This document shows, piece by piece, positions 1-64,000 of a DNA stretch of 64,000 bases. Numbering within the stretch: the first letter of the stretch is position 1; every line of letters begins with the position of its first letter. The notes under the pieces are model-generated. The model had not been told where the DNA came from, did not search any database, and saw nothing but the letters and a program-made list of their open reading frames with translations. Made by a program: the position numbers and the translations under genes. Source of the stretch: Gemmatimonadaceae bacterium (lineage in GTDB: Bacteria; Gemmatimonadota; Gemmatimonadetes; Gemmatimonadales; Gemmatimonadaceae); contig JBBDYC010000008.1 in NCBI GenBank assembly GCA_040901985.1, forward strand, positions 112,490 through 176,489. Direction: 5' to 3'.

Positions 1-1023
1 GAGGGCGACGAACGCCATCAGCATTGCGGCGACGTTGATCGCGAGCTGCACGCCCTGCGCGGCGCCGTTGGCCGCCGCCTCGATCACGCCGCCGTCGGGC
101 GAGCCCTTGCCCACGTTGAGGAACGACCAGCGCCCTGGCTTCTTCGGCGCGTCTTTCATCGCGCCCGCGGCGTCGCCGATCCCGCTCTGCGTCACCGGCA
201 CTCCCGTCTCCGGCAGGAGGATCTTCGAGAGCACGAGTCCGGCCGGCGCATTCATCACGCTCGCCGCGAGCAGGTGGCTCGCGATCCCCGGGAACCAGCC
301 CGAGAGCATTCCGACGTATGCGGCGAGCACGCCGCCGGCCACCGTCGCAAAGCCGCCGACCATCACCGTGTTGAGTTCGCTGCGCGTCATCGAGCCGATG
401 AACGGCTTGATCAGCAGCGGCGACTCCGTCTGTCCGAGGAAGATGTTCCCCGACGCGCTGAGCGTCTCGGCTCCCGACGTCTTGAGCGTCTTCTGCATCA
501 CCCAAGCGAGACTCTTCACGATCAGCTGCATCACGCCGAGGTAGTAGAGCACCGACATCAACGCCGAGAAGAAGATGATGGTCGGCAGGACATTGAAGGC
601 GAAGTAAGCGCCGGTCTGGGCGACCATCGCCGCCGCCCCCTCGTCCGCGGCCCCGGCCGCCGGCACCACCGGCACGGTGGACTGCACCAGGTTCCCGAAG
701 ACGAAGCGCGCGCCCTGCTCCTGGAAGCCGAGGAGTCCGGTGATCGCCGCCCCGACCTTCTGGAAGACCACCCGTCCGACCTCGGTCTTGAGGACAATCA
801 GGCCGAATACGGCCTGCAGGCCGACGCCCGACGCGACGAGTTTCCAGTTGATTGCCTTGCGATTGTATGACATCGCGACGGCGAGCGCGAGCATCGTCGC
901 GATGCCGACAAGCCCCATCAGGCGGCTGGTGAACGGGACGTCGAGGCCGGCCTGTGCGTCGGCAAGACGTTCGGCGGCGGTCTGGAGCAGGGGGATCACG
1001 GTCGCGCTGGACGGCACGAGCAT
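1..1023 (-). CDS. nupC: NupC/CNT-family concentrative nucleoside transporter (3' end outside window)
   Basis: Manual minus-strand translation from ATG at 1023 (GGAG upstream): ...LALAVAMSYNRKAINWKLVASGVGLQ...FAFNVLPTIIFFSALMSVLYYLGVMQ...GNIFLGQTESPL...HLLAASVMNAPA, typical CNT motifs. Confidence 0.88.
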   Translation of the reverse strand, partial: MLVPSSATVIPLLQTAAERLADAQAGLDVPFTSRLMGLVGIATMLALAVAMSYNRKAINWKLVASGVGLQAVFGLIVLKTEVGRVVFQKVGAAITGLLGFQEQGARFVFGNLVQSTVPVVPAAGAADEGAAAMVAQTGAYFAFNVLPTIIFFSALMSVLYYLGVMQLIVKSLAWVMQKTLKTSGAETLSASGNIFLGQTESPLLIKPFIGSMTRSELNTVMVGGFATVAGGVLAAYVGMLSGWFPGIASHLLAASVMNAPAGLVLSKILLPETGVPVTQSGIGDAAGAMKDAPKKPGRWSFLNVGKGSPDGGVIEAAANGAAQGVQLAINVAAMLMAFVAL

Positions 1024-1095
1024 CGAGGTCTCCACGGGGAGCGGATCGGACGCGGAACGGGGATGGCGGGGCCGGAGTGAAGCTACGGCCGGCGG

Positions 1096-1569
1096 TCAGC
1101 CGCCGCGAGCGGCGCGCCAGGCGGCCAGCGCGCCAGCGGCGCTGCGCTGGACCTTCGCGCGCAGGAGCGGCGACCAGCCGAGTGCCCAGCCGATCGGGCC
1201 GAGCGCCTGGCGGGACCAGCGCCAGAACGAGAAGCGGTCAATGTGCCGGACAATCCGCTGATCGCGGAAGTGGAACTCGGCGCGGATGCGGTTGTGCACC
1301 TTTCGGCCGGTGGCGGAGAAGGTGTACCGCGCCTCCCAGCGCGCGCTTCCCGTGGCGTCGTCGGCCGCGACGTCGGAGAACTCGACCTGCAGGTCCCGTC
1401 CGCGTGCAACGAGCATCGCCCACATCGCGCCGACCTCGGCCCCGCGGAGGTCGGGAAACGCGGGGTCGGAGAAATGGGCGTCGGGGTGGTAGCACGCCGC
1501 CATTGCCTCGGCGTCACGCCGTTGGAAGGCGTGGTAGAAGTGCTCAATCAGCTGTCGGTGCGCCAGCAT
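1096..1569 (-). CDS. SnoaL/NTF2-like family protein
   Basis: FYHAFQRRDAEAMAACYHPDAHFSDPAF...WEARYTF...HIDRFSFWRWSRQALG. Confidence 0.85.
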   Translation of the reverse strand: MLAHRQLIEHFYHAFQRRDAEAMAACYHPDAHFSDPAFPDLRGAEVGAMWAMLVARGRDLQVEFSDVAADDATGSARWEARYTFSATGRKVHNRIRAEFHFRDQRIVRHIDRFSFWRWSRQALGPIGWALGWSPLLRAKVQRSAAGALAAWRAARGG

Positions 1570-1606
1570 CCCGATATATATGAACGCCGGGTCGTCGCGG
1601 CACCAT

Positions 1607-1781
1607 TACCGAGCGCCGCGGCTGGGACGCCGCCTTCATAGGCGGCGCGGCCGAGGAAGCCGCTGGCGATCGTCTGGAGGAATCGCACCGGCGTACCACC
1701 GCGCGCCACTCCCAGCAGCAGCCCGGCGGCGAGGTCGAAGATGCCGGCAACGAAACCGCCGACGAGGATCGGACGAAGCAC
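1607..1781 (-). pseudogene. Probable 3'-truncated small membrane protein gene
   Basis: ILVGGFVAGIFDL...TPVRFLQTIASGFLGRAAYEGGVPAAALG resembles the N-half of a multi-TM hypothetical family, then runs into non-hydrophobic sequence overlapping the next gene. Confidence 0.45.
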
Positions 1782-1863
1782 TGCAAGCTCCGGGAGACGG
1801 GAAGTCCGTTCACTCTACCGCCGCTGCCGGATTCCTGTCACAGGCATCGGTTCGCCGCGTCCG

Positions 1864-2232
1864 TCAGCTCACCGTGGACGTGCAGTGCCCGCAGCGGGTG
1901 GCGCGGATCGGGATGTCGGAGAGGCAGTGCGGGCACTCCTTGGTGGACGGCGGCGGCGGTACCGGCGACGGCGCGCGATTCATCCTGTTCATTGCCTTGA
2001 TCAGGAGGAAGATGCAGAACGCGACAATCGTGAAATCCACGACCGTGTTGATGAACGACCCGTAGGCGATGACCGCCGCGCCCGCCTCCCTGACCTGGGC
2101 AATCGAGGTCAGTCCCGCGGTCTTCGACGGCTCGAGGCTGATGAAGAGGTCGCGGAAGTTGACGTTCCCGAGGAGCTTGCCGAGCGGGGGCATCAGCAGG
2201 TCGGCGACGAGCGAACTGACGATCTTGCCGAA
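1864..2232 (-). pseudogene. mscL: mscL, 5'-truncated (C-terminal zinc-ribbon variant)
   Basis: In frame FGKIVSSLVADLLMPPLG...YGSFINTVVDFTIVAFCIFLLIKAMNR plus CPHC/CGHC tail; conserved N-terminus (EFKxF...GNVxDLAVGVIIG) and a nearby start codon are absent. Confidence 0.75.
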
Positions 2233-2314
2233 CCCATCGAGCGCTCCGGTTCCGGCGTGGTACAGCGGTGTCGGCAGCTTCCGAAAAGCTACGACCGTGC
2301 CCGCCCCGCCCGCC

Positions 2315-2989
2315 CTACTTGGCGAACACTTTCTGGGAGAGCTGCTGCATCGCGTCCATTGCCGTCTTCGGCGCCTCGCCCTTGACCAGCCAGGAGACAG
2401 CGAACGCGATGATCGCGACCGTTTCGGGCCAGAAGATGTCGACGCCGGTGAGCATCGAACTCGCCGCCCAGAGCACGGCGAGGATCATCACGATCCCACA
2501 GGCGAGGCAGATGTCATCGCGCCGGCGCTTGTCGGGCGGACGGTCGGCTCGCGCGGGGATGCTCGACTTTCGGAAGAGCCAGACCGCGAAGACGATGAAG
2601 CAGATGAAGAGGCCCACCGCCGAGACGTAATGGATGACCGTCGTGGTCTCGCTCCACCACGTCGGCGGCATGACGCCGTCAGGCGCCGTGGTCGGGAAGA
2701 GCGCCACGCCGATCGCGGCAAGGCCGGCGACCTTCCCAATCCGCCGGTCCGCCAAGTCGTCCTTGTAGCCGCGATAGGTGACGAGAAAAAGCGCCAGCGC
2801 GAAGAGCACGCCGACAAACATCCCGACGGCGCCCGTGTGATAGTAGGCGCTGACCGACGGCAGGAGCTGCCAGGGCTCGAGGCCGTCGGTCGGGCGGATC
2901 CCCGCCAGGCCGTAGATGAGGAACGGCAGGAGCAGGCCGAGGTAGCCGATGAGCTGTTGATGCGCCTTCTGTGTGAGACCGGGCGACAT
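2315..2989 (-). CDS. Multi-pass membrane protein (DUF998-like)
   Basis: ATG at 2989; SVSAYYHT, VALFPT, IHYVSA, FWPETVAIIAFAVSWLVKG; about 6 TM segments. Confidence 0.7.
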   Translation of the reverse strand: MSPGLTQKAHQQLIGYLGLLLPFLIYGLAGIRPTDGLEPWQLLPSVSAYYHTGAVGMFVGVLFALALFLVTYRGYKDDLADRRIGKVAGLAAIGVALFPTTAPDGVMPPTWWSETTTVIHYVSAVGLFICFIVFAVWLFRKSSIPARADRPPDKRRRDDICLACGIVMILAVLWAASSMLTGVDIFWPETVAIIAFAVSWLVKGEAPKTAMDAMQQLSQKVFAK

Positions 2990-3015
2990 GCGGCTACCGC
3001 GGACCTCGCAGCACG

Positions 3016-3519
3016 TCAGGGTGTGCGGGTCGCCGGAGGTGTAGGGGGCGGCGCAGTGACGGGAAGGATCACTGCCACGCCGCCATTCGCCGAGCAGCGC
3101 GTGGCGCTCGGCTGGCCGGTCAGGTAGGTCCCGTCCTTGCATCGCATCGTCGCGTCGGCGGGCGGCGGGCCACTGTTCGTTGCGGTCGTTCCCTCCGTGG
3201 CGCGCGATTCGGCCGCCGGTGAGGCAAGCTGCGACGGCGTAGCGCGCGGCGGCGGCACCACGAGCTTTACGCCGCCGCGTGTCGCGCACTCCGCGGTCGT
3301 CGCCGGCGCAACGACGAAGCTGCCGTCGTTGCAGAGCGCGACCGCGTTGGCCGGGGGCGGAGCAGGGGCCGGGGTCGCGGCCTCGGGTGGGGGCACGGGT
3401 GGCGCGGCGACTGGTGCCGGCGGCGCGCTCGGCTGCGGGCGCGCGGGCGCACCCTGCGCCTCAAGCGCCGCTGCGGCGAGGAGTACGGTCAGCGAGGCAA
3501 ATACAATGCGTTGGGTCAT
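3016..3519 (-). CDS. Secreted Pro-rich protein with two DUF3761-like Cys motifs
   Basis: ATG 3519 overlaps the upstream stop (ATGA); signal peptide; ALCNDGS...CATRGGV and MRCKDGT...CSANGGV. Confidence 0.7.
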   Translation of the reverse strand: MTQRIVFASLTVLLAAAALEAQGAPARPQPSAPPAPVAAPPVPPPEAATPAPAPPPANAVALCNDGSFVVAPATTAECATRGGVKLVVPPPRATPSQLASPAAESRATEGTTATNSGPPPADATMRCKDGTYLTGQPSATRCSANGGVAVILPVTAPPPTPPATRTP

Positions 3520-6500
3520 GGGCTGTTCACGGTGATGGTGCTGTTGTACGTCTGGTAGTTGGTCGCGGAGATGCTGACATTCGCCGTGCCGCCCGAGACT
3601 CGCTTGAGCCAGAAGGACACGCTGTACTGGTCCTGCGGCACCACGACGCTGGTGATCGGCGTACTCGCTGTCCCGCCGGAAACGAACTGCAGGTTGGCGT
3701 CCACGCTGAGCGTGAACGTCGTGGCCGCGCTGACGTAGCGAATCGTACTGTTCGGCGCCCTGGTGTAGAGCGTCACCTGCACCGAATCGCTGTTGAGCGT
3801 CGTCGGCCAGCCGCCGATGCCGTCCACACGGCCCTGGCCGACGACGACCGGGCCGAGGACGGAATTGTGGCCTGTCGCGCTGAAGGTAATCGTGTCCACT
3901 CCCGCGGCGATCCCGCTCAGGCGGAAGTCGCGATAGTAACTGCTGGCCGGGATCGTCACGGTGTCGGCGGTGCTCGTGGCGGCGGTCTTGTGGGCGAGCG
4001 CGACCGCGAGCGGCGACGTCTGCCAGTCCGGAGTGTAGACGTACTCCGTGCTCCACTGCCCGATCCCCAGCTGCACCGGTGTGGTCCAGCTCAGCGTGAG
4101 CGAGGGGGTCGTGACGGAGAAGTTCAGGGTACCCGTGCCGTACCGGTACGACTCGACGCGGGCGTCGGTCGCCGAGAGCTGGGCGCTACCGGCGGCCACC
4201 GGGTGGTAGCGGGCGCTGTTGTTGTAGTAGCCGCCCGCCGGAATGGTCACCGTCGCCGAGTCCACTGTCGCGACCTCTACGCTTGACGAGGCAAGCGTGA
4301 CGACGACCGGCTCATTCACGTAGTGCGAGGTGCCATTCGCGTCGGTCGCGTAGACGGTGATGGTCTGCGGGCCGGAGGTGGTCCGTACCGAGGTGCTCGC
4401 GTAGATGACGAACTTCGGCGCGGTCACCTCCTGGTTCACGGTCGCGCCACTGTACCCGAGCGCGCTCGCCTGAATCTGGATGGTCCCGACCACGTCGTGC
4501 GCGGTGATCTGGAAGTAGGTGTAGTAGGCCCCGACCGGGATGATCACGCTGTCCGGCACCGTCGCCACCGACCGGTCGGTGCTGACAAGGTAGACGACGA
4601 GCGGCGAGTCCGTGATGTAGTTCGGCACCTGTACGTAGGCGCCGTACTGACCATTGTTCTGCCGCATCCCGAGGCGCGGCGTGCCATTGTAGAGCGAGAG
4701 CGACGGTCCAGTGACGGTCGTGGTGTTCGTCGTGTCCGCCGCGTAGCCACTGGCCAGCGAGTCCGTGACGATCATTGCCGCGGTGCCGGGGCCGACGAAG
4801 GCCACGCCAGCGCTCGCGTAGTACTGCGTGGGCAGGATGCGAACGGACGCCGCCGTCGGCTGGATGACCGAGCTGTTGGTGGACGTCACCTCCACGACCA
4901 CCGTGTCGAGCACGTAGTGGCTGGTCCCCACGCTGTCCGTCGCGTAGACGAGGAAGCTCGTCGGCGGCGAGGTCGTCGTCGCGCTTCCCGGGAGGTTCGA
5001 CGCCACCAATCGAGTGGACGTCACCCTCACGATTGCCGTGTCGGGGAGGTAATCGGGTGCCGAGGCGATCAGTGTGTCAACGCCGAAACCGAGGCCGGCG
5101 GTCCCGAAGTAGCGGTAGTACGTCCCCGCCGGGATGTCCGGCGTGGTAGTCGTCAGCGAATCGATCGCCGCGTTGGTCTGCGTGATCGTCACCGGGATCG
5201 TGTCGGAGCGGGACGTCGGGATGGAGACGTAGAACTGCTGGGGGTGCGACGCCTGACGCCGTCCGAGGCGATAGGTCGAGAAGCTGAAGCTGAGTTTCGG
5301 CACGCGGACGGTATACGAGACCGTGTCCGCCCCGTGCCCCGGCGCGCTCGCGATGACCTGTGCCGTCCCGACCCCGACGATGGTCACCGGGGTGCCGCTC
5401 ACGTAGTACTGGCCGGCCGGGATCGTGTCGAGGGGCACCACCCGCACGACATTCGTGTCGGTCGAGACGTAGGTGATCTCGAGCGGCGCGAGCCGGTAAT
5501 AGGCGTACCCGGTCGAATCGGTGGAGTACACCGTCACGCTCGTCGGCGCCGCGAAGTTGTCGTAGGTGCCGCCGCCAGACAGCGAGACCTTCGGTGTCGT
5601 CACGCGGAAGGTCGCGGTGTCGGGCTCGTGCCCGGCCGTCGTCGCGATCAGCGTCACCTGACCGACCGCCAGCCCCGCGAGGTTGAAGTACTGGTAGTAG
5701 CTGCCCGCCGGGATCACGACCGAGTCGGGGACCCCGGCAATCGCCGGGTCGGAGTTCTGGATGAATACCGTGCGTGCCGTCGCCGTATAGTTGGGGATCT
5801 GGACGTACGCATTCCGGTACTCCTGGCCCGCGCCCACGCGCAGTTGCGAGAAGCCGAACGAGAGCTTCGGCCCGTTCACCGTGATCTGCACGGAGTCCAC
5901 CCCGTGGCCGGCCGCCGAGGCGCGAATCCAAGCCGAGCCGATTTCGCCTCCGGGGACGATCCTCACGTCACTCGTGTAATACGCACCGGCGTTCACGGTC
6001 GCGCTCGGTGTGTTAACGCGCACGATCATCGTGTCCGAGGACTCGATCGCGACGACCAGCGGGTTGACGCGATAGTAGGCGGTCCCGACCGAGTCGCGCA
6101 CGTACACGGTCAGGTTGCTCTCCGGCGACGTCGTCGTCCGCGTCTGGTTGCAGCAGAGGTCAATCTTGGGCGTCGAGACCGTGAGGAGAATCGAGTCGGC
6201 GGTGAATCCGGGTGCAGTCGCCGTGACGTAGACCGACCCGGGGACCTTGCCCACCAAGGTGTAGTAGGCGTAGTACCCGCCCGGTGGGATCGTGATGGTC
6301 GATGTCGCCGTCGCGATCGTCGTGTCGCTGCTGGTCATCGTGATCGTGAGCCCGGTGCTCAGATACGTCGGCACCTGGACCCAGAGGTCGGACCGGAACT
6401 GTCCGGCGCCGAGTCGCCACGCCGTGCCGTACGCGTCGAGCACCGCCGCATAGGTGTTGACGGTGGAACTCTGTCCGCTGACACCAGTCGCGACCGGCGT

Positions 6501-9500
6501 CACGGTCGTACCGCCGCCGGCGAGCGCAGTGATCACGACATTGGCCGAGAGCTGGCCGCCCGGGATGAAGGCGGGGTCGGGCGAGATCTCGACGCGTCCC
6601 GCCGTCCCGTACGCGTAGGTGATGTACGTGCCGCCCGCCGGCGACGGGTCGGTGAGCAGGACCTGTGTGCCCACCTCGTCCGTCGCGACGAGCGAGTACG
6701 ACGAGCTGCTGAAGCGCACGGTCGCCTGCACGGCGAGCGACGCCGTGTCACCGGCATATCCGCTGCCCCCGCCGTCGGTGGCAAAGACCTGGGTGAGCCC
6801 GGCGCTGCGGCCGTTGAGCGTCGCGTTCCCCGCGGTTGCACCCGCCGAGATCGTGATGGATGACTGCGAGAAGTAAGCGAACGTGTCGGCCACCGCGAGG
6901 TTCACGGTCACCGGCCCGGTGTGCGGCTTGCTGAGGTAGATCGGGATCGAGACCGAGGCCGAGCGGCCAATCGAGAGCGTGTCGCGGCCGAACGAGATGA
7001 CCGCCGGGACATCGCCGCCAACCGTAATCGTCGCGCCGTTGGAGACGAGCGAGTCCTTGTGCGCCGTGATGATCGCCGTCCCGTTCGCCATACCGGTCAC
7101 GAGCCCGGTTGCGGCATCCACCGTCGCGACGGCCGTCGTGCCCGACACAAAGGTGACGCCGCTGATGGACTGCAGGTAGGAGCCGTCGGGATCCAGGCCG
7201 CGCGCGGTCAGCAGGACCACGCCGCCCGCCGAGATTGATGCGCTGGTGGGCGTCAGCTCGATGCTCGCCAGCACCTGCTGTACCCGCAGCGAGGCGCTGC
7301 CGAGGACGCCCTGCGCGGTGGCGCGGATCGAGGTGAGTCCGTTGGCCAGCGCCTCCGCGCGCGCAGTCGCCGTACCCACCGAATCAAGCACCGCCACCGA
7401 CGGGTTGGACGACTCCCAGGTGAAGATGATGCCGGACATCGGCGCGTCGAGGGTGTCGTACGCCACCGCGCGGTAACTGCGGGTGCGGCCGAGCGCCACG
7501 ACCGTGAAGGTGTCGGTGACGACGAAGCCGATCGAGTCGCGCACGACGGCGATCCGCGTGATCGGTGTCTTGATCGTCACGTTCGCGCTGCCGTAGATCG
7601 TGCCGGCGGTCGCGCGGATCTGGGTGGATCCGAGTCCGACGCCCGTCACGACGCCCGCGGTGTCCACTCCGGCGATCGCCGAGGAGACGACGCTCCAGGT
7701 GAAGGTTGGCTGGGTGAGCATCGGCACGCCGAGTCCGTCCACGGCCTGCGCGTCGAAGTCGAACGAGGCGCCGAGGTAGATCTCCTTCGCGCCCGGCGTC
7801 ACGGTCACCGACGAGAGCCGCTGGTCCACGACGATGCGGGTCGAATCCCGCGTCCCGCCGGCCTCGACCACGTGGATCCAGGCGGCGCCGGGCGCCACGG
7901 CAGTGACGACGCCCGTCGTGTCCACGCTCGCGATCGCCGGCGCATCGCTGCTCCAGGTGTAGCTCCCTTCCACGATGTTCAGGGCGACGTCGCGCGACTG
8001 CACCGTCAGCGCGGTCGTCTCGCCGAGCGACACCAGCGTGTCGAGCGCCGGCGACACGTCGGTTGTGACGATTGGCCCGATCCCGTCGTTCGCGAGCACC
8101 TCGACCGGAGAGCCCTTCAGCCCGTCGGACGAGACGGTCATTGTCTGCGTGCCGCTGGCTTCGCTGAGTGTCCACGTGACGGCCGCTCGGCCCCCCGAAT
8201 CGGTCGGGGTCGAGGCCGAACCGCCGGTCCCTTCGCCCACGGTAAAGGTCACGGTGACGCCAGGGACGCCATTGCCGAACGCGTCCACCACCCGCGCGAC
8301 CACCGGCTCCGGCAGGGTGTCGCCCGGCGGCGCCGTCTGCCCGCCGCCGGACTCGACATAAAGGGAGTCCGCTGCCGCCGCCGTGACCGTGAACGCCAGT
8401 GTCGTTGCGCCGACGAGCCCGCCCGCCGTCGCCTGCAGCGTGTAGTTCCCGCGAATGGTGAGCGTGAGCGAATCGAAGGTCGCGACACCGGCCACGGCGA
8501 CGACGCGCGTCCGGCCGCCAAGCGTCGCGCCCGCCGAGCCGGACGCGATGGCAATCATCACGCTATCGGTGAACGTCGGCACCAGCACGCCTTCGGCGTC
8601 CCGCGCCTCCACGACGACCGGCGACAGCACTGCCCCGGCCTCGACGGACTCCGGCGGCTGCGTGGTCACCGCCAGTTGCGTCGGGCCGCTCCACTCGGCG
8701 GTCGCGTTGACCACGAGCGAGGTCGCGCCCGTCGCGCTCACGGTCACTGACTGCGTGCCGACCGTGGCGCCGAGCGTCCAGCGGAACGCCGCCTGACCGA
8801 GCGTGTCCGTGACCAGTGTGGCGGATGACACACTGCCACCGCCCGTCGTCACCGCCACCGTCAGCGATTCGGCGGCCATCCCGAGTCCGTCCGTCGCGTT
8901 GAGCCGCACGCGGATCGAATCGGCGAGCGGCTGCCCGGTGTCGCCGGTCTGGTTGCCGCCGGCGAGGAGCGCGATGGCGCTCGGCTTCGGCAGGATCATC
9001 ACGATCCCGACTGCCTCGGCGCTGCCGTCCACGAGCGCGGCGCGGATGCGTGCCGCCCCACGTGCGGGGAGCGTGCTTCCGGCTCCGGCGGGAGTGACGG
9101 TCGCGCGCGTCGGGTCGAGCGCGCTGTACACGATCGGTGCCGTGGAGACAACGCTGTCGCCCGCAACGTGATAGGCCGTCGCGGTGAAGCTGAACGGGTC
9201 GCCGGCGATGAGGGTGATTGTATCCGGCGCAATCGTGATCGAGTCGGCGTTCGCCCCAGGTCCGGTGTAGGTGAGCGGTACCTCGGTGGGGGCGGGTGCC
9301 ACCCCGCCCGTGCTCGTCGGCACGGCAATCACGTCCACCGGGCCGCCGCGGAAGACGGTGTCGCCGGCGGCGTTGATGTAGCGAAGGAAGAGTCGGAGCG
9401 GCTCGCCGGTCGCCGGCGCCGAGTTCGAAAGCTCGATCCTCAGGGCGAGCGAGAGCTCCTGCTGTCCGGCTGGGAACAGAACGACCGTGTCGAGCGCGAC

Positions 9501-9752
9501 CGCGCCGCTGGTGCGCAGGAAGAGAATGCGCACGCGCTCGAAGGGAACGACGGAACCGGCTCCCGCCTCGATCGAGGCCAGTGGCCCGGGGAACGCGGCG
9601 ATGAACGACAGCCCGGTGGCGTAGCGCGGAGTGACGCCGTCGAGCGGCCCGGTGACCTCACGCCCGCAACTGAGGAGCGAGAGCGCAAACAGTCCACCCA
9701 GCAACAACGCCGGGCGGACGGTCAGGGCGGAGCCTCGGAGTGAACCCTTCAC
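3516..9752 (-). CDS. Giant surface lipoprotein with Big_1/Big_2 Ig-like domains and Tyr-rich C-terminal repeats
   Basis: 2078 aa; lipobox LLSC; GGNQTG...TDxxGxA and WxSSxPxVAxV Ig motifs; five RLGxGQ-anchored units. Confidence 0.85.
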   Translation of the reverse strand: MKGSLRGSALTVRPALLLGGLFALSLLSCGREVTGPLDGVTPRYATGLSFIAAFPGPLASIEAGAGSVVPFERVRILFLRTSGAVALDTVVLFPAGQQELSLALRIELSNSAPATGEPLRLFLRYINAAGDTVFRGGPVDVIAVPTSTGGVAPAPTEVPLTYTGPGANADSITIAPDTITLIAGDPFSFTATAYHVAGDSVVSTAPIVYSALDPTRATVTPAGAGSTLPARGAARIRAALVDGSAEAVGIVMILPKPSAIALLAGGNQTGDTGQPLADSIRVRLNATDGLGMAAESLTVAVTTGGGSVSSATLVTDTLGQAAFRWTLGATVGTQSVTVSATGATSLVVNATAEWSGPTQLAVTTQPPESVEAGAVLSPVVVEARDAEGVLVPTFTDSVMIAIASGSAGATLGGRTRVVAVAGVATFDSLTLTIRGNYTLQATAGGLVGATTLAFTVTAAAADSLYVESGGGQTAPPGDTLPEPVVARVVDAFGNGVPGVTVTFTVGEGTGGSASTPTDSGGRAAVTWTLSEASGTQTMTVSSDGLKGSPVEVLANDGIGPIVTTDVSPALDTLVSLGETTALTVQSRDVALNIVEGSYTWSSDAPAIASVDTTGVVTAVAPGAAWIHVVEAGGTRDSTRIVVDQRLSSVTVTPGAKEIYLGASFDFDAQAVDGLGVPMLTQPTFTWSVVSSAIAGVDTAGVVTGVGLGSTQIRATAGTIYGSANVTIKTPITRIAVVRDSIGFVVTDTFTVVALGRTRSYRAVAYDTLDAPMSGIIFTWESSNPSVAVLDSVGTATARAEALANGLTSIRATAQGVLGSASLRVQQVLASIELTPTSASISAGGVVLLTARGLDPDGSYLQSISGVTFVSGTTAVATVDAATGLVTGMANGTAIITAHKDSLVSNGATITVGGDVPAVISFGRDTLSIGRSASVSIPIYLSKPHTGPVTVNLAVADTFAYFSQSSITISAGATAGNATLNGRSAGLTQVFATDGGGSGYAGDTASLAVQATVRFSSSSYSLVATDEVGTQVLLTDPSPAGGTYITYAYGTAGRVEISPDPAFIPGGQLSANVVITALAGGGTTVTPVATGVSGQSSTVNTYAAVLDAYGTAWRLGAGQFRSDLWVQVPTYLSTGLTITMTSSDTTIATATSTITIPPGGYYAYYTLVGKVPGSVYVTATAPGFTADSILLTVSTPKIDLCCNQTRTTTSPESNLTVYVRDSVGTAYYRVNPLVVAIESSDTMIVRVNTPSATVNAGAYYTSDVRIVPGGEIGSAWIRASAAGHGVDSVQITVNGPKLSFGFSQLRVGAGQEYRNAYVQIPNYTATARTVFIQNSDPAIAGVPDSVVIPAGSYYQYFNLAGLAVGQVTLIATTAGHEPDTATFRVTTPKVSLSGGGTYDNFAAPTSVTVYSTDSTGYAYYRLAPLEITYVSTDTNVVRVVPLDTIPAGQYYVSGTPVTIVGVGTAQVIASAPGHGADTVSYTVRVPKLSFSFSTYRLGRRQASHPQQFYVSIPTSRSDTIPVTITQTNAAIDSLTTTTPDIPAGTYYRYFGTAGLGFGVDTLIASAPDYLPDTAIVRVTSTRLVASNLPGSATTTSPPTSFLVYATDSVGTSHYVLDTVVVEVTSTNSSVIQPTAASVRILPTQYYASAGVAFVGPGTAAMIVTDSLASGYAADTTNTTTVTGPSLSLYNGTPRLGMRQNNGQYGAYVQVPNYITDSPLVVYLVSTDRSVATVPDSVIIPVGAYYTYFQITAHDVVGTIQIQASALGYSGATVNQEVTAPKFVIYASTSVRTTSGPQTITVYATDANGTSHYVNEPVVVTLASSSVEVATVDSATVTIPAGGYYNNSARYHPVAAGSAQLSATDARVESYRYGTGTLNFSVTTPSLTLSWTTPVQLGIGQWSTEYVYTPDWQTSPLAVALAHKTAATSTADTVTIPASSYYRDFRLSGIAAGVDTITFSATGHNSVLGPVVVGQGRVDGIGGWPTTLNSDSVQVTLYTRAPNSTIRYVSAATTFTLSVDANLQFVSGGTASTPITSVVVPQDQYSVSFWLKRVSGGTANVSISATNYQTYNSTITVNSP

Positions 9753-9809
9753 CCCCCTAACGTACGGGTCCTGCCCGGGGGACTACAAGTATGGATGTAA
9801 CAGGCCGAC

Positions 9810-9825
9810 CGTGACCCCAGTCACA
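9810..9825. promoter_or_regulatory. CRP/FNR-family-like palindrome
   Basis: TGTGA-ctgggg-TCACG on the minus strand, about 60 nt upstream of the Ig-protein start. Confidence 0.4.
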
Positions 9826-9834
9826 TCTGCCCCC

Positions 9835-11487
9835 TCATTGCGGGGGCGGTGGGGTCTGGCGCGTGGCCCGGGCACAGTCGCGCCAGACGCCCGGCGTCTG
9901 CTGCTGCCCGAAGGCCGGCAGGGGGTCGAGAATCTCCCGCGGCATCCGCTCGGGGTCCTCACTCGCGAGGTAGGTGAGCATCGCGGTCAGCGTGGCGTTG
10001 TTCTTGAGGTCTGACTCGACCACCTTGTCGAAGGTATCGCGGTCGGTGTGCCAGGTGGTGAAGGAATAGTCCCACGAGAGCGCGCCGAGGTTGAAGCCGG
10101 GCGCCCGGTGACAGACGAAGCTGGCGTGGTCGGTGCCGCCGGTGGCCTGCGGCCCGGTCGGCGACCAGCGAATCCAGCGGGTGATCTCGCTGGGGATCTC
10201 GCCGAGGTAGCGCTCGATCCGGCCCGCCGCGCCGGGGAAGGGGCCGGCGCTCATATTCACGACGCGGCCGGTGCCATTGTCCTGGTTCCAGAGTGCCTGC
10301 AGTCCGGCGACGACCTCCGGATGGTCCTCCGAGAAGGCCCGCGACCCGTTCAGGCCCTGCTCCTCGCCGCTCCAGTGCCCGACGATGATGGTGCGCTTGG
10401 GCTGCGGATAGGCCTGGCGGAGGATGCGCACCGCCTCGAGCATCGTGATCGTGCCGGTCCCGTTGTCGGTCGCGCCGGAGGCGGCGGACCACGAGTCGAA
10501 GTGCGCCGAGAGCATCACGTACTCATTGGGTTTCTCGCTGCCGCGGATCTCGGCGACGACGTTGAAGACCGGACGCTCGCCGAGGCGCTCGCTGTCAGTG
10601 AAGACGCGGACGCGCGGCGCCTGGCCGTTCTGCACCATCCGCATCAGGAGTCCGTAGTCCTCGCATCCGATCGCGAATGCCGGAATCCCCTGATTGGCCG
10701 AGCCGAAAACTTTCATGATGCCCGGGTAGTTGGAGAACTGGAAGGCGAAGACTCCGACCGCCCCGGCGTCCTTGAGCTTGCGCCAAATGCGCTGGGCGCC
10801 GCCAGCGGCGGTATTCATCGCGGTCCACTCGGTCTGGATCGCCTGCTGCGCCGCCGTGATGCGGGCGATCTCCTCCGGTGTGCCGAACTCCTGCCATTGG
10901 CCGGGCGAGCGGCAGGAGAGCCGCGCCGCGCTCATCAGGTAGATCTTCCCGCGGACGTTGGGCAGCCAGGCATCGAACTGCTCCGGCGTGGTGAAGCCGG
11001 CCGGCGGCGCGATCACCTCTGCCTCGATCGGCCGACCACCGGTGGACGGGCTCCAGGCGAGGGCGGTGGCCTCGAGCGTGCGCACGCGCGGCGCGAGAAG
11101 GTCCACGTGCGTGACGCCGCGGCTCCACCCTTCCCACGTGCCGTAGCGCTCCTTGCGGGCGCTGACGCCCCATCCCGCGTACTGCCGCACGATCCAGTCC
11201 TGCGATGCTTCCATCTGCGGCGAGCCGGTGAGGCGCTGGCCGAGCGGGTCGAGCAGTTGCTGGGCGAGTGTCATCGCCTGCGAGCGGTTCATCCCCTCGT
11301 CCCAGATGCGCTGGATGACGGCATCGGTTGCCGGGGTCCGGCGGATGTGCGCCGGGTAGCTGTCGGGTGGGATTGGGTCGGCGAGTCGGTTGCGCGCGCC
11401 CATCGGGGGCTGGGCGGCTCCGGCTGGCGGCTGGGCGGAGAGCGACGCGGCGGCAATGGCGAGCAGGACGAGGGCGCTGCGGAACAC
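9835..11487 (-). CDS. Secreted M28-family peptidase (carboxypeptidase Q-like)
   Basis: GTG 11487 with GGAG; signal peptide; SAHFDSW, GATDNGTG, GEEQGL, TDH, WHT metal-ligand motifs. Confidence 0.88.
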   Translation of the reverse strand: MFRSALVLLAIAAASLSAQPPAGAAQPPMGARNRLADPIPPDSYPAHIRRTPATDAVIQRIWDEGMNRSQAMTLAQQLLDPLGQRLTGSPQMEASQDWIVRQYAGWGVSARKERYGTWEGWSRGVTHVDLLAPRVRTLEATALAWSPSTGGRPIEAEVIAPPAGFTTPEQFDAWLPNVRGKIYLMSAARLSCRSPGQWQEFGTPEEIARITAAQQAIQTEWTAMNTAAGGAQRIWRKLKDAGAVGVFAFQFSNYPGIMKVFGSANQGIPAFAIGCEDYGLLMRMVQNGQAPRVRVFTDSERLGERPVFNVVAEIRGSEKPNEYVMLSAHFDSWSAASGATDNGTGTITMLEAVRILRQAYPQPKRTIIVGHWSGEEQGLNGSRAFSEDHPEVVAGLQALWNQDNGTGRVVNMSAGPFPGAAGRIERYLGEIPSEITRWIRWSPTGPQATGGTDHASFVCHRAPGFNLGALSWDYSFTTWHTDRDTFDKVVESDLKNNATLTAMLTYLASEDPERMPREILDPLPAFGQQQTPGVWRDCARATRQTPPPPQ

Positions 11488-11503
11488 GGGTGACTCCGGT
11501 GAG

Positions 11504-12073
11504 TTAGTTGACCTTCGCGTCCTTCCACTTGATGTTGCAGCCGATGCTTGGGATCTGCTCCCCTTCCACCGGCCGGCCGGCGAGCACCGCGTCGAGCGCC
11601 GCGCGCACGTCGCGGCCGGTGACGGGCACGCCGTTCTGGGGTCGGCTGTCGTCGAGCTGTCCGCGGTACACCAGCGTCCTCGCCTTGTCGAAGACGTAGA
11701 ACTCCGGCGTGCAGGCGGCTTGGTATGCCTTGGCCACCGCCTGCGACTCGTCGAAGAGATACGGGAAGGTGTAGCCGCGCCGCTTCGCCTCGCGCGCCAT
11801 CTCGGCAGGTGAGTCGTCGGGCGTCGAGACGATGTCGTTCGAGCTGATCGCCACCACCGCCACCTTGCGCGGTTGGTAGTCGGCGCCAAGGCGCGCCAGC
11901 TCCGCCGCCACGTGCTTCACGTACGGACAGTGGTTGCAGATGAACATCACCAGGAATGCGTCGGACGTCGCGTAGTCGTCGAGCGAGACCGAGCGGCCGT
12001 CAACGACGTTCGGGAGCGAGAAGCCCGGCGCAACGGTGCCGAGCGCGAGCATCGTGCTGGCGGTGCGGACCAC
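11504..12073 (-). CDS. AhpC/TSA-like thioredoxin family protein
   Basis: FICNHCPYV, ACTPEF, YRGQLDDSRP, SIGCNIKWK. Confidence 0.9.
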   Translation of the reverse strand: MVRTASTMLALGTVAPGFSLPNVVDGRSVSLDDYATSDAFLVMFICNHCPYVKHVAAELARLGADYQPRKVAVVAISSNDIVSTPDDSPAEMAREAKRRGYTFPYLFDESQAVAKAYQAACTPEFYVFDKARTLVYRGQLDDSRPQNGVPVTGRDVRAALDAVLAGRPVEGEQIPSIGCNIKWKDAKVN

Positions 12074-12101
12074 TGGGTGACCCCCTTTCGCGGCGTTGGA
12101 G

Positions 12102-12566
12102 CTAGAAGCGGAAGCCCGCGCCGATCGTCAGCCAGTTCGTCGCCGGGTCGTTCAGGGTCGTGTTGTACGACGCGGTCAACTCGAACTTGAGGAATCCGAC
12201 GGACACGTTCGGCGAGAGTCCGAACTTCTCGCTGTCGCTGAAGTAGGCCGCCTCGATGCCGAGGTCAACCATCGGGACGAGAAAGAAGTGCGGGCCCGCC
12301 TGCAGCGTGAAGAAGTCGAGGTCGTCGGCGCCCGCCGCCGTGGGGGCGAACCGGTTCCAGGTGGCGCTCCCCATCAGCTTGACGAGCCCGAGCGGGACGC
12401 CGACGCGGCCGTACGCCCCGAAGCCGCTGTCGTACGACTCGGCGAAGTCGCCGGTCGGCATCGCACTGTGGGCGCCAAGCCGGATGTCGAAGACGGGGAC
12501 CTGGGCCCGGAGGGGCGCGGTCGTCGCGAGCAGGAGGCCGAGGGCGGCGAGCAGGCGGCGGGTCAT
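12102..12566 (-). CDS. Small outer-membrane beta-barrel protein
   Basis: Signal peptide, amphipathic strands, C-terminal IGAGFRF. Confidence 0.75.
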   Translation of the reverse strand: MTRRLLAALGLLLATTAPLRAQVPVFDIRLGAHSAMPTGDFAESYDSGFGAYGRVGVPLGLVKLMGSATWNRFAPTAAGADDLDFFTLQAGPHFFLVPMVDLGIEAAYFSDSEKFGLSPNVSVGFLKFELTASYNTTLNDPATNWLTIGAGFRF

Positions 12567-12649
12567 TGGCGTGAACCTCAGGTGGTCAGTGGAAGAAGGT
12601 CGCAGGCGTTGTACCACGATGGGCGTGATCGGTTCAGGGTACCGCGGCG

Positions 12650-13258
12650 TCAGGCCTCGTGCCGCATCTCCTGCTGGAGGCTCCGCCACGCCCAGACGGT
12701 GAGGCCGATCCCGAGCGCAAACACGGCGGCAAAGACGAGCACGTTGCGCTCGAGGAACGCCTCTCCAAGATAGACCACGACGAGGACGTAGGGGAGTTCG
12801 GCGAGGAGGATGATCAGCAGGTAGCGCGGGAAGGGGTAGCGGACGAGGCCCAGCACGTAGCTCGGCAGCTCCGACTGCAGCGCAATGCGGAAGAGCAGGA
12901 TGCTCCGCCACCGCGCCCTGGTTCCAAAGAACGTCTCGTAGCGGTGGAGCCGTGCGCCGGGGAGCAGGCGGATCACCGCACGACGGCCGAGCGTGCGCGC
13001 GAGCCAATAGCCGAGCGTGCCGCCGAGCGTCCCGCCGAGCCAGAGCAGGAGGAGCGTCGTCGTCGGTCCCCAGACGTAGACGCCGATTGGCACCAGCGCC
13101 GTGCTCGAGAAAAAGGTGAGCGTGGCCGAGACGCCGGCGAGGAGCAGGAAGAGCAGCTTCCCGCCGCGTGGGTACTCGGTGATCAGCGCCTCGGCGGCCT
13201 TGAGCGTCTCGAGCACCGCCTGGTGCAACGGGTCGAAGGTCGCGACGGCGACTGCCAC
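12650..13258 (-). CDS. VTT/DedA (TVP38) family membrane protein
   Basis: GGTLGYWLARTLGR, LFRIALQSELPSYVLGL; true start probably further upstream (open frame to ~13310). Confidence 0.75.
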   Translation of the reverse strand: MAVAVATFDPLHQAVLETLKAAEALITEYPRGGKLLFLLLAGVSATLTFFSSTALVPIGVYVWGPTTTLLLLWLGGTLGGTLGYWLARTLGRRAVIRLLPGARLHRYETFFGTRARWRSILLFRIALQSELPSYVLGLVRYPFPRYLLIILLAELPYVLVVVYLGEAFLERNVLVFAAVFALGIGLTVWAWRSLQQEMRHEA

Positions 13259-13356
13259 CGCGAGGACGGTGGCGATCAGGAGGATCCGGCGGAAGTGGAG
13301 CGGGTGGTTGACCAGGTCTGCCTCGCGGCGCGGACGGGTGCGCCGTAATCTAGGCG

Positions 13357-14523
13357 ATGAGCCGCAACCCGCTCTTCATCCTGACGGTCCTCTCGTTGCT
13401 CGTCGTGCTCTCCGAGTGGATCGTCCGGCGCACCGCGCTCCGCCACGTCGGGTCGGCGCTGGTCGTCATCATCCTCGGCGCCGTCGTGTCGAATCTGGGG
13501 CTCATCCCCACCAGTTCCACGCCCGATGCCCCGGTGCCCGTCTACGACGCGGTGTTCGGCGTCGTCGCGCCGATCGCGATTTTCTGGCTCCTGCTCGCCG
13601 TCAACCTGCGGGACGTGCTGAAGGCGGGGCTTCCCCTGATCGCACTCTTCGCGGTCGGCGCGCTGGGGACGATGCTCGGCGTCTTCGCCGGGATGGCGCT
13701 CGTGGACGGCGCCGAGCGAATCGGGCCGCTCTACAACGCCGTCGGCGGAATGTTCACCGGGACGTACATCGGCGGGAGCATCAACTTCAACGCGGTCGCG
13801 CTGGAGTACGGCGTGATGCGCGACGGCCTGCTGTATGGCGGCACGGTGGCGGTGGACAACGTCATCACGACGCTCTGGATTGCCGCGACGCTGGCGCTGC
13901 CACGCCTGTTGCTTCCGATTTGGCGTGGCGTGCGCCCCCGCCCGGACGGCGCGGCGGTCGCGGCGCCCATCATTGACGTGGCCGCCGAGATTGAGACGAT
14001 TGACCCGCGGAAGCTCGCGCTCGTCCTCGCGCTAGGCACCGGCGCGCTCCTGGTGTCCCGCGTGGCGGCCGACGCGTTGGCGCGTGCCGGCGCCAACGTG
14101 CCATCCATCCTGATCATCACCGTCCTCGCGCTCGCGCTGGCGCAGGTCCGCGCGGTGAGCGCGCTGCCGGGCTCGCGCGTGGCCGGGATGTACGCCGTCT
14201 ATCTCTTCCTCGCCGTGATCGGGGCGTTCTGCGACATCGGCGCGATGGCGGGGCTGGGCGCGCTCGGCGCGACCCTGTTGGTCTTTGCGCTGGTTACCGT
14301 GCTCGTGCACGGCGTGGTCACGTTCGGCGCGGCGTGGCTCTTCAAGCTGGATCTCGACGGCGCCGCCGTGGCGTCGCAGGCGAATGTCGGGGGCGCGACG
14401 TCGGCGCTGGCGCTGGCGAAGAGTCTTGGCCGCGAGGACCTGCTCCTGCCGGGAATCCTGCTCGGCTCGCTCGGGAATGCGATCGGGACATTCCTGGCGT
14501 TCCTGATGGCGCGGCTGCTGTGA
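13357..14523 (+). CDS. DUF819 family membrane protein
   Basis: GTYIGGSINF, ASQANVGG, GNAIGT motifs; many TMs. Confidence 0.85.
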   Translation: MSRNPLFILTVLSLLVVLSEWIVRRTALRHVGSALVVIILGAVVSNLGLIPTSSTPDAPVPVYDAVFGVVAPIAIFWLLLAVNLRDVLKAGLPLIALFAVGALGTMLGVFAGMALVDGAERIGPLYNAVGGMFTGTYIGGSINFNAVALEYGVMRDGLLYGGTVAVDNVITTLWIAATLALPRLLLPIWRGVRPRPDGAAVAAPIIDVAAEIETIDPRKLALVLALGTGALLVSRVAADALARAGANVPSILIITVLALALAQVRAVSALPGSRVAGMYAVYLFLAVIGAFCDIGAMAGLGALGATLLVFALVTVLVHGVVTFGAAWLFKLDLDGAAVASQANVGGATSALALAKSLGREDLLLPGILLGSLGNAIGTFLAFLMARLL

Positions 14524-14609
14524 GGGTGGGGGGCGGGCCGAGCATTGCCGGCTCGCCGATTGCGCGTCCATATTCGGCGGGCGTCATTCCGGATCATTCA
14601 GGAGGCACG

Positions 14610-15248
14610 ATGAAGCCGCTCAGGTTCAGTGTCATCGTCGGGGCGATCGCGCTCTTGGCCGCCGCATCGTCCACCGGCTGTCGGCGCGCGATCGTCATCG
14701 TGCCGCAGACGGAGCGCGGCTACACGGCGACCGACACGCTCTGGGGTCGCTACAAGGGCAACAACGTGCGGGTCACCTTTCGCTTCGACACGCTTTGGCG
14801 CCGGGACACCGTGACGCGCCTCGACACGCTCTGGCGCGCTGGCACGCGAACGCTCGTGCGAGTGGACACGCTGCTCGTGCTGCACGTGGATACCGTCGTG
14901 CGCCGGGACACCGTCCGGGTGACGGTGCGCGACACCATCCGGGTCACGGTGCGCGACACCATCCGGGTCACGGTGCGCGACACGGTGCGGCTGGCGGGCC
15001 GACGTCAGCTCTTCGTGCCGCCAGGTCAATACCCGCCCGACGGCCAGTGCCGGGTGTGGGTCCACGACCTTCCGCCGGGGCGGCAGGCGGCCGCGGCCCC
15101 GTGTAACGCGCTCGGCACGATTCCGGCCGGGGCGTTCATCCTGTTCCGTGGTGACGCGTGGGACTTTGACTACGACTGGGTGGAGGAGGCGCGTCGTGGC
15201 GCTGTGCCGCCGGAGATCGTCGCGCTCAAGCGGCGAGGCGGAAGATAG
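14610..15248 (+). CDS. Lipoprotein with (R)DT-periodic beta-rich repeats
   Basis: GGAGG-ATG 14610; lipobox-like STGC; RDT(V/I)RVTV repeats; C-terminal PPGQYPPDGQCRVW domain. Confidence 0.7.
   Translation: MKPLRFSVIVGAIALLAAASSTGCRRAIVIVPQTERGYTATDTLWGRYKGNNVRVTFRFDTLWRRDTVTRLDTLWRAGTRTLVRVDTLLVLHVDTVVRRDTVRVTVRDTIRVTVRDTIRVTVRDTVRLAGRRQLFVPPGQYPPDGQCRVWVHDLPPGRQAAAAPCNALGTIPAGAFILFRGDAWDFDYDWVEEARRGAVPPEIVALKRRGGR
14904..14990 (+). repeat. 24-bp tandem repeat (~3.6 copies) encoding RDTIRVTV
   Basis: cgcgacaccatccgggtcacggtg repeated. Confidence 0.9.
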
Positions 15249-15377
15249 CGGACTGACGGGGGGGGCACGACGCGCTTCCGTCGGCGGTTCGCCTACGGCG
15301 AATCTCCGACAGGCCGCGGTCGAACCCCCGATTGCGCGAGCGACCCCGATGTCCGAGCATGAGGACGGGAGCCCAGT

Positions 15378-16316
15378 ATGACACTCGTGCCTCCGAGTGA
15401 CCTCGACTTCGCGCTCGCTCCATTGCCGTCGGCGCGGACGCCGGAGTGGCGCACAATCCTCGTCGCCACCGACGGATTGCCCGACTCCGACGTCGCAGTG
15501 TTACTCGCGCAGACAGTCGCCGCGCGTTCGGGCGCGATGCTACACGCGATTGCAGTCTGCGACCGGCAGACGATGGTCTACGACCGGAGTGCGCCGGAGT
15601 TTGATGTACTGACGGGGTCGGTCGCCGCCGACGAGCGCGCCGCGGTCGTGACCGGGCAACTCGCCCGGCTGCTTCTCGCGGATGCCTGTCCGCTCGTGGT
15701 CCGCTACGGCGGCGTCGCCGAGGAGGTGCGGCGGCAGGCCAGCGACCTGCGCGCCGACCTCATCGTTGCGGGCCGGGGCCGGCATGGGTTGCTCGCGCGC
15801 CTGCGCGGAGAGGGACACGTCTTGCAGGTGATTCGCGCGGCGCCCTGTTCGGTGCTCGCCGTCGAGGGGGCAGCGGTGTTGCCGCGACGCGTCGTTGTCG
15901 GTATCGACTTCAGCCCACACGGCGCGGACGTTGCGCGCACCGCTGTGCGTCTCGCCGCGGACGAAGCGACGATTTATCTCATGCACGTGAAACCGGACCC
16001 GCCGTTTGGGATTCCACATCCCGGTCGCTGGTTGGAGTCGTACGAGGAGGGTGTCCGAGCTGGCCTCGAGCGGCTCCGGCAGCAGTTGGCGCTCCCGCCG
16101 TCCCGCGCGGTGGAAATCATTGTCGTTCACGGTCACCCCGGGGATGCGCTGGTCGCCTTCGCGCGATCCGCGCAGGCCGACCTGATTGCGGTCGGCCGAC
16201 ACGGGGCGGGATTCCTCGATCGGATGCTGATCGGAAGCGTGACCGCCCGCCTGGTGCATTCGGGAAGCTGCTCGCTCCTTGTCGTGCCGGCGGCGTTCTC
16301 CGACGTGCGGGCGTAA
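15378..16316 (+). CDS. Universal stress protein (tandem USP domains)
   Basis: ILVATDG...ADLIVAG and VVVGIDFS...ADLIAVGRHG...GSVTARLV. Confidence 0.9.
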   Translation: MTLVPPSDLDFALAPLPSARTPEWRTILVATDGLPDSDVAVLLAQTVAARSGAMLHAIAVCDRQTMVYDRSAPEFDVLTGSVAADERAAVVTGQLARLLLADACPLVVRYGGVAEEVRRQASDLRADLIVAGRGRHGLLARLRGEGHVLQVIRAAPCSVLAVEGAAVLPRRVVVGIDFSPHGADVARTAVRLAADEATIYLMHVKPDPPFGIPHPGRWLESYEEGVRAGLERLRQQLALPPSRAVEIIVVHGHPGDALVAFARSAQADLIAVGRHGAGFLDRMLIGSVTARLVHSGSCSLLVVPAAFSDVRA

Positions 16317-16323
16317 TCGGCAG

Positions 16324-17679
16324 TCAGAGCGCTGACGGATAGGTTTCCGGGAGCTCGTCCGCATCCAACTGCCAGGTCGGCGTACGTTCCAGCGGCTCCA
16401 CCGCGCGCGTGCGGTCGTGATGGAAGACGACGTCGAACTGGTCACTCAGGCGCGCGTGGTAGTAGTGGCTCATCCGTTCCGTCTCCGGTCGGTAGATGAC
16501 GCCAATGAAGCGCTCGAGCCGCGGTGAGCCGAGCGCTGCGCGCACGGCCGCGTGCTCCCTGAGGTCGAGGGCGAAGCGATCGATCCCCATCGCGTGGAAG
16601 AGCGCTTCGTAGCTTTCCGGAAGGGCCGGCCGCACGCGCATGCGCTGCGCCGGTGCGCCCCAGTCCGACGCGGCTGTCACGCTCCCTTCATAGGTCGTGA
16701 AGCCAACGAGTAGCGCGTCGCGGCCGTGCGCCTTGCGCACGAGGTGGCCAAGGTTGGTCTCGCCGCGTGCCGAGGCCTCGGTGGCACTCGCGTCACCGAG
16801 GTGCGAGTTGTGTGCCCAGACCACCACCCGGCTCGGCTCGATGCCGGGGCGGTGCCGGTCGAGGTGCGCCACGAGCTGTTCGAGCGTCTCCGCCATATGC
16901 GTGTCGCGGAGGTTCCAGGACGCGGCCCCGCCGTGGTACATCACGCGGTAGTAGCGTTCCGCCTGCACCACCACGCGCGCGTTCTGCTCGGCGTGAAAGA
17001 GCTGCTCGGCGGCGATGCGGTCGTCGAGCGCCGCGTATTCGGACGCCTTGGCCCGCAGCTCCACCAGTTGGCGCACCACCTCTGATTCACAGGACGCTTC
17101 GGAATCCACGAGGGTGGCGTAGCCATAATGTTGCGGATCCGACCCGTACCGCGTGAAGCAGTCGTACCGCCGGAGCGCGCGCAGAGCCGCTGCCGGGTCG
17201 ACGGTGCGCAGATAGGCCACCACGGCCTCGATGGAGGCGTGCAGGCTGTAGAGATCGAGTCCATAGAATCCGACCCGCCGTGCGGGCCGCGCGTCGTTGA
17301 ACGCGCGCAGCCAGCCCACGAAGTCGAGCACGTCGGCGTTGCGCCACATCCACTGCGGGAATCGCGCAAAGTCGGCCAGCGCCTCCTCGGCGTCGCCTAT
17401 CGACGGGTCGCCGCGTACAAAGCGGTTGACGCGATAGGCATGCGGCCAGTCGCCCTCGATCGCGACGGCGGAGAATCCCTGCTCGCGGATGAGGCGCTTG
17501 GTGAGTTCCGCCCGGATCCGGTAGAATTCGTGCGTGCCGTGCGATGCCTCGCCGATGAGCACAAAGCGGCACCCCTCGACACGCCGGAGCAGGGCATCAA
17601 AGTCGCTCGGCGCTCCGGTGAGACGCACCGCCGCCGCGCGGAGATCGTCGAGCGCGGTGCGGGCGAGTGACGAGTTCAT
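16324..17679 (-). CDS. Erythromycin esterase family protein
   Basis: GEASHGTHEFY, FPQWMWRN, WNLRDTHM, WAHNSHLGDA, ETYPSAL. Confidence 0.92.
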   Translation of the reverse strand: MNSSLARTALDDLRAAAVRLTGAPSDFDALLRRVEGCRFVLIGEASHGTHEFYRIRAELTKRLIREQGFSAVAIEGDWPHAYRVNRFVRGDPSIGDAEEALADFARFPQWMWRNADVLDFVGWLRAFNDARPARRVGFYGLDLYSLHASIEAVVAYLRTVDPAAALRALRRYDCFTRYGSDPQHYGYATLVDSEASCESEVVRQLVELRAKASEYAALDDRIAAEQLFHAEQNARVVVQAERYYRVMYHGGAASWNLRDTHMAETLEQLVAHLDRHRPGIEPSRVVVWAHNSHLGDASATEASARGETNLGHLVRKAHGRDALLVGFTTYEGSVTAASDWGAPAQRMRVRPALPESYEALFHAMGIDRFALDLREHAAVRAALGSPRLERFIGVIYRPETERMSHYYHARLSDQFDVVFHHDRTRAVEPLERTPTWQLDADELPETYPSAL

Positions 17680-17691
17680 GGAGACCGTCGC

Positions 17692-19074
17692 TCAGCGCGA
17701 CCTGGCCGGCAGGGCCGCCGCGTGGGGTGTCAGGTGCTCGGTGAACCAGTCACTCGCGAGCTGCGTAACCTTTGCCATCGAGTCCGGCTCCTCGAAGAGG
17801 TGGCCTGCGCCGGGGACGATCGCCAGTTCGGCGTGCGCGGCCCGCATGCGTTCGCGCGCGGTGCGGTTGAGCTGCAGCACGTCCCGATCGTCGCCACCCA
17901 CGATGAGCAGCGTCGGGGCCGTCACCGCCGCAAGCGACGGGCCGGCGAGGTCGGGACGTCCGCCACGCGACACGACGGCGTAAATGACCGAGCCGCGATC
18001 GGCGGCGGCGCTCAACGCGGCCGCAGCCCCGGTGCTCGCCCCGAAGTAGCCAATCGGTAGGGCATCGACCGCCTCGACCGTGCCGAGCCAGTCGGTGACG
18101 TCGACCAGGCGCTTCGCCAGGAATGGGATGTCGAATCGCAACTCCGCCGTCGTCCGATCAATCACGTCCTCGCGCGGGGTCAACAGGTCGAAAAGGAGCG
18201 TGGCGAAACCGTGCGCACGTAGCGCCGCCGCCACCTCGCGGTTGCGCGGACTCAGCCGACTGCTCCCGCTTCCGTGCGCGAAGACGACGAGGCCGACCGC
18301 GGGCCCTCGCGGCAGGTCGAGCTCACCGGTGAGCTCGCCCGACCGCAACGGAATCTGGACCGTGCGCGCGTCGGGACTCGAGGTCCGAGTCGTCGCCGGG
18401 CCCGATGCGTGGGGGTCCGCCTGGTCGAGGAGGGAGATGACCTCCTCGTCGGTCACCTGCGCGAAGTCACGGTACCAGACGCCGACCGCAAGGAACTCGG
18501 CGGGGGACTCCACGCACTCCACCTCGTCAGCGACGGATTGGAGGGCGTCGCGCGTGGCAGCGGCGATCACGGGCGCCGCCACGATTACGCGCGCGGGATG
18601 AAGCTGGCGCAGAGCGGCGATTGCCGAGAACATCGTCGCGCCAGTCGCGATGCCATCATCAACCAGCACGAGGATCTTCCCGGCGAGGTCGGCCGGGGGC
18701 CGGCCGCGGCGATATACCGCCTCACGGCGCGCGAGCTCGGCGGTCTCGCGACGGGTCACGGCATCTACGTGGTGGCGGGGGACCTCGTGGGCGGCGAGCA
18801 CCTCGGGGTTCATCCATCGCACACCGCCCGACGCGACCGCTCCCATCGCAAACTCCTCGTGCCCCGGCAGTCCAAGTTTACGGACGATGAACAGGTCAAG
18901 TGGTTGCCGGAGGGCTCGGGCGACCTCGAACGCAACGGGGACGCCGCCGCGCGGCAATGCCAGGATGACGACGTTCGACCGTCCCGTCAGGTGGCGCAGT
19001 CGCTCGGCGAGCTGCGTTCCCGCCTGGCGGCGGTCGTCGAACCGCGGGGACCCGTACCGAATCATGCTCCACAT
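17692..19074 (-). CDS. Phosphoribosyltransferase-dienelactone hydrolase fusion
   Basis: LPRGGVPVA, VDDGIATGAT (PRT); HGSGSSRLSPRN, GASTG, HLFEEP (hydrolase). Confidence 0.9.
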   Translation of the reverse strand: MWSMIRYGSPRFDDRRQAGTQLAERLRHLTGRSNVVILALPRGGVPVAFEVARALRQPLDLFIVRKLGLPGHEEFAMGAVASGGVRWMNPEVLAAHEVPRHHVDAVTRRETAELARREAVYRRGRPPADLAGKILVLVDDGIATGATMFSAIAALRQLHPARVIVAAPVIAAATRDALQSVADEVECVESPAEFLAVGVWYRDFAQVTDEEVISLLDQADPHASGPATTRTSSPDARTVQIPLRSGELTGELDLPRGPAVGLVVFAHGSGSSRLSPRNREVAAALRAHGFATLLFDLLTPREDVIDRTTAELRFDIPFLAKRLVDVTDWLGTVEAVDALPIGYFGASTGAAAALSAAADRGSVIYAVVSRGGRPDLAGPSLAAVTAPTLLIVGGDDRDVLQLNRTARERMRAAHAELAIVPGAGHLFEEPDSMAKVTQLASDWFTEHLTPHAAALPARSR

Positions 19075-19225
19075 CCGTCGACTGGTACTCTCAGTGTACG
19101 CCGCTGTCGTCCGGGGCGCAGTCGGCGTATTCCCGCACGTGGAATCGGCATTTCACCGACAGATTGCGCTGGGCGATGACCCCTCCTTGAAGGTGTACGG
19201 CGCCATCCTTGCATAGGAGGTTGAA

Positions 19226-19672
19226 ATGCTCGCCCGCGACATCATGACGCTTGAACCGGCCGTCGTCACGGCCACTGACACGGTGCCCGTGGCGGCACAG
19301 TTGATGCGCACCCGAGACGTCGGGATGTTGCCGGTCGTCGACGATCTCGTGCATCGGCGTCTCGTCGGTGTGCTCACCGACCGAGACATCGTCCTCCGGT
19401 ACGTCGCGCCGGAGCACGGCCGGCTGGCCAGCGTACGGGACCATATGACGCGCGAGCCGATGGTCACGGCCACCGCGACGAGCACCATCGCGGAAGTCGT
19501 CGCGAGGATGTCGCGGCACCAGGTGCGACGCCTGCCGGTCGTCGACGCGAACGATGCGGTGATTGGCGTGATCGCACAGGCCGACATCGCGCTCAAGGTG
19601 CGGCCGCACGACGCCGACCTGGTCGATCACCTCACCGAGGCGATCTCGCGGCCCGGCGCGCTGGTGCACTGA
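19226..19672 (+). CDS. CBS domain protein
   Basis: GGAGG-ATG; LPVV...GVLTDRDIV, QVRRLPVV...GVIAQADIA. Confidence 0.9.
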   Translation: MLARDIMTLEPAVVTATDTVPVAAQLMRTRDVGMLPVVDDLVHRRLVGVLTDRDIVLRYVAPEHGRLASVRDHMTREPMVTATATSTIAEVVARMSRHQVRRLPVVDANDAVIGVIAQADIALKVRPHDADLVDHLTEAISRPGALVH

Positions 19673-19699
19673 GCGGATTGCTGTAGGCTGACCGCCTAG

Positions 19700-20110
19700 G
19701 TGATTCCCGCGCGCGGGTTCAGGGAATCCCGTATTGGTCGGCCGGCAGCCGGGACGCAGATTCCGCTTGCGTTCGCGAGACGGTTTCTCGCGGATGGATC
19801 CTTCCCACAGGACGCTGGCGGAAGGGCGCTTGGCGGAGTTCGACAACGTCAGGCAGGTCGTGAGGTCGCTGGACACGATCGAGGCCCCGAATACGGGGCA
19901 CCTGAGTCGGGACCGTCCGACGAGGGCAAGGGACGCGGTGAGGCCATGTATCGCGTGGCGAGTCGAAACAGAGATCCGGGTTCCACCAGCGGAAGCGACC
20001 CTCGCACGGCAGCGATGCTACGGTGCGAGGGTCGCTCTTCAATTGGGCCGAGCCAACAGCGAGGTGTTCCCCGGCACGGACTTGAGCCTGCCGGATGATC
20101 CATCGTCATC
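19700..20110 (+). ncRNA. Candidate structured ncRNA of unrecognised family
   Basis: No credible ORF between convergent genes; at least 8 hairpins or nested helices; G-U pairs favour the + strand. Confidence 0.35.
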
Positions 20111-20140
20111 AGGGGCTCGCGTCCGGCGCTCGCCGGGCCG

Positions 20141-20968
20141 CTAGAATCCCTTGCGTGCCTCTGCTTCGCTGGGGAATACGGCGAGAATCGTGGAGAAGCC
20201 GGAGATGTCGAACACCTCCCGGACCGTGTCGTTGAGGCCGAACGTGCGCAGGGCGCCTCCCGTCGCGGTCATCCGCTTGGCGGCGCCGAGCAGGACGCGG
20301 AGTCCAGCGCTGCTGATGTAGTCAAGCGCGGTGAAGTCCACCGCGAGCTTCCGCGCGCCACCGGCGAGGATCGCGTCGAGGACCTGCTGGGCCTCGGGCG
20401 ACGTGACGCTGTCGAGATTGCCGGCCAAGGCCACGATTGTGACGTCATCCTGCGTGCGCGTCGTGATCTCCATCAACCTCCCTCCGCGATGACCGTCTGC
20501 CACCCCACCTGCCAGGAGCTTCACCAGGACCACGACATTGCTGTCGCCGCGGCGGTGGTAGCTGACCTCGTCCACCAATCGCCGGACCAGATGAATGCCG
20601 AGTCCGCCGATCGGCCGCTCCACCAAGGACAGCTTGGTATCGGGCGCGGCCCTGCCGACCGGGTCGAACGGCTTGCCATTGTCGGTAAGCGTGACCGTCA
20701 ACCGATCCGATTGTAGATCCACGTCAATCGTCACCTCGCCGTCCTCGCGCTCGGCCAATCCGTACGTCACGGTATTGGCCAGCAGCTCGTCCAGCACGAC
20801 GTTCATACTGCGCCGGATCGCCGCCGGCAAGGCGTGCGCATCCGTGAAGTCCGCAAAGGTCGCATTGACCTTGGCGACCTCACCGGGATCCCTGCCGATT
20901 GACATCCGGAAGCCTGCTGGCATCTCGCCCTCCGGCGTGCCGCTCAATGACGCTGGCCACGCCGTCAT
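20141..20968 (-). CDS. RsbW-like anti-sigma kinase fused in frame to a STAS anti-anti-sigma domain
   Basis: DELLANTVTYG, DNGKPFDP, GGLGIHLV (HATPase) then LDYISSAGLRVLL (STAS); internal SD plus ATG at 20473. Confidence 0.85.
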   Translation of the reverse strand: MTAWPASLSGTPEGEMPAGFRMSIGRDPGEVAKVNATFADFTDAHALPAAIRRSMNVVLDELLANTVTYGLAEREDGEVTIDVDLQSDRLTVTLTDNGKPFDPVGRAAPDTKLSLVERPIGGLGIHLVRRLVDEVSYHRRGDSNVVVLVKLLAGGVADGHRGGRLMEITTRTQDDVTIVALAGNLDSVTSPEAQQVLDAILAGGARKLAVDFTALDYISSAGLRVLLGAAKRMTATGGALRTFGLNDTVREVFDISGFSTILAVFPSEAEARKGF

Positions 20969-21036
20969 CTGTCAACCTCCGGTCCCCTGTCCGGCATTTG
21001 CCGAGGGGGCGCTGGCGGGTGCACGTTTCCCCGGCT

Positions 21037-21047
21037 CCCCCCCCCCC
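21037..21047. repeat. C11 homopolymer in divergent promoter region
   Basis: ggct-C11-tcg between the rsbW-STAS and ECF sigma starts. Confidence 0.85.
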
Positions 21048-21114
21048 TCGCCACCGCCTCGGGCCCCCACCCGTCCGATGGACGTTTCCAACCTTTGGCG
21101 CCCTGGACTGTACT

Positions 21115-21672
21115 TTGGTCGAGTCCCCCGCTGCGGCTACGGAAGACGAACAGGACCGAGCGCTCGTCCGGAGGTGCCTGGATGGCGAACGGAACGCGGC
21201 CAGCGATCTGGTGGATCGCTATCAGCGTCGCCTGTTCAATGTCGCGTTCCGGATGCTCGGCAACGTGCAGGACGCGGAGGACGTCACCCAGACGGTGTTC
21301 GGCAATGCGTTCGTCTCGCTGGGGAGCTTCGACCCGAAGTACCGGTTCTTCAGCTGGATCTATCGGATGGCGGTCAACGAGTCGTTGAACACGCTCAAGC
21401 GCCGGAAGCGGATGGTCACGTTGGAGGACCACCTGGCCATCCCGGCGCCGGGCGGCGGAACTGATGATGCATTGGAGGCGGAGGATCGAGTGGAAAAGGC
21501 GCTGATGGACCTCAAGCCTGACGATCGGGCCGTGGTGGTGCTCCGGCACTTCGTGTCGTTCTCCTACGAGGAGATGGCCGACGTGCTGGAGGTGCCCGTC
21601 CGTACCGTCAAGTCGCGCCTCTTCACGGCACGGGAACGGCTGCGCCAGGCGTTGCTCGGGCGGGGCGCCTGA
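21115..21672 (+). CDS. ECF sigma factor
   Basis: DAEDVTQTVF, FFSWIYRMAVN, SYEEMADVLEVPVRTVKSRLFTAR; TTG start uncertain. Confidence 0.92.
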   Translation: MVESPAAATEDEQDRALVRRCLDGERNAASDLVDRYQRRLFNVAFRMLGNVQDAEDVTQTVFGNAFVSLGSFDPKYRFFSWIYRMAVNESLNTLKRRKRMVTLEDHLAIPAPGGGTDDALEAEDRVEKALMDLKPDDRAVVVLRHFVSFSYEEMADVLEVPVRTVKSRLFTARERLRQALLGRGA

Positions 21673-21674
21673 CG

Positions 21675-22931
21675 ATGCTGAGCGCGGACCAGATTGAGCT
21701 GATCCATCGGGAGATCGATGGTGAGAACACGCCGGAGGCGAGTGCCGCGTTCCGGTCGTTGCTGGAGAGGGACCAGGAAGCGCGCGCCCTCGCGGCGGAC
21801 CTGCGGGACCTTGCCGCGCTCCTTGGCCGGGAACAGGAACGCGCGCCGCCGCCGCATCTCCGGCCAACGATTCTCGAGGCGCTGGCACTGCAAACGCGAG
21901 CATCACCGAGGACTGCATCGGCATGGATGGCCCCGCAGGCGATCGTTCAACGGCTTGTTTCCCAGTGGCGAGTTTCCCTAAGGCGAATGGAGGAGGCGAT
22001 GATTACGAAGAAGGCGCTGATCGTCGGGACCACCGTGGTGGCGATAGTCGCCGTCATCGGCGGCGTCGTGGTCGGGTACCCACCGAGCGGCGACGAAGCC
22101 GGCACGATCGGCGGGGTCCAGCAGGCGGCACGGTATCGCGGACGGCCGATGACCGAGGCCGATGTGACCATCGCGAACCCCGAGATCCAGGTGCTGTTCC
22201 AGAACCACGATGTCCTGACCCTGGTCAAGAGCGACGTCTTCCGCTCGGCGATGCGGAACGACGCGTTCAGGGAGTTGCAGTCCAGCGAGGCCTTCCGCCA
22301 ACTGATGGCGAGCGATGCGTATCGCCAGTTGATGGCGAGCGATGCCTACCGCCAGTTGATGGCGAGCGAGGCCTATCGCGAGCTGGCGTCGAGCGAGGCC
22401 TATCGCGAACTGGCGTCGAGCGAGGCCTACCGCGAGCTGATGTCCAGTGACGCCTATCGCTCGTTGCAGTCCAACGAGGCGTACCGCGCGCTGCAGGCGC
22501 AGGACGCGTTCCGCAACGTGCAGTCCAGCGAGGCGATGCGCGCGCTCCAGGCCAACGAGGCCTACCGGTCGTTGCAGGCGAATGAGGCGTACCGCGCGGC
22601 GATGGCCAGCGAGGCCTTCCGCGCCGTGCAGGCCAACGATGCGTTCCGCGCCGTGCAGGCCAACGAGGCGTATCGTGCGGTGATGGCGAACGACGCGTTC
22701 CGTGCGGTGATGGCGAACGACGCGTTCCGTGCGGTGATGGCGAACGACGCGTACCGCGCGGCAATGGCCAGCGATGCGTTCCGTTCCGTGATGGCGAACG
22801 ATGCGTTCCGCGCGGTGATGGCGAACGATGCGTACCGGCAGCTCCAGTCGGCCGAGATGTTCCGCGCACTGTCGAGGAGCGCACAGATGTCCGAGGCGTT
22901 CATGAGCCAGGCGATGCGCGTCGTGCAGTAA
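21675..22931 (+). CDS. Putative transmembrane anti-sigma factor with extracytoplasmic 9-aa repeat array
   Basis: Immediately after the ECF gene; N-terminal anti-sigma-like helical domain (IDGE...PP motif, no Cys); one TM; 22 units of [SN][DE]A[FY]Rxxxx. Confidence 0.7.
   Translation: MLSADQIELIHREIDGENTPEASAAFRSLLERDQEARALAADLRDLAALLGREQERAPPPHLRPTILEALALQTRASPRTASAWMAPQAIVQRLVSQWRVSLRRMEEAMITKKALIVGTTVVAIVAVIGGVVVGYPPSGDEAGTIGGVQQAARYRGRPMTEADVTIANPEIQVLFQNHDVLTLVKSDVFRSAMRNDAFRELQSSEAFRQLMASDAYRQLMASDAYRQLMASEAYRELASSEAYRELASSEAYRELMSSDAYRSLQSNEAYRALQAQDAFRNVQSSEAMRALQANEAYRSLQANEAYRAAMASEAFRAVQANDAFRAVQANEAYRAVMANDAFRAVMANDAFRAVMANDAYRAAMASDAFRSVMANDAFRAVMANDAYRQLQSAEMFRALSRSAQMSEAFMSQAMRVVQ
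22257..22850 (+). repeat. 27-bp in-frame tandem repeat, 22 units
   Basis: e.g. aacgacgcgttccgtgcggtgatggcg; units NDAFRELQS to NDAYRQLQS. Confidence 0.95.
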
Positions 22932-22952
22932 CGGCACCAGCAGCAGGGTTCG

Positions 22953-23002
22953 GCGCTGGCCCCGGCTCCCTCTAACGGGAGTCGGGGCCAGCGCGTACTT
23001 TC
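22953..23002 (+). terminator. Strong intra-operon hairpin (terminator or mRNA stabiliser)
   Basis: gcgctggccccggctccc-tctaac-gggagtcggggccagcgc (18 bp, one G-U) followed by gtactttt. Confidence 0.7.
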
Positions 23003-23010
23003 CGGCCACT

Positions 23011-26007
23011 GTGGCCAAGAATCAACTGCGAGTCGCTAGGGGCGCCGGCTGCGGGCGCGTCCGGGGGGTCCTGGCCCTCCTCGTTTGCGTCGGCGCGGTT
23101 GCGCCGTCCGGTCTTGCCGCGCAGTTCCAGGCGGTTGAGACCGCCAGTATGCGGCTGGTGTACACCTCGCCGCTCCAGTCCTACCTCGTGCCGCAGGTGA
23201 CCGCGAGCTTCGAGAATGCGCTGCGGTTCCACCGCCAGCTCTTCGACTATGCGCCGGGAGGCCGGATCAACGTGCTGATGCACGACCTCTGGCACTACGG
23301 CAACGCGGGGGCGCGTCCGGTGCCGGAGAACCACGTCACCATAGGGATCGCGCCGTACGGACACGACTACGAGTCGGCGCCCGCTCCCGAACGAATGGCG
23401 TCGTCGATGAACCACGAGCTGGCGCACATCGTCACCACCGACAAAGCGACCCGGTCCGACCGGTTCTTCCGCTCGATCTTCTTCGGCAAGGTCACGCCAA
23501 ACGCGGAAGTGCCGCCCTCGATGCTCTACAGCTACCTGACCACGCCGCGCTGGTACGCGCCGCGCTGGTACCTCGAGGGAATCGCCACCTATCTCGAGAC
23601 GTGGATGAACGGCGGGCTGGGGCGTGCCATCGGTCCCTACGACGAGATGGTCTTCCGCACCCTCGTCCGCGACAGCCTCACGATGTACGACGTCGTCGGG
23701 CTCGAATCCGAGGGCACGACAATCGATTTCCAGGTGGGCGTGAACTCGTATCTCTACGGGACGCGGTTCATCAGCTATCTCGCGCTCCAGTACGGAAACG
23801 ACTCCTTGCTGGGGTGGGTCAATCGGTCCGAGGGCAGCAAGCGGTACTTCTCGTCGCAGTTCAGGAACGTGTTCGGGAGGTCGCTCGCGGACGAGTGGTC
23901 GCGATGGATTGACTGGGAGCGCGAGTGGCAGCGAGACAACCTGGCGGCGATTCAGCGGCACCCGACCACCGTTGCGCGACCGCTCACCAATCGGGTGCTC
24001 GGATCGGTGTCCCGCGCGTACTACGACCCGGCAAAGGGCAGCGTCCTCGTGGCCGTTCGCTATCCGGGCCAGGAAGCCCACATCGCCAGCATTGACGTCG
24101 CGTCCGGACGGTTCACGCGGGTCGGCGACATCACCGCCGCGGGGGGTCTGTCCGTGACGTCGCTGGTGTTCGATGCGGCGACGCGGACGCTCTTCTACAC
24201 CACCAACAACGCGGACTATCGTCACATACTCTCGATGGACCTCGAGACGGGCCGCTCCACGGTCCTGCTCAAGAACGGGCGCATCGGCGACCTCGCCTTC
24301 AACGCGGCGGACCGTTCCTTGTGGGGCGTCCGGCACGACAACGGGTTCTCGACGCTGGTGCGCCTTCCGCATCCGTACAGCGAGTGGCATCAGGTCCACA
24401 CGCTGCCGTACGGCAGGGACCTCTTCGACCTGGACGTCTCGCCGGACGGCACGGCCCTCATCGGGTCGATGTCGGAGATAAGCGGGGACACTCGCCTCGT
24501 GCGGATGAACATCGCCACGCTTCTTTCGGGCGATGCCGCGCACGAGGTGCTCTTCGAGTTCGGCCAGTGGTCGCCGTCGAACTTCGTCTTCTCCCAGGAC
24601 GGGCGGTACATCTTCGGCTCGTCCTACTACTCCGGCGTCTCCAACATCTTCCGGTACGAAGTCACGACGCGGGAGATGGAGGCCGTGACCAATGCGGAGA
24701 CGGGCTTCTTCAAGCCGTTGCCCATCTCCGATGACTCCCTCGTCGTCTTCGCCTACTCGGGCACCGGATTCGTGCCCTCGATGATCCCGAACGCGGTGAC
24801 GGATAGCGTGAGCGCGATTCAATTCCTCGGCAACGAGATCGCCGAGCGACGGACCGAGGTGCAGTCGTGGATGCCGCCGCCCGTCTCCGACATCAACGTT
24901 GATGCGCTGACGACGGCGACCGGCACCTACAGCACGGCGCGGAATTTCAAGTTGGACAACGCGTACCCGGTCGTGGAGGGATACGAGGATGCGCTGGGCA
25001 ACACTGCCGTCGCCGGCGGCGTGCGGCTCAACTTCTCGGACCGGATCGGAGCGACGGGGCTCGAGTTCACCGCGTCGTACTCTCCCGACGAGGACCTCGA
25101 CGAGTACGAGCACCTTCACCTGCGCGCGGTCTTCCGCCACTGGAACTGGAAGGTCTCGGCGGCGCTCAATCGGGCCGACTTCTACGACCTCGTCGGCCCG
25201 ACGAAGGTGAGCCGTCGTGGCTATTCGCTGGCGCTCCAGTACCAGGGCAATGTCTTCTACGATGGCCCGCGGAGCCTGGGCTACACGTTGCAGGCGGCGG
25301 GGTACGGCGACCTGGCGATCGTGCCGGAGTTCCAGAATGTCGCGGCGTCGTTCGACAAGCTCGCGTCGTTCTCCGGCGACCTCGCGTACAAGTCCCTCCG
25401 GCGGTCGCTTGGCGCCATTGACGACGAGCTCGGTGCGACGTGGGGAGCGGGGATTCGCGGCAACTACGTGAACGCGACGCTGCACCCACGCGTGAGCATG
25501 GATGCGTCGAGGGGATTCCTCCTGCCGCTGGATCACTCGTCGCTCTGGTTCCGCGCCTCGGCGGGGTCGGCGCTCGGCCCCGACCGGGCCGACCCATTCG
25601 CGCGGTTCTACTTCGGTGGGTTCGCCAACAACTGGGTGGACTACCGGGCAATCAAGCAGTTTCGGAACACCGAGGCCTTCCCGGGCCTCGACATCAACGA
25701 GATTGGCGGCGCCACGTACGCCAAGGCGCAGGTGGAGTGGATGTCACCGCCCCTCCGCTTTCGGAGCGTCGGCATCCCGAGCGCGTATTTCCGCTGGGCC
25801 GGACTGTCGCTGTTCGCGAGTGGGCTTGCCACCGACGTGGATGACGCGACGGCCAGGCGTACCTTCACAAGCGCGGGGGCGCAGGTGGACCTCCGACTCG
25901 TCACGATCTCCCATCTCGAGTCCACCTTCTCCGTCGGCTACGGCGTGGCGAAGGGGCAGGGCGTCCCGCTCAGCAACGCCCTGATGGTTTCGTTCAAGAT
26001 CATGTGA
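23011..26007 (+). CDS. Outer-membrane protein: gluzincin-like peptidase domain, TolB-like beta-propeller, C-terminal beta-barrel
   Basis: Signal peptide; NHELAH and WYLEGIATYLE; SPDG/SQDGRY propeller motifs; C-terminal amphipathic strands. Confidence 0.7.
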   Translation: MAKNQLRVARGAGCGRVRGVLALLVCVGAVAPSGLAAQFQAVETASMRLVYTSPLQSYLVPQVTASFENALRFHRQLFDYAPGGRINVLMHDLWHYGNAGARPVPENHVTIGIAPYGHDYESAPAPERMASSMNHELAHIVTTDKATRSDRFFRSIFFGKVTPNAEVPPSMLYSYLTTPRWYAPRWYLEGIATYLETWMNGGLGRAIGPYDEMVFRTLVRDSLTMYDVVGLESEGTTIDFQVGVNSYLYGTRFISYLALQYGNDSLLGWVNRSEGSKRYFSSQFRNVFGRSLADEWSRWIDWEREWQRDNLAAIQRHPTTVARPLTNRVLGSVSRAYYDPAKGSVLVAVRYPGQEAHIASIDVASGRFTRVGDITAAGGLSVTSLVFDAATRTLFYTTNNADYRHILSMDLETGRSTVLLKNGRIGDLAFNAADRSLWGVRHDNGFSTLVRLPHPYSEWHQVHTLPYGRDLFDLDVSPDGTALIGSMSEISGDTRLVRMNIATLLSGDAAHEVLFEFGQWSPSNFVFSQDGRYIFGSSYYSGVSNIFRYEVTTREMEAVTNAETGFFKPLPISDDSLVVFAYSGTGFVPSMIPNAVTDSVSAIQFLGNEIAERRTEVQSWMPPPVSDINVDALTTATGTYSTARNFKLDNAYPVVEGYEDALGNTAVAGGVRLNFSDRIGATGLEFTASYSPDEDLDEYEHLHLRAVFRHWNWKVSAALNRADFYDLVGPTKVSRRGYSLALQYQGNVFYDGPRSLGYTLQAAGYGDLAIVPEFQNVAASFDKLASFSGDLAYKSLRRSLGAIDDELGATWGAGIRGNYVNATLHPRVSMDASRGFLLPLDHSSLWFRASAGSALGPDRADPFARFYFGGFANNWVDYRAIKQFRNTEAFPGLDINEIGGATYAKAQVEWMSPPLRFRSVGIPSAYFRWAGLSLFASGLATDVDDATARRTFTSAGAQVDLRLVTISHLESTFSVGYGVAKGQGVPLSNALMVSFKIM

Positions 26008-27020
26008 CGACCGTCGTCGCGCTCGCCGTCAGCGTCTTGCCGATCTTCCTGTTCCTCGGCGCGCTGGTGCTCATTGACAGCTACAAGCTTGTCGCGCTGC
26101 GGGCGGTCCTGCTCTCGGTCGCCGCCGGCGTCGCCGCAGGCCTTGCCAGCTACGCGGTGAATGTCTGGCTCCGGCCGGCGCTCGGGCTGGCCCCGTCGCA
26201 ATACTCGATGTACGTCGCACCCGTCGTCGAGGAGACGCTCAAGGCCGCGTATGTCGTGTACCTGCTGTCGAGAAGCAAGGTCGGGTTCGTTGTGGACGCC
26301 GCCATCTATGGATTCGGCATCGGCACCGGCTTCGCCTTTCTGGAGAACCTCTACTATCTGCTCGTGAGTCCCGACGCCGCGATCTGGACCTGGATCGTGC
26401 GGGGCTTCGGCACCGCGGTGATGCACGGCGGCGCCACCGCCATCCTCGCGATGGTCGCCAAGACGCTGCACAATCGCCTCGATGGCTTCAGGCCGTACCT
26501 CCTGTTGCCGGGTCTCCTCGTGGCCGTGGTCCTCCACTCGCTGTACAACCAGTTCCTCCTGCAACCGCTGATCGCGACGGCGTTGATCGTGTTGGTCTTT
26601 CCCTATGTCAGCATCGCCATCTTCCAGCAGAGCGAGCGCGACACGAAATCGTGGTTGGGCAGCGGGTTCGACACCGACCAGGAGCTGCTCAGGGCCATTC
26701 GCACGGGGCAGGTGGCGGCGACGCCGGCGGGGAAGTATCTCCTGACCGTACGCAGTCGCTTCTCCCCGGAGGTCATCGTGGATATGCTGTGCCTCCTCCG
26801 ACTGCGCGCCGAGCTGGGCATCCGCGCCAAGGGCATCCTGATGCTGCGCGAGGCCGGATTCGATCCCGAGCCGGACCCCGCCGTGAAGCGCACGTTCGAG
26901 GAACTGCGGTATCTGGAACGGAGCATCGGGAAAACCGGGATGCTCTCCCTGCATCCGTTCCTCCACACCAGCACGCGCGACCTCTGGCAACTCAATCTGC
27001 TTGACGAGATGCAGGGATGA
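26004..27020 (+). CDS. prsW: PrsW-family glutamic intramembrane protease
   Basis: APVVEETLK, GFAFLEN, MHG, LHSLYN. Confidence 0.88.
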   Translation: MTTVVALAVSVLPIFLFLGALVLIDSYKLVALRAVLLSVAAGVAAGLASYAVNVWLRPALGLAPSQYSMYVAPVVEETLKAAYVVYLLSRSKVGFVVDAAIYGFGIGTGFAFLENLYYLLVSPDAAIWTWIVRGFGTAVMHGGATAILAMVAKTLHNRLDGFRPYLLLPGLLVAVVLHSLYNQFLLQPLIATALIVLVFPYVSIAIFQQSERDTKSWLGSGFDTDQELLRAIRTGQVAATPAGKYLLTVRSRFSPEVIVDMLCLLRLRAELGIRAKGILMLREAGFDPEPDPAVKRTFEELRYLERSIGKTGMLSLHPFLHTSTRDLWQLNLLDEMQG

Positions 27021-28264
27021 GCGACTCCCCCACGCCGTCGAGGGGCACCCAGACCACGCTCCGCGCCCTGCCAAAGGCGCTGGTCGTCGGCCGGGCCGGC
27101 GCGGATGCCGCAGCCCTCGTCCGTAGCGTCGAGGCAGAAGGGTATCTCGTGTTCGCGGCTGTCCAGGCCGACGACGCACTGCAGCGACTTCGCGCCGCAC
27201 GGTTCGACTTGGTGTTGCTGGATGCGGACGTACCCGCGATGGGCGGGCCGCAGTTCGTCGAGACGCTGCGGAGTGATGCCGAGCTGGCGAGCGTTCCCGT
27301 CCTCGTGATCTCGGCGGCGGACGATACGGATGCCATCGAGCGGTGCCTCGAGAAGGGCGCCGACGACTATCTCCCCAAGGTGTTTGGTCCGGCCGTGCTG
27401 CGGGCCCGCGTCAGCGCGGCGCTGGACCGTCGGCGCCTACGGGACAACGTGAAGCTGCGGCGCGAGATGGATGTCGCGCGGAACATCCAGCGGGACTTTC
27501 TCCCCGAGTCACTCCCCGCCGTGCGCGGCGTGCAACTCGAGGCCGCATTGCATCCGGCGCGTCAGGTCTCCGGCGACTTTTACGACGCGTTCACCCTGGC
27601 GCCCTCCGGCAACCTCGTCCTGGTCGTTGGGGATGTGTGCGACAAGGGGGTCGGCGCGGCGTTGTTCATGGCCCTCTTCCGCAGTCTCATCCGTGCGTCC
27701 GCGGATCCAGTGGGTGGCGGCGCGATCCAGATGATTGGTGGCCGGCGCACGCTCGTGATGCAGTCGCTGGAGGCCGCCACGCCGGCCGACCTGTTGACGC
27801 GGGTCGCGGGTTTTACCAACAACTACATCGCGAGGTTGCACGGACGCACCAATATGTTCGCCACCGTCTTTCTGGCGGTGCTCGATCCGGCCTATGGCAC
27901 GCTCAACTATGTCAACGCCGGCCACGAGCCGGCGCTCGTGATCGCCCCGGACGGGACGATGCGGGAACTGCGACCGACTGGTCCGGCGCTCGGGATGATG
28001 CCGGATTCGGTGTTCACGGCGGTTGGGGGAACGCTCGAGAGCGGAGAGACGCTCTTTGCGTTCACGGACGGATTGGCCGAGGCGCGGAGCCCGACCGGCG
28101 AGGTGTACGGCAGCGAGCGGTTGCGGCAGGTGGTGCGCTCGCACGCCAGCGGATCGGCATCGGAGCTCGTGACGGGCGTCATTGATGCGCTCAAGGCGTT
28201 CACGCGGCAGGCCGAGCCGCACGATGACCTGACCTTGCTTGCGGCGAAACGCACGAGCGGGTGA
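27017..28264 (+). CDS. Response-regulator receiver fused to PP2C/SpoIIE (RsbU-like) phosphatase
   Basis: DLVLLD, GADDYLPK; GDFYD, GDVCDKG, FTDG, HDDLT. Confidence 0.92.
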   Translation: MSDSPTPSRGTQTTLRALPKALVVGRAGADAAALVRSVEAEGYLVFAAVQADDALQRLRAARFDLVLLDADVPAMGGPQFVETLRSDAELASVPVLVISAADDTDAIERCLEKGADDYLPKVFGPAVLRARVSAALDRRRLRDNVKLRREMDVARNIQRDFLPESLPAVRGVQLEAALHPARQVSGDFYDAFTLAPSGNLVLVVGDVCDKGVGAALFMALFRSLIRASADPVGGGAIQMIGGRRTLVMQSLEAATPADLLTRVAGFTNNYIARLHGRTNMFATVFLAVLDPAYGTLNYVNAGHEPALVIAPDGTMRELRPTGPALGMMPDSVFTAVGGTLESGETLFAFTDGLAEARSPTGEVYGSERLRQVVRSHASGSASELVTGVIDALKAFTRQAEPHDDLTLLAAKRTSG

Positions 28265-28303
28265 GTGGGCGTGCTGGAATCGCCGTTCGGCGACCGTAGG
28301 GCG

Positions 28304-29095
28304 TCATCCCGGTTCCATCGTTCCCACCACGCTCTGGACAAAGTTCAACCGCGAGTAGTCACCCGCACTCGCAATTCCCGTCAGGTCCTCCCGTCCCAGG
28401 ACATCATCCCGAATCGCGCGCTCGCTCCACCCCCGCCGCGCGCGGTCCTCGATCGCCGCGATCGTCTCCTCGATCCAGTCTGCCTTGGCGCAGAGGTCGG
28501 CAATGGGGTCCGCGAGGATGCCGCGATGCCCATCGAACACCCGCCGCGGCTTGAGCGCAATCACGTCGCGCAGCGCCCCGACCTGGGCCCGCAAGTCCTC
28601 GCCTCGATGGGCGATCCGCACCTTCACGCCGATGAACAGGTCGCCGCCGAAAAGCGTTTCGCGCTCGGCGTCCCACACCACGTGATGATCGCTCGAATGG
28701 CCGCGCGCCGGCCTGAGCTCCAGCGCCGGATGCGCGAACGGCGTGATTGGCGCGCGCAGCGGTTCCGGCACGCCCCAGCAGATCCGCCGGTATAGGCCAA
28801 TCGGCCCAGGCACGCGCGCGATGGTAATGGAGTCCGGCGCAACCCCGATTGGCACGCCCCGCCTCGCCAGGCGCTCGATGTTGCCGGCGTGATCCTCGTG
28901 CGCGTGCGTCACGAGACATCCCTCCACCGGGTTGGCGTCGAGCCACGCCGAGACCTCGCGCCCGACATCCGGGAACCCCGTATCAATGAGCACGCCGCGC
29001 GTGACGTAGGCGCTGACGCCATACCGCATCAGCCGGCTGGCGACGGACGAGAGCTCGAGCTGGACGACGTCGCCGTGGGAGATTGCGCGGAGCAT
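28304..29095 (-). CDS. MBL-fold metallo-hydrolase
   Basis: THAHEDHAG, GHSSDH, GGDLF. Confidence 0.88.
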   Translation of the reverse strand: MLRAISHGDVVQLELSSVASRLMRYGVSAYVTRGVLIDTGFPDVGREVSAWLDANPVEGCLVTHAHEDHAGNIERLARRGVPIGVAPDSITIARVPGPIGLYRRICWGVPEPLRAPITPFAHPALELRPARGHSSDHHVVWDAERETLFGGDLFIGVKVRIAHRGEDLRAQVGALRDVIALKPRRVFDGHRGILADPIADLCAKADWIEETIAAIEDRARRGWSERAIRDDVLGREDLTGIASAGDYSRLNFVQSVVGTMEPG

Positions 29096-29124
29096 CCGTG
29101 AACGCTACACGGAATGCCGTTGGA

Positions 29125-29153
29125 TTGCCGCCCGGCCCTCCGGGCGTTATACT
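29125..29153 (+). promoter_or_regulatory. Sigma70-type promoter of greA
   Basis: TTGCCG-N17-TATACT. Confidence 0.65.
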
Positions 29154-29179
29154 CCCTCCTCCGACAAGCACGCTGTCCG

Positions 29180-29207
29180 ACGCCCGGCCTCGCAGGTCGG
29201 GCGTTTT
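29180..29207 (+). terminator. Intrinsic terminator in the greA leader
   Basis: acgcccggcct-cgc-aggtcgggcgt followed by ttt. Confidence 0.6.
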
Positions 29208-29243
29208 ATGCTACTCCCCCGCCACGTCCCCGAGGGCCGCTCC

Positions 29244-29714
29244 GTGATCGAGGCGCTCAAGCAGAAGCTGACCGACGAGGCGGAGAAGCTCCGCGTCGAG
29301 CTCAACATCACGCTGCCGCAGGAGATCCGAAAGGCGGTCGAGCTGGGCGACCTGCGCGAGAACTCGGAGTACAAGGCCGCGCTCGAGCGCCAGCAGTTCG
29401 TCCAGGCGCGCCTCGGTCAGCTCACGCAGCGGCTCTCGAAACTCTCGAGCATCGACGAGACGCAGATCTCCGCCGACGCGGTCGGCCTTGGCTCGACGGT
29501 GGTCGTCGTGGACCAGGAGAGCAAGGAGCGGGAGACCTACAGGATGATCTTCGGCGACGCCGAGGATTTCGAGGACGGGCAGGTGACGATGTCGTCACCG
29601 ATCGGACGCGCGCTGCTCGGCAAGAAGGTCGGCGAACTGGTGCTGTTGAGACTGCCGGAGCGCACGCGCAAGATGAAGGTCGTGGACCTAACGACGATCC
29701 ACGACGGCCTCTGA
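29244..29714 (+). CDS. greA: Transcription elongation factor GreA
   Basis: GDLRENSEYKAA, SPIGRALLGKKVG; GTG start at 29244. Confidence 0.92.
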   Translation: MIEALKQKLTDEAEKLRVELNITLPQEIRKAVELGDLRENSEYKAALERQQFVQARLGQLTQRLSKLSSIDETQISADAVGLGSTVVVVDQESKERETYRMIFGDAEDFEDGQVTMSSPIGRALLGKKVGELVLLRLPERTRKMKVVDLTTIHDGL

Positions 29715-30287
29715 GCCGGCGGCGTCGGGGCCGGGTTCCGCGATTGCCGAGTCGAGGGCGGCGAGCAGCGCGGCATCGTCGGCCTTCACCGCGCCGAGGT
29801 GCTTCCAGCGGAGGACGCCGCCGCGGTCAATGAGAAAGGTGCTCGGCACGCCGATGGCGAGGAACGTTGTCGAGACGCGGTCGTTCGCGTCGAGCCAGAG
29901 CGGATAGGTCGCGCCGAGGTCGCGCGCAAAGCCGGCGATGTTCGCGGTGTCGCCGTGCGCATCAATGCTCACGCCGGCCACCACCAGCCCGCGCGCGGCG
30001 TACGCCTGGTGCAGCGCCTCAAGTGCGGGGATCTCCTCGCGACAGGGTTTGCACCAGGTGGCCCAGATGTTGAGGAGCACGACCTGGCCGCGCAGGTCGG
30101 CGAGCGCGATTGGCGCGCCGTCGAGCCTGGTCGCCGCGTATGCGGGCGCCGGCTGTCCCACGGTGACGGCCCCGCGCGGCCCACGCGTGCCGGCCGGGTC
30201 GCACGCGACGGATGTGCCAAGCGTCGCGACCGCGGTGATCGCGATCCACCTCAAAGCGCCGGCGCGCGCCGCGGCGAACCGCCTCAC
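29688..30287 (-). CDS. TlpA-family thiol-disulfide reductase
   Basis: NIWATWCKPCREEIP, GVPSTFLID; GTG overlaps the upstream stop. Confidence 0.88.
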   Translation of the reverse strand: MRRFAAARAGALRWIAITAVATLGTSVACDPAGTRGPRGAVTVGQPAPAYAATRLDGAPIALADLRGQVVLLNIWATWCKPCREEIPALEALHQAYAARGLVVAGVSIDAHGDTANIAGFARDLGATYPLWLDANDRVSTTFLAIGVPSTFLIDRGGVLRWKHLGAVKADDAALLAALDSAIAEPGPDAAGSEAVVDRR

Positions 30288-31540
30288 GGTGCAACGGTGC
30301 GCAGCGTCGCCGCCTGGACGGCGCTCGGCGCGCCCGGCGCGCCCGGCAAGGTCCACGCCAGCAGTACGCCATCGCCGAGACGCGTCATCCGCGGGAATCC
30401 GCTCGACCGCGTGCCGCTGGAGTTGCTGATGACGATTGGATCCTCCATCGTCCCGTCGCGCATCACGCGGCGCACCTTCACGTAGGCGGTGTCGGCGCCG
30501 CCGCGTTCAAGCCAGCTGACCAGCACGGCTTCGTCGAGCCACTGCAGGCCAACGCGGCCGGCGGGCGTGCCTTCGTCAATGCGGATCGGGGCGCCGAAGG
30601 TCGTGCCGGCGTCGGTGGAGAAGGCGAGCAACACCTTGGCGGTGTCGCGAGCGCCGGTGAACCACGCCACGGCCAGGCGCTCGCCGTCGGCGACGATCGC
30701 CGGCCCGTTCACCGGACAGGCGTTGATCACCCAGTGGTCGTCGTGGACGGCGTGCGGCGCCGTCCATTCCCCGTTGACCTGCCGCAGGATGGAGATGTCG
30801 CGCACCTCCGTGTCGCTCCGGTCGCGGTACACGACGACCGGGCCGCGCGCGGTCATCGCGGCGGCGGTCTGGCAGCAGTCGCAGACGCGGGTGTCGAGAA
30901 TCCGCTTGGTGGAATCGGCAATGGCGGCGCCCCACGCATTCACCGACAGATGCATCGGTCCGGGGCCGTGGTCGTGACCGGCGGGCGCCGGCGTGTCGCC
31001 CACACCGGCGCTGCCGTCGAGAAAGAAGATGGACGCGCCGCCATCGCGGTCGGGAAGGATCGAGACAAACCCGTGCTCGGCCGGGATCCCGCCGCGATGT
31101 GGTTGCACCGACGTCTTCCAGGTGGCACCGCCGTCGCGCGACTCCGCGAGGCGCACGTCATAGGCGTAGCGTCCGGAGCCGCTGCGCTGGAGCCAGTGCG
31201 CGAGGAAGCGTCCGTCGGAGAGCGCGACGACCGACGGGAAGTCGGCCCAGTTCACGAAGAGATCGCGCCGTCGCACCACGTCGCTTGGCGCCGACCACGC
31301 GCCGTCGGCGCCGCGGACCGCGAGTCGCAACGCGTGGGCGCCGTCGGCGGTCGGCTCGAGCCAGCTCATCAGCACACGGCCATCGGCGGTGGTGAAGAGG
31401 TTCGGTTCGGCGGCGCCGGTCGCAGTGGGCGAGGGCTCGACGGCGAGTGTCAGCGGCGGGGCCGAAGCGCGCTCGACCGGGCCGCAGGCGGCGACGCCGA
31501 CGAGCGTGCCGAACGCGACGGTAATGACGGAACGACGCAC
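30284..31540 (-). CDS. BNR/sialidase-like lipoprotein with CDCC motif
   Basis: Lipobox VAAC; SRDGGATW and STDAGTTF Asp-boxes; VCDCCQT, ACPVNGP. Confidence 0.75.
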   Translation of the reverse strand: MRRSVITVAFGTLVGVAACGPVERASAPPLTLAVEPSPTATGAAEPNLFTTADGRVLMSWLEPTADGAHALRLAVRGADGAWSAPSDVVRRRDLFVNWADFPSVVALSDGRFLAHWLQRSGSGRYAYDVRLAESRDGGATWKTSVQPHRGGIPAEHGFVSILPDRDGGASIFFLDGSAGVGDTPAPAGHDHGPGPMHLSVNAWGAAIADSTKRILDTRVCDCCQTAAAMTARGPVVVYRDRSDTEVRDISILRQVNGEWTAPHAVHDDHWVINACPVNGPAIVADGERLAVAWFTGARDTAKVLLAFSTDAGTTFGAPIRIDEGTPAGRVGLQWLDEAVLVSWLERGGADTAYVKVRRVMRDGTMEDPIVISNSSGTRSSGFPRMTRLGDGVLLAWTLPGAPGAPSAVQAATLRTVAP

Positions 31541-31553
31541 GGGACTCCCGGGG

Positions 31554-33086
31554 TCAAGGATCTACACTGAATATACGCGCGACCGTGCGCTCATACTCGG
31601 CGACGGCCGCTCGTTCGCCGGCCTCGGTCCAGCCGAGCCGCTTGGCCATCAGCCCCGCCACGCGCGGCGCGAGGCCGCGTCCCTGGTCGCGCAGCTCGAA
31701 TGCCATCGTGGTCCGATGGATCATCACGTCAGCGAGCGTCTCGGCGAACTCGGCCTCGACGGCGTGCTGCACGTCTCGCTCGCGCCAGGCGAGGCCCGGT
31801 ACGAGCGTCAGGTCGGAACTCTCGGCGGGCGGCCGCTCGCCGGGCAGGGGTGCAGTTGTGGTGTCGCAGGGCTTCGACTTGACGCCGATTGCCCGTACCG
31901 CCGCGTCCACGATCTGCTCGGCCATTGCGCGGAAGGTCGTGAGCTTGCCGCCGGTGACCGTGAGCACGCCGCGCGCCGAGAGACGGATCGAATGCTCGCG
32001 CGATGCCGACGAGGGGTCGCCGGTGGCCGACTTCGGGGTGGCCACGAGCGGCCGGATCCCCGCCCACGACGCGACGACGTCGGCGGCGGTGAGGTGCGAC
32101 TCGGGGAAGAAGCGGTTGCAGGCGTTGAGCAGGTACGTTACGTCGGCGCGCGAGGCGCGGACCTCGTGCGGGTGCTCGTCGGTGCGCGTGTCGGTAGTGC
32201 CGATGATCGTGTGCCCGCCGCTCGCCGGGAGGGTGAACAGCACGCGCCCGTCGTCCGGCGAGAGCATCGTCACCGCGCCGAGGTTGCCGACCCGCGCCGC
32301 GGGGACGGCAATGTGCACGCCCTTGGTGCCGCGCACGGCGGGTCCGGCGTTGGGATCCTCCAGGCGCGCGATCTCATCGGTCCACGGTCCGGTGGCGTTC
32401 ACCACGAGCCGCGCCTGCACGGGCACCTCCTGGCCGCCGAGCGCATCGTGCACGATTGCGCCGGTCGCGTTGCCGTGCGGCGAGGCGAAGGTGAGCGCAG
32501 TGACCGGCGCGTGGTTGACCACCACCGCGCCGTGCGCCGCCGCGTCAAGGACGTTGGCCAGGGGCAGTCGGGCGTCGTCGCAGCCGGCGTCCCAGTATGC
32601 GGCGCCGCCGCGGAGATCCTCCTTGGCAAGCCAGGGCTCGGCGGCGAGCACGCCTGCGGCGTCGAGCCGGCGATGGCGCCCGACGTTCCGGAACATCGCG
32701 AGCGCGTCGTAGAGCGTAAGGGCGGCGGCGAGCTTCCAGCGGGAGACGCGGGCGCCACGATAGACCGGCCAGGTGAACCGGAGCGGGCGCACGAGGTGCG
32801 GCGCGAGCTTGAGCAGGCGCCGACGCTCGCGGCTCGCCTCGAAGACCAGATGCAGGTACCCGTGCTCGAGGTAGCGCACGCCGCCGTGAATCAGCCGGGA
32901 CGACCGGCTCGACGTCCCGCTCGCAAAGTCGCCGGCGTCCACGAGGGCAACGCTGAGGCCGCGCCGCACGGCGTCGCGCGCCACGCCGGCGCCGGTGATC
33001 CCGCCGCCGATCACGAGCAGGTCGAATCGGCGGTCGGCAAGCCCAAGGAGGCGCTGGACCCGACGCGGGGGGAGGGGGTTCGGCAC
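31554..33086 (-). CDS. glpD: Glycerol-3-phosphate dehydrogenase (FAD)
   Basis: GGGITG, GTSSRSSRLIHGGVRYL, DDARL, GGKLTT. Confidence 0.92.
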   Translation of the reverse strand: MPNPLPPRRVQRLLGLADRRFDLLVIGGGITGAGVARDAVRRGLSVALVDAGDFASGTSSRSSRLIHGGVRYLEHGYLHLVFEASRERRRLLKLAPHLVRPLRFTWPVYRGARVSRWKLAAALTLYDALAMFRNVGRHRRLDAAGVLAAEPWLAKEDLRGGAAYWDAGCDDARLPLANVLDAAAHGAVVVNHAPVTALTFASPHGNATGAIVHDALGGQEVPVQARLVVNATGPWTDEIARLEDPNAGPAVRGTKGVHIAVPAARVGNLGAVTMLSPDDGRVLFTLPASGGHTIIGTTDTRTDEHPHEVRASRADVTYLLNACNRFFPESHLTAADVVASWAGIRPLVATPKSATGDPSSASREHSIRLSARGVLTVTGGKLTTFRAMAEQIVDAAVRAIGVKSKPCDTTTAPLPGERPPAESSDLTLVPGLAWRERDVQHAVEAEFAETLADVMIHRTTMAFELRDQGRGLAPRVAGLMAKRLGWTEAGERAAVAEYERTVARIFSVDP

Positions 33087-33167
33087 GGGGGGAGATTATC
33101 GCCCGGTGCGCCCGGGCGACAGCCGTACGCGACTGCGCGAGTGCGGCGCCCTCCCTACCTTTATAGG

Positions 33168-34463
33168 ATGCCCATCTACGAGCCGGGGCGGCGCGTCGCG
33201 ATCATTGACGGCGTGCGCACCCCCTTCGCCAAGGCCGGCACCACCCTCCGGGCGCTCAGCGCGATCGAGCTCGGCAAGATCGCAGTGAGCGAGCTGGTGC
33301 ACCGGACCGATCTCGACCCCGCGACGGTGGACCTGCTGATCTTCGGCACCGTCATCCCCTCGGTGCTCGCGCCGAACATCGCGCGGGAGATCGCGCTGAT
33401 GCCGCTCCTCCCCAAGAAGGTGGACGCCTACAGCGTATCGCGCGCCTGCGCGTCGGCCAACCAGGCGATCACCGACGCGGCGGACCAGATTGCGCTCGGG
33501 CACGCCGAGGTGGCGATTGCCGGCGGCGCCGAGTCGCTGTCGAACGTGCCGATTCTCCATTCGCGCGGATTTTCCGATGCGCTCGTCGCGGCGTCAAAGG
33601 CCAAGTCGCTCTCGCAGCGCGTGCAGGCCTTTGCGAAGATCCGCGCCAAGGACTTCATCCCGATCACGCCGGCGATTGCCGAGCCGACCACTGGCGAGAC
33701 GATGGGGCAGTCGGCGGAGAAGATGGCCAAGCTCAACGCGATCTCGCGCGCCGCGCAGGACGCGCTGGCGCTGGCATCGCACCGCAACGCCGCCGCCGGT
33801 ACGGCCGACGGGCGCCTGACCGCGGAGATCGTGCCGGTCCCGGTTCCGCCCAAGTATGAGTCGGCGATGACGAGCGACAACGGGATCCGCGCCGATGCCA
33901 CGGCGGAGGCGCTCGCCGCCCTCAAGCCGGTGTTTGACAAGCGGTACGGGACGGTGACGGCGGGGAACGCCTCGCCGCTCACCGACGGCGGCGCGGCGGT
34001 GTTGCTGATGCGCGAGGACGTGGCGCGCGCGCGCGGCTACACGCCCAAGGCGTACATCCGCTCGTACGCGTACGCGGCGATCGATCCGGGGGAGCAGCTG
34101 CTGCAGGCGCCGGTGCTTGCCGCGCCGGTGGCGCTCAAGCGGGCCGGCATCACGCTCACCGACGTGGCGCTTGTCGAGATGCACGAGGCGTTCGCCGCGC
34201 AGGTGCTCTCGAACCTTGCCGGCCTCGAGTCGGCGTACTGGGCCGAGCGCGCCGGGTTCAGCGCGCCGGTGGGGGCGGTGGACCGGGACCGGCTGAACGT
34301 GATGGGCGGCTCGGTGGCGATCGGCCACCCGTTCGGCGCGACGGGCGCCCGCATCACGACGACGCTCGTGAACGAGCTCGCGCGACGCGACGGACAGTTC
34401 GGCCTGATGACCGTCTGCGCGGCCGGTGGGCTCGGCTTCGCGATGGTCGTGGAGCGCGCGTGA
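33168..34463 (+). CDS. fadI: Acetyl-CoA C-acyltransferase FadI
   Basis: SRACASA, HEAFAAQ, GHPFGATG, CAAGGLG; ATG 33168. Confidence 0.92.
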   Translation: MPIYEPGRRVAIIDGVRTPFAKAGTTLRALSAIELGKIAVSELVHRTDLDPATVDLLIFGTVIPSVLAPNIAREIALMPLLPKKVDAYSVSRACASANQAITDAADQIALGHAEVAIAGGAESLSNVPILHSRGFSDALVAASKAKSLSQRVQAFAKIRAKDFIPITPAIAEPTTGETMGQSAEKMAKLNAISRAAQDALALASHRNAAAGTADGRLTAEIVPVPVPPKYESAMTSDNGIRADATAEALAALKPVFDKRYGTVTAGNASPLTDGGAAVLLMREDVARARGYTPKAYIRSYAYAAIDPGEQLLQAPVLAAPVALKRAGITLTDVALVEMHEAFAAQVLSNLAGLESAYWAERAGFSAPVGAVDRDRLNVMGGSVAIGHPFGATGARITTTLVNELARRDGQFGLMTVCAAGGLGFAMVVERA

Positions 34464-36625
34464 GCCAGGCCCTCGCAGTGAAGGTGGAGCGCAGCGTCGC
34501 GGTGATCACCTTCGACCTGCGCGGCGAGCCGGTCAACAAGTTCACGCCGGCGGTGATCGAGGAGTTCACGACGGTGCTGGCGCAGCTCGAGAAGGATCCC
34601 GACGTCGAGGCGGCCGTGCTGATCAGCGGCAAGTTGGGGACGTTCATCGCCGGCGCCGACATTGACCAGTTCCTCGAGTTCCGGACCGCCGCCGACGCCC
34701 AGCGGGCGAGCGCGTTCGGCCACGCGATGATGCAGCGGATCGAGAGCGGACGGGTGCCGATCGTCGTGGCCATTGACGGCGCGTGCCTCGGCGGCGGACT
34801 CGAGCTCGCACTCGCCTGCGCGTATCGCATTGCCGCCGACTCACCGAAGACGGTGCTGGCGCTCCCCGAGGTGCAACTCGGCTTGATTCCCGGCGCCGGC
34901 GGCACGCAGCGCCTGCCGCGCTGCGTCGGTCTGCAGGCGGCGCTCGATATGATCCTCACCGGAAAGAACGTCCGCGCCCGGAAGGCGCTGCAGACGGGCC
35001 TGGTGGACGAGCTCGTGCATCCGAGCATCCTGCGCCAGGTCGCCGTGCAGCGCGCGCAGGAGCTCGCCGGCGGGGCAATCGAGCGCGTACGCGACGATCG
35101 GCGGCGCGGCGCCAAGGAGCTCTTGCTCGACGCCAACCCGATTGGCCGCGCGCTGGTGTTCCGCCAGGCGCGCGAGATGACGCAGCGGAAGTCCAAGGGC
35201 CACTACCCGGCGCTCTTTGCGGCGCTCGAGGCCGTCGCCGCGGGATTCCACGGCGACCCGGCGGACGGCTTTGCCACTGAGGCGCGGCTCTTTGGCGAGA
35301 TGGCAATGACGTCGGTCTGCCGCGAGCTGATGTTCCTCTTCTATGCGACCACGGCCCTGAAGAAGGACAGCGGGGTGGTTGGCGCGGCCGCCGCGGCCCC
35401 CGCCGCGCTCCCGGTGCCGCGCATCGCCGTGCTCGGCGCCGGGTTCATGGGCGCCGGGATCGCCGCCATCAGCGCAATGCAGCAGGTCCCGGTGCGCTTG
35501 AAGGACACCGCGCCTGAGCGGGTGGCCAAGGGCATTGCCGCGGTGCGCGAGGTGCTGAAGGACCGGTTGACCAAGCGGCAGGTCACGCGCCAGCAATTCG
35601 ACGACCAGGTCTCGCTGATTGCCGGAACGGCGGACTACCGCGGATTCGGACGCGTGCCACTGGTAATCGAGGCGGTGTTCGAAGACCTCGCGGTGAAGCA
35701 CGCCGTGCTGCGGGAGGCCGAGGCGGTCCTCGCCGAGGACGCGATCTTCGCGACGAACACGAGCACGATTCCAATCGCAAAGATCGCCGCGGCGAGCAAG
35801 CGACCGGAGCGCGTCATCGGGATGCACTTCTTCTCGCCGGTGCACAAGATGCCCCTGCTCGAGGTGATCGTCACCCCGCGCACGGCGCCGGAGGTGGTCA
35901 CCACGGTCGTCGAGTTCGGCCGGAAGATCGGCAAGACGGTGATCGTCGTGAGCGATGCGCCGGGGTTCTACGTGAACCGGATTCTCGCACCATACGTGAA
36001 CGAGGCGGGACGGCTGCTCGACGAGGGCGCGGCGGTGGACGCGATTGACAGGGCGATGGGCGAGTTCGGGTTTCCGGTCGGGCCAATCAACCTCATTGAC
36101 GAAGTGGGCCTCGACATCGCCGGCAAGTCCGGGGCAATCATGGCCGAGGCGTTCGGCGACCGGATGCAGCCGAGCGTGGCGCTGCAGAAGGTCGTCGGCG
36201 CCGGCCGGCTCGGACGGAAAGGCAAGCAGGGCTTTTACGCGTACGACGACAAGGGCAAGCGCGAAGGCGTGGACGAGAGCGTCTATCGGCTCTATCCGGG
36301 TGGCGCCAAGCGGAGGGAGGTGCCGCGCGAGGAGATCCAGCGCCGCCTCTCCCTCGCGATGGTGAACGAGGCCGCGCGCTGTCTCGAGGAGGGAATCGTC
36401 CACTCGGCGCGCGACGGCGACGTGGGCGCGGTGTTCGGGATAGGATTTCCGCCGTTCCGCGGCGGACCGTTCCGCCATATGGATGCGGTGGGCATCCCGG
36501 AGATCGTGCGGCAGCTGGAGGCGCTCGACGCGACGTCCCCCGGACAGTTCCGGCCGGCGGCACTGCTGGCGAAGATGGCGCGCGAGAACACGCGGTTCTA
36601 TCCGAGCGAGGGAAAGCCAGTATGA
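34460..36625 (+). CDS. fadJ: Fatty acid oxidation complex alpha subunit FadJ
   Basis: FIAGADI, LPEVQLGLIPG, GAGFMG, HFFSPV, GFPPFRGGP. Confidence 0.93.
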   Translation: MSQALAVKVERSVAVITFDLRGEPVNKFTPAVIEEFTTVLAQLEKDPDVEAAVLISGKLGTFIAGADIDQFLEFRTAADAQRASAFGHAMMQRIESGRVPIVVAIDGACLGGGLELALACAYRIAADSPKTVLALPEVQLGLIPGAGGTQRLPRCVGLQAALDMILTGKNVRARKALQTGLVDELVHPSILRQVAVQRAQELAGGAIERVRDDRRRGAKELLLDANPIGRALVFRQAREMTQRKSKGHYPALFAALEAVAAGFHGDPADGFATEARLFGEMAMTSVCRELMFLFYATTALKKDSGVVGAAAAAPAALPVPRIAVLGAGFMGAGIAAISAMQQVPVRLKDTAPERVAKGIAAVREVLKDRLTKRQVTRQQFDDQVSLIAGTADYRGFGRVPLVIEAVFEDLAVKHAVLREAEAVLAEDAIFATNTSTIPIAKIAAASKRPERVIGMHFFSPVHKMPLLEVIVTPRTAPEVVTTVVEFGRKIGKTVIVVSDAPGFYVNRILAPYVNEAGRLLDEGAAVDAIDRAMGEFGFPVGPINLIDEVGLDIAGKSGAIMAEAFGDRMQPSVALQKVVGAGRLGRKGKQGFYAYDDKGKREGVDESVYRLYPGGAKRREVPREEIQRRLSLAMVNEAARCLEEGIVHSARDGDVGAVFGIGFPPFRGGPFRHMDAVGIPEIVRQLEALDATSPGQFRPAALLAKMARENTRFYPSEGKPV

Positions 36626-38295
36626 TCGGCAGGAGAGAGAGGGGAGGTGAAACAGGGTGGCCCGTGCGGGCCGCCCTGTGCGTAGGCCTGCTCTCCGTCA
36701 TCGCGCTGACGCCGCTCCTTGCGCAGCAGACGCGGGCCGAGCGGTCGAACTATACGGAGACCTCCACGCATGCCGACGTCGTGGCATTCCTCGACTCGCT
36801 CGACCGGGCGGCGCCGGGCCGGATGGTGCGCGGCGAGGTCGGGCATTCGGTCGGGGGCCGGGCGATCCAATTCGTCGTCGTGTCACGGCCGCTGGTGCGC
36901 ACGCCCGCCGCGGCGCGCGGCTCGGGGAAGCCGATTGTCTACGTGCAGGGCAGCATCCACGGCGGCGAGGTGGAGGGAAAGGAGTCGTTGCAAGCGATCC
37001 TGCGCGACCTCGTCTTGTCGCCACGGCCGAACGTCCTCGACTCGATTGTCCTGATTGCGGTGCCGGTCTACAATGGCGACGGCAACGACGCCCTCGGGCC
37101 GCAGGAGCGCCAACGCGGGTCGCAGAACGGGCCGGCGATGGTCGGCACGCGTCCGAACGGCGCGGGGCTTGACCTCAATCGCGACTACATCAAGGTCGAG
37201 TCGCCCGAGGCGCGTGGGTCACTGGCGTTCTTTTCGGCGTGGGACCCCGACGCCTTCGTGGACCTCCACACGACGGACGGATCGTACCACGGCTATGCGC
37301 TGACCTACTCACCGTCGCTGCATCCGGCGGCGATGGACGGCGCGCTCGCGCCTGCCGGCCCCTGGACGCGCGACACGCTGCTGCCAGAGATCCGCCGCCG
37401 GGTCCGCGAGCGGCGCGGCTACGAGACATTCGACTACGGCAACTTCGTCGGCGCCTTCAACGGCCGCGATGACCCAACGAGCCTCGAGAAGGGCGGCTGG
37501 GAGACCTACGAGCACAAGCCGCGCTTCGGCACCAATTACTACGGCCTGCGCAACCGGGTCAGTGTGCTGAGCGAGGCGTACTCACACGATCCGTTCGAGC
37601 GGCGCGTGGAGGCAACGACCGCCTTCGTGCTCGAGCTGCTTTCGTACCTCGCCGAGCAACACGCGACCGTGCTCGCGCGGACGCGCACGCCGGTCGCGGC
37701 GCTCGTCGCCGCGCGCCGTCCCAAGGTGGCGCTCCGCGCGACGATGACCCGCGCCCCGTTCCAGGCGCCAATCCTCGTCGAGCAGTTGCAGCCCACGGGC
37801 GACTCAATGCGCCACGAGGCCGGCCTGCGGTCCGGCTTCCGCCGCGCCCATCGCGCGACCGCGGTGACGATGCCGGTCTGGGATCGCTTCGATGCGACGC
37901 TCAGCCGTGCGCTGCCCGAGGCGTGGATTTTCGACCCGGCGCAATCGGCGGTGGTCGAGCGGCTCGAGGCGCACGGAATCGCCGTGACGAGGCTGCGCGC
38001 CGCGACGACAGTGGCCGGCGAGCGGTTCGCCGTGGATTCGATCGTCCGGGCGCCGCGCCCGTTCCAGGGTCACCAGGAGGTACGCGTCGAGGGCATCTGG
38101 AGCGCCGCCACGCTCGAGCTGCCCGCCGGCACGATCGTCGTCAGCGCCCGGCAGGCAAGCGCCGTGCTCGCCGCGATCCTGCTCGAACCGGAGAGCGACG
38201 ATGGGTTCACCACCTGGAATGTGTTCGACGATGCGCTCGCCGTGGGCGCCGCACACCCGGTGCGACGCGCGTTGCAACCGGTGGCGCCGCGGTGA
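36622..38295 (+). CDS. Secreted M14 family zinc carboxypeptidase
   Basis: IHGGEVEG, DLNRD, DLHTT. Confidence 0.85.
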   Translation: MIGRRERGGETGWPVRAALCVGLLSVIALTPLLAQQTRAERSNYTETSTHADVVAFLDSLDRAAPGRMVRGEVGHSVGGRAIQFVVVSRPLVRTPAAARGSGKPIVYVQGSIHGGEVEGKESLQAILRDLVLSPRPNVLDSIVLIAVPVYNGDGNDALGPQERQRGSQNGPAMVGTRPNGAGLDLNRDYIKVESPEARGSLAFFSAWDPDAFVDLHTTDGSYHGYALTYSPSLHPAAMDGALAPAGPWTRDTLLPEIRRRVRERRGYETFDYGNFVGAFNGRDDPTSLEKGGWETYEHKPRFGTNYYGLRNRVSVLSEAYSHDPFERRVEATTAFVLELLSYLAEQHATVLARTRTPVAALVAARRPKVALRATMTRAPFQAPILVEQLQPTGDSMRHEAGLRSGFRRAHRATAVTMPVWDRFDATLSRALPEAWIFDPAQSAVVERLEAHGIAVTRLRAATTVAGERFAVDSIVRAPRPFQGHQEVRVEGIWSAATLELPAGTIVVSARQASAVLAAILLEPESDDGFTTWNVFDDALAVGAAHPVRRALQPVAPR

Positions 38296-38329
38296 TGTCC
38301 AGTCCCCTCGATCCCTTCCGGCACCCCTG

Positions 38330-39271
38330 ATGCTCCGCAAGTCGCTGCTGTACCTCTCGCACCAACCGCGGATCTTTCGCTTTGTGCGCAACAATCGGCT
38401 GGCCAAGCGGTTGGCCTCCCGCTTCGTGGCCGGCGAGACCATCGCCTCCGCCTGCGACGCGGTGGCCGAGCTCAACAGGAAACGGATCACCGCCTCGCTC
38501 GACCTGCTCAGGGAATCGGTGGGCAACGAGGCCGAGGCGCGCGCGACCGGCAGGCAGTATGTCGAGCTCCTCGACGAGATCGCCCGGCGCAAGCTCGACG
38601 CCAAAGTCTCGGTGAAGCTCACCTCGCTCGGCCAGGACATCCGTGACGACCTCTGCGAGGAGATCACGCGCTCAATCCTCACGCGGGCCAAGTCCCACGG
38701 GAGCTTCGTCCGGTTGGATATGGAGGGGAGCGCGTACACCCAGCGCACGCTCGACTTCTTCGCCGCGCGGCTGCAGGCCGACTTTCCCGACACCGTGGGC
38801 ATCGTGCTCCAAAGCGCGCTCCGCCGCACGCTCGACGACGTCGAGTGGGCGATTGGCCGGCAGTGCCGCGTGCGGATCTGCAAGGGCGCGTACCTCGAGC
38901 CGGCGACGGTGGCCTTTCCCTCCAAGCGCGACGTGGACGCAACCTTTGTGGAGGCGATGCAACGCCTGATGGAGCGCGGCCGCTATCCCGGCATCGCGAC
39001 GCACGATGACGTGATCATCGGCGAGGCGCGGCGGCACGCCGTGGCCAAGGGGATCGGCCCCGACCGGTTCGAGTTCCAGATGCTCTACGGCGTGCGGCGC
39101 GACCTGCAGGAACAGCTCGTCGCCGAGGGCTGGCGACTGCGCGTGTACGTGCCGTTCGGGACGCAGTGGTATCCCTACCTGATGCGGCGGCTCGCCGAAC
39201 GTCCGGCCAACATCGCCTTCATCACCGGGAACGTGATGCGGGAGATGGTCTCGCGTCGCCGTTCCGCGTGA
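38330..39271 (+). CDS. Proline dehydrogenase (monofunctional)
   Basis: SRFVAGE, RLDME, CKGAY, ATHD, YLMRRLAERPAN. Confidence 0.92.
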   Translation: MLRKSLLYLSHQPRIFRFVRNNRLAKRLASRFVAGETIASACDAVAELNRKRITASLDLLRESVGNEAEARATGRQYVELLDEIARRKLDAKVSVKLTSLGQDIRDDLCEEITRSILTRAKSHGSFVRLDMEGSAYTQRTLDFFAARLQADFPDTVGIVLQSALRRTLDDVEWAIGRQCRVRICKGAYLEPATVAFPSKRDVDATFVEAMQRLMERGRYPGIATHDDVIIGEARRHAVAKGIGPDRFEFQMLYGVRRDLQEQLVAEGWRLRVYVPFGTQWYPYLMRRLAERPANIAFITGNVMREMVSRRRSA

Positions 39272-39287
39272 GGTCCGCGTCTCGCCG

Positions 39288-39665
39288 ATGAGCCGCTTTC
39301 TGCCGGCGGACCACAGCAAGGGCGACGAGCACACGATCGGCGGCTATGCGGCGGTGCACGGCCGGCCGGCCGCCTTCGACGCGCGCGACGGACTGTCGTA
39401 CAGCGTGGAGATCCTCGTTGACGCCGCTGCCGATCCGCGCGGCCGCTTCGGCGCTTACCTGTTCTTTCTCCGTTGGCGGCGAATCGGCGAGGAAGGCGTC
39501 GAGGGACACCTGGAGAGCGCCTGCTTGGAGTTCGGCGAGACGCGACAGGAGGCGATGGATGCGCTCGGCGCGTGGTCCATCGAACGCGCCCAACGCGAGC
39601 TCGACGCGCTCCTCGACGCCGAGGCAGCGCGCGGCGCGCCAAGCGACGACGGGGACGACGCGTGA
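39288..39665 (+). CDS. Hypothetical protein
   Basis: Fills the gap in the operon, overlaps the rsgA start, protein-like composition. Confidence 0.65.
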   Translation: MSRFLPADHSKGDEHTIGGYAAVHGRPAAFDARDGLSYSVEILVDAAADPRGRFGAYLFFLRWRRIGEEGVEGHLESACLEFGETRQEAMDALGAWSIERAQRELDALLDAEAARGAPSDDGDDA

Positions 39666-40606
39666 GCGCACGCCAGGGCGTGGTCGTCGAGGGGACCGGC
39701 GGGGTCTGGCAGGTGCGGACCGGCGACGGCGCAATGGTGCCGGCCTCGCTTGCCGGCCGGCTCAAGCAGGAGGACCGAGGAACCCTCAAGCTGGCCGTCG
39801 GCGATCACGTCACCATCGAGCCCGAGGAGCGCGGGGAGTCCTGGCGGATTACGGCGATCGGCGAGCGCCACGGCGTGTTGGCGCGCCGCGAACCCGGCGG
39901 CCGTCGCGGCGAACGCGTAATCGCCGCCAACGTGGACCAGGTGCTCGTCGTGTTCGCGGTGGCCAAGCCCGAGCCGCACCTCCGGATGATTGACCGGTTC
40001 CTCGTGGTCTGCGAGGCGAACGACCTGCACGCCCACGTCGTGCTCAACAAGGTGGACCTCGCGGGCGTCGGCGCGCCGGCCGATGCCGTCGAGGCGCTCG
40101 CGCGGCCCTATGAAGCGGCGGGATACCCGGTGCATCGCACGAGCGTGAAGCGCGGCGACGGCCTCGAGGAGCTGCGCGCCGTCCTCCGTGGCCGCATCAC
40201 CGTGGTCACCGGGCCGTCCGGTGTGGGGAAGTCGTCGCTCCTCAACACGCTGCACCCGGGGATTGCCCTGCGGACGGCCGAGATCTCCGAGTCGGTGAAC
40301 AAGGGGCGGCACACCACGGTCGGGGCGAAGCTCATTCCGCTCCCCGATGGCGCCGAGAGCTACCTCGTGGACACGCCGGGACTGCGCGAGATCGGGATGT
40401 GGGGACTGCCCTCCGAGTCACTCGACCAGTGCTTTCCGGAGTTCCGCCCCTACCTCGGTGAGTGCCGGTTCCAGGACTGCAAGCACGAGGTGGAGCCGGA
40501 GTGCGCGGTGCGGCGCGCGCTCGGTGCGGGGAAGGTGGACGCGGGCCGGTACGACAGCTATGTCAAACTCCTGGGGGAACTCACGCTGTCTGAACGCGTG
40601 TGGTGA
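39662..40606 (+). CDS. rsgA: Ribosome small subunit-dependent GTPase A
   Basis: NKVD, GPSGVGKSS, GRHTT, DTPG, CRFQDCKHEVEPEC. Confidence 0.95.
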   Translation: MSARQGVVVEGTGGVWQVRTGDGAMVPASLAGRLKQEDRGTLKLAVGDHVTIEPEERGESWRITAIGERHGVLARREPGGRRGERVIAANVDQVLVVFAVAKPEPHLRMIDRFLVVCEANDLHAHVVLNKVDLAGVGAPADAVEALARPYEAAGYPVHRTSVKRGDGLEELRAVLRGRITVVTGPSGVGKSSLLNTLHPGIALRTAEISESVNKGRHTTVGAKLIPLPDGAESYLVDTPGLREIGMWGLPSESLDQCFPEFRPYLGECRFQDCKHEVEPECAVRRALGAGKVDAGRYDSYVKLLGELTLSERVW

Positions 40607-40677
40607 CCGGTTCCGGCCGCTGCCCCGCCGCCCCGAACTCGCAGGTGGCGACGGACGGGCTGCGCGCGCTGAACTGA

Positions 40678-41313
40678 CTACGGGCTGAGCCGCTCGATCA
40701 CCCAGCCGCTCCCGGCCGGCCGATACCGCAGCCGGTCGTGCAGGCGGCTCTCGCGGCCCTGCCAGAACTCGAACGACTCGGCGATGAGGCGGAATCCGCC
40801 CCAATGCGGCGGCCGCGGAACGTCGCCGCCGGCGTGTTCGGCTTCCAGCTCGGCGTGTCGTGCCTCGAGTGACTCGCGACTGGCGATCACCGAACTCTGC
40901 GCCGACGCCCAGGCGCCGAGTTGGCTGCCGCGCGGGCGGGTCCGGAAATACGCGGCGGACTCCTCGGCGCCCAGACGCGTCACGCGGCCGCTGATCCGCA
41001 CCTGTCGCTCGAGAGGCCCCCACCAGAAGCAGAGCGCGGCGCGGGCGTTGGCCTCGAGCTCGCCGCCCTTCCGGCTGCGGTAGTCGGTGAAGAAGACGAA
41101 CCCCTCTGCCGCAACCTCCTTCAACAGCACCATCCGGCAGTTTGGGGCGCCGTCGACGTCGGCGGTGGCGAGCGCCATCGCGTTCGGCTCCATCACCTTG
41201 GCCTCGGCGGCCTGCGCGAACCAGCGGTGGAACTGTTCCACCGGGTCCGCCGCAACGTCGAACTCGTCAAGGCGCTCGCGACGGTACTCCTCGCGCAGGT
41301 GGGTGATGTCCAT
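40678..41313 (-). CDS. pdxH: Pyridoxamine 5'-phosphate oxidase
   Basis: RMVLLK, ERQVRI, EFWQGRESRLHDR, ERLSP; ATG 41313. Confidence 0.95.
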   Translation of the reverse strand: MDITHLREEYRRERLDEFDVAADPVEQFHRWFAQAAEAKVMEPNAMALATADVDGAPNCRMVLLKEVAAEGFVFFTDYRSRKGGELEANARAALCFWWGPLERQVRISGRVTRLGAEESAAYFRTRPRGSQLGAWASAQSSVIASRESLEARHAELEAEHAGGDVPRPPHWGGFRLIAESFEFWQGRESRLHDRLRYRPAGSGWVIERLSP

Positions 41314-41320
41314 GACCGGC

Positions 41321-41345
41321 AGGTGGGAGGTGGGAGGTGGGAGGT
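41321..41345. repeat. Heptamer tandem repeat (AGGTGGG x3.5)
   Basis: Seen directly. Confidence 0.85.
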
Positions 41346-41463
41346 ATGAGGAAACTACACGACACCGCTCCCTCACACCTTGGAATTCTCTCGCCCACAA
41401 GCGCTCTCTGGCAAGGTCCTCGCCGGAACCTTTGCGGCGGGCGGGGATTGGTGTCACGTTCCC

Positions 41464-42063
41464 ATGATGACCGAACCGCTGGCGCCGGCCGCCAAATCGC
41501 ACGCCGAGTTCAGCGCGCTCGCCCTGACCGCGCTCGACGACGTCTATCGCTTCGCCCGCTCGCTCACCCGCGATGAGGCCGACGCGGAGGATGTCGTGCA
41601 GGAGACCTATCTGCGCGCGTTCAGGAGCTGGACGACCTTCCAGCCGGGGAGCGATGTCCGGCGGTGGCTCTTCACGATTGCCCGCAACGTTTTCCTGCGG
41701 TCGCTTGAGCGAGGGAAGCGCGAGGTCACGCTCGATGACGATGGCGCGGAGATCGTGGACGCCGCGCAGGCGCAGGATCAGTGGATCCAGAAGGGGCTCG
41801 ACCCGCTCCTCGACCGGGCCGACCTCGGCCCGGCCATTCGCGCCGCGCTCGACGAGATCCCCGAGACGTATCGCTCGGCGGTGGTGTTGGTGGACCTCGA
41901 GGACCAGTCGTACGAGGACGCGGCGGAGGTGCTCGGCGTACCGGTCGGCACCGTGCGTTCGCGCCTCTTCCGCGGTCGCAAGCTGCTGCAGGAACGGCTT
42001 TTCGCCTACGCGCAGGATGCCGGATTTCTCACCCCGTCCGGGCCAACCCGGAGTGACAGATGA
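41464..42063 (+). CDS. ECF sigma factor
   Basis: DAEDVVQETYLRA, SYEDAAEVLGVPVGTVRSRLFRGR. Confidence 0.93.
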   Translation: MMTEPLAPAAKSHAEFSALALTALDDVYRFARSLTRDEADAEDVVQETYLRAFRSWTTFQPGSDVRRWLFTIARNVFLRSLERGKREVTLDDDGAEIVDAAQAQDQWIQKGLDPLLDRADLGPAIRAALDEIPETYRSAVVLVDLEDQSYEDAAEVLGVPVGTVRSRLFRGRKLLQERLFAYAQDAGFLTPSGPTRSDR

Positions 42064-42323
42064 TGCACAATGATGCAGGAGCCGTCCCCGACTGCAATGG
42101 CGCGATGGCCCGCCTCTTCGAGCTCCTCGACGGGGAACTCACGCCGGAGGTCGAGCGGCAGGTGCGGTCGCACATCACGTCGTGCCCCGATTGCTTCACC
42201 CACGCCGACTTCGAGAAGCGGTTCCTCGCCGCGCTCCACGCGGCGAAGGCGGGGGGCGCGGCGCCCAAGCAATGCCGCGAGCGCGTGATGACGGCGCTCC
42301 GCACCGCCGGGTTCACCGGGTGA
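42060..42323 (+). CDS. Zinc-binding (ZAS, zf-HC2) anti-sigma factor
   Basis: C...LDGEL...HITSCPDC, soluble, RsrA-like. Confidence 0.88.
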   Translation: MMHNDAGAVPDCNGAMARLFELLDGELTPEVERQVRSHITSCPDCFTHADFEKRFLAALHAAKAGGAAPKQCRERVMTALRTAGFTG

Positions 42324-42844
42324 CCGTTCCCGAAGGCACGCAGGCGCATCGCGAAGAGGCGCGCACGCAGGGCGCGCTCCAGTGCGCCGTACTCACCGTC
42401 AGCGATTCACGCACCGCCGCCACCGACGAATCCGGCCCGTTGATCCGCCGGCTCCTCGAGGGCGCCGGACATACCGTCCTCGCGCACGACCTCCTGCCGA
42501 ACGACGAGGCACGGGTGCGCACACACGTGCAGCAGTGGCTCGCGCGCGGCGACCTCCAGGCGATCCTCATCACCGGCGGGACCGGGCTCGGCACGAAGGA
42601 CCGGACGATCGAGGCGGTGCGGCCGCTCTTCGAGAAGGAGATTCCCGGCTTCGGCGAGCTGTTTCGCCTGTTGAGCTACCAGGAGCAGATTGGCACCACG
42701 GCCATCCTGTCGCGCGCAGTGGCGGGGTCGGCTCGGGGCGCGGTGATCGTCTCGATGCCCGGCTCGCGGGCGGCGGTGGAACTCGCGGTCACGCGGATCC
42801 TCGTGCCGGAGCTGCCGCACCTCTTGCGCGAGGTCCGCCGCTGA
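42320..42844 (+). CDS. moaB: Molybdenum cofactor biosynthesis protein MoaB/Mog
   Basis: TVSDSR, ITGGTG, PGFGELFR, SMPGS. Confidence 0.88.
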   Translation: MTVPEGTQAHREEARTQGALQCAVLTVSDSRTAATDESGPLIRRLLEGAGHTVLAHDLLPNDEARVRTHVQQWLARGDLQAILITGGTGLGTKDRTIEAVRPLFEKEIPGFGELFRLLSYQEQIGTTAILSRAVAGSARGAVIVSMPGSRAAVELAVTRILVPELPHLLREVRR

Positions 42845-42850
42845 CGGTGC

Positions 42851-43276
42851 CTACCCCTCGAGATCCAATGTCCAGCTGACCGGCATGTCCGGGTCGAGGG
42901 TGTCGCGGACCGAGCAGTACTTGGTGACCGCGAGCTCGATGGCGCGCTCGGCGTGCGGGCGCTCGATCCCCGCGCCGCGGATGCGGAACTTCATCAGCAC
43001 GCTGGTCACGCGCGGTGGGACGGCCGCAGCGCGATCGCCGATGACCTCGATGCTCAGCGCCTCCACCGGCGTGCGCCGCTTGGCGAGGATCTCGGCCACG
43101 TCAATTCCCGAGCACGAGGCGAGCGCGCACAGCAGCGCGTCCACCGGGCTGGGGCCGGTCTCGCGTCGCCCGTCGGTGCGGAAGGTCTCGCGTCCCGGCA
43201 GGCCGGAATCGAATCGTTCGTCTCCCGCCCAGGTCGCGACGATCCTCGCCGGCGGCTTGGTCTTCACTTCGGTCAC
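42851..43276 (-). CDS. OsmC family protein
   Basis: SPVDALLCALASCSGID, KYCSV. Confidence 0.88.
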   Translation of the reverse strand: MTEVKTKPPARIVATWAGDERFDSGLPGRETFRTDGRRETGPSPVDALLCALASCSGIDVAEILAKRRTPVEALSIEVIGDRAAAVPPRVTSVLMKFRIRGAGIERPHAERAIELAVTKYCSVRDTLDPDMPVSWTLDLEG

Positions 43277-43337
43277 GGTGGCTCCTGGTCACGCGTTCTC
43301 ACGTCGGCCGATTGGCTGGACGAAAGCTAGTCGAGCG

Positions 43338-43670
43338 TCAGCCGATCTTCGTGCCGTTGGCGACGGGCGAGTCGGGGAGGAGCAGGACGACGTCCGTCGG
43401 GTCGGGCATTGCGCCGAGGACGAGCACCTGGCTCTCGAAGCCGGCGATGCGCCGCGTGCCGAGGTTCACCGCCGCGACGACCTGCCGCCCGACGAGATCC
43501 TCGGGGCGGTAGCGCTTGGTCAACTGGGCGCTGGACCGCCGGACCCCGAGCTCGGCGCCGAAGTCAATGGCGAGCCGGAGCGACGGCTTGCGCGCCTCGC
43601 GGAACGGCTCCGCCGTCACGACCGTCCCGACCCGCAAGTCGAGCGCTTGGAACTCCTCAGGCGTCGCCAT
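43338..43670 (-). CDS. csaA: tRNA-binding/secretion chaperone CsaA
   Basis: DLRVGTV, SSAQLT, IAGFESQVLVLG. Confidence 0.88.
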   Translation of the reverse strand: MATPEEFQALDLRVGTVVTAEPFREARKPSLRLAIDFGAELGVRRSSAQLTKRYRPEDLVGRQVVAAVNLGTRRIAGFESQVLVLGAMPDPTDVVLLLPDSPVANGTKIG

Positions 43671-43717
43671 TTGGCTAATCTACAGGCACTTGGCCGCCCA
43701 GGAGGGAAGCGGGCAGT

Positions 43718-43759
43718 CCCACCTCCCACCTGTCACCTCCCACCTGTCACCTCCCACCT
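43718..43759. repeat. Heptamer tandem repeat (CCCACCT/GTCACCT x6)
   Basis: Seen directly. Confidence 0.9.
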
Positions 43760-43768
43760 GTCGTCCAG

Positions 43769-44092
43769 ATGTCCCAGTACGAAAAACACGTCTTCGTCTG
43801 CACGAGCGGCAAGGAGTGTCTGGCGGCCAACTCGCCCGACGTCTTCAAGCAGCTCAAGGACGCGGCGCGTGCGGCAGGGATTACGCAACAGGTGAGGATC
43901 AACCACTCCGGCTGCACCGGCCAGTGCGGCCACGGACCGATGGTTGTCGTGTATCCCGAAAACGTCTGGTACGGCGGCGTGACGCTCGCACGCGCGGCGC
44001 GGATCTTCGACGAGCACCTGGTGGGCGGGCGGGCGGTGGAGGAGTATCGCTATGTCGCGCCGCCGGGCGAGAACAAGGTGACCAAGGAGTGA
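43769..44092 (+). CDS. Thioredoxin-like [2Fe-2S] ferredoxin
   Basis: VFVCT...C, GCTGQCGHGPMVVVYPENVWY. Confidence 0.9.
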   Translation: MSQYEKHVFVCTSGKECLAANSPDVFKQLKDAARAAGITQQVRINHSGCTGQCGHGPMVVVYPENVWYGGVTLARAARIFDEHLVGGRAVEEYRYVAPPGENKVTKE

Positions 44093-44118
44093 GTGGCGAC
44101 TCCCGGCCGGCGCCGGTG

Positions 44119-44430
44119 ATGGAGCCCTATGCGCGCCACGTCCTCGTCTGCACCGGCGGGTTCTGTTCGCGCGAGCGCGGCGGACGCGCGCTCTATGCCC
44201 AGCTCGCGCAGCTCCTCGAGCGCGAGGACCTCCTCTTCGGGCCGACGCGGGTGAAGCGCAGCGAGGCCCCCTGCCTCGGCGTCTGCGATGGCGGGCCCAT
44301 CGTCGCGGTTTACCCCGAGGGGGTCTGGTACGCCGGGGTCACCCCGCCGTTGATGGAGCGGATCGTCGTCGAGCACCTGCGCGACGGGCGCGAGATCCGG
44401 GAGGCAGTCTTCCACCGATTGGGCGGGTGA
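44119..44430 (+). CDS. Second thioredoxin-like [2Fe-2S] ferredoxin
   Basis: VLVCTGGFC, CLGVCDGGPIVAVYPEGVWY; alternative GTG start at 44089. Confidence 0.88.
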   Translation: MEPYARHVLVCTGGFCSRERGGRALYAQLAQLLEREDLLFGPTRVKRSEAPCLGVCDGGPIVAVYPEGVWYAGVTPPLMERIVVEHLRDGREIREAVFHRLGG

Positions 44431-44488
44431 CCCGCTTGCGGACGCCGTGGCGGGCGCGAGATTTCTGCCCACCCAATCTCCCACGGCG

Positions 44489-44776
44489 ATGACGAGCAAG
44501 GACCATCAGATCGGCGAAGTGATGTACGAGCGCACGATGACTGCCGGACCAGTCGTGCGGATTCGGCGCGTCGAGCCGTCTGGGGGCGGTGCCGTGTGCG
44601 GGGTGATCGAAGTGGACCGCCGGGCTGGCACGCCCCGCGCTGCTGAGGGCGGCATCCCGCCGGCGGTGATGGCGGTGGAGGGCGAGACCGAGGCCGCGGT
44701 GGTGGCATCGCTCCTCCCGTTCGTCGAGGACGACTCGGCGATCGCGCGTCTCCTGGCGGCGCGAGGGATCCGCTAG
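44489..44776 (+). CDS. Hypothetical protein
   Basis: Short ORF with plausible composition, stop overlaps the convergent gene. Confidence 0.55.
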   Translation: MTSKDHQIGEVMYERTMTAGPVVRIRRVEPSGGGAVCGVIEVDRRAGTPRAAEGGIPPAVMAVEGETEAAVVASLLPFVEDDSAIARLLAARGIR

Positions 44777-45450
44777 GGCGCCTGCGGGAGCGTGTAGTCC
44801 CAGATCCGCTCCGAGCCGTCGGGCTGCGAATAGCGCGCGCGGACGGTCTCACCCGGACGCGCGGTCACGATCCCATTCCGCGGCCGCGGCCCGCCGTGCG
44901 TGAATTTCAAGGCCCCGATGTAGTACTGGCCAAGGATCTCGAACGACGCCGGCTCGGTGGTGGCGTAGTGGAGGTTTGCCGAGCGCACGCCGGAGTACTG
45001 GCGGACGGCCAGCAGGGTCCGGTCGAGGCTGCCGAGCGTGTAGTAGAAATCCCGTCCGGGCACGTCGTTGCCGATCCAACGCCCGCCGAGCGACCGCACA
45101 ATCGCCTCGGCCTCGCGTGGGTCGCGGCCGTCGCGCATCGTCACGGTGAGCCGCTGGCACTCGTAGATCCACTTCCGGCGGTCGTGACAATAGCCGAAGC
45201 CGATGCGGACCACCTCGCTGTCGCCCGCGCTCGTGATGATGTCAATCGGGATCACCGTACCGACGGGGAGCCGATAGTCGAGGTCGAGCGGCTGGGCGGC
45301 GACGCCGATCAGTCCGCCGTCGGTGGCATCGCCCCAAAGGTAGATGTGCAGTTCCGGCCGGAGCTCAGGGGCGAGGAGGGGTGCCGTCGGTGCCACATCG
45401 CACGAGACGAGCGCAACGGCCAGCAGGAGGCCTGCGCCGCCACTCCTCAC
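44773..45450 (-). CDS. Hypothetical lipoprotein
   Basis: Lipobox LVSC; coupled to the upstream cupredoxin. Confidence 0.65.
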   Translation of the reverse strand: MRSGGAGLLLAVALVSCDVAPTAPLLAPELRPELHIYLWGDATDGGLIGVAAQPLDLDYRLPVGTVIPIDIITSAGDSEVVRIGFGYCHDRRKWIYECQRLTVTMRDGRDPREAEAIVRSLGGRWIGNDVPGRDFYYTLGSLDRTLLAVRQYSGVRSANLHYATTEPASFEILGQYYIGALKFTHGGPRPRNGIVTARPGETVRARYSQPDGSERIWDYTLPQAP

Positions 45451-45791
45451 TCGACGATGATCGTGCCCGACATTGCCGCGCCGTGGAGCGTGCAGAGGTA
45501 CGGGTAGCTGCCGACCGTCGGAAAGTCGCGCTGGTAGGTCCCGGACGACTGGTTGACCGAGGCGGGGCCGTCATCGAATGTGACATTGTGCAGCGCGCTG
45601 CCGGCGTTCCACGTCCAAGTCACCGTGGAGCCGCTCGGCACCCTGGAGGTGGACGGGCTGAAGAAGTTGTTGCCGACCTTGATCTCCGTGCTTGTGCCGC
45701 TGCCGCCGGTGATGACGCCGTCACCGCAGGCGGCCAGCGCCGCGACCACCACCATCGCACCGAGTACTCGGCGAATGCGCATTGCGTCCAT
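45447..45791 (-). CDS. Plastocyanin/azurin-family copper-binding lipoprotein
   Basis: GGAGG-ATG 45791; LAAC; HNVTF...YLCTLH...M type-1 Cu ligands. Confidence 0.88.
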   Translation of the reverse strand: MDAMRIRRVLGAMVVVAALAACGDGVITGGSGTSTEIKVGNNFFSPSTSRVPSGSTVTWTWNAGSALHNVTFDDGPASVNQSSGTYQRDFPTVGSYPYLCTLHGAAMSGTIIVE

Positions 45792-45823
45792 TGCCACCTC
45801 CGGAGATGGAGTCTGGGCAGACG

Positions 45824-45852
45824 TTGACGGCGCGCGCAAGGCCGTGTATCGT
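45824..45852 (+). promoter_or_regulatory. Sigma70-type promoter of the phhA leader
   Basis: TTGACG-N17-TATCGT; ATG 7 nt downstream. Confidence 0.75.
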
Positions 45853-45859
45853 GAGGAAG

Positions 45860-45952
45860 ATGCGCACCACCACTACCCCCGCGACGTATTCGTACGTCAG
45901 CACCTACGCACCCCGTGACCCGGGGCGTGGAGCTTGGGGTGTGCGCACGTAA
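45860..45952 (+). CDS. Putative attenuator leader peptide MRTTTTPATYSYVSTYAPRDPGRGAWGVRT
   Basis: Manual translation; Tyr at codons 10, 12, 16; lies between promoter and terminator upstream of phhA. Confidence 0.7.
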   Translation: MRTTTTPATYSYVSTYAPRDPGRGAWGVRT

Positions 45953-45977
45953 CGACGCGCAACGACCGATTCCTCCG

Positions 45978-46009
45978 CGGCCCGTGGACCTCCACGGGCC
46001 GTTTTTTTT
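45978..46009 (+). terminator. Attenuator terminator upstream of phhA
   Basis: cggcccgtgg-acct-ccacgggccg followed by T8. Confidence 0.9.
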
Positions 46010-46033
46010 CGTCCCTCAGCCGAGAGCACCCCC

Positions 46034-46813
46034 ATGCAGCCCCATCCAGATCACGCCGCGCCGTCCGTCGTCGCCTCCGAGGCGCTCCCCGCGTTCGTCG
46101 AGCAGCGCTACGCGGCGTACACCGACGAGGAGCACGACGTCTGGGGGATCCTGTACGCGCGGCGGATGGCGGCGCTCGAGGAGACCGCCAGCCGGGTCTT
46201 CCTGGATGGCGCCGAGCGAATTGGCCTCGCGCCCAACCGTGTGCCCGAGCTGGCCGAGGTGAACCGGCGGTTGGGGCCGACCACTGGCTGGAACGCCGTC
46301 GGGGTGGGCGGCTTCATCCCAGCCGCCGGATTCTTCCAATGCCTCGCGCAACGCCGCTTTCCGACGACGCTGATCGTGCGGCCGCGCGCGCAGCTCGATT
46401 ACCTCCCCGAGCCGGACATCTTCCACGACGTGTTCGGGCACGTGCCGCTCCACGCCGACCCGGTCTTCGCCGATTTCCTGCAGCGCTTCGGCGCGCTGGC
46501 GGCGACGGCCACCACCGAGGCGGAGACGACGGCGATGGCGCGGCTCTTCTGGTTCACCGTCGAGTTCGGCCTGGTGCGCGAGCGCGGTGCGACGCGGATC
46601 TACGGCAGCGGGTTGATTTCGTCGCACGGCGATGCCGCCAACGCGCTCGGCCCTGCCTGCGACCGGCGCCCGTTCACGCTCGACGCGGTGATCGGCCAGC
46701 CGTTCGAGATTGACCGGCTGCAGGACGTGCTCTTCGTGGTGGAGTCGTTCGACCAGCTCTTTGAGGCGGTGGAGGCGCTCTGGGCGCGGCGCGGCGGCGG
46801 GGGCGCGCGATGA
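46034..46813 (+). CDS. phhA: Phenylalanine 4-hydroxylase
   Basis: YLPEPDIFHDVFGHVP, FWFTVEFGL, YGSGLISS. Confidence 0.92.
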   Translation: MQPHPDHAAPSVVASEALPAFVEQRYAAYTDEEHDVWGILYARRMAALEETASRVFLDGAERIGLAPNRVPELAEVNRRLGPTTGWNAVGVGGFIPAAGFFQCLAQRRFPTTLIVRPRAQLDYLPEPDIFHDVFGHVPLHADPVFADFLQRFGALAATATTEAETTAMARLFWFTVEFGLVRERGATRIYGSGLISSHGDAANALGPACDRRPFTLDAVIGQPFEIDRLQDVLFVVESFDQLFEAVEALWARRGGGGAR

Positions 46814-46853
46814 AGTTGCTCCGGCCTCCGGCGCGGACTAGGTTGCGCGGGGC

Positions 46854-47171
46854 ATGACTCCCTCCTCCGACGCCCGCCGCCAGTTGCTCGGCGCGGCGAA
46901 GAAGTTCCTGCTCGACTCGCCGAAGGCGCCGTCCGTGGCGCCGGTCGTCCCGCCGCGCCTTACGCCCGCCGCCCTGGAGAAGATCCCGATGTCCCGCTCC
47001 CGCGACCGCATCCTCGCCAACCTCGAGGAGATGTACACCGAGGCCTTCCAGCGGGCCAAGGAATCGGGCGACGACGCCCAGATGGCGACGCTCGACTTTG
47101 CCTACCGCCGCGAGCAGCTCTATTTCGAGATCCTGCTCGACGTGCGCGATGCCGTCGAGCGGAAGGGCTGA
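46854..47171 (+). CDS. Hypothetical helical protein
   Basis: ORF with typical codon usage downstream of phhA. Confidence 0.65.
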   Translation: MTPSSDARRQLLGAAKKFLLDSPKAPSVAPVVPPRLTPAALEKIPMSRSRDRILANLEEMYTEAFQRAKESGDDAQMATLDFAYRREQLYFEILLDVRDAVERKG

Positions 47172-47196
47172 GGACGCACGGTCGCCGGACGCGCCG

Positions 47197-47403
47197 ATGC
47201 TCCGCCTGATCGTCAACGCCCGCATCGCGACCGGTGATCCCAGGCGCCCGTGGGCCGACGCGCTGCTGCTCGACGGGGACCGGGTGATGGCGATCGGGGC
47301 GAGCGCCGAGCTGCGCAAGCGCGCCCGGGCGGCGGACGTCGAGGTCGTGGATGCGCAGGGGGGCGTCGTCGAACCCGACGGCGCCCCCTACGTCACCCGG
47401 TGA
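47197..47403 (+). CDS. Small protein resembling an amidohydrolase N-terminal beta-domain
   Basis: IVNARIATGDPRRPWADALLLDGDRVMAIG...VVDAQGGVVEP; lacks the DxHxH catalytic barrel. Confidence 0.55.
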   Translation: MLRLIVNARIATGDPRRPWADALLLDGDRVMAIGASAELRKRARAADVEVVDAQGGVVEPDGAPYVTR

Positions 47404-47424
47404 GGCGCGATGCTCTGCACGTGG

Positions 47425-49533
47425 TCAGAACGCGGTGAGCTCCTCGAAGGCCCGCGCGAAGTCCGCCACCTGCGGCAGGATCGCGTCCTCGAGGGACGGG
47501 GCGTAGCCGACGAAGGTGTCGGTGCTCGCCACGCGCTTCACCGGCGCGTCGAGCCAGGCGAAGCAGTCGTCGGCGATCCGCGCCGCGATCTCAGCGCCGT
47601 ACCCCCACGAGATTGAGTCCTCGTACGCCACGAGCGCGCGGCCGGTCTTCCGCACCGACGCATAGACTGCCTCGCGGTCCCACGGCGCGAGCGTGCGAAG
47701 GTCAAGCACCTCGACCGCGATGCCCTTCTCCTCCTCGACCTGGTTGGCGGCGGCGAGCGCGCGCTGCACGGTGGCGCCGTAGGTCACGACCGTTGCATCG
47801 CGCCCCTCCTTCACGACCCGCGCCTTGCCGAACGGAATCATGAAGTTCGGGCCCGGATAGGCGGACTTGTTGTAGGTCTGGCGGTAGAGGTGCTTGTGTT
47901 CGAGGAAAATCACCGGGTCGTCGCAGCGGATTGCCGTCCGCAACAGTCCGTTGGCGTCGAGGGCGTTGCTGGGGCAGACGACACGGAGTCCGGGGCAGTG
48001 CGTGAAGAGCGAGGCGCCGGTCTGCGAGTGGTAGATCGCGCCACGGATGTAGCCGCCGTACGTGGTCCGGACCACCACCGGCGCGGCGAAGGCGTTGTTC
48101 GACCGCCAGCGCATCGTCGCCAGCTCGTCGCGCAGCTGCATGTAGGCCGGCCAGATGTAGTCGAAGAACTGGATCTCGACGACCGGCTTGAAGCCGCGGA
48201 GCGCCATCCCGATGGCGCGGCCGATGATGTTGGCCTCGGCGAGGGGCGAGTTGTAGACGCGCGTGCCGCCGAACTCCTTCTGCAGCCCCCACGTCACCTT
48301 GAAGACGCCGCCCTTGCCCTTGACCTTGCCGAGGTACTCCTCGCGCGAGACGTCGGCCACGTCCTCGCCGAAGACCACGATCGTCCCGTCGCGCCGCATC
48401 TCGTCCTTCATCGCCGCGTTGAGGAGGTCCACCATCGTCGTCGGGTCGCCGGAGAAGTGCGGGTCGTCCTCGGTGTCGAATTGCTCGCCGGTCGGGTCCA
48501 CGTCGGGCGAATACACGGCGAACGGCACCGTCGAGGGGTCGGGCTGCGGCTGGGCGAGCGCATCGTCAGTGGCCGCCAGCACCTCGGCATCCACCTCCTC
48601 GTGCAGCTTCGCCAGCTGCGCCTCGGTCACATAGCTCTCGTCGAGCAGCCACTTGGGGAACGTGACGAGCGGGTCGCGCGCCGCATCGGCGTTCCGTTCC
48701 GTGTCGGGGCGGTACATCACCTCGTCGTCGGAGAGCGAATGTGAATAGGGGCGGATGACCTTGGCGTGGACGAGCGCCGGTCCCTTTCGCTCCCGCGCGT
48801 AGGCGACGGCCTTCTGAATCACGTCATACGACGCGAGGAGGTCGCAGCCGTCCACCTCCTGGACGAGGAGTCCGGGGAACGACGCGACGAGTTTGGAGAT
48901 CGAGCCGCCTGCGGTGTTGACCTCGACCGGGACCGAGATGGCGTAGCCGTTGTCCTCGACGAGGTAGACGACCGGCGCCTTGAGGTTGCAGGCCGAGTTG
49001 AGCGACTCCCAGAACTCACCCTCGGACGTGGTGCCGTCGCCGGTGGTCACGAGGACGACTTCGTCCTTCCTGAAGTCGTCCTTGATGCCGAGGGTCTTGG
49101 CGCGGAGCACGGCCTCGGCGGAGCCGACCGCCTGCAGGAACTGCGTCCCGGTGGGGGACGAGGTGGAGACGATGTTGAGCTTCCGGTGGCCCCAGTGCGA
49201 CGGCATCTGGCGGCCGCCGGAGTTGGGGTCGATCGCTGCGCCGACGGCGGAGTAGAGCATCTCGGCCGGCGTCATCCCGAGCTGCAGGCAGAGCGCGCGG
49301 TCGCGGTAATACAGGTAGAACCAGTCGTGGGCCGGCTTGAGGACCATCCCGGCGGCGGTGAGCACGGCCTCGTGGCCGGCGCCGGAGATCTGGAAGAAGA
49401 TCTTGTTCTGGCGCTTGAGCTGGATCTCCTTGTCGTCGAGGCGGCGCGACAGGAGCATCGTGCGGTAGGCGGCGACGAGCTGGTCCTTCGTGAGGCCGTG
49501 GGTCGCTCGGCGGGCCTTGGCGGAGGTGGCCAT
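47425..49533 (-). CDS. 2-oxoacid (likely branched-chain) dehydrogenase E1 alpha/beta fusion
   Basis: GDGTTSEG...N TPP motif, [20 protein letters not shown]. Confidence 0.92.
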
Positions 49534-49883
49534 CGGGACGGGGCTGGGGTGGGAAGCCGGTACGCAATGAAAGATAACTCGGGCGGCGTTGCCATCGCCC
49601 GAGGAGGTGGGCCGCCGCTCACAAAGTTGCGACTTCACACCTTTGCCTTGCGCGCACTCAGGTGACCCCCCACTGATGACGCGCGTCATTCACTGCGAAG
49701 GGCGCGGCATGCCGCCGCCGCCCGCGATGGGAGGCCCGTGACCGGAACGTACGGACAGCCGTTCCAGCCGCATCTGCCACGGTCGCTGACAGCGACCGCG
49801 AATCACCGCCTCCTTCCCACAGCCGACACCCCGCCCGGGCACTCCGCCCCGTCGCGGGGTGTCGTCATTTCCGGCGAGGTTCG

Positions 49884-50288
49884 ATGTCACATCGGCGCGT
49901 CCACAATGTCTCGCTCGCCCGTACCCCGCGCGGGCTATCCCGCCACGCTCGCTTCGTGCTTCACCAGCAGCACAAGCGCCAGGTCAAGCGAGCCACTTTC
50001 CGGGATTGTGGACGTCGTTGTGTCTATTGCGGGACCGCGCTCGGCCTCGAGAACGCCACACTGGATCACGTGATCCCGCTCTGCCGCGGCGGGAGCCACC
50101 AGCCGGGCAACCTGGTGGCGGCGTGCCAGCCCTGCAATCAACGGAAGGGGTCGCTCCTCCCCACCGAGTTCTTCAGCCGCTACCCGCACGCCGGCCAGAA
50201 CTTCATGCGCTTCGCGCGGGCGGTGCATCGGACGCTGAAGCGCGGCGCGAGACGGGCGGTCAGTCTGTACTACGCTCACGCGGCGTGA
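49884..50288 (+). CDS. HNH endonuclease (zinc-binding)
   Basis: CVYCG, TLDHVIP, NLVAACQPCNQRK; start may be GTG 49956. Confidence 0.85.
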   Translation: MSHRRVHNVSLARTPRGLSRHARFVLHQQHKRQVKRATFRDCGRRCVYCGTALGLENATLDHVIPLCRGGSHQPGNLVAACQPCNQRKGSLLPTEFFSRYPHAGQNFMRFARAVHRTLKRGARRAVSLYYAHAA

Positions 50289-51144
50289 GCCGAGGAGTCG
50301 AGCTCACGTCCTCGTAGTACAGCATCGCCCGCTTCCGGTCCGTCCCCCACGCGTAGCCGCCGAGTGCACCAGTCGAGCGAATCACCCGGTGGCAGGGGAT
50401 GAGGTAACTCACCGGATTGGCGCCGACCGCCGCGCCGACCGCGCGCGCGGCCTTGCGGTCGCCCACCGCGGTCGCGAGGTCGCCGTACGTCGTCACGCTG
50501 CCCGATGGGATCTCGAGCAATGCGCGCCAGACCTTGAGCTGGAAATTCGTCCCCTTCACGTGCAGCGAGAGCGCCGGCACCCGGTTGCTTCCCGGCGGCG
50601 GGAACGCCTTGGCCGCCGGGCCGCGCGTCGCGGCCTGGTCCGGCACAAGCTCGGCCAGCGGCCAGTCCTGCTTCAGCCGCTCGAGCGCATCGTGCCGCGC
50701 CTTCGGCTCCACGAATGCCAGATGACAGATGCCACGGGACGTCGCCGCCAACAGACACTCACCGAACGGGGTCGGGTGGAATCCGTAGCGCACCGTCACG
50801 CCGAGCCCGGCGCGCTGGTACTCGCCCGGCGTCACCGCCTCGGCGTTCACCACGAGGTCGTGCAGCCGTCCCGGTCCGGAGAGTCCGGCCGCATAGCTCA
50901 CCGCGAGCACCGGGCGCCGCTCGCGCAGCAGCCGCTTCACCACCTCGGCCGTGCGGTGCTGCACGAAGCGCTTGGGACTGATCCCCGCCCAGCGCGTGAA
51001 GACTTTCTGGAAATGCGACTCGCTCAACCCGACGTGCCGGGCCACCGTGCCGAGGCTCGGCGCGGTCGCGTGTTCGACGTCGAGAAAGCGGATCGCCCGC
51101 TCGATGCGGGCGTAGTCGGTCGTGAGTGTGGTGGCGGCGTCCAT
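50260..51144 (-). CDS. AraC-HTH plus methylated-DNA-protein-cysteine methyltransferase (Ada-like)
   Basis: HFQKVFTRWAGISPK, ARAVG, IPCHRV. Confidence 0.9.
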   Translation of the reverse strand: MDAATTLTTDYARIERAIRFLDVEHATAPSLGTVARHVGLSESHFQKVFTRWAGISPKRFVQHRTAEVVKRLLRERRPVLAVSYAAGLSGPGRLHDLVVNAEAVTPGEYQRAGLGVTVRYGFHPTPFGECLLAATSRGICHLAFVEPKARHDALERLKQDWPLAELVPDQAATRGPAAKAFPPPGSNRVPALSLHVKGTNFQLKVWRALLEIPSGSVTTYGDLATAVGDRKAARAVGAAVGANPVSYLIPCHRVIRSTGALGGYAWGTDRKRAMLYYEDVSSTPRLTPRERSTD

Positions 51145-51219
51145 CGAACGGCTCCGGTGAGATGACGCCCGCACGTTACGTCTCGTAGCCATCGCCGACC
51201 ACCCGATTCTTGCGGTCCG

Positions 51220-53097
51220 TCAGAAGTCCACCGGCCGCAGGTAGCTCTCGCCGATGGCGGCGGCACTGAGCATCGCCACCGTCGGCAACTTGCGCTTCCA
51301 GTGCGTCGAGTCGAGCCGCGTGGTCACCAGCCGCAGCGCCTCGGCGTCAATGCCGCGGGCGAGGAGATCCTCGCGCGCCCACCCGTGCAGCAACCAGTTG
51401 AGGATCTCGTCTGCCACGGCGTACGACACGCCGAAGTCCCCCTCGTCCGTCTGGCCGGCAATCAGGTCGGCGCTCGCCGGCTTGGCGATGATCTCGGTCG
51501 GCACGCCGAGCCAGGAGGCGAGCGCCCAGACCTGCGTCTTGAAGAGGTCGCCAATCGCGTTCACCGGCGGCGAGTCATCGGCGTGCCAGGTGAAGTATCC
51601 GAGCAGGCGCTCGCTCTTGTTCCCGGTGCCGAGCGGGAGGGCGTGATGCTTGGCCGACAGGTCGAAGAGCGCAATCATCCGCATCCGGGCCATCACGTTG
51701 CCGCGCCTCGCCGCGGTCGCCTCCGGCTCGGCGGCGAGGTAGCCGTCCACGGCGGCCGAGATGTCGATCGTCCGCCCCTCGATGCCGAGCTGGTCGATCA
51801 CCAACTGGGCGTGGGCAAGGGAGTCGGGGCTCGAGGTGCGATGGGGCAGTCGCACGCCAATCACGTTCTTGGGCCCGAACGCGCGGGCGGCGAGGGTCGC
51901 GACGACGGCCGAGTCCACGCCTCCCGAGACGCCGACGACGGCCTTGGTGAATCCGCGCCGCGAGAACTCGTCCTGCAGGAACTGGACGAGCCATCGCTCG
52001 ACGAGCGCGGCGTCAATGTCGAGGGAAGGGGGCAGGCCGCGTGCGGTGTCGCCGCCAGCGACGACCGGAAGGGGCGGGTGCTCCGCCACGCCGGCCCCGG
52101 GCTTCGGCGCCGCCTTCCTGGCGGCCGCGCGTCCCTTGGCCTTCGTCTTGGCCTTCGTCTTGGCGGCGGGCTTCCTCGGCTCGGCCTCATCGTCGGCCGG
52201 GGGCAGGAGTCCGAGCGTGCGGTCGAGTTCCTTGCGCAGGAAGGGGAGTGCGCTCCGGAGGTCGGACAGGAGGGGGAGGTCCGACCGCACGCGCGTCACA
52301 TCGCCGAGGTTCACCGTGCCGGTGAGGAGCGCCTCCTCGAACACCGGGGCGCGGACGCGGACCTCCCCGTTCGGGCCGGCGATCAGCGACCCGCCCTGAA
52401 ACATCCGTCCCCCCTCGCTGCCGACGAGATTCGCCAGCACGCAGAACACCCCGTGCTCCTCCGCGATGTCCCGGATGAGCCGCTCCCAGCGCTCGACACT
52501 TCCGGGGCCCGGGACCTTGTCGTCGCGCGGCGCGGGGCCGCGCGCCGGCGCCGCAGCGAGAACACAGACCACCTGGGCGCCGTCGAGCGCGGCGATCGTC
52601 CCACTGAGCGAATGCCAGGCGTCCTCGCAGATGAGGATTGCCGCGCGGCCCCACGACGTGTCGAACGCCTCGATGCCGTACCCGCGGTCCACGAACCGCT
52701 CCTCGTCAAAGAGCGAGTAGGTCGGCAGGAAGTTCTTGCGATGGACGTGGCGGAGTTGTACCGGCCGGTCGCCGCCGAGGGCGATGCAGGCGGCGCTGTT
52801 GTAAAGCGTTCCCTCGTGCCGCTCGTAGAACCCGACAATCACGTCGAGCGGCGCGAGCGCCGGCACCAGCGCGCGCACGCGCGCGTCAAGCGCCTCGGCG
52901 AGCGCGTCGGCGCCGAGCGCGAGTTCGCGCACCCCGCCCTCGACGAAGTAGCCCGAGGTCACCGTCTCGGCAAAGACCACCAGCTGCGGGCGCGGGTCGA
53001 GCGCCGACGCCTGCGCCACGAGCGAGGCGATCCGGTCGAGGTTGGCGGCGAGGTCCCCCTTCCGGGGGCGGAACTGCGGGAGTGCGACGGTGAGCAT
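51220..53097 (-). CDS. nadE: Glutamine-dependent NAD+ synthetase
   Basis: Nitrilase domain (E, K, ICEDAW) plus SGGVDS, GTGNKSE, DLFKT; ATG 53097. Confidence 0.92.
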   Translation of the reverse strand: MLTVALPQFRPRKGDLAANLDRIASLVAQASALDPRPQLVVFAETVTSGYFVEGGVRELALGADALAEALDARVRALVPALAPLDVIVGFYERHEGTLYNSAACIALGGDRPVQLRHVHRKNFLPTYSLFDEERFVDRGYGIEAFDTSWGRAAILICEDAWHSLSGTIAALDGAQVVCVLAAAPARGPAPRDDKVPGPGSVERWERLIRDIAEEHGVFCVLANLVGSEGGRMFQGGSLIAGPNGEVRVRAPVFEEALLTGTVNLGDVTRVRSDLPLLSDLRSALPFLRKELDRTLGLLPPADDEAEPRKPAAKTKAKTKAKGRAAARKAAPKPGAGVAEHPPLPVVAGGDTARGLPPSLDIDAALVERWLVQFLQDEFSRRGFTKAVVGVSGGVDSAVVATLAARAFGPKNVIGVRLPHRTSSPDSLAHAQLVIDQLGIEGRTIDISAAVDGYLAAEPEATAARRGNVMARMRMIALFDLSAKHHALPLGTGNKSERLLGYFTWHADDSPPVNAIGDLFKTQVWALASWLGVPTEIIAKPASADLIAGQTDEGDFGVSYAVADEILNWLLHGWAREDLLARGIDAEALRLVTTRLDSTHWKRKLPTVAMLSAAAIGESYLRPVDF

Positions 53098-53200
53098 CGG
53101 AGGAAAGTTGCCACCCTGACGGGGCGGAGGCGAGGCGGCACCCCGGCTGGCTGACCTGGGCGGCACCGCGATGCCGGTACCTGTGTAGAATTCGGTCACC

Positions 53201-55216
53201 GTGAGCCACTGGATCCGACCCCATTTCCGCGCCCTTTTCGTTGTCGGCGCCCTCGCTTCCGCCGACGCCTCTGCCCAGGGCGGGCCGGCGGCGGAGCCGT
53301 GGCGCATCGTCCAGCCACCGCAGTCGTCGCTGGTGTTCGCGCGCGACGGGTCGCTGATCGGCGAGATCGGCCGGGAGTGGCGGACCAACATCACGATCGC
53401 GAGTCTCCCCGCCTTCATCCCGGCGGCGTTCGTCGCGGTGGAGGATCGGCGCTTCTACCAGCACGACGGCGTGGACGTCGTCGGGATTGCGTCGGCGATC
53501 AAGGACAACATCCTTGGCGGGAGCCGCGGGGCGAGCACGATCACGCAGCAACTGGTCGGGAATATGCACCCCGAGATCATTGACCGGTCGGACCGGTCAA
53601 TCGGCCGCAAGCTCCGCGAGCAGCAGGCGGCGCGGGAGATGGAGCGGCATTACGGCAAGGCGCAGATCCTCGAGGCGTACCTGAACCAAATCCACTTCGG
53701 ACGCGGCTGGTACGGGATCGAGAGCGCGGCACGGCACTACTTCGGCAAGTCGGCGGCCGGGCTGACGATCGCCGAGGCCGCGTCGCTGGCGGCGCTCCCG
53801 AAGGGGCCGGCGATCTACGACCCGATCCGCTACCCCGACCGCAACCGAAACCGGCGAAACGCGATCATCGGCTTGATGCGCGACCAGGGCTACATCTCCG
53901 CCGACCAGGCGCGCGTGGCGCGCGCGCAGCCGTTGCGCGTGGCGCCCCACCACGGGATGTCGGCGCCGGCGCCGTACTTTGTGGACGCCGTGCGGGCGCA
54001 GCTGGAACGCGCGGGGATCCCGGTCACGGACGGGGGCTATCGCATCGTCACGACGCTCGACCCCGAGCTCCAGCGCTCGGCGGAATCGGCGCTCCTCGAT
54101 GGCACGGCGGCGATCGAGGCCGGTGAGCGCTACCCCCACGCCAAGCGTGCCGACCACCGCAGCGGCGCGCCGGCCTACCTCCAGGGCGCCGTCGTGGCCC
54201 TCGACCCGCTCACCGGGGACGTCCGTGCGCTAGTTGGCGGGCGGGACCACGCCACCGCGCCGTTCAACCGCGTGACCAACGGCGTGCGCCAGCCGGGCTC
54301 GACCTTCAAGCCGATCGTCTATGCGCGGGCACTGATGGATTCACTGCCGCCGAATGCCATCGTCGCCGACGACTCGATCGAGATCGTCTACGACGCGCAG
54401 TGGTACAGCCCGAGGAACGCCGACGGCGAGTTCCTCGGGCCGATCACCCTGCGGACGGCGCTGTCGCGCTCGCGGAATCCGGTGGCGGTCAGTCTCTGGC
54501 AACGCGTCGGCGCCGACTCGGTCATCGCGCTGGCGCGGCGGATGGGGCTCGCGTCGCCGATCGCGCCCTACCCGTCCAGCGCGATCGGCGCTTCGGCGGT
54601 GCGGCCGATTGACCTGGTGGCGGCGTTCACGGCGTTCGCCAACCTCGGCGCGTCGGTCAAGCCGCGGTTCGTGCTTCACGCGCAGGACCGCTCGGGGGCG
54701 ACGGTGTACTGGCAGGACGTGCGGATGCTGCCGCCGGCCATGGACTCCGCGGTCGCGTTCGTCGCCCTGCAACTGATGCGCGACGCGGTGGACCACGGGA
54801 CGGGGGCCGCCGTGCGCCGCTTCGTTCCGCCGAGCGTCCCGGTGGCGGGGAAGACCGGGACGACCGACGACAACACCGACGTCTGGTTCATCGGCCTGAC
54901 GCCGAATCTGGTGGCGGGTGTCTGGCTCGGGTTCGACCGTCCGAAATCCATTGCGCCGGGCGCGGCCGGCGGCGCGCTGGCGGCGCCGATTTTCGGACAG
55001 ATGTTGGCGCGGTGGGGTGGCGCCGCCGAGGAAGGGTGGGCGGTGCCGGAGGGCGTGGTGAGCGCGGAACTCGACCGGGACACGGGCGCCCTGGCGGAGT
55101 TCGACACTCCGGCCGAGCGGCGCGTGGTGGAGTTCTTTGTCGCGGGGACCGAGCCGCCGGCGCTCCGGCTCGATGCGCGGCGGCTCTTCCGGCTCGGCCC
55201 CCTGCCCCTGTTCTGA
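53201..55216 (+). CDS. Penicillin-binding protein 1A family
   Basis: EDRRF, GASTITQQ, RKLRE; SxxK (STFK), SRN, KTG. Confidence 0.93.
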   Translation: MSHWIRPHFRALFVVGALASADASAQGGPAAEPWRIVQPPQSSLVFARDGSLIGEIGREWRTNITIASLPAFIPAAFVAVEDRRFYQHDGVDVVGIASAIKDNILGGSRGASTITQQLVGNMHPEIIDRSDRSIGRKLREQQAAREMERHYGKAQILEAYLNQIHFGRGWYGIESAARHYFGKSAAGLTIAEAASLAALPKGPAIYDPIRYPDRNRNRRNAIIGLMRDQGYISADQARVARAQPLRVAPHHGMSAPAPYFVDAVRAQLERAGIPVTDGGYRIVTTLDPELQRSAESALLDGTAAIEAGERYPHAKRADHRSGAPAYLQGAVVALDPLTGDVRALVGGRDHATAPFNRVTNGVRQPGSTFKPIVYARALMDSLPPNAIVADDSIEIVYDAQWYSPRNADGEFLGPITLRTALSRSRNPVAVSLWQRVGADSVIALARRMGLASPIAPYPSSAIGASAVRPIDLVAAFTAFANLGASVKPRFVLHAQDRSGATVYWQDVRMLPPAMDSAVAFVALQLMRDAVDHGTGAAVRRFVPPSVPVAGKTGTTDDNTDVWFIGLTPNLVAGVWLGFDRPKSIAPGAAGGALAAPIFGQMLARWGGAAEEGWAVPEGVVSAELDRDTGALAEFDTPAERRVVEFFVAGTEPPALRLDARRLFRLGPLPLF

Positions 55217-55234
55217 CCCGCAGCGCCATTCGGA

Positions 55235-55250
55235 TGTGACACAGGTCATC
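55235..55250. promoter_or_regulatory. CRP/FNR-family-like palindrome
   Basis: TGTGA-cacagg-TCATC upstream of the M8 protease operon. Confidence 0.35.
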
Positions 55251-55284
55251 GGCGCCGCGCGTGTCACAGTGGCAGATTAACCAG

Positions 55285-56247
55285 ATGCTCCGCCCTGTCG
55301 TTTGCCCATTCCCACGCATCATCCTTGCCGCTGCTGCAGCCGCCCTCGGCGGCTGCAGCAGCGGCCCGACGACGGGCGGCTCGGCCAGCGACTACGTCCT
55401 GGAGATCCGGTGGCTCAGCACGCCGCCGACCGGGGCCACGCTGGAGGCGTTCGAGAGCGCGCGCACAACGATCCGGAGCACGATCACCGGGGCCCTCAGT
55501 CCGGTGATGCCGCCGGCCGGCTTCAACATCGCCGACTGCGATCCGAACGACACGAATCTCCAAGGCTTCCCCGACGTGCCGGCGGAGGCGATTCTCGGGT
55601 TGGTCGTCTACATCCAGATCCGTGAGATGGACGGCGTCGGCGGCAAGCTTGGCTCGGCCGGCCCCTGTCTCGTGCGGAGCGCCTCCCAGAAGTACCTGAC
55701 GGCGCTCGGCATCGTTCGGCTTGACGCGGCGGACGTGAGCAACCTGGAGGCGAATGGCCGGCTCGTCGCCGTCGTCTTGCACGAGTTGCTGCACGTGGTC
55801 GGGTTCGGCACCATCTGGCTGGAGAACGGCCTACGCGATACGACCGATGTGGATAATGCGCGATTTCTTGGCGCGCGCGCGCGCGCTGCCTGCGCGGAAG
55901 TACACGGAGGCGGCGCCGATTGCGCGACGACCGTGCCGCTGCACAGTGCGGACGGTGCCGGATCCGCTTACTCCCATTGGCGGGAGACGCTCTTCACGAA
56001 CGAACTGATGACCCCATTCCTGAACTCACCGCCGACGCCGTTCTCGGAGATGACGATCCAGTCGCTCGGCGACCTCGGCTATCAGGTGTCCAGCGTCCCC
56101 GCGCAGCCGTATCTCGTGAGCGGCACCTTCCTCCGCGCCGAGGGCGGCGCGCCGGAGCTGCCGCCGCAGGCGATGCCGGAGCCGACGCGGCCGGTCTTCA
56201 CGCTGGATGACGCAGGAAACCTGATCCCGTTCCGGAGTCCTCGATGA
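55285..56247 (+). CDS. Leishmanolysin-like (M8) zinc metalloprotease lipoprotein
   Basis: LGGC lipobox; LGSAGP, LHELLHVVGFG, SHWRE...ELMT. Confidence 0.85.
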   Translation: MLRPVVCPFPRIILAAAAAALGGCSSGPTTGGSASDYVLEIRWLSTPPTGATLEAFESARTTIRSTITGALSPVMPPAGFNIADCDPNDTNLQGFPDVPAEAILGLVVYIQIREMDGVGGKLGSAGPCLVRSASQKYLTALGIVRLDAADVSNLEANGRLVAVVLHELLHVVGFGTIWLENGLRDTTDVDNARFLGARARAACAEVHGGGADCATTVPLHSADGAGSAYSHWRETLFTNELMTPFLNSPPTPFSEMTIQSLGDLGYQVSSVPAQPYLVSGTFLRAEGGAPELPPQAMPEPTRPVFTLDDAGNLIPFRSPR

Positions 56248-56537
56248 GGATCTGGGTCCCGATCCTGGCGCTTGGCGCCGCGCTGGCCGGGTGCGAACGG
56301 CGCCCGGCGGTGCCGCCGGCCGACGACGCGAGCGCGGACACGATCTCCGCGGGCGACAGCGTCGGCGGCGTTGACAGCGTCCGGTCGGGAAGCGCCGCGG
56401 TGACCGGGCGGACGCCTCCGAGGGTAGATACGACGGCGGCGCTGCCGGAAATCATCGGCTACGACTCGGCGTTCGGCCCGTTGTATGAGGTGGATTCCAC
56501 CGGCAAGTTGGTTCCCATCCGGCCGCGGCGTCCGTGA
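56244..56537 (+). CDS. Small lipoprotein
   Basis: LAGC lipobox; ATGA coupling. Confidence 0.7.
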   Translation: MRIWVPILALGAALAGCERRPAVPPADDASADTISAGDSVGGVDSVRSGSAAVTGRTPPRVDTTAALPEIIGYDSAFGPLYEVDSTGKLVPIRPRRP

Positions 56538-56583
56538 AGCCGGTTCTGACACTCCCACCGTTGCATTCCGAGCAGGGGTTCTC

Positions 56584-58734
56584 GTGCTGAAGCGCCTGTT
56601 GATGGCGGCGGTGGTCCTGGTCGCCGTTGCGTCGTGCAAGGACGCCGCGCCCCCGGTGCCGGCGTCGGTGGTCGCCATCTCGGCGACCACGCTCCCGTCG
56701 GCGGTCGTGGCCAGCGTGGTCGCGACGGCGCCGACGTTCGAGGTGCGCACGGCAAGCGGAAAGGCGATCAAGAACGTGACGGTGAGCGTCGCGGTCACCG
56801 CGGGCGGTGGCTCCATCGCCAATGCGCCGGTGAAAACGCTCGCCGGCCCGACGCCGATTGGCGAGTGGACGCTCGGTACGGGCGCCGGCGGACAGTCGGT
56901 GACGGTCACCGTGCAGGACCTGGCGCCGGTGGTCTTCTCCCTCGAAGCCACGCCAGGCGCCCCGACGGCGGTCGTGATGGTCGAGGGCGACCTGCAGCGC
57001 GCGCCGGAGAACGGGCCGATCCCCAATCCGATCCGCGTCCGCGTCCGCGATGTTCATAACAACGGCGTCCCGGGCGTGACCGTGACGTGGGCGGTGGATG
57101 CGGGCGGCGGCGACCTCCCCTCGGGGACCACTTCGCTGAGCGACGCCACGGGAGTGGCGACCGCGCCGACTTGGACGGTCGGCCTCGACGGAAGCGGCGA
57201 GCAGGGACTCACGGCGACCGTCGGTGCACTGCCAACGGTGCGATTCACCGCCGTGGTGCAGGACCCGCCGGCGAGCATCACCGCGGAGACAGTGCCGCCA
57301 GGGAGCGTGATGGTTGGCTCGGTGATCAATCCCGCCCCCACCTTCGTGGTGCGCGATGCCGAGGGGAACGCCCTCTCGGGGCTCCCGGTGACGATCACCG
57401 TGACGGATGGCGGCGGGTCCGTGACCGGGGCGCCGGCCGTCTCGGCCGGTGGCGAGACGTCAATCGGCACGTGGACCGTCGGTACAACGCCCGGTTCCCA
57501 GGTCGTGACCGTCGCGGTGGATGGAGTGCCCGATGCGGTGTTCGCGACCACGACGGTCGTCGGTCCGCCTCACAACCTGGTGGTGGTTGAGGGCGGCGGC
57601 CAGAGCGCGCTCGCCGGCGCTGCGCTGGCGACGGCGATCCGTGTCCGGGTGCGTGACCTCTACAATAATCCGCTTCCCGGCGAGAGCGTGGCGTGGGGCA
57701 TCGCCGCCGGTGGGGGTAGCCTCTCCTCGGGCGAGAACTCGGTGGCCGACGGGGCGGGAGAGGCCACCGCGCCGACCTGGACACTCGGCCGACTCGGCGG
57801 GGATCAGGCGCTCCTCGCGTTCTCCGGGTCGGCGCAGTTGGTGATCCCCGCGACCATCCTGACGGCGTATCCGCTCGAGCTGCGTTATAACGGCGGGCTG
57901 CCGGCCGAGGGCGTGCAGCAGGCGTTCACGAACGCCGTGAATCGGATTCGCGCGACGATCGTCGGCGCGCTTTCGGCGGCAATCGTGACGTCGGAGTCCA
58001 CGCCGGGGCAGTGCGTGGCCGGGGTAACGATCGCCGAGACGGTACCGACCGAGGGCATCATCATCTACGCGACTGTGGAACCGATTGACGGGGCGGGCGG
58101 CATTCTCGGCTCGGCGGGCCCCTGCTATATCCGGAGCAGCAGCGCAGCGATCGGCCCTTCGCTGACGGTGATCGGCCGGATGCGCTTCGACAGTGCGGAC
58201 CTCGACAATATGCTGGCGCAGGGCACGCTCGAGTCGGTGATCCTGCACGAAATGCTCCACGTCATCGGCATCGGCACGCTCTGGGGAACGCTCGGCCTGC
58301 GGAACGGAACCGCGCCGACGGTGAAGCCGTTCTTCACCGGCACCCTCGCCAAGGACGCCTGCATCAACGACCACGGCGGCGGCGCGTTCTGCGGCGGCGG
58401 CGTGCCGATTGAGGACTGTCTCGATCTCACCGTCTCGTGCGGTAGCGGTACGATCAACTCGCACTGGAAGGAATCGGTCTTCCGCACCGAGCTGATGACG
58501 GGCTTCCTGAACACCGGCCTGAACCCGTTCTCGAAGATGACGGTCCAGTCGCTTGCCGATATGGGCTACACCGCGAACGTCCTCACCGCCGACGCCTACA
58601 CGGTGCCGCCGCCGAGCCTGATGGCGCTGTTGATGGCGCCGCCAGTGAAGCTGGCCGAGCCGACGGGCCCGATTGGGGTCGTGACCGAGTCGGGGCGGGT
58701 CGAGCCGATTGTCCGGCCTCCCGACGACCACTAG
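56584..58734 (+). CDS. Ig-like domain plus leishmanolysin-like metalloprotease lipoprotein
   Basis: VASC lipobox; Big_1-like units; LHEMLHVIGIG, SHWKE...ELMTG. Confidence 0.85.
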   Translation: MLKRLLMAAVVLVAVASCKDAAPPVPASVVAISATTLPSAVVASVVATAPTFEVRTASGKAIKNVTVSVAVTAGGGSIANAPVKTLAGPTPIGEWTLGTGAGGQSVTVTVQDLAPVVFSLEATPGAPTAVVMVEGDLQRAPENGPIPNPIRVRVRDVHNNGVPGVTVTWAVDAGGGDLPSGTTSLSDATGVATAPTWTVGLDGSGEQGLTATVGALPTVRFTAVVQDPPASITAETVPPGSVMVGSVINPAPTFVVRDAEGNALSGLPVTITVTDGGGSVTGAPAVSAGGETSIGTWTVGTTPGSQVVTVAVDGVPDAVFATTTVVGPPHNLVVVEGGGQSALAGAALATAIRVRVRDLYNNPLPGESVAWGIAAGGGSLSSGENSVADGAGEATAPTWTLGRLGGDQALLAFSGSAQLVIPATILTAYPLELRYNGGLPAEGVQQAFTNAVNRIRATIVGALSAAIVTSESTPGQCVAGVTIAETVPTEGIIIYATVEPIDGAGGILGSAGPCYIRSSSAAIGPSLTVIGRMRFDSADLDNMLAQGTLESVILHEMLHVIGIGTLWGTLGLRNGTAPTVKPFFTGTLAKDACINDHGGGAFCGGGVPIEDCLDLTVSCGSGTINSHWKESVFRTELMTGFLNTGLNPFSKMTVQSLADMGYTANVLTADAYTVPPPSLMALLMAPPVKLAEPTGPIGVVTESGRVEPIVRPPDDH

Positions 58735-58737
58735 GCG

Positions 58738-61299
58738 CTAGGCGACGACGGCGAGCGGCTCGCCGGCCCCCTTGCTCGGTTCGGGGAGCAACGCGAGTGC
58801 GAGGACCTGCTCGAGCGACTCGACGAAGTGGAAGCGCAGCGCCTTCCGCGCCTCCTCCGGCACGTCCTCCACGTCGGCCTCGTTGTCCTTGGGCAGGATG
58901 ACGTCGGTGATGCCCGCGCGCAGCGCGCCGAGGACCTTCTCCTTGACGCCGCCGATCGGCAGGACGCGACCGCGGAGCGTGATCTCGCCGGTCATCGCGA
59001 GGTCCTTCCGCACGGGGCGTCCGCTCATCTCACTGGCCAGGGCGGTCGAGATCGCCACGCCGGCCGACGGGCCGTCCTTGGGAATCGCGCCGGCGGGCAC
59101 GTGGATGTGCGTCTCGACCGTCCCGAGCCGCGAGCGCGGAATGCCCAGCTTCTCGGCGTTCTTGGTGATGTAGGTGAACGCCGCACGAGCCGACTCCTTC
59201 ATCACGTCGCCGAGCTGTCCGGTGAGGATCAACGCGACCGGCGCCGCCGAGCCGGCCGCATCGCCGGGCGCCGGCGTCGTGATCGGACGCACCGAGGCCT
59301 CGACGAACATGATGTCGCCGCCCATCGGCGTGTAATACAGCCCGGTCGCGATCCCGACTTCGTGCGCGACGTTGGCCTTCTCGGGGTGCACCTTCGGCCG
59401 ACCGAGGAGTTCGCGCACCTCGTCGGCGGTGATGACGCCGTTCACCGTCGGGTCGGCGCCCGCCTTGGTGGCAATCCGCCGCGCGACCTTGCGCGCCACC
59501 TTGCCCACTTCGCGCTCGAGCTGCCGCACGCCGCTTTCGCGCGTGTACTTGGTCACCAACGCTGCGATCGCCCCGTCGTCGAACGTCAGCTCCTTGCCGG
59601 CGAGGCCGTTCTCCTCAAGCTGACGCGGGATCAGGTACTTCCTGGCGATCGCGGCCTTCTCGCGCTCGGTGTAGCCGGCGAACTCCACGACCTCCATCCG
59701 GTCGAGCAGCGGCCCGGGGATGTTCTGGATGAAGTTCGCGGTCGCGATGAAGAGGACCTCGGAGAGGTCGAATGGCACGCCGAGGTAGTGGTCCGTGAAG
59801 GTGTCGTTCTGCGCGGGGTCGAGCACCTCGAGGAGCGCGCTCGACGGGTCGCCTTGGAACGACACGCCGAGCTTGTCCACCTCGTCGAGCAGGAAGACGG
59901 GGTTCTTGGTCCCGGCCTGCTTCATCCCCTGGATGATCCGGCCGGGCATCGCGCCGACGTAGGTGCGGCGGTGGCCCCGGATGTCGGCCTCGTCGCGGGC
60001 GCCGCCGAGGGCGATGCGCACGTACTCGCGGCCGAGCGCGCGGGCGATGGACTTGGCGATGCTCGTCTTGCCGACGCCCGGCGGGCCGGAGAAGAGGAGG
60101 ATCGGTCCCTTGGCCATCGCGCGGGCCTTGGCCTCGCGCTTGTCGGTGATCGTGCGGGCGTCGTCGTCGTGGTTGCTCTTGCGTGGCGTCGGCGCCGACG
60201 GAGCCTCCTCGGCGCGCTCCTTGAGCTTCGCCACCGGGAACTCCCCGGTCCGGTCCATCTCGTCGGAGAGCTGCTGCGCGCGGAGTTGACGCACCGCGAG
60301 GAACTCGAGCACGCGGTCCTTCACGTCCTGCAGGCCGTAGTGATCCTCCTCGAGCACCGTCGAGGCGTGCGTGAGGTCGAGCTGGTCGTCCGAGCGCGTG
60401 TTCCACGGCAACTCGGCAATCCACTCGAGGTAGGTGCGAATGACCTGCGCCTCCATTGACTCGCGACCGGCGCGTTCGAGGCGCCCGAGCTCGCGCTCGA
60501 CCTCGGTGCGCGCCTCCTTGGGGAGCACAAGCTTGGTGAGCTTCGCGCGGAGCTCCTCAATCTCCTTGCTCTGGTCGTCGTCGCCGAGCTCCTTCTGGAT
60601 TGTCTTCATCTGCTCGCGGAGGAACATCTCGCGCTGGCGCTCGCCGAGTTCCTCCTGCACCTGCGACTTGATCTCGTCCTGCGCCTCGAGGAGCGAGATC
60701 TGGCGCTGGACGTGCACGAGGACCTTCCGGAGCCGCTCCTCGACGGAGAGGGTCTCGAGGAGACCCTGCTTCTCGGGGACGGAGAGCTCGATGTAGCCGG
60801 CCACGAGGTCGGCGAACCGGCCCGGTTCGGTGACCGAGTCGAGGACCTGGTGCACGACCTCCTCGGGGAGCCCGCGCCGCTCGCCGAGTTCACCGGCGCG
60901 CTCGCGAATCTCCTTGTGGAGCGCCTCGAACGCCGCATCCTTGTCGTCGAGCGGCGTCATCTCCTCGGCGTCCACGACCACGGCGGCGAGGAATCCCTCG
61001 CTGGTCGAGTACTGCAACGAGCTCGCGCGCTGTTCGCCGTGGAGGAGCAACTGGACGCCGCCGAGGCCGCGCTGGATCTGTCCAATTCGCGCCACGACGC
61101 CCATCGAGTAGAGGATCTCCGGCGCCGGTTCCTCGGCGTTGTCGCGCTGGGCGACGGCGAAGACCAACCGATCGCCCTTGAGCGCCGACTCGATGGCACG
61201 GAGCGTGCCCGGGCGGCCGGCCGCGATGGGCGCCGTGAGTCCGGGGAAGATGACCGTTCCACGAAGAGGAAGGACGGGAAGGGTCTGGCGAGTGGCCAT
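58738..61299 (-). CDS. lon: Lon protease
   Basis: [37 protein letters not shown]. Confidence 0.96.
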
Positions 61300-61522
61300 T
61301 GAGGAGGTCCGGGTCCGCGAGAGAGGGGCGCGTGGGAGCGCCTGGGTAGGACCCAATCTCGCAAGGAGCGTTCCGCCCTGACTTACGACATCCTGGCGGG
61401 GATTGCAACTTTAGACCGCCGTCCTGACGTAGGGCCTGCCACGGTGCCACCGCGCATTGGTGTCAAGGCAAGCGGGGTGGTATCGTCCTCCGTTCGCCGG
61501 TCCCCGAATCCTGAACCGCATC

Positions 61523-63418
61523 GTGAGCGAATCCCGCCTCAGCCAGTCCGACGCCGAACTGCGCTCGCACGTCGTGCGGGTGCTCGACGCGCAGTACGAG
61601 GTGGAGAAGGAGGTCGGGCGCGGTGGGATGGGGATCGTGTACAAGGGACGCGACAGGCGGCTCAAGCGGCCGGTGGCGATCAAGGTCCTGCCCCCGGAGC
61701 TCGCGTTCCGCTCGGAGATCCGGTCGCGCTTCCTGCGCGAGGCGGAGATGGCGGCCCAGCTGAGCCATCCGCACATCGTGCCGATCTACTCGGTGGACGA
61801 GCGCGAGGGGCTCGTCTACTTCGTGATGGCGTTTGTCGAGGGGGAGAACCTCGGGACGCGCATCGCGACGCGCGGCCCGGTGCCGCCGGACGAGGCGCGT
61901 CGGATCCTCCGCGAGGTGGGTGACGCGTTGGCCTACGCGCACTCGCAGAACACCGTCCATCGCGACATCAAGCCGGACAATATCCTGCTCGACGCAACGA
62001 CCGGGCGCACGATGGTGACCGACTTCGGCATCGCGCGCGCGGTGAGCGAGGGCGCCGAGGCGAAGCTGACGGCGACCGGGATCGCAATCGGCACGCCGGC
62101 GTTCATGTCGCCCGAGCAGTCGGCGGGCGACCGCGACATTGATGGCCGCACCGACCTCTACTCGCTGGGGATCGTCGCCTACCAGATGCTCTGCGGCGAC
62201 CTCCCGTTCAACGCGACGAGCACCCCGGCGCTCCTCGTGAAGCATCTCTCGGAGCGGCCGGTCCCGATTGACCAGCGGGCGAACGTGCCGCCCGATCTCG
62301 CGCGGGCGGTGATGCTCTGCCTCGAGAAGAACCCCGAGGATCGCTTCCGCAATGCGCGGGAGTTCGTCCAGGCGCTGGAGACGGGCATCGTGCCGAGTCT
62401 GCCGGTGCGCGCGGGGACGGCGTATCCGCAATCCACGCCGTCGTGGACGCCGGTGGCGCCGATGGACCCCGACGCCCCGACGCCGGCGGAACTCGTGCGC
62501 TGGATGGACCCGAAGGTCATCGGGTTCCGGAAGGCGATCGCGCCGTTCCTCTTCGTGACCGGTGTGCTCTTTGTGATCTCGCTGATTGGCCCCAACCTGC
62601 TGATCATCTCGGCCTTCTGGGGCATCAGCGTCGCATACAAGTACGCACGCCTCTGGAGCGACGGCTATGACTGGCGCGACGTGTTCAAGCAGCCGCGCGA
62701 CAAGATGATCGTGGACGTGGCGGCGGAGACGCTCGACGACGCGAAGGCGATCTTCAGCCCGCAGAAGCGCGCCGAGGTGCGTGAGCGCGATCGTCGTCGC
62801 CGGCTGAGTGCGGGGACCGTCTCGCCGGAGTCCGGCGTGAACGCGCTCTCGACCGCCGATGCGGCAGCGCTCGGGTCGGGGCCCCACGCGGCGACGGCGC
62901 GCCAGGCGCTGCTGGACCGCGAGGAGGTGTTGCGCCTCGTGGAGACGTTACCCAAGGCGGATCAGGCGCGGATCCCGGACGTGGGGCCGACGGCGCGCCA
63001 GCTCGCCGAGAGCGTGCTCGGGCTGGCGTCGGCGCTGTCCACGCTCGAGGCCGAGGCCGGCACCGGGTCGCTGGCGGCGATGGGGCGGGAGATCACCACG
63101 CTCGAGGCGCAGGCCAATCCGCTCGACCACGCGGCGAGCGAGACGCGGGTCCGCCGGCTGGCCTCGCTCAAGCGCAACCGCCGGGCTGCCGCGGAGCTCG
63201 AGATGCGCCGCGGCGAGTACGCGGGGAAGCTCGAGAGCTGCGCGCTGGCGCTGCAGAACCTCAAGTACGACATCCTCCGGCTGAAGTCGGGAAACCAGAG
63301 CTGGCAGCACGTGACGTCGGTGGCCGAGGCGGCGATGCAGCTGGCGAAGGAAGTGGACAGCGCGGTGTACGTGGGGGATGCGATGTCCCGGCTGGAGCGT
63401 CCCGCGCGACGTGAGTGA
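61523..63418 (+). CDS. Hanks-type Ser/Thr kinase with two TMs and a helical C-terminal domain
   Basis: GRGGMG, VAIK, HRDIKPDN, DFG, SPE; start uncertain. Confidence 0.92.
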   Translation: MSESRLSQSDAELRSHVVRVLDAQYEVEKEVGRGGMGIVYKGRDRRLKRPVAIKVLPPELAFRSEIRSRFLREAEMAAQLSHPHIVPIYSVDEREGLVYFVMAFVEGENLGTRIATRGPVPPDEARRILREVGDALAYAHSQNTVHRDIKPDNILLDATTGRTMVTDFGIARAVSEGAEAKLTATGIAIGTPAFMSPEQSAGDRDIDGRTDLYSLGIVAYQMLCGDLPFNATSTPALLVKHLSERPVPIDQRANVPPDLARAVMLCLEKNPEDRFRNAREFVQALETGIVPSLPVRAGTAYPQSTPSWTPVAPMDPDAPTPAELVRWMDPKVIGFRKAIAPFLFVTGVLFVISLIGPNLLIISAFWGISVAYKYARLWSDGYDWRDVFKQPRDKMIVDVAAETLDDAKAIFSPQKRAEVRERDRRRRLSAGTVSPESGVNALSTADAAALGSGPHAATARQALLDREEVLRLVETLPKADQARIPDVGPTARQLAESVLGLASALSTLEAEAGTGSLAAMGREITTLEAQANPLDHAASETRVRRLASLKRNRRAAAELEMRRGEYAGKLESCALALQNLKYDILRLKSGNQSWQHVTSVAEAAMQLAKEVDSAVYVGDAMSRLERPARRE

Positions 63419-64000
63419 CGACCCACTCTTCGCACGGTGCGTGGCGGCGGTCGCGGGGCTCTATGAGATCGAGGCCGAGATCGGTCGCGGTGGGATGGCG
63501 GTGGTGTACCGGGCGCGCGACACCCGCCTCCGCCGCCGCGTCGCGCTGAAGGTCCTCCCGCCGGAGCTTGCCTACCGCGAGGAGGTGCGCACGCGATTCC
63601 TCCGCGAGGCCGAGATGGCGGCGCGGCTGTCGCACCCCCACATCGTCCCGATCCACTCGGTGGACGAGGCCAACGGCCTCGTCTACTTCGCAATGGGACT
63701 GGTCGAGGGAGAGTCACTCGCCGCGCGGTTGCACCGCGAGCCGCGCCCACCGGTCCCCGAGGTGCGGCGGATCCTGCGGGAGGTGGCCGACGCCCTCGAC
63801 TACGCGCATCAGCAGGGCGTGGTGCACCGCGACATCAAGCCCGACAACATCCTGCTCGAGCGGAGCAGTGGCCGCGCGCTCGTCACCGACTTCGGGATCG
63901 CCCGCGCCGCCGAGGGGGACCAGCGCCTGACGGCCACCGGGATCGCCGTCGGCACGCCGTCGTATATGAGCCCGGAACAGGCGATGGGCGAGCGCGAGGT
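63411..64000 (+). CDS. Second Ser/Thr kinase (runs off window)
   Basis: Manual translation MSDDPLF...GRGGMAVVY...HRDIKPDN...DFG...GTPSYMSPE. Confidence 0.9.
   Translation, partial: MSDDPLFARCVAAVAGLYEIEAEIGRGGMAVVYRARDTRLRRRVALKVLPPELAYREEVRTRFLREAEMAARLSHPHIVPIHSVDEANGLVYFAMGLVEGESLAARLHREPRPPVPEVRRILREVADALDYAHQQGVVHRDIKPDNILLERSSGRALVTDFGIARAAEGDQRLTATGIAVGTPSYMSPEQAMGERE

Follow-up and report, generated by a model that had tools for sequence, protein, structure and literature searches.

How does a bacterium with two membranes couple a PrsW-type protease to an extracytoplasmic function (ECF) sigma factor, and what part does an outer-membrane peptidase play in that coupling? The question is raised by a locus of a Gemmatimonadaceae bacterium (assembly GCA_040901985.1, contig JBBDYC010000008.1), found within the 64,000-nucleotide stretch that was analysed, here called the window. 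An initial annotation had claimed six open reading frames and proposed that an outer-membrane protease or receptor and PrsW act on a repeat-bearing anti-sigma factor to release the ECF sigma, with a phospho-switch as a second input. All six are found, and the observation as a whole is confirmed, with genes and motifs present. The interpretation is partly supported: co-conservation and intact motifs stand and the link to the outer-membrane protein (OMP) gains model support, while the anti-sigma ancestry, the site of contact, and the receiver-domain input are revised. The features of the locus are as follows.

20141..20473, minus strand: STAS anti-anti-sigma domain (PF01740) with its own Shine–Dalgarno (SD) sequence and ATG at 20473, in frame with RsbW
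20474..20923, minus strand: RsbW-type kinase/anti-sigma (PF13581), likely start ATG 20923 with GGAGG; the reading frame opens at 20968
20970..20975, minus strand: TTGACA, a −35-like element present in many of 43 intergenic regions, likely a housekeeping promoter for rsbW-STAS
20998..21027, plus strand: TTGCC...TGCACGTT element from the consensus of 43 intergenic regions, likely the housekeeping promoter of the ECF operon
21087..21112, plus strand: ECF-type promoter CCAAC-yTTT-N12-TGTA, predicted +1 near 21123, downstream of the sigma start codon
21115..21672, plus strand: ECF sigma factor (sigma70 r2/r4_2 profiles), conserved TTG start without SD
21675..22931, plus strand: zinc-free anti-sigma-like domain (residues ~1–75; NF052375 and position) fused to an anchored repeat protein (from Met109)
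21989..22001, plus strand: internal SD (GGAGGAGG) with ATG 21999, where a 310-residue form without the inhibitor domain likely begins
22017..22073, plus strand: single transmembrane helix or signal anchor, residues 115–133 (hydropathy 2.73)
22098..22211, plus strand: Gly143-Thr144 motif and conserved segment, residues 142–179, predicted OMP contact
22257..22877, plus strand: about 23 nine-residue repeats, a predicted solenoid rod with one short helix each (model pLDDT ~90)
22953..22994, plus strand: 18-bp hairpin between the repeat and OMP genes, a putative attenuator or mRNA stabiliser
23011..26007, plus strand: gluzincin-type peptidase, TolB-like propeller, and 16-strand Omp85-like barrel (AlphaFold2 model, alignment)
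26004..27020, plus strand: PrsW-family membrane protease (PF13367 over cut-off) carrying ~130 additional conserved residues at its C-terminus
27017..28264, plus strand: PP2C phosphatase with a degenerate receiver (REC) domain

The module is conserved across Gemmatimonadota and other diderm lineages, and the claimed co-conservation of repeat protein, OMP, and PrsW passed strongly in a gene-neighbourhood comparison of other genomes and metagenomes. By our own counts, which are non-independent because the loci are mutually related, the repeat gene lies upstream of the OMP gene in 52 of 54 genome loci (both misses begin inside the OMP gene) and PrsW lies downstream in all 43 whose contig runs beyond it. 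At metagenome loci the repeat gene precedes the barrel gene in 38/39, PrsW follows it in 63/68, and an ECF sigma is present in 27/30. PrsW is absent from the other 5/68, and locus L141 lacks it yet has ECF, fusion, and OMP; thus, PrsW is not always local. No module genes occur at 32 loci of distant OMP homologs (most with ~1.5 kb flanks), and the repeat core was not found in four genomes carrying distant OMPs. A near-type OMP stands alone in one genome, where two repeat genes lie at other positions.

The sigma factor contains only the sigma2 and sigma4 domains, as expected of the ECF protein that was claimed, and its top NCBIfam match is SigW, under cut-off. Its promoter has an unusual position. 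An ECF-type site is located at the ECF start in 75/81 loci, and an in-frame start lies 21–27 nt past the promoter AAC in 73/78 loci (own count). In this genome it is the sole strong site, scoring 31.6 against 13.7 for the next. The predicted +1 uses promoter-to-start geometry taken over from Bacillus subtilis (PMC5758882), which counts against it. A second ECF-type promoter precedes the repeat gene in 15/27 loci with separate anti-sigma and repeat genes versus 0/59 fused loci. Since predicted transcription begins past the start codon of the sigma gene, the rod, the barrel protein, and PrsW look like the output of this promoter. The likely housekeeping element upstream was missed by a sigma70 promoter and terminator scan, which returned no matches. 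A term search in part of the Casas-Pastor 2021 supplement found no described ECF group with matching context and promoter; there, ECF25 overlaps in taxa, but its promoters are GGAAC/GTC.

The next gene encodes a protein of 418 residues with one transmembrane helix and about 23 repeat units from residue 195, matching the claimed membrane protein with a nine-residue array. Its N-terminal domain is likely a sigma-factor inhibitor, judged from position and sub-threshold HMM matches (NF052375, E 1.4e-7, under cut-off). Among atlas neighbours of an unfused homolog, zf-HC2 is found in 11% of members. The “repeat anti-sigma” of the initial annotation is here a fusion, and in the ancestral state the repeat protein appears to have been a separate output gene with no anti-sigma role, sometimes under its own ECF-type promoter. 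Across 104 loci, the two parts are fused in 60 and separate in 27, and the state changes 6 times on an unrooted FastTree of the OMP that covers 87 of the 104 rows (partial and duplicate OMPs omitted), a count that leaves aside 11 rows classed as ‘noASD’. The ‘noASD’ class includes Gemmatimonadota loci L060, L067, and L090, whose inhibitor domains are shortened and, by eye, fused.

An internal start persists in the fusions. ATG 21999 corresponds to the start of the free repeat gene in L095 and L096, and by a fixed rule an internal SD is present in 40/50 Gemmatimonadota-clade and 8/9 other fusions versus 126/1349 control ATGs. A looser test that takes the best of several starts gives an inflated 48/49 versus 129/675, and the fixed rule is preferred. 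Because the ribosome-binding site is kept, the long form is likely accompanied by a second product of 310 residues that lacks the inhibitor domain. Stems of at least 10 bp occur between the repeat and OMP genes in 52/104 loci versus 25/1040 shuffles.

The repeats themselves are periodic, with 65% self-identity at period 9 and at most 0.18 at periods other than multiples of 9. The rod model has no Foldseek match at E ≤ 0.001, and the Plasmodium_HRP, BACK, and LemA matches that Pfam gave for the repeats were rejected as compositional. The STI1/DP profile PF17830 matches 5/42 family members (atlas scores ≤0.82), a likeness that is a lead only, and the rod is not claimed as a new fold. The family comprises 1520 clusters at 50% identity. 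Its proteins combine a constant N-terminal segment with a tail that is hypervariable; among 111 long tails, 77 are non-periodic and 29 have period 9.

The OMP of 998 residues carries the claimed HELAH...E motif, and HELAH and the downstream E are invariant among 64 aligned sequences (zinc-site residues H98, E99, H102, and E152 in mature numbering). Its AlphaFold2 model (pLDDT 91.5, pTM 0.89) predicts a peptidase-like domain and the claimed propeller and barrel, with 16 barrel strands by our own DSSP count and no POTRA domain. Sequence comparison gave no Pfam match and no match in the PDB. The propeller matches TolB 1c5k (Z 22.3, rmsd 3.0, 240 aligned) and the model aligns with BamA 8xnb (Z 19.4, rmsd 4.0, 294 aligned). 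In architecture, the TolB-like propeller and 16-strand Omp85 barrel resemble the WD40-like Omp85 subfamily catalogued by Heinz and Lithgow in 2014 (PMC4104836). One row of their Table S3 gives TolB and aminopeptidase as best matches, and the subfamily is treated as a BamA-BamB-like fusion, with zero mentions of PrsW in the main text. In contrast to the account given there, in which partner and ECF context are not seen, a binding partner is predicted here.

The predicted partner is the repeat protein. In the complex model, the conserved segment before the repeats docks on the OMP propeller with a score of 0.85, against 0.00 for the best control; the mark applied is reached by 116/157 solved pairs and 2/215 mismatched pairs. 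The runs have at least 53% of contacts in common and partner pLDDT is at least 65. Within the segment, G is invariant and T and Y are near-invariant. The claimed link between OMP and repeat protein is therefore kept as a predicted contact, which places the pre-repeat segment on the propeller instead of the repeats at the active site. Compared with random positions, the predicted interface residues show no extra specificity to repeat-linked OMPs (1684 and 1035 of 2000 random sets are as high), and conservation of the docking groove extends to distant OMPs that lack a repeat gene.

The contact could be the basis of sensing from outside in, whereby the OMP would detect a substrate or damage and clip or release the tethered repeat protein, exposing it to PrsW and freeing the ECF sigma. 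A direct predicted contact, an intact zinc site, and hypervariable tails that could detect different cues are all consistent with this, as is the recurrent fusion, which couples sigma release to the fate of the repeat protein. However, none of the zinc ligands falls within the predicted interface, and in 27/104 loci the inhibitor domain is missing from the repeat protein and the docking segment from the anti-sigma. The only predicted target of the ECF sigma is also its own operon, which leaves no obvious response genes apart from it. We regard outside-in sensing as possible, if on the unlikely side. In cell-surface signalling of the FecA/FecR/FecI type, an outer-membrane protein contacts an inner-membrane anti-sigma factor, and proteolysis frees an ECF sigma that targets the outer-membrane component. 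The module is similar in that its OMP is predicted to contact an inner-membrane anti-sigma fusion, proteolysis would release the ECF sigma, and the predicted main target of that sigma includes the outer-membrane component. Unlike that type, its barrel is Omp85-like with a peptidase and not TonB-dependent, the contact segment adjoins the membrane, and the partner often has no inhibitor domain.

The claimed PrsW gene is borne out by a PF13367 match and intact catalytic motifs; EE..K, F...EN, and H..[YF]N are each found in 40/40 sequences, and the NF033739 equivalog match is under cut-off. Both claimed 4-nt overlaps, between the OMP, PrsW, and REC-PP2C genes, are present. The separate anti-sigma and the separate repeat protein both carry, immediately beyond the membrane, a Gly-Thr motif, which occurs in 24/25 separate anti-sigmas versus 21/143 control windows and in 128/150 representatives of the repeat family. 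Its position and its sharing make it a candidate PrsW site. The genome also encodes an M50 (RseP-type) protease.

The reading we prefer, to which we give an even chance, is a self-regulating envelope machine in which the rod docks on the barrel propeller and PrsW cuts rod and anti-sigma at the shared Gly-Thr. The inner-membrane-anchored helical-repeat protein would bind the periplasmic propeller of the peptidase-bearing, Omp85-like barrel. Ancestrally, PrsW would have had two separate substrates, the anti-sigma and the repeat protein, and cleavage of the anti-sigma by PrsW and then RseP would free the ECF sigma. Transcription by the freed sigma would be limited to the repeat gene, OMP, PrsW, and PP2C, because its predicted start lies past the sigma start codon and the promoter recurs before the repeat gene. 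Abundant repeat protein may then act as a competing PrsW substrate and dampen the loop. In the present genome, a deletion would have joined the inhibitor domain to the repeat gene while keeping the internal start, so both long regulatory and short forms are likely made. With the rod fused to the likely inhibitor, a single PrsW cut would free rod and sigma. Only ~10 residues separate the docking segment from the membrane, which makes it probable that docking comes after release or else serves as a readout of a narrow envelope.

A close known parallel is the σW/RsiW/PrsW/RasP system of B. subtilis, which has an AAC-T-tract-N-(C/T)GTA promoter (PMC10202637, PMC5758882). Common to both are an ECF sigma with an adjoining (+1) single-helix protein, in the module a likely anti-sigma, a PrsW-family protease, a site-2 protease in the genome, and that type of promoter. 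The module differs in its diderm host, in encoding PrsW alongside both an Omp85-like peptidase and another anchored protein, in a predicted one-operon regulon, in an inhibitor domain without zinc ligands, and in a promoter that apparently excludes the start of its own sigma. Beyond the initial annotation, what is new is the repeat anti-sigma as a fusion, the shared Gly-Thr motif, the predicted propeller docking, and the promoter whose predicted +1 lies past the sigma start codon. A partner and a binding site are thereby predicted for a catalogued yet unstudied Omp85 subfamily, and PrsW-type site-1 proteolysis, with a candidate motif for the cut, would extend to diderms. Two unusual regulatory devices are also suggested, namely an ECF promoter that skips the start of its own gene and recurrent anti-sigma fusions that retain an internal start.

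The variability of the rods suggests another role, dedicated export or display. PrsW would be a private signal peptidase, the N-terminal segment would target the barrel, the zinc domain would trim, and the rod would be displayed or released while the ECF sigma gauges flux. The constant segment with hypervariable tail across 1520 clusters, the Omp85-like barrel, the strong SD and downstream hairpin that imply high rod output, and the tandem copies in G341 point this way, and PrsW has been proposed to release exported toxin domains (Zhang et al. 2012, PMC3482391). In the cases described there, however, PrsW is fused to the toxin, whereas here it is a separate gene and no toxin domain was found; no toxin or enzyme domain was seen in the tails examined. 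A barrel without POTRA domains, a folded helical solenoid as unusual cargo, and recurrent fusion to an inhibitor domain, which suits a regulatory role, argue against it, and we consider export or display quite unlikely. A broader version, again possible if on the unlikely side, is an undescribed envelope pathway with PrsW as the private release peptidase for more than 1,500 hypervariable anchored rods. Their freed N-terminal tag would dock into the Omp85 peptidase barrel, which has no POTRA domains, to be processed, displayed, or exported. The ECF sigma would monitor this pathway from a promoter that overlaps its own start codon and would thus induce the machine without inducing itself, and the anti-sigma would have been repeatedly grafted onto cargo with the second start kept.

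In the self-regulating machine, RsbW, STAS, and PP2C would probably act from the cytoplasm to tune the switch. Partner switching by RsbU/V/W is the system of σB. The module likewise has a HATPase_c_2 kinase, a STAS domain with its Ser motif, and a PP2C, but it differs in having no SigB-type sigma over cut-off, a degenerate receiver, and an input domain that varies among loci. The claimed RsbW-STAS gene is in frame here, but the two are separate genes in 29/43 relatives, and the fusion is rejected as a defining trait. The claimed REC-PP2C gene has both Pfam matches, REC and SpoIIE, over cut-off. Motifs are intact in the kinase (E...N 41/42, GG.G 42/42), STAS (phospho-Ser 43/43), and PP2C (four motifs, 36/36 each). 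The acidic pocket after strand 1 of REC is absent in the window and present in 2/32 related module RECs (own count), and REC is missing altogether in 6/38 PP2C-bearing loci. The receiver is thus rejected as a phospho-input, and the proposed phospho second input is weakened.

These genes could instead be the main control of the ECF sigma, with RsbW binding sigma or STAS binding the anti-sigma and proteolysis secondary, which we judge very improbable. Upstream STAS in 25/30 and RsbW in 22/30 metagenome loci, intact catalytic motifs, and no SigB/F/G-type sigma over cut-off in a 99.97% complete genome (best TIGR02980 match 121 bits against a cut-off of 234) speak for such control. Against it, the genes are absent from several intact loci, such as L217 and L219, PP2C is found in just 5/11 long metagenome loci, and REC is degenerate. 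A second RsbW/STAS/PP2C set (C9) and, by our own reading, a FliA/WhiG-like sigma (C17) are also encoded elsewhere, and given the second set, the view that the genome has no RsbW besides that of the module is rejected.

The flanking genes were rejected as module members (0/10 found among 54 loci), no plasmid match was found, and literature searches found no published description of the module. Most of the carriers observed are uncultured.

The module (20141..28264) carries STAS and RsbW genes on the minus strand, followed on the plus strand by an ECF sigma factor, the 418-aa single-TM repeat protein P0003 (the “rod”), the 998-aa outer-membrane protein (OMP) P0004 (the “barrel”), PrsW, and REC-PP2C. 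The gene content given by the initial annotation holds, with six ORFs, 9-residue repeats, the HELAH...E motif, and two 4-nt overlaps all present as described. Family scans recognize RsbW-type HATPase and STAS, ECF sigma, PrsW, and REC with SpoIIE. The sole family match of the repeat protein is a sub-threshold, N-terminal anti-sigma, and a Pfam scan of the OMP returned no match. The module is real and widespread, and represents an undescribed form of PrsW-type ECF control around a predicted rod–barrel pair. Its mode of working resembles that of σW/RsiW/PrsW/RasP, as laid out in PMC10202637, and the genome encodes an M50 protease. The OMP architecture corresponds to the WD40-like Omp85 catalogued in PMC4104836. 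In the ECF reclassification (PMC7826278), term searches covering the main text and part of the supplement found no matching group, though the rest of the supplement may contain one, and literature searches found no description of the module.

Close relatives are nearly all named Gemmatimonadota, and the distribution of the module is patchy. A near-type OMP, resembling P0004, is present in 13 of 61 relatives (this genome included), and the repeat core in 11 of 301 genomes of the phylum. Of 301 genomes in the phylum to which a Balneolaceae genome belongs, 27 carry an OMP match at 1e-30, and the closer ones mostly encode RsbW, STAS, ECF, anti-sigma, repeat gene, OMP, and PrsW on the same strand. 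At 52 of 54 genome loci the repeat gene lies upstream of the OMP, the remaining two beginning within the OMP gene; all 43 loci that reach beyond the OMP have PrsW after it. Among 80 metagenome loci, each gene being judged only where the locus is long enough, the repeat core (38/39), PrsW (63/68), ECF (27/30), STAS (25/30), RsbW (22/30), and PP2C (5/11) recur. Genome and metagenome loci alike share ancestry and are not independent. None of 10 flanking genes recurs across 54 related loci, so the module borders coincide with those of the finding. The upstream genes at 13357-19672, which by their motifs we take to be a membrane protein, a tandem universal-stress protein, an erythromycin-esterase-like protein, a phosphoribosyltransferase-hydrolase fusion, and a CBS protein, were not seen to be conserved alongside it; an ORF at 14334-15248 has short tandem DTIRVTVR-like repeats.

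Distant OMP homologs lack module genes at all 32 loci. Five genomes were searched for the repeat core, which is missing from four with distant OMPs; in the fifth, G341, whose near-type OMP gene (L148) stands alone, two tandem repeat-family genes lie elsewhere in the genome (C2:1457240-1458745), unlinked from it. Genome G063 holds two divergent repeat gene–OMP–PrsW copies (L134, L096), neither with an ECF match nearby. The present genome (G000) also encodes a distant 969-aa OMP paralog (C1:121748-124657) without adjoining module genes, and such paralogs are common in the genus. Locus L099, from a record titled Ramlibacter, has the module, and its OMP shares 77% identity with P0004, reflecting either a binning error or transfer.

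The OMP model (pLDDT 91.5) comprises a peptidase, propeller, helical linker, and 16-strand barrel, with no POTRA domain, and resembles TolB and BamA in structure comparison. The short form of the repeat protein is modeled as a solenoid with one 7–8 residue helix in each repeat, and its conserved pre-repeat segment is disordered when the protein is modeled alone. In the complex model, residues 142-179 of P0003 contact the OMP propeller and linker, with a score of 0.85 against 0.00 for the best control; the score mark is met by 116 of 157 solved pairs and 2 of 215 mismatched pairs. Contact agreement is at least 53% and partner pLDDT at least 65. The zinc ligands are not part of the predicted interface, whose conservation in repeat-linked OMPs is no greater than chance, and no comparable complex was found by sequence. 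The modeling supports binding of this segment to the OMP.

The initial annotation proposed a repeat anti-sigma. In the window this protein is a fusion of the repeats with the domain that gave the sub-threshold match. OMP and repeat core occur together at 104 loci: 60 of these are fused and 27 encode a separate anti-sigma; 12 have no inhibitor-domain match and five lie at contig edges. Separate anti-sigmas are mostly ~250–270 aa, with their own TM and periplasmic domain. We favor a reading in which the repeat protein is a regulated barrel partner that acquired an inhibitor domain repeatedly. The OMP tree (FastTree, unrooted) has six fused/separate changes, for which deletion would be the simpler direction because going the other way requires the gain of both a domain and another promoter. 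In the unfused Gemmatimonadota locus L095, the repeat gene begins at the equivalent of Met109, a likely internal start of P0003. A Shine–Dalgarno sequence ahead of this Met is retained in 40 of 50 Gemmatimonadota-clade fusions and 8 of 9 others (control, 126 of 1349 internal ATGs). It is encoded by differing residues (MEE, TEE, IGG, EGA), which points to selection on RNA, and fusions therefore likely yield two products.

After the TM, G[TS][ILMV] occurs in 24 of 25 separate anti-sigmas versus 21 of 143 control windows. At the same position in the repeat family Gly is invariant and Thr near-invariant, with the motif in 128 of 150 representatives. Two otherwise unrelated periplasmic regions that have this membrane-proximal motif in common, with PrsW encoded alongside, may share a site of cleavage or recognition.

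The ECF-type promoter motif CCAAC-yTTT-N12-TGTA is found at the start of ECF in 50 of the 56 fused loci and in all 25 separate ones, and between ECF and anti-sigma in four other fused loci. Another copy stands ahead of the repeat gene in 15 of 27 separate loci and in none of 59 fused ones. When the window's own site was left out of the matrix, a search of the genome recovered that site alone (score 31.6, versus 13.7 for the runner-up and shuffled maxima of 15.4–19.2). The motif is similar to the AAC-nTTTT/CGTA type of B. subtilis. PMC5758882 puts the T-tract of that type at -29 to -26, a placement that predicts +1 thirty bases past the C. The in-frame ECF start is 21–27 bases past the C in 73 of 78 loci, with an alternative start at 28–44 in only three. 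On this reading, ECF-driven transcripts would omit the start of sigma and serve the genes downstream; alternatively, the promoter could be leaderless, with unusual spacing. Consistent with an excess of rod over barrel, a hairpin of at least 10 bp is present downstream of the repeat gene at 52 of 104 loci versus 25 of 1040 shuffles.

The phospho-switch proposed as a second input is weakened by its degenerate receiver domain. The kinase, STAS, and PP2C genes keep their motifs intact. The acidic pocket of REC is missing in the window and in 30 of 32 relatives, and 6 of 38 PP2C-bearing loci have no REC. No SigB-type sigma scored above cut-off in the genome, which has a group-3-like sigma read as FliA/WhiG-like (C17:168455-169216, 253 aa) and another PP2C/RsbW/STAS cluster (G000:C9:28415-30776). 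A conserved C-terminal region of PrsW (~130 aa, 26610-27020), outside PF13367, could be where STAS or RsbW docks. At L218, an OMP accompanies divergent PrsW, RsbW, and STAS with a promoter-like motif, and the repeat-core search gave no match. Ser/Thr kinase genes adjoin the module at L098:3031-6124, L138:250-3237, and L142:13886-16444, the first with a TPR-like C-terminus and an additional STAS beside it.

Follow-up and report, generated by a model that had tools for sequence, protein, structure and literature searches.

A candidate tyrosine-sensing leader-peptide attenuator before the phenylalanine hydroxylase gene phhA in Gemmatimonadota

The phhA gene of a Gemmatimonadaceae bacterium is preceded by a leader that is very probably a ribosome-mediated transcription attenuator sensing tRNA-Tyr, with phhA turned on when charged tRNA-Tyr is scarce. 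The leader lies in a stretch of 64,000 nucleotides (the window), and its features are collected in Table 1. Its anatomy is conserved among relatives, and across the wider family of such elements the codon run in the leader matches the gene that lies downstream. A Tyr-sensing attenuator had been proposed in a first-pass annotation of this DNA, and this reading is supported by conservation, by the missing TyrA, by folding of masked leaders, and by related leaders before tyrA and aroF-CM-tyrA.

Table 1. Features of the phhA leader region, in window coordinates.
Feature	Position	Strand	Basis or detail
Sigma-70-type promoter: -35 TTGACG (45824-45829), 17 nt, -10 TATCGT (45847-45852)	45824..45852	+	Sequence
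Leader ORF, 30 codons, probably leaderless	45860..45952	+	Tyr codons at 45887, 45893, 45905
UUCG-capped small hairpin spanning Tyr10-Tyr12	45883..45898	+	-6.5 kcal/mol, window copy alone
Segment 1, anti-antiterminator strand, starting at the last Tyr codon	45904..45915	+	1:2 hairpin, -14.3 kcal/mol
Segment 2, antiterminator 5' strand, encoding Pro-Gly-Arg-Gly	45919..45932	+	Folding; third-position G conservation
Segment 3, common to antiterminator 2:3 and terminator 3:4	45973..45987	+	Folding, alignment
Intrinsic terminator, stem 3:4 and T8	45977..46009	+	Hairpin search; compensatory changes above all shuffles
GAGAG, possible phhA ribosome-binding site, outside the terminator	46022..46026	+	Sequence; putative
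phhA, phenylalanine 4-monooxygenase, 259 aa	46034..46813	+	NF008877, PF00351, PDB 1LTU

Anatomy of the leader and its target gene

Within positions 45300-47500 of the window (2.2 kb), TTGACG-N17-TATCGT is the sole promoter-like site, against a mean of 0.1 in shuffled sequences. The leader ATG follows at 45860, 7 nt past the -10 element, and the predicted start of transcription is at or adjacent to it. In 38 of 43 homologous leaders there is likewise a -35 element and a relaxed -10 element with 5-10 nt to the ATG. The peptide, MRTTTTPATYSYVSTYAPRDPGRGAWGVRT, has Tyr at codons 10, 12, and 16, Trp at codon 26, seven Thr residues, and no Phe. Both promoter and reading frame are as the first-pass annotation described them, coordinates and residues included.

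A 10-bp hairpin with a T8 tract had also been reported just before phhA. It is confirmed at its coordinates, and the stem (45977-46002) is made up of 10 Watson-Crick pairs and one G-U pair around a 4-nt loop (-23.6 kcal/mol), with T8 at 46002-46009. This is the only terminator-like site within 45300-47500, but shuffled sequences give 0.9 such sites on average, so the terminator taken alone does not go beyond chance. The pattern describing the element family has one match in the window and none in 100 shuffles, and a scan of the source genome for further units of promoter, short ORF, and terminator found only the one before phhA. The leader peptide has no Pfam match. A covariance search of Rfam (E up to 10) gave six matches, none of which is a Trp, Phe, His, Thr, or Leu leader family, and a T-box match at the locus is absent from the same search.

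The product of phhA scores 306 bits against the NCBIfam model NF008877 (cut-off 247) and slightly below the cut-off of TIGR01267 (251/264.75). It aligns to the phenylalanine 4-hydroxylase 1LTU in the PDB (E 1.5e-55), and the H-x4-H and E motifs, which we take to be the iron ligands, are kept. Whether the genome lacks tyrA was a question raised with the first-pass annotation, and the answer is that neither a PDH_N match nor a match to a relative's TyrA was found in the source genome (G000), which is 99.97% complete; as a control, the PDH_N search matched in 14 of 14 genomes. DAHP synthase-family matches, chorismate synthase (aroC), prephenate dehydratase, and pterin-4a-carbinolamine dehydratase (PCD) are present, and HPPD is encoded on another contig. 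Chorismate mutase of either type was not found in the source genome, and Phe may therefore be imported instead of synthesized. Since TyrA was not found, PhhA is likely to be the route to Tyr in this genome, and it is the sole one detected there.

Directly downstream of phhA, at 46816-47171 of the window, a promoter-like TTGCTC ... TAGGTT stands immediately before the ATG of a 105-aa ORF that has no family match. This is probably another leaderless transcript, and phhA is therefore likely not co-transcribed with that ORF.

Competing helices and the proposed switch

Segment 2 had been predicted to have two alternative partners, and this is borne out by folding. It can pair with segment 1 in the hairpin 1:2 or with segment 3 in the antiterminator 2:3. 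Read by hand, 11 of 12 positions in 45921-45932 pair with 45973-45984, and RNAduplex gives -24.8 kcal/mol for 45919-45933 with 45972-45987. The 186-nt leader as a whole folds at z = -2.94.

We infer a switch made up of leaderless initiation, stalling, and read-through. Transcription would start at or adjacent to the ATG, and the leader would be translated as a leaderless mRNA. When Tyr is plentiful, the ribosome would pass segment 2 and reach the stop codon, 16 codons past the last Tyr, allowing 3:4 to form and RNA polymerase to terminate at the U tract, 24 nt upstream of phhA. When Tyr-tRNA is low, the ribosome would stall at Y10-Y16 and cover segment 1; 2:3 would pair before segment 4 is transcribed, and polymerase would read into phhA. 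PhhA, along with the separately encoded pterin-4a-carbinolamine dehydratase, would then convert Phe to Tyr, and because PhhA makes Tyr this would close a product-feedback loop in a genome without a detectable TyrA.

The geometry of the window copy was analysed by a codon scan with equilibrium folding. Stalls at about codons 10-17 disrupt 1:2 and retain 2:3, and stalls from codon 20 onward, Trp26 included, remove 2:3. Together with the spacing between the Tyr codons and segment 2, this places a stalled ribosome where it covers segment 1 and spares segment 2. For stalls at codons 1-9, 2:3 also beats 1:2 at equilibrium, so equilibrium folding alone does not define the sensing window. Folding with segment 1 masked, suggested at the outset, gave the predicted result across relatives: in nascent RNA ending at the terminator loop, with the mask extended 10 nt beyond the last Tyr, 2:3 forms in 23 of 23 leaders. 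Unmasked nascent RNA forms 2:3 in 5 of 23 and 1:2 in 17 of 23, and with the ribosome at or past the stop codon (masked) 2:3 forms in 0 of 23. Once the leader is complete, every one of the four masking states yields the terminator (mean 9.8-10.5 bp). As the complete leader settles into the terminator at equilibrium, the switch would have to be kinetic, as in trp.

Covariation of the helices had been put forward as a further check, and it is seen beyond all shuffles for the terminator 3:4 and not for the antiterminator 2:3. In 24 aligned leaders, six pairs of the 1:2 plus 3:4 structure are changed on both sides, a number reached by 0 of 500 shuffles; the signal is mainly in the terminator and was confirmed with 40 unique leaders. 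On those 40 leaders the 1:2 covariation is inflated, because the best-pairing register was chosen, and the 24-leader alignment was relied on instead. Segment 1 is paired (1:2) in 84.7% of cells of alignment A2, and the 2:3 helix is paired in 80% of cells compared with 33-48% for slid controls. The count of both-side changes in 2:3 was reached by 221 of 500 and by 430 of 2000 shuffles, because its core pairs are invariant. Two other observations lend support, on comparison of sequences, to an RNA-level constraint on 2:3. Within segment 2, 37 of 42 leaders have G at the third position of a codon that may encode Thr, Pro, or Ala (51-65% as the background in the genome). At the first 2:3 pair, 35 of the 51 Tyr leaders that were parsed (16 unparsed) have C-G and 6 of the 12 His leaders have G-C, a flip that is probably one event.

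Distribution of the leader family

In a sample of 61 close-relative genomes with loci chosen by protein alone, 30 have phhA. All 23 phhA loci at 64-100% PhhA identity have both a terminator and a leader containing 2-5 Tyr codons. The distance from the last Tyr to the stop is 16 codons in 16 of these and 15-17 in 21, and the peptide outside the Tyr cluster shows no conservation. Tyr codons, ORF, spacing, and terminator are thus kept in 23 of 23 close phhA loci, where the first-pass annotation had looked to the conservation of Tyr codons and ORF to decide the matter. None of the seven more distant phhA loci among the 61 relatives has such a leader.

A larger sample of 301 genomes from the phylum includes 108 with phhA. 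Among its 33 high-scoring phhA loci (G197 left out, L201 scored by eye) the leader is present in 24 and absent in nine, and in the subset of 23 low-scoring loci that was read a Tyr leader occurs in one (L213). In a quick tree calculated from 73 PhhA rows, from which L183 and the frameshifted L023 were omitted, a branch with support of 100 separates two groups. All 43 leader-bearing rows fall in one of them, along with 11 leader-less ones. The second clade, on the other side, has a leader in 0 of 19 rows. Seven second-clade loci were checked: phhA adjoins fumarylacetoacetase or HPPD genes at L027, L028, L226, and L222, and not at the three others.

The 43 unique leaders were picked by protein and are kin, so that the counts that follow do not come from independent samples. 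Tyr makes up 12.7% of their residues compared with 1.9% in the genome's long ORFs. All have at least two Tyr codons, none has two or more Phe, 16 contain Trp, and 34 have at least two Thr. Their 149 Tyr codons are TAC in 85 cases and TAT in 64, with TAT at 21% in the genome. The last Tyr lies five codons ahead of the segment-2 codon in 35 of 42. A TyrA match was found in 8 of 23 leader-bearing genomes, in 4 of 9 leader-less genomes of the same PhhA group, and in 195 of 301 overall. The element is therefore not a marker of TyrA loss, and the idea that the leader occurs only where TyrA is missing was rejected.

Some individual loci differ from the common arrangement. For example, one genome has two phhA copies (L207 and L208, on G247:C23 and C13), each with a near-identical Tyr/Trp leader, and at L023 (G026:C75) the leader is intact and phhA is split into two matches, a probable frameshift or assembly error. 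At L193, L194, L195, and L198, a phhA of the leader clade lies behind a sensor kinase-like gene, with the leader and an obvious ATG start both absent.

The same leader is also found before tyrA in two genomes, G018 and G002, both of which have the leader before phhA as well. A pattern scan of genome contigs, defined by two Tyr codons and segments 1-3 and without reference to segment 4 or any gene, found at least 120 stretches. Among the matches listed, 70 of 118 parsed have a terminator, and these lie before phhA (40), aroF (24), and tyrA (3), at contig ends (2), and in one case at a site later placed before tyrA. None of the 48 parsed matches without a terminator, again among those listed, is located before phhA, aroF, or tyrA. 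Of the 27 genomes with an aroF or tyrA leader among the matches listed, 24 have a PDH_N match. It lies about 1.5-2 kb downstream of the aroF leader on the same contig in 9 of 14 aroF cases with printed coordinates, and chorismate mutase is situated between aroF and PDH_N in both cases checked (aroF-CM-tyrA). Named records with the RNA family are mostly Gemmatimonadota among the matches listed; in 80 named rows of these, the terminator-bearing matches include three Acidobacteria and one labelled Bifidobacteriaceae. A single Tyr leader stands before phhA at L286 (G402:C17), with aroF directly after, and a Phe/Tyr leader precedes aroF and prephenate dehydratase at L297 (G213:C54).

A covariance model built from 24 Tyr leaders matched 82 of 141 genomes of the family Gemmatimonadaceae. 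From the matches listed, 89 were read: 27 are before phhA, 36 before aroF, 4 before tyrA or CM-tyrA, 12 before hisG, 1 before hom, 3 before aspartate-tRNA ligase, and 6 before others. Having been trained on Tyr leaders, the model favours Tyr, and the His, Thr, and Asp matches are the informative part. The target of the 12 His-rich leaders was recognized as hisG through TIGR00070 in ten cases and by its N-terminus in one, and one is at a contig end; these matches are weak (E about 1e-7 to 1e-4). Among the matches listed, each of the 26 unique phhA leaders contains two or more Tyr and none has three His, and all 11 hisG leaders have at least three His and none has two Tyr. The ratio of Phe to Tyr among the listed matches is 12:92 in phhA leaders compared with 50:130 in aroF leaders, which are kin and not independent; fewer Phe per Tyr would be expected if PhhA should not answer a shortage of Phe.

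In the His-rich hisG leaders (L310, L312-L314, L316, L317, L320, L324, L326, L327, L329, and L330) segment 2 and the terminator core are as in the Tyr family, with one pair flipped. Tyr and His leaders are likely of common ancestry. At L311 (G420:C198:24692-24812) a related scaffold whose leader carries a Thr-codon run as well as an internal Met precedes homoserine dehydrogenase (hom). The scaffold also occurs before a non-discriminating-type aspartate-tRNA ligase gene (aspS) at L276 (G421:C18:4425-4553), L305 (G396:C48), and L304 (G442:C52). A clear Asp/Asn leader is seen in L276 only, where a promoter and a leader of 30 codons, three of them for Asp and one for Asn, make up a candidate Asp/Asn-sensing attenuator.

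It may be that Gemmatimonadota carry one portable, leaderless attenuator cassette retuned by exchange of the codon run: Tyr for phhA, tyrA, and aroF-CM-tyrA, His for hisG, Thr for hom, and Asp for aspS. The Tyr form would then be a multi-gene, ribosome-sensed regulon that marks one whole PhhA clade as Tyr-making rather than Phe-degrading. We hold this broader proposal to be about as likely as not.

Alternative explanations and known systems

The first-pass annotation had named the Thr run and the single Trp codon as alternative sensors, and the attenuator could be real but multivalent, answering also to Thr (codons 3-6 and Thr15), to Trp, or to general slowing of the ribosome. The frequency of Thr in the leaders (at least two in 34 of 43) would fit this, as would the position of Thr15, Ser11, and Ser14 within the modelled sensing window, the Thr run on the same scaffold before hom in L311, and the finding that stalls at codons 3-6 cut 1:2 to as few as about four pairs. 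However, Tyr alone reaches two or more in all 43 leaders and is clustered five codons ahead of segment 2 in 35 of 42, and Thr is about equally frequent (2.3-2.5 per leader) in His, aroF, and phhA leaders among the matches listed. The Thr run is disfavoured as a sensor, as stalls at codons 3-6 leave about 4-10 of the 1:2 pairs. Trp sensing was rejected: because Trp26 is located beyond segment 2, stalling at this codon abolishes 2:3, and Trp is present in only 16 of 43 leaders. Multivalence of this kind appears improbable. Even less probable, in our estimate, is a constitutive or leaky terminator beside an ORF that encodes a small functional peptide or belongs to a short RNA, with 2:3 a by-product of similarity between the G+C-rich segments 2 and 4. 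Such a terminator would be in keeping with a 2:3 helix that lacks covariation and with the dominance of the terminator at equilibrium, but a functional peptide would not be expected to go unconserved beyond the Tyr cluster. Nor would a by-product explain the third-position G of segment 2 where the residue changes, the first 2:3 pair that differs between Tyr and His leaders, or a codon run that changes with the downstream pathway.

The least probable explanation, for which we see only a very slight chance, is that control is exerted at the initiation of phhA translation or by a DNA-binding regulator of the PhhR/TyrR or Lrp type, with the leader secondary. Precedents exist in the accessible text of earlier papers: Pseudomonas and Shewanella have phhA under the control of PhhR/TyrR (PMC1173090, PMC3223726), as the first-pass annotation stated for PhhR in Pseudomonas (PMC1173090), and mycobacterial leaderless Cys ORFs act on a downstream ribosome-binding site (10.1101/834739). 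In the window, however, the hairpin ends in T8 with the possible ribosome-binding site outside it, the divergent gene upstream of phhA is cupredoxin-like and not a regulator, and the source genome has no HTH_50 (TyrR-type) match over the cut-off.

The Tyr-sensing attenuator that we favour is classical in design, with a textbook mechanism, and for its Tyr version we found no published counterpart. The trpL, pheL-pheA, hisL, and thrL leaders of enterobacteria are the classical leader-peptide attenuators. The phhA leader is like them in its short ORF with a run of cognate codons, its 1:2, 2:3, and 3:4 helices, which are predicted to be mutually exclusive, and its intrinsic terminator before a biosynthetic gene. 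It is unlike them in its Tyr codons, in its targets (phhA, tyrA, and aroF-CM-tyrA), in being probably leaderless, in having no Rfam or peptide Pfam match, and in its occurrence in the phylum Gemmatimonadota.

A search of the open literature, with older comparative predictions of attenuators and T-boxes outside its scope, found no published Tyr leader-peptide attenuator. The main texts of PMC11109978, PMC5314783, and PMC2965389 contain neither 'tyrosine' nor 'phhA'. The closest published analogue comes from the Bacillus cereus group, where a T-box precedes the phenylalanine-4-hydroxylase gene and, in the text available to us, makes phhA answer to tRNA charging, with Tyr biosynthesis as the context (Wels et al. 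2008, PMC2494555); that text names no specifier codon. Product sensing of phhA through tRNA charging, as first proposed, therefore has a published precedent (PMC2494555). In a T-box the RNA itself binds the uncharged tRNA, with no leader ORF involved, and the phhA leader has no T-box match. Ribosome-mediated attenuation is also proposed, in the available sections of Brewer et al. (2021, PMC8632094), for an Acholeplasma element, uORFC-13-1, that lies ahead of aroF. It shares a uORF and terminator before aroF with the present family, and differs in that the authors read it as Phe-sensing, it has a ribosome-binding site, it is restricted to Acholeplasma, and those sections draw no link to phhA. 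The polycysteine leaderless sORFs of mycobacteria, described as a 'Cys ribulon' in the consulted part of Canestrari et al. (10.1101/834739), are also leaderless short ORFs that sense one amino acid at several loci, but they respond to Cys and act on translation initiation, in a model without an intrinsic terminator.

The PhhR/TyrR systems of Pseudomonas and Shewanella concern the same enzyme family, but in the excerpts available they rely on a protein activator of a catabolic operon, a logic opposite to that of the phhA leader (PMC1173090, PMC3223726). In these excerpts, Song et al. (PMC1173090) deal with PhhR and with putative attenuators before tyrA operons, for which no leader peptides are named, and Rodionov et al. 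(PMC3223726) list six Shewanella attenuators, none of them for Tyr. GapMind, in the portion available (PMC7311316), proposes PAH as a route to Tyr in bacteria lacking TyrA (Dyella, Legionella, and Echinicola).

If the proposed mechanism holds, the list of amino acids that leader-peptide attenuators sense would grow to include Tyr. There would also be regulatory evidence for one biosynthetic PhhA clade, a point relevant to the question of whether PAH in bacteria is catabolic or supplies Tyr. In uncultured Gemmatimonadota, the leader RNA could serve as a marker when routes to Tyr are annotated. Furthermore, a scaffold common to His, Thr, and Asp versions would make the evolution of attenuators by codon swapping directly testable with one reporter.

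At two loci, L212 (G188:C5) and L214 (G168:C14), genes for divergent aromatic hydroxylases (42-45% identity) were observed behind a different kind of short ORF, in which Tyr is absent and several Cys codons are present, along with a hairpin and a U tract.
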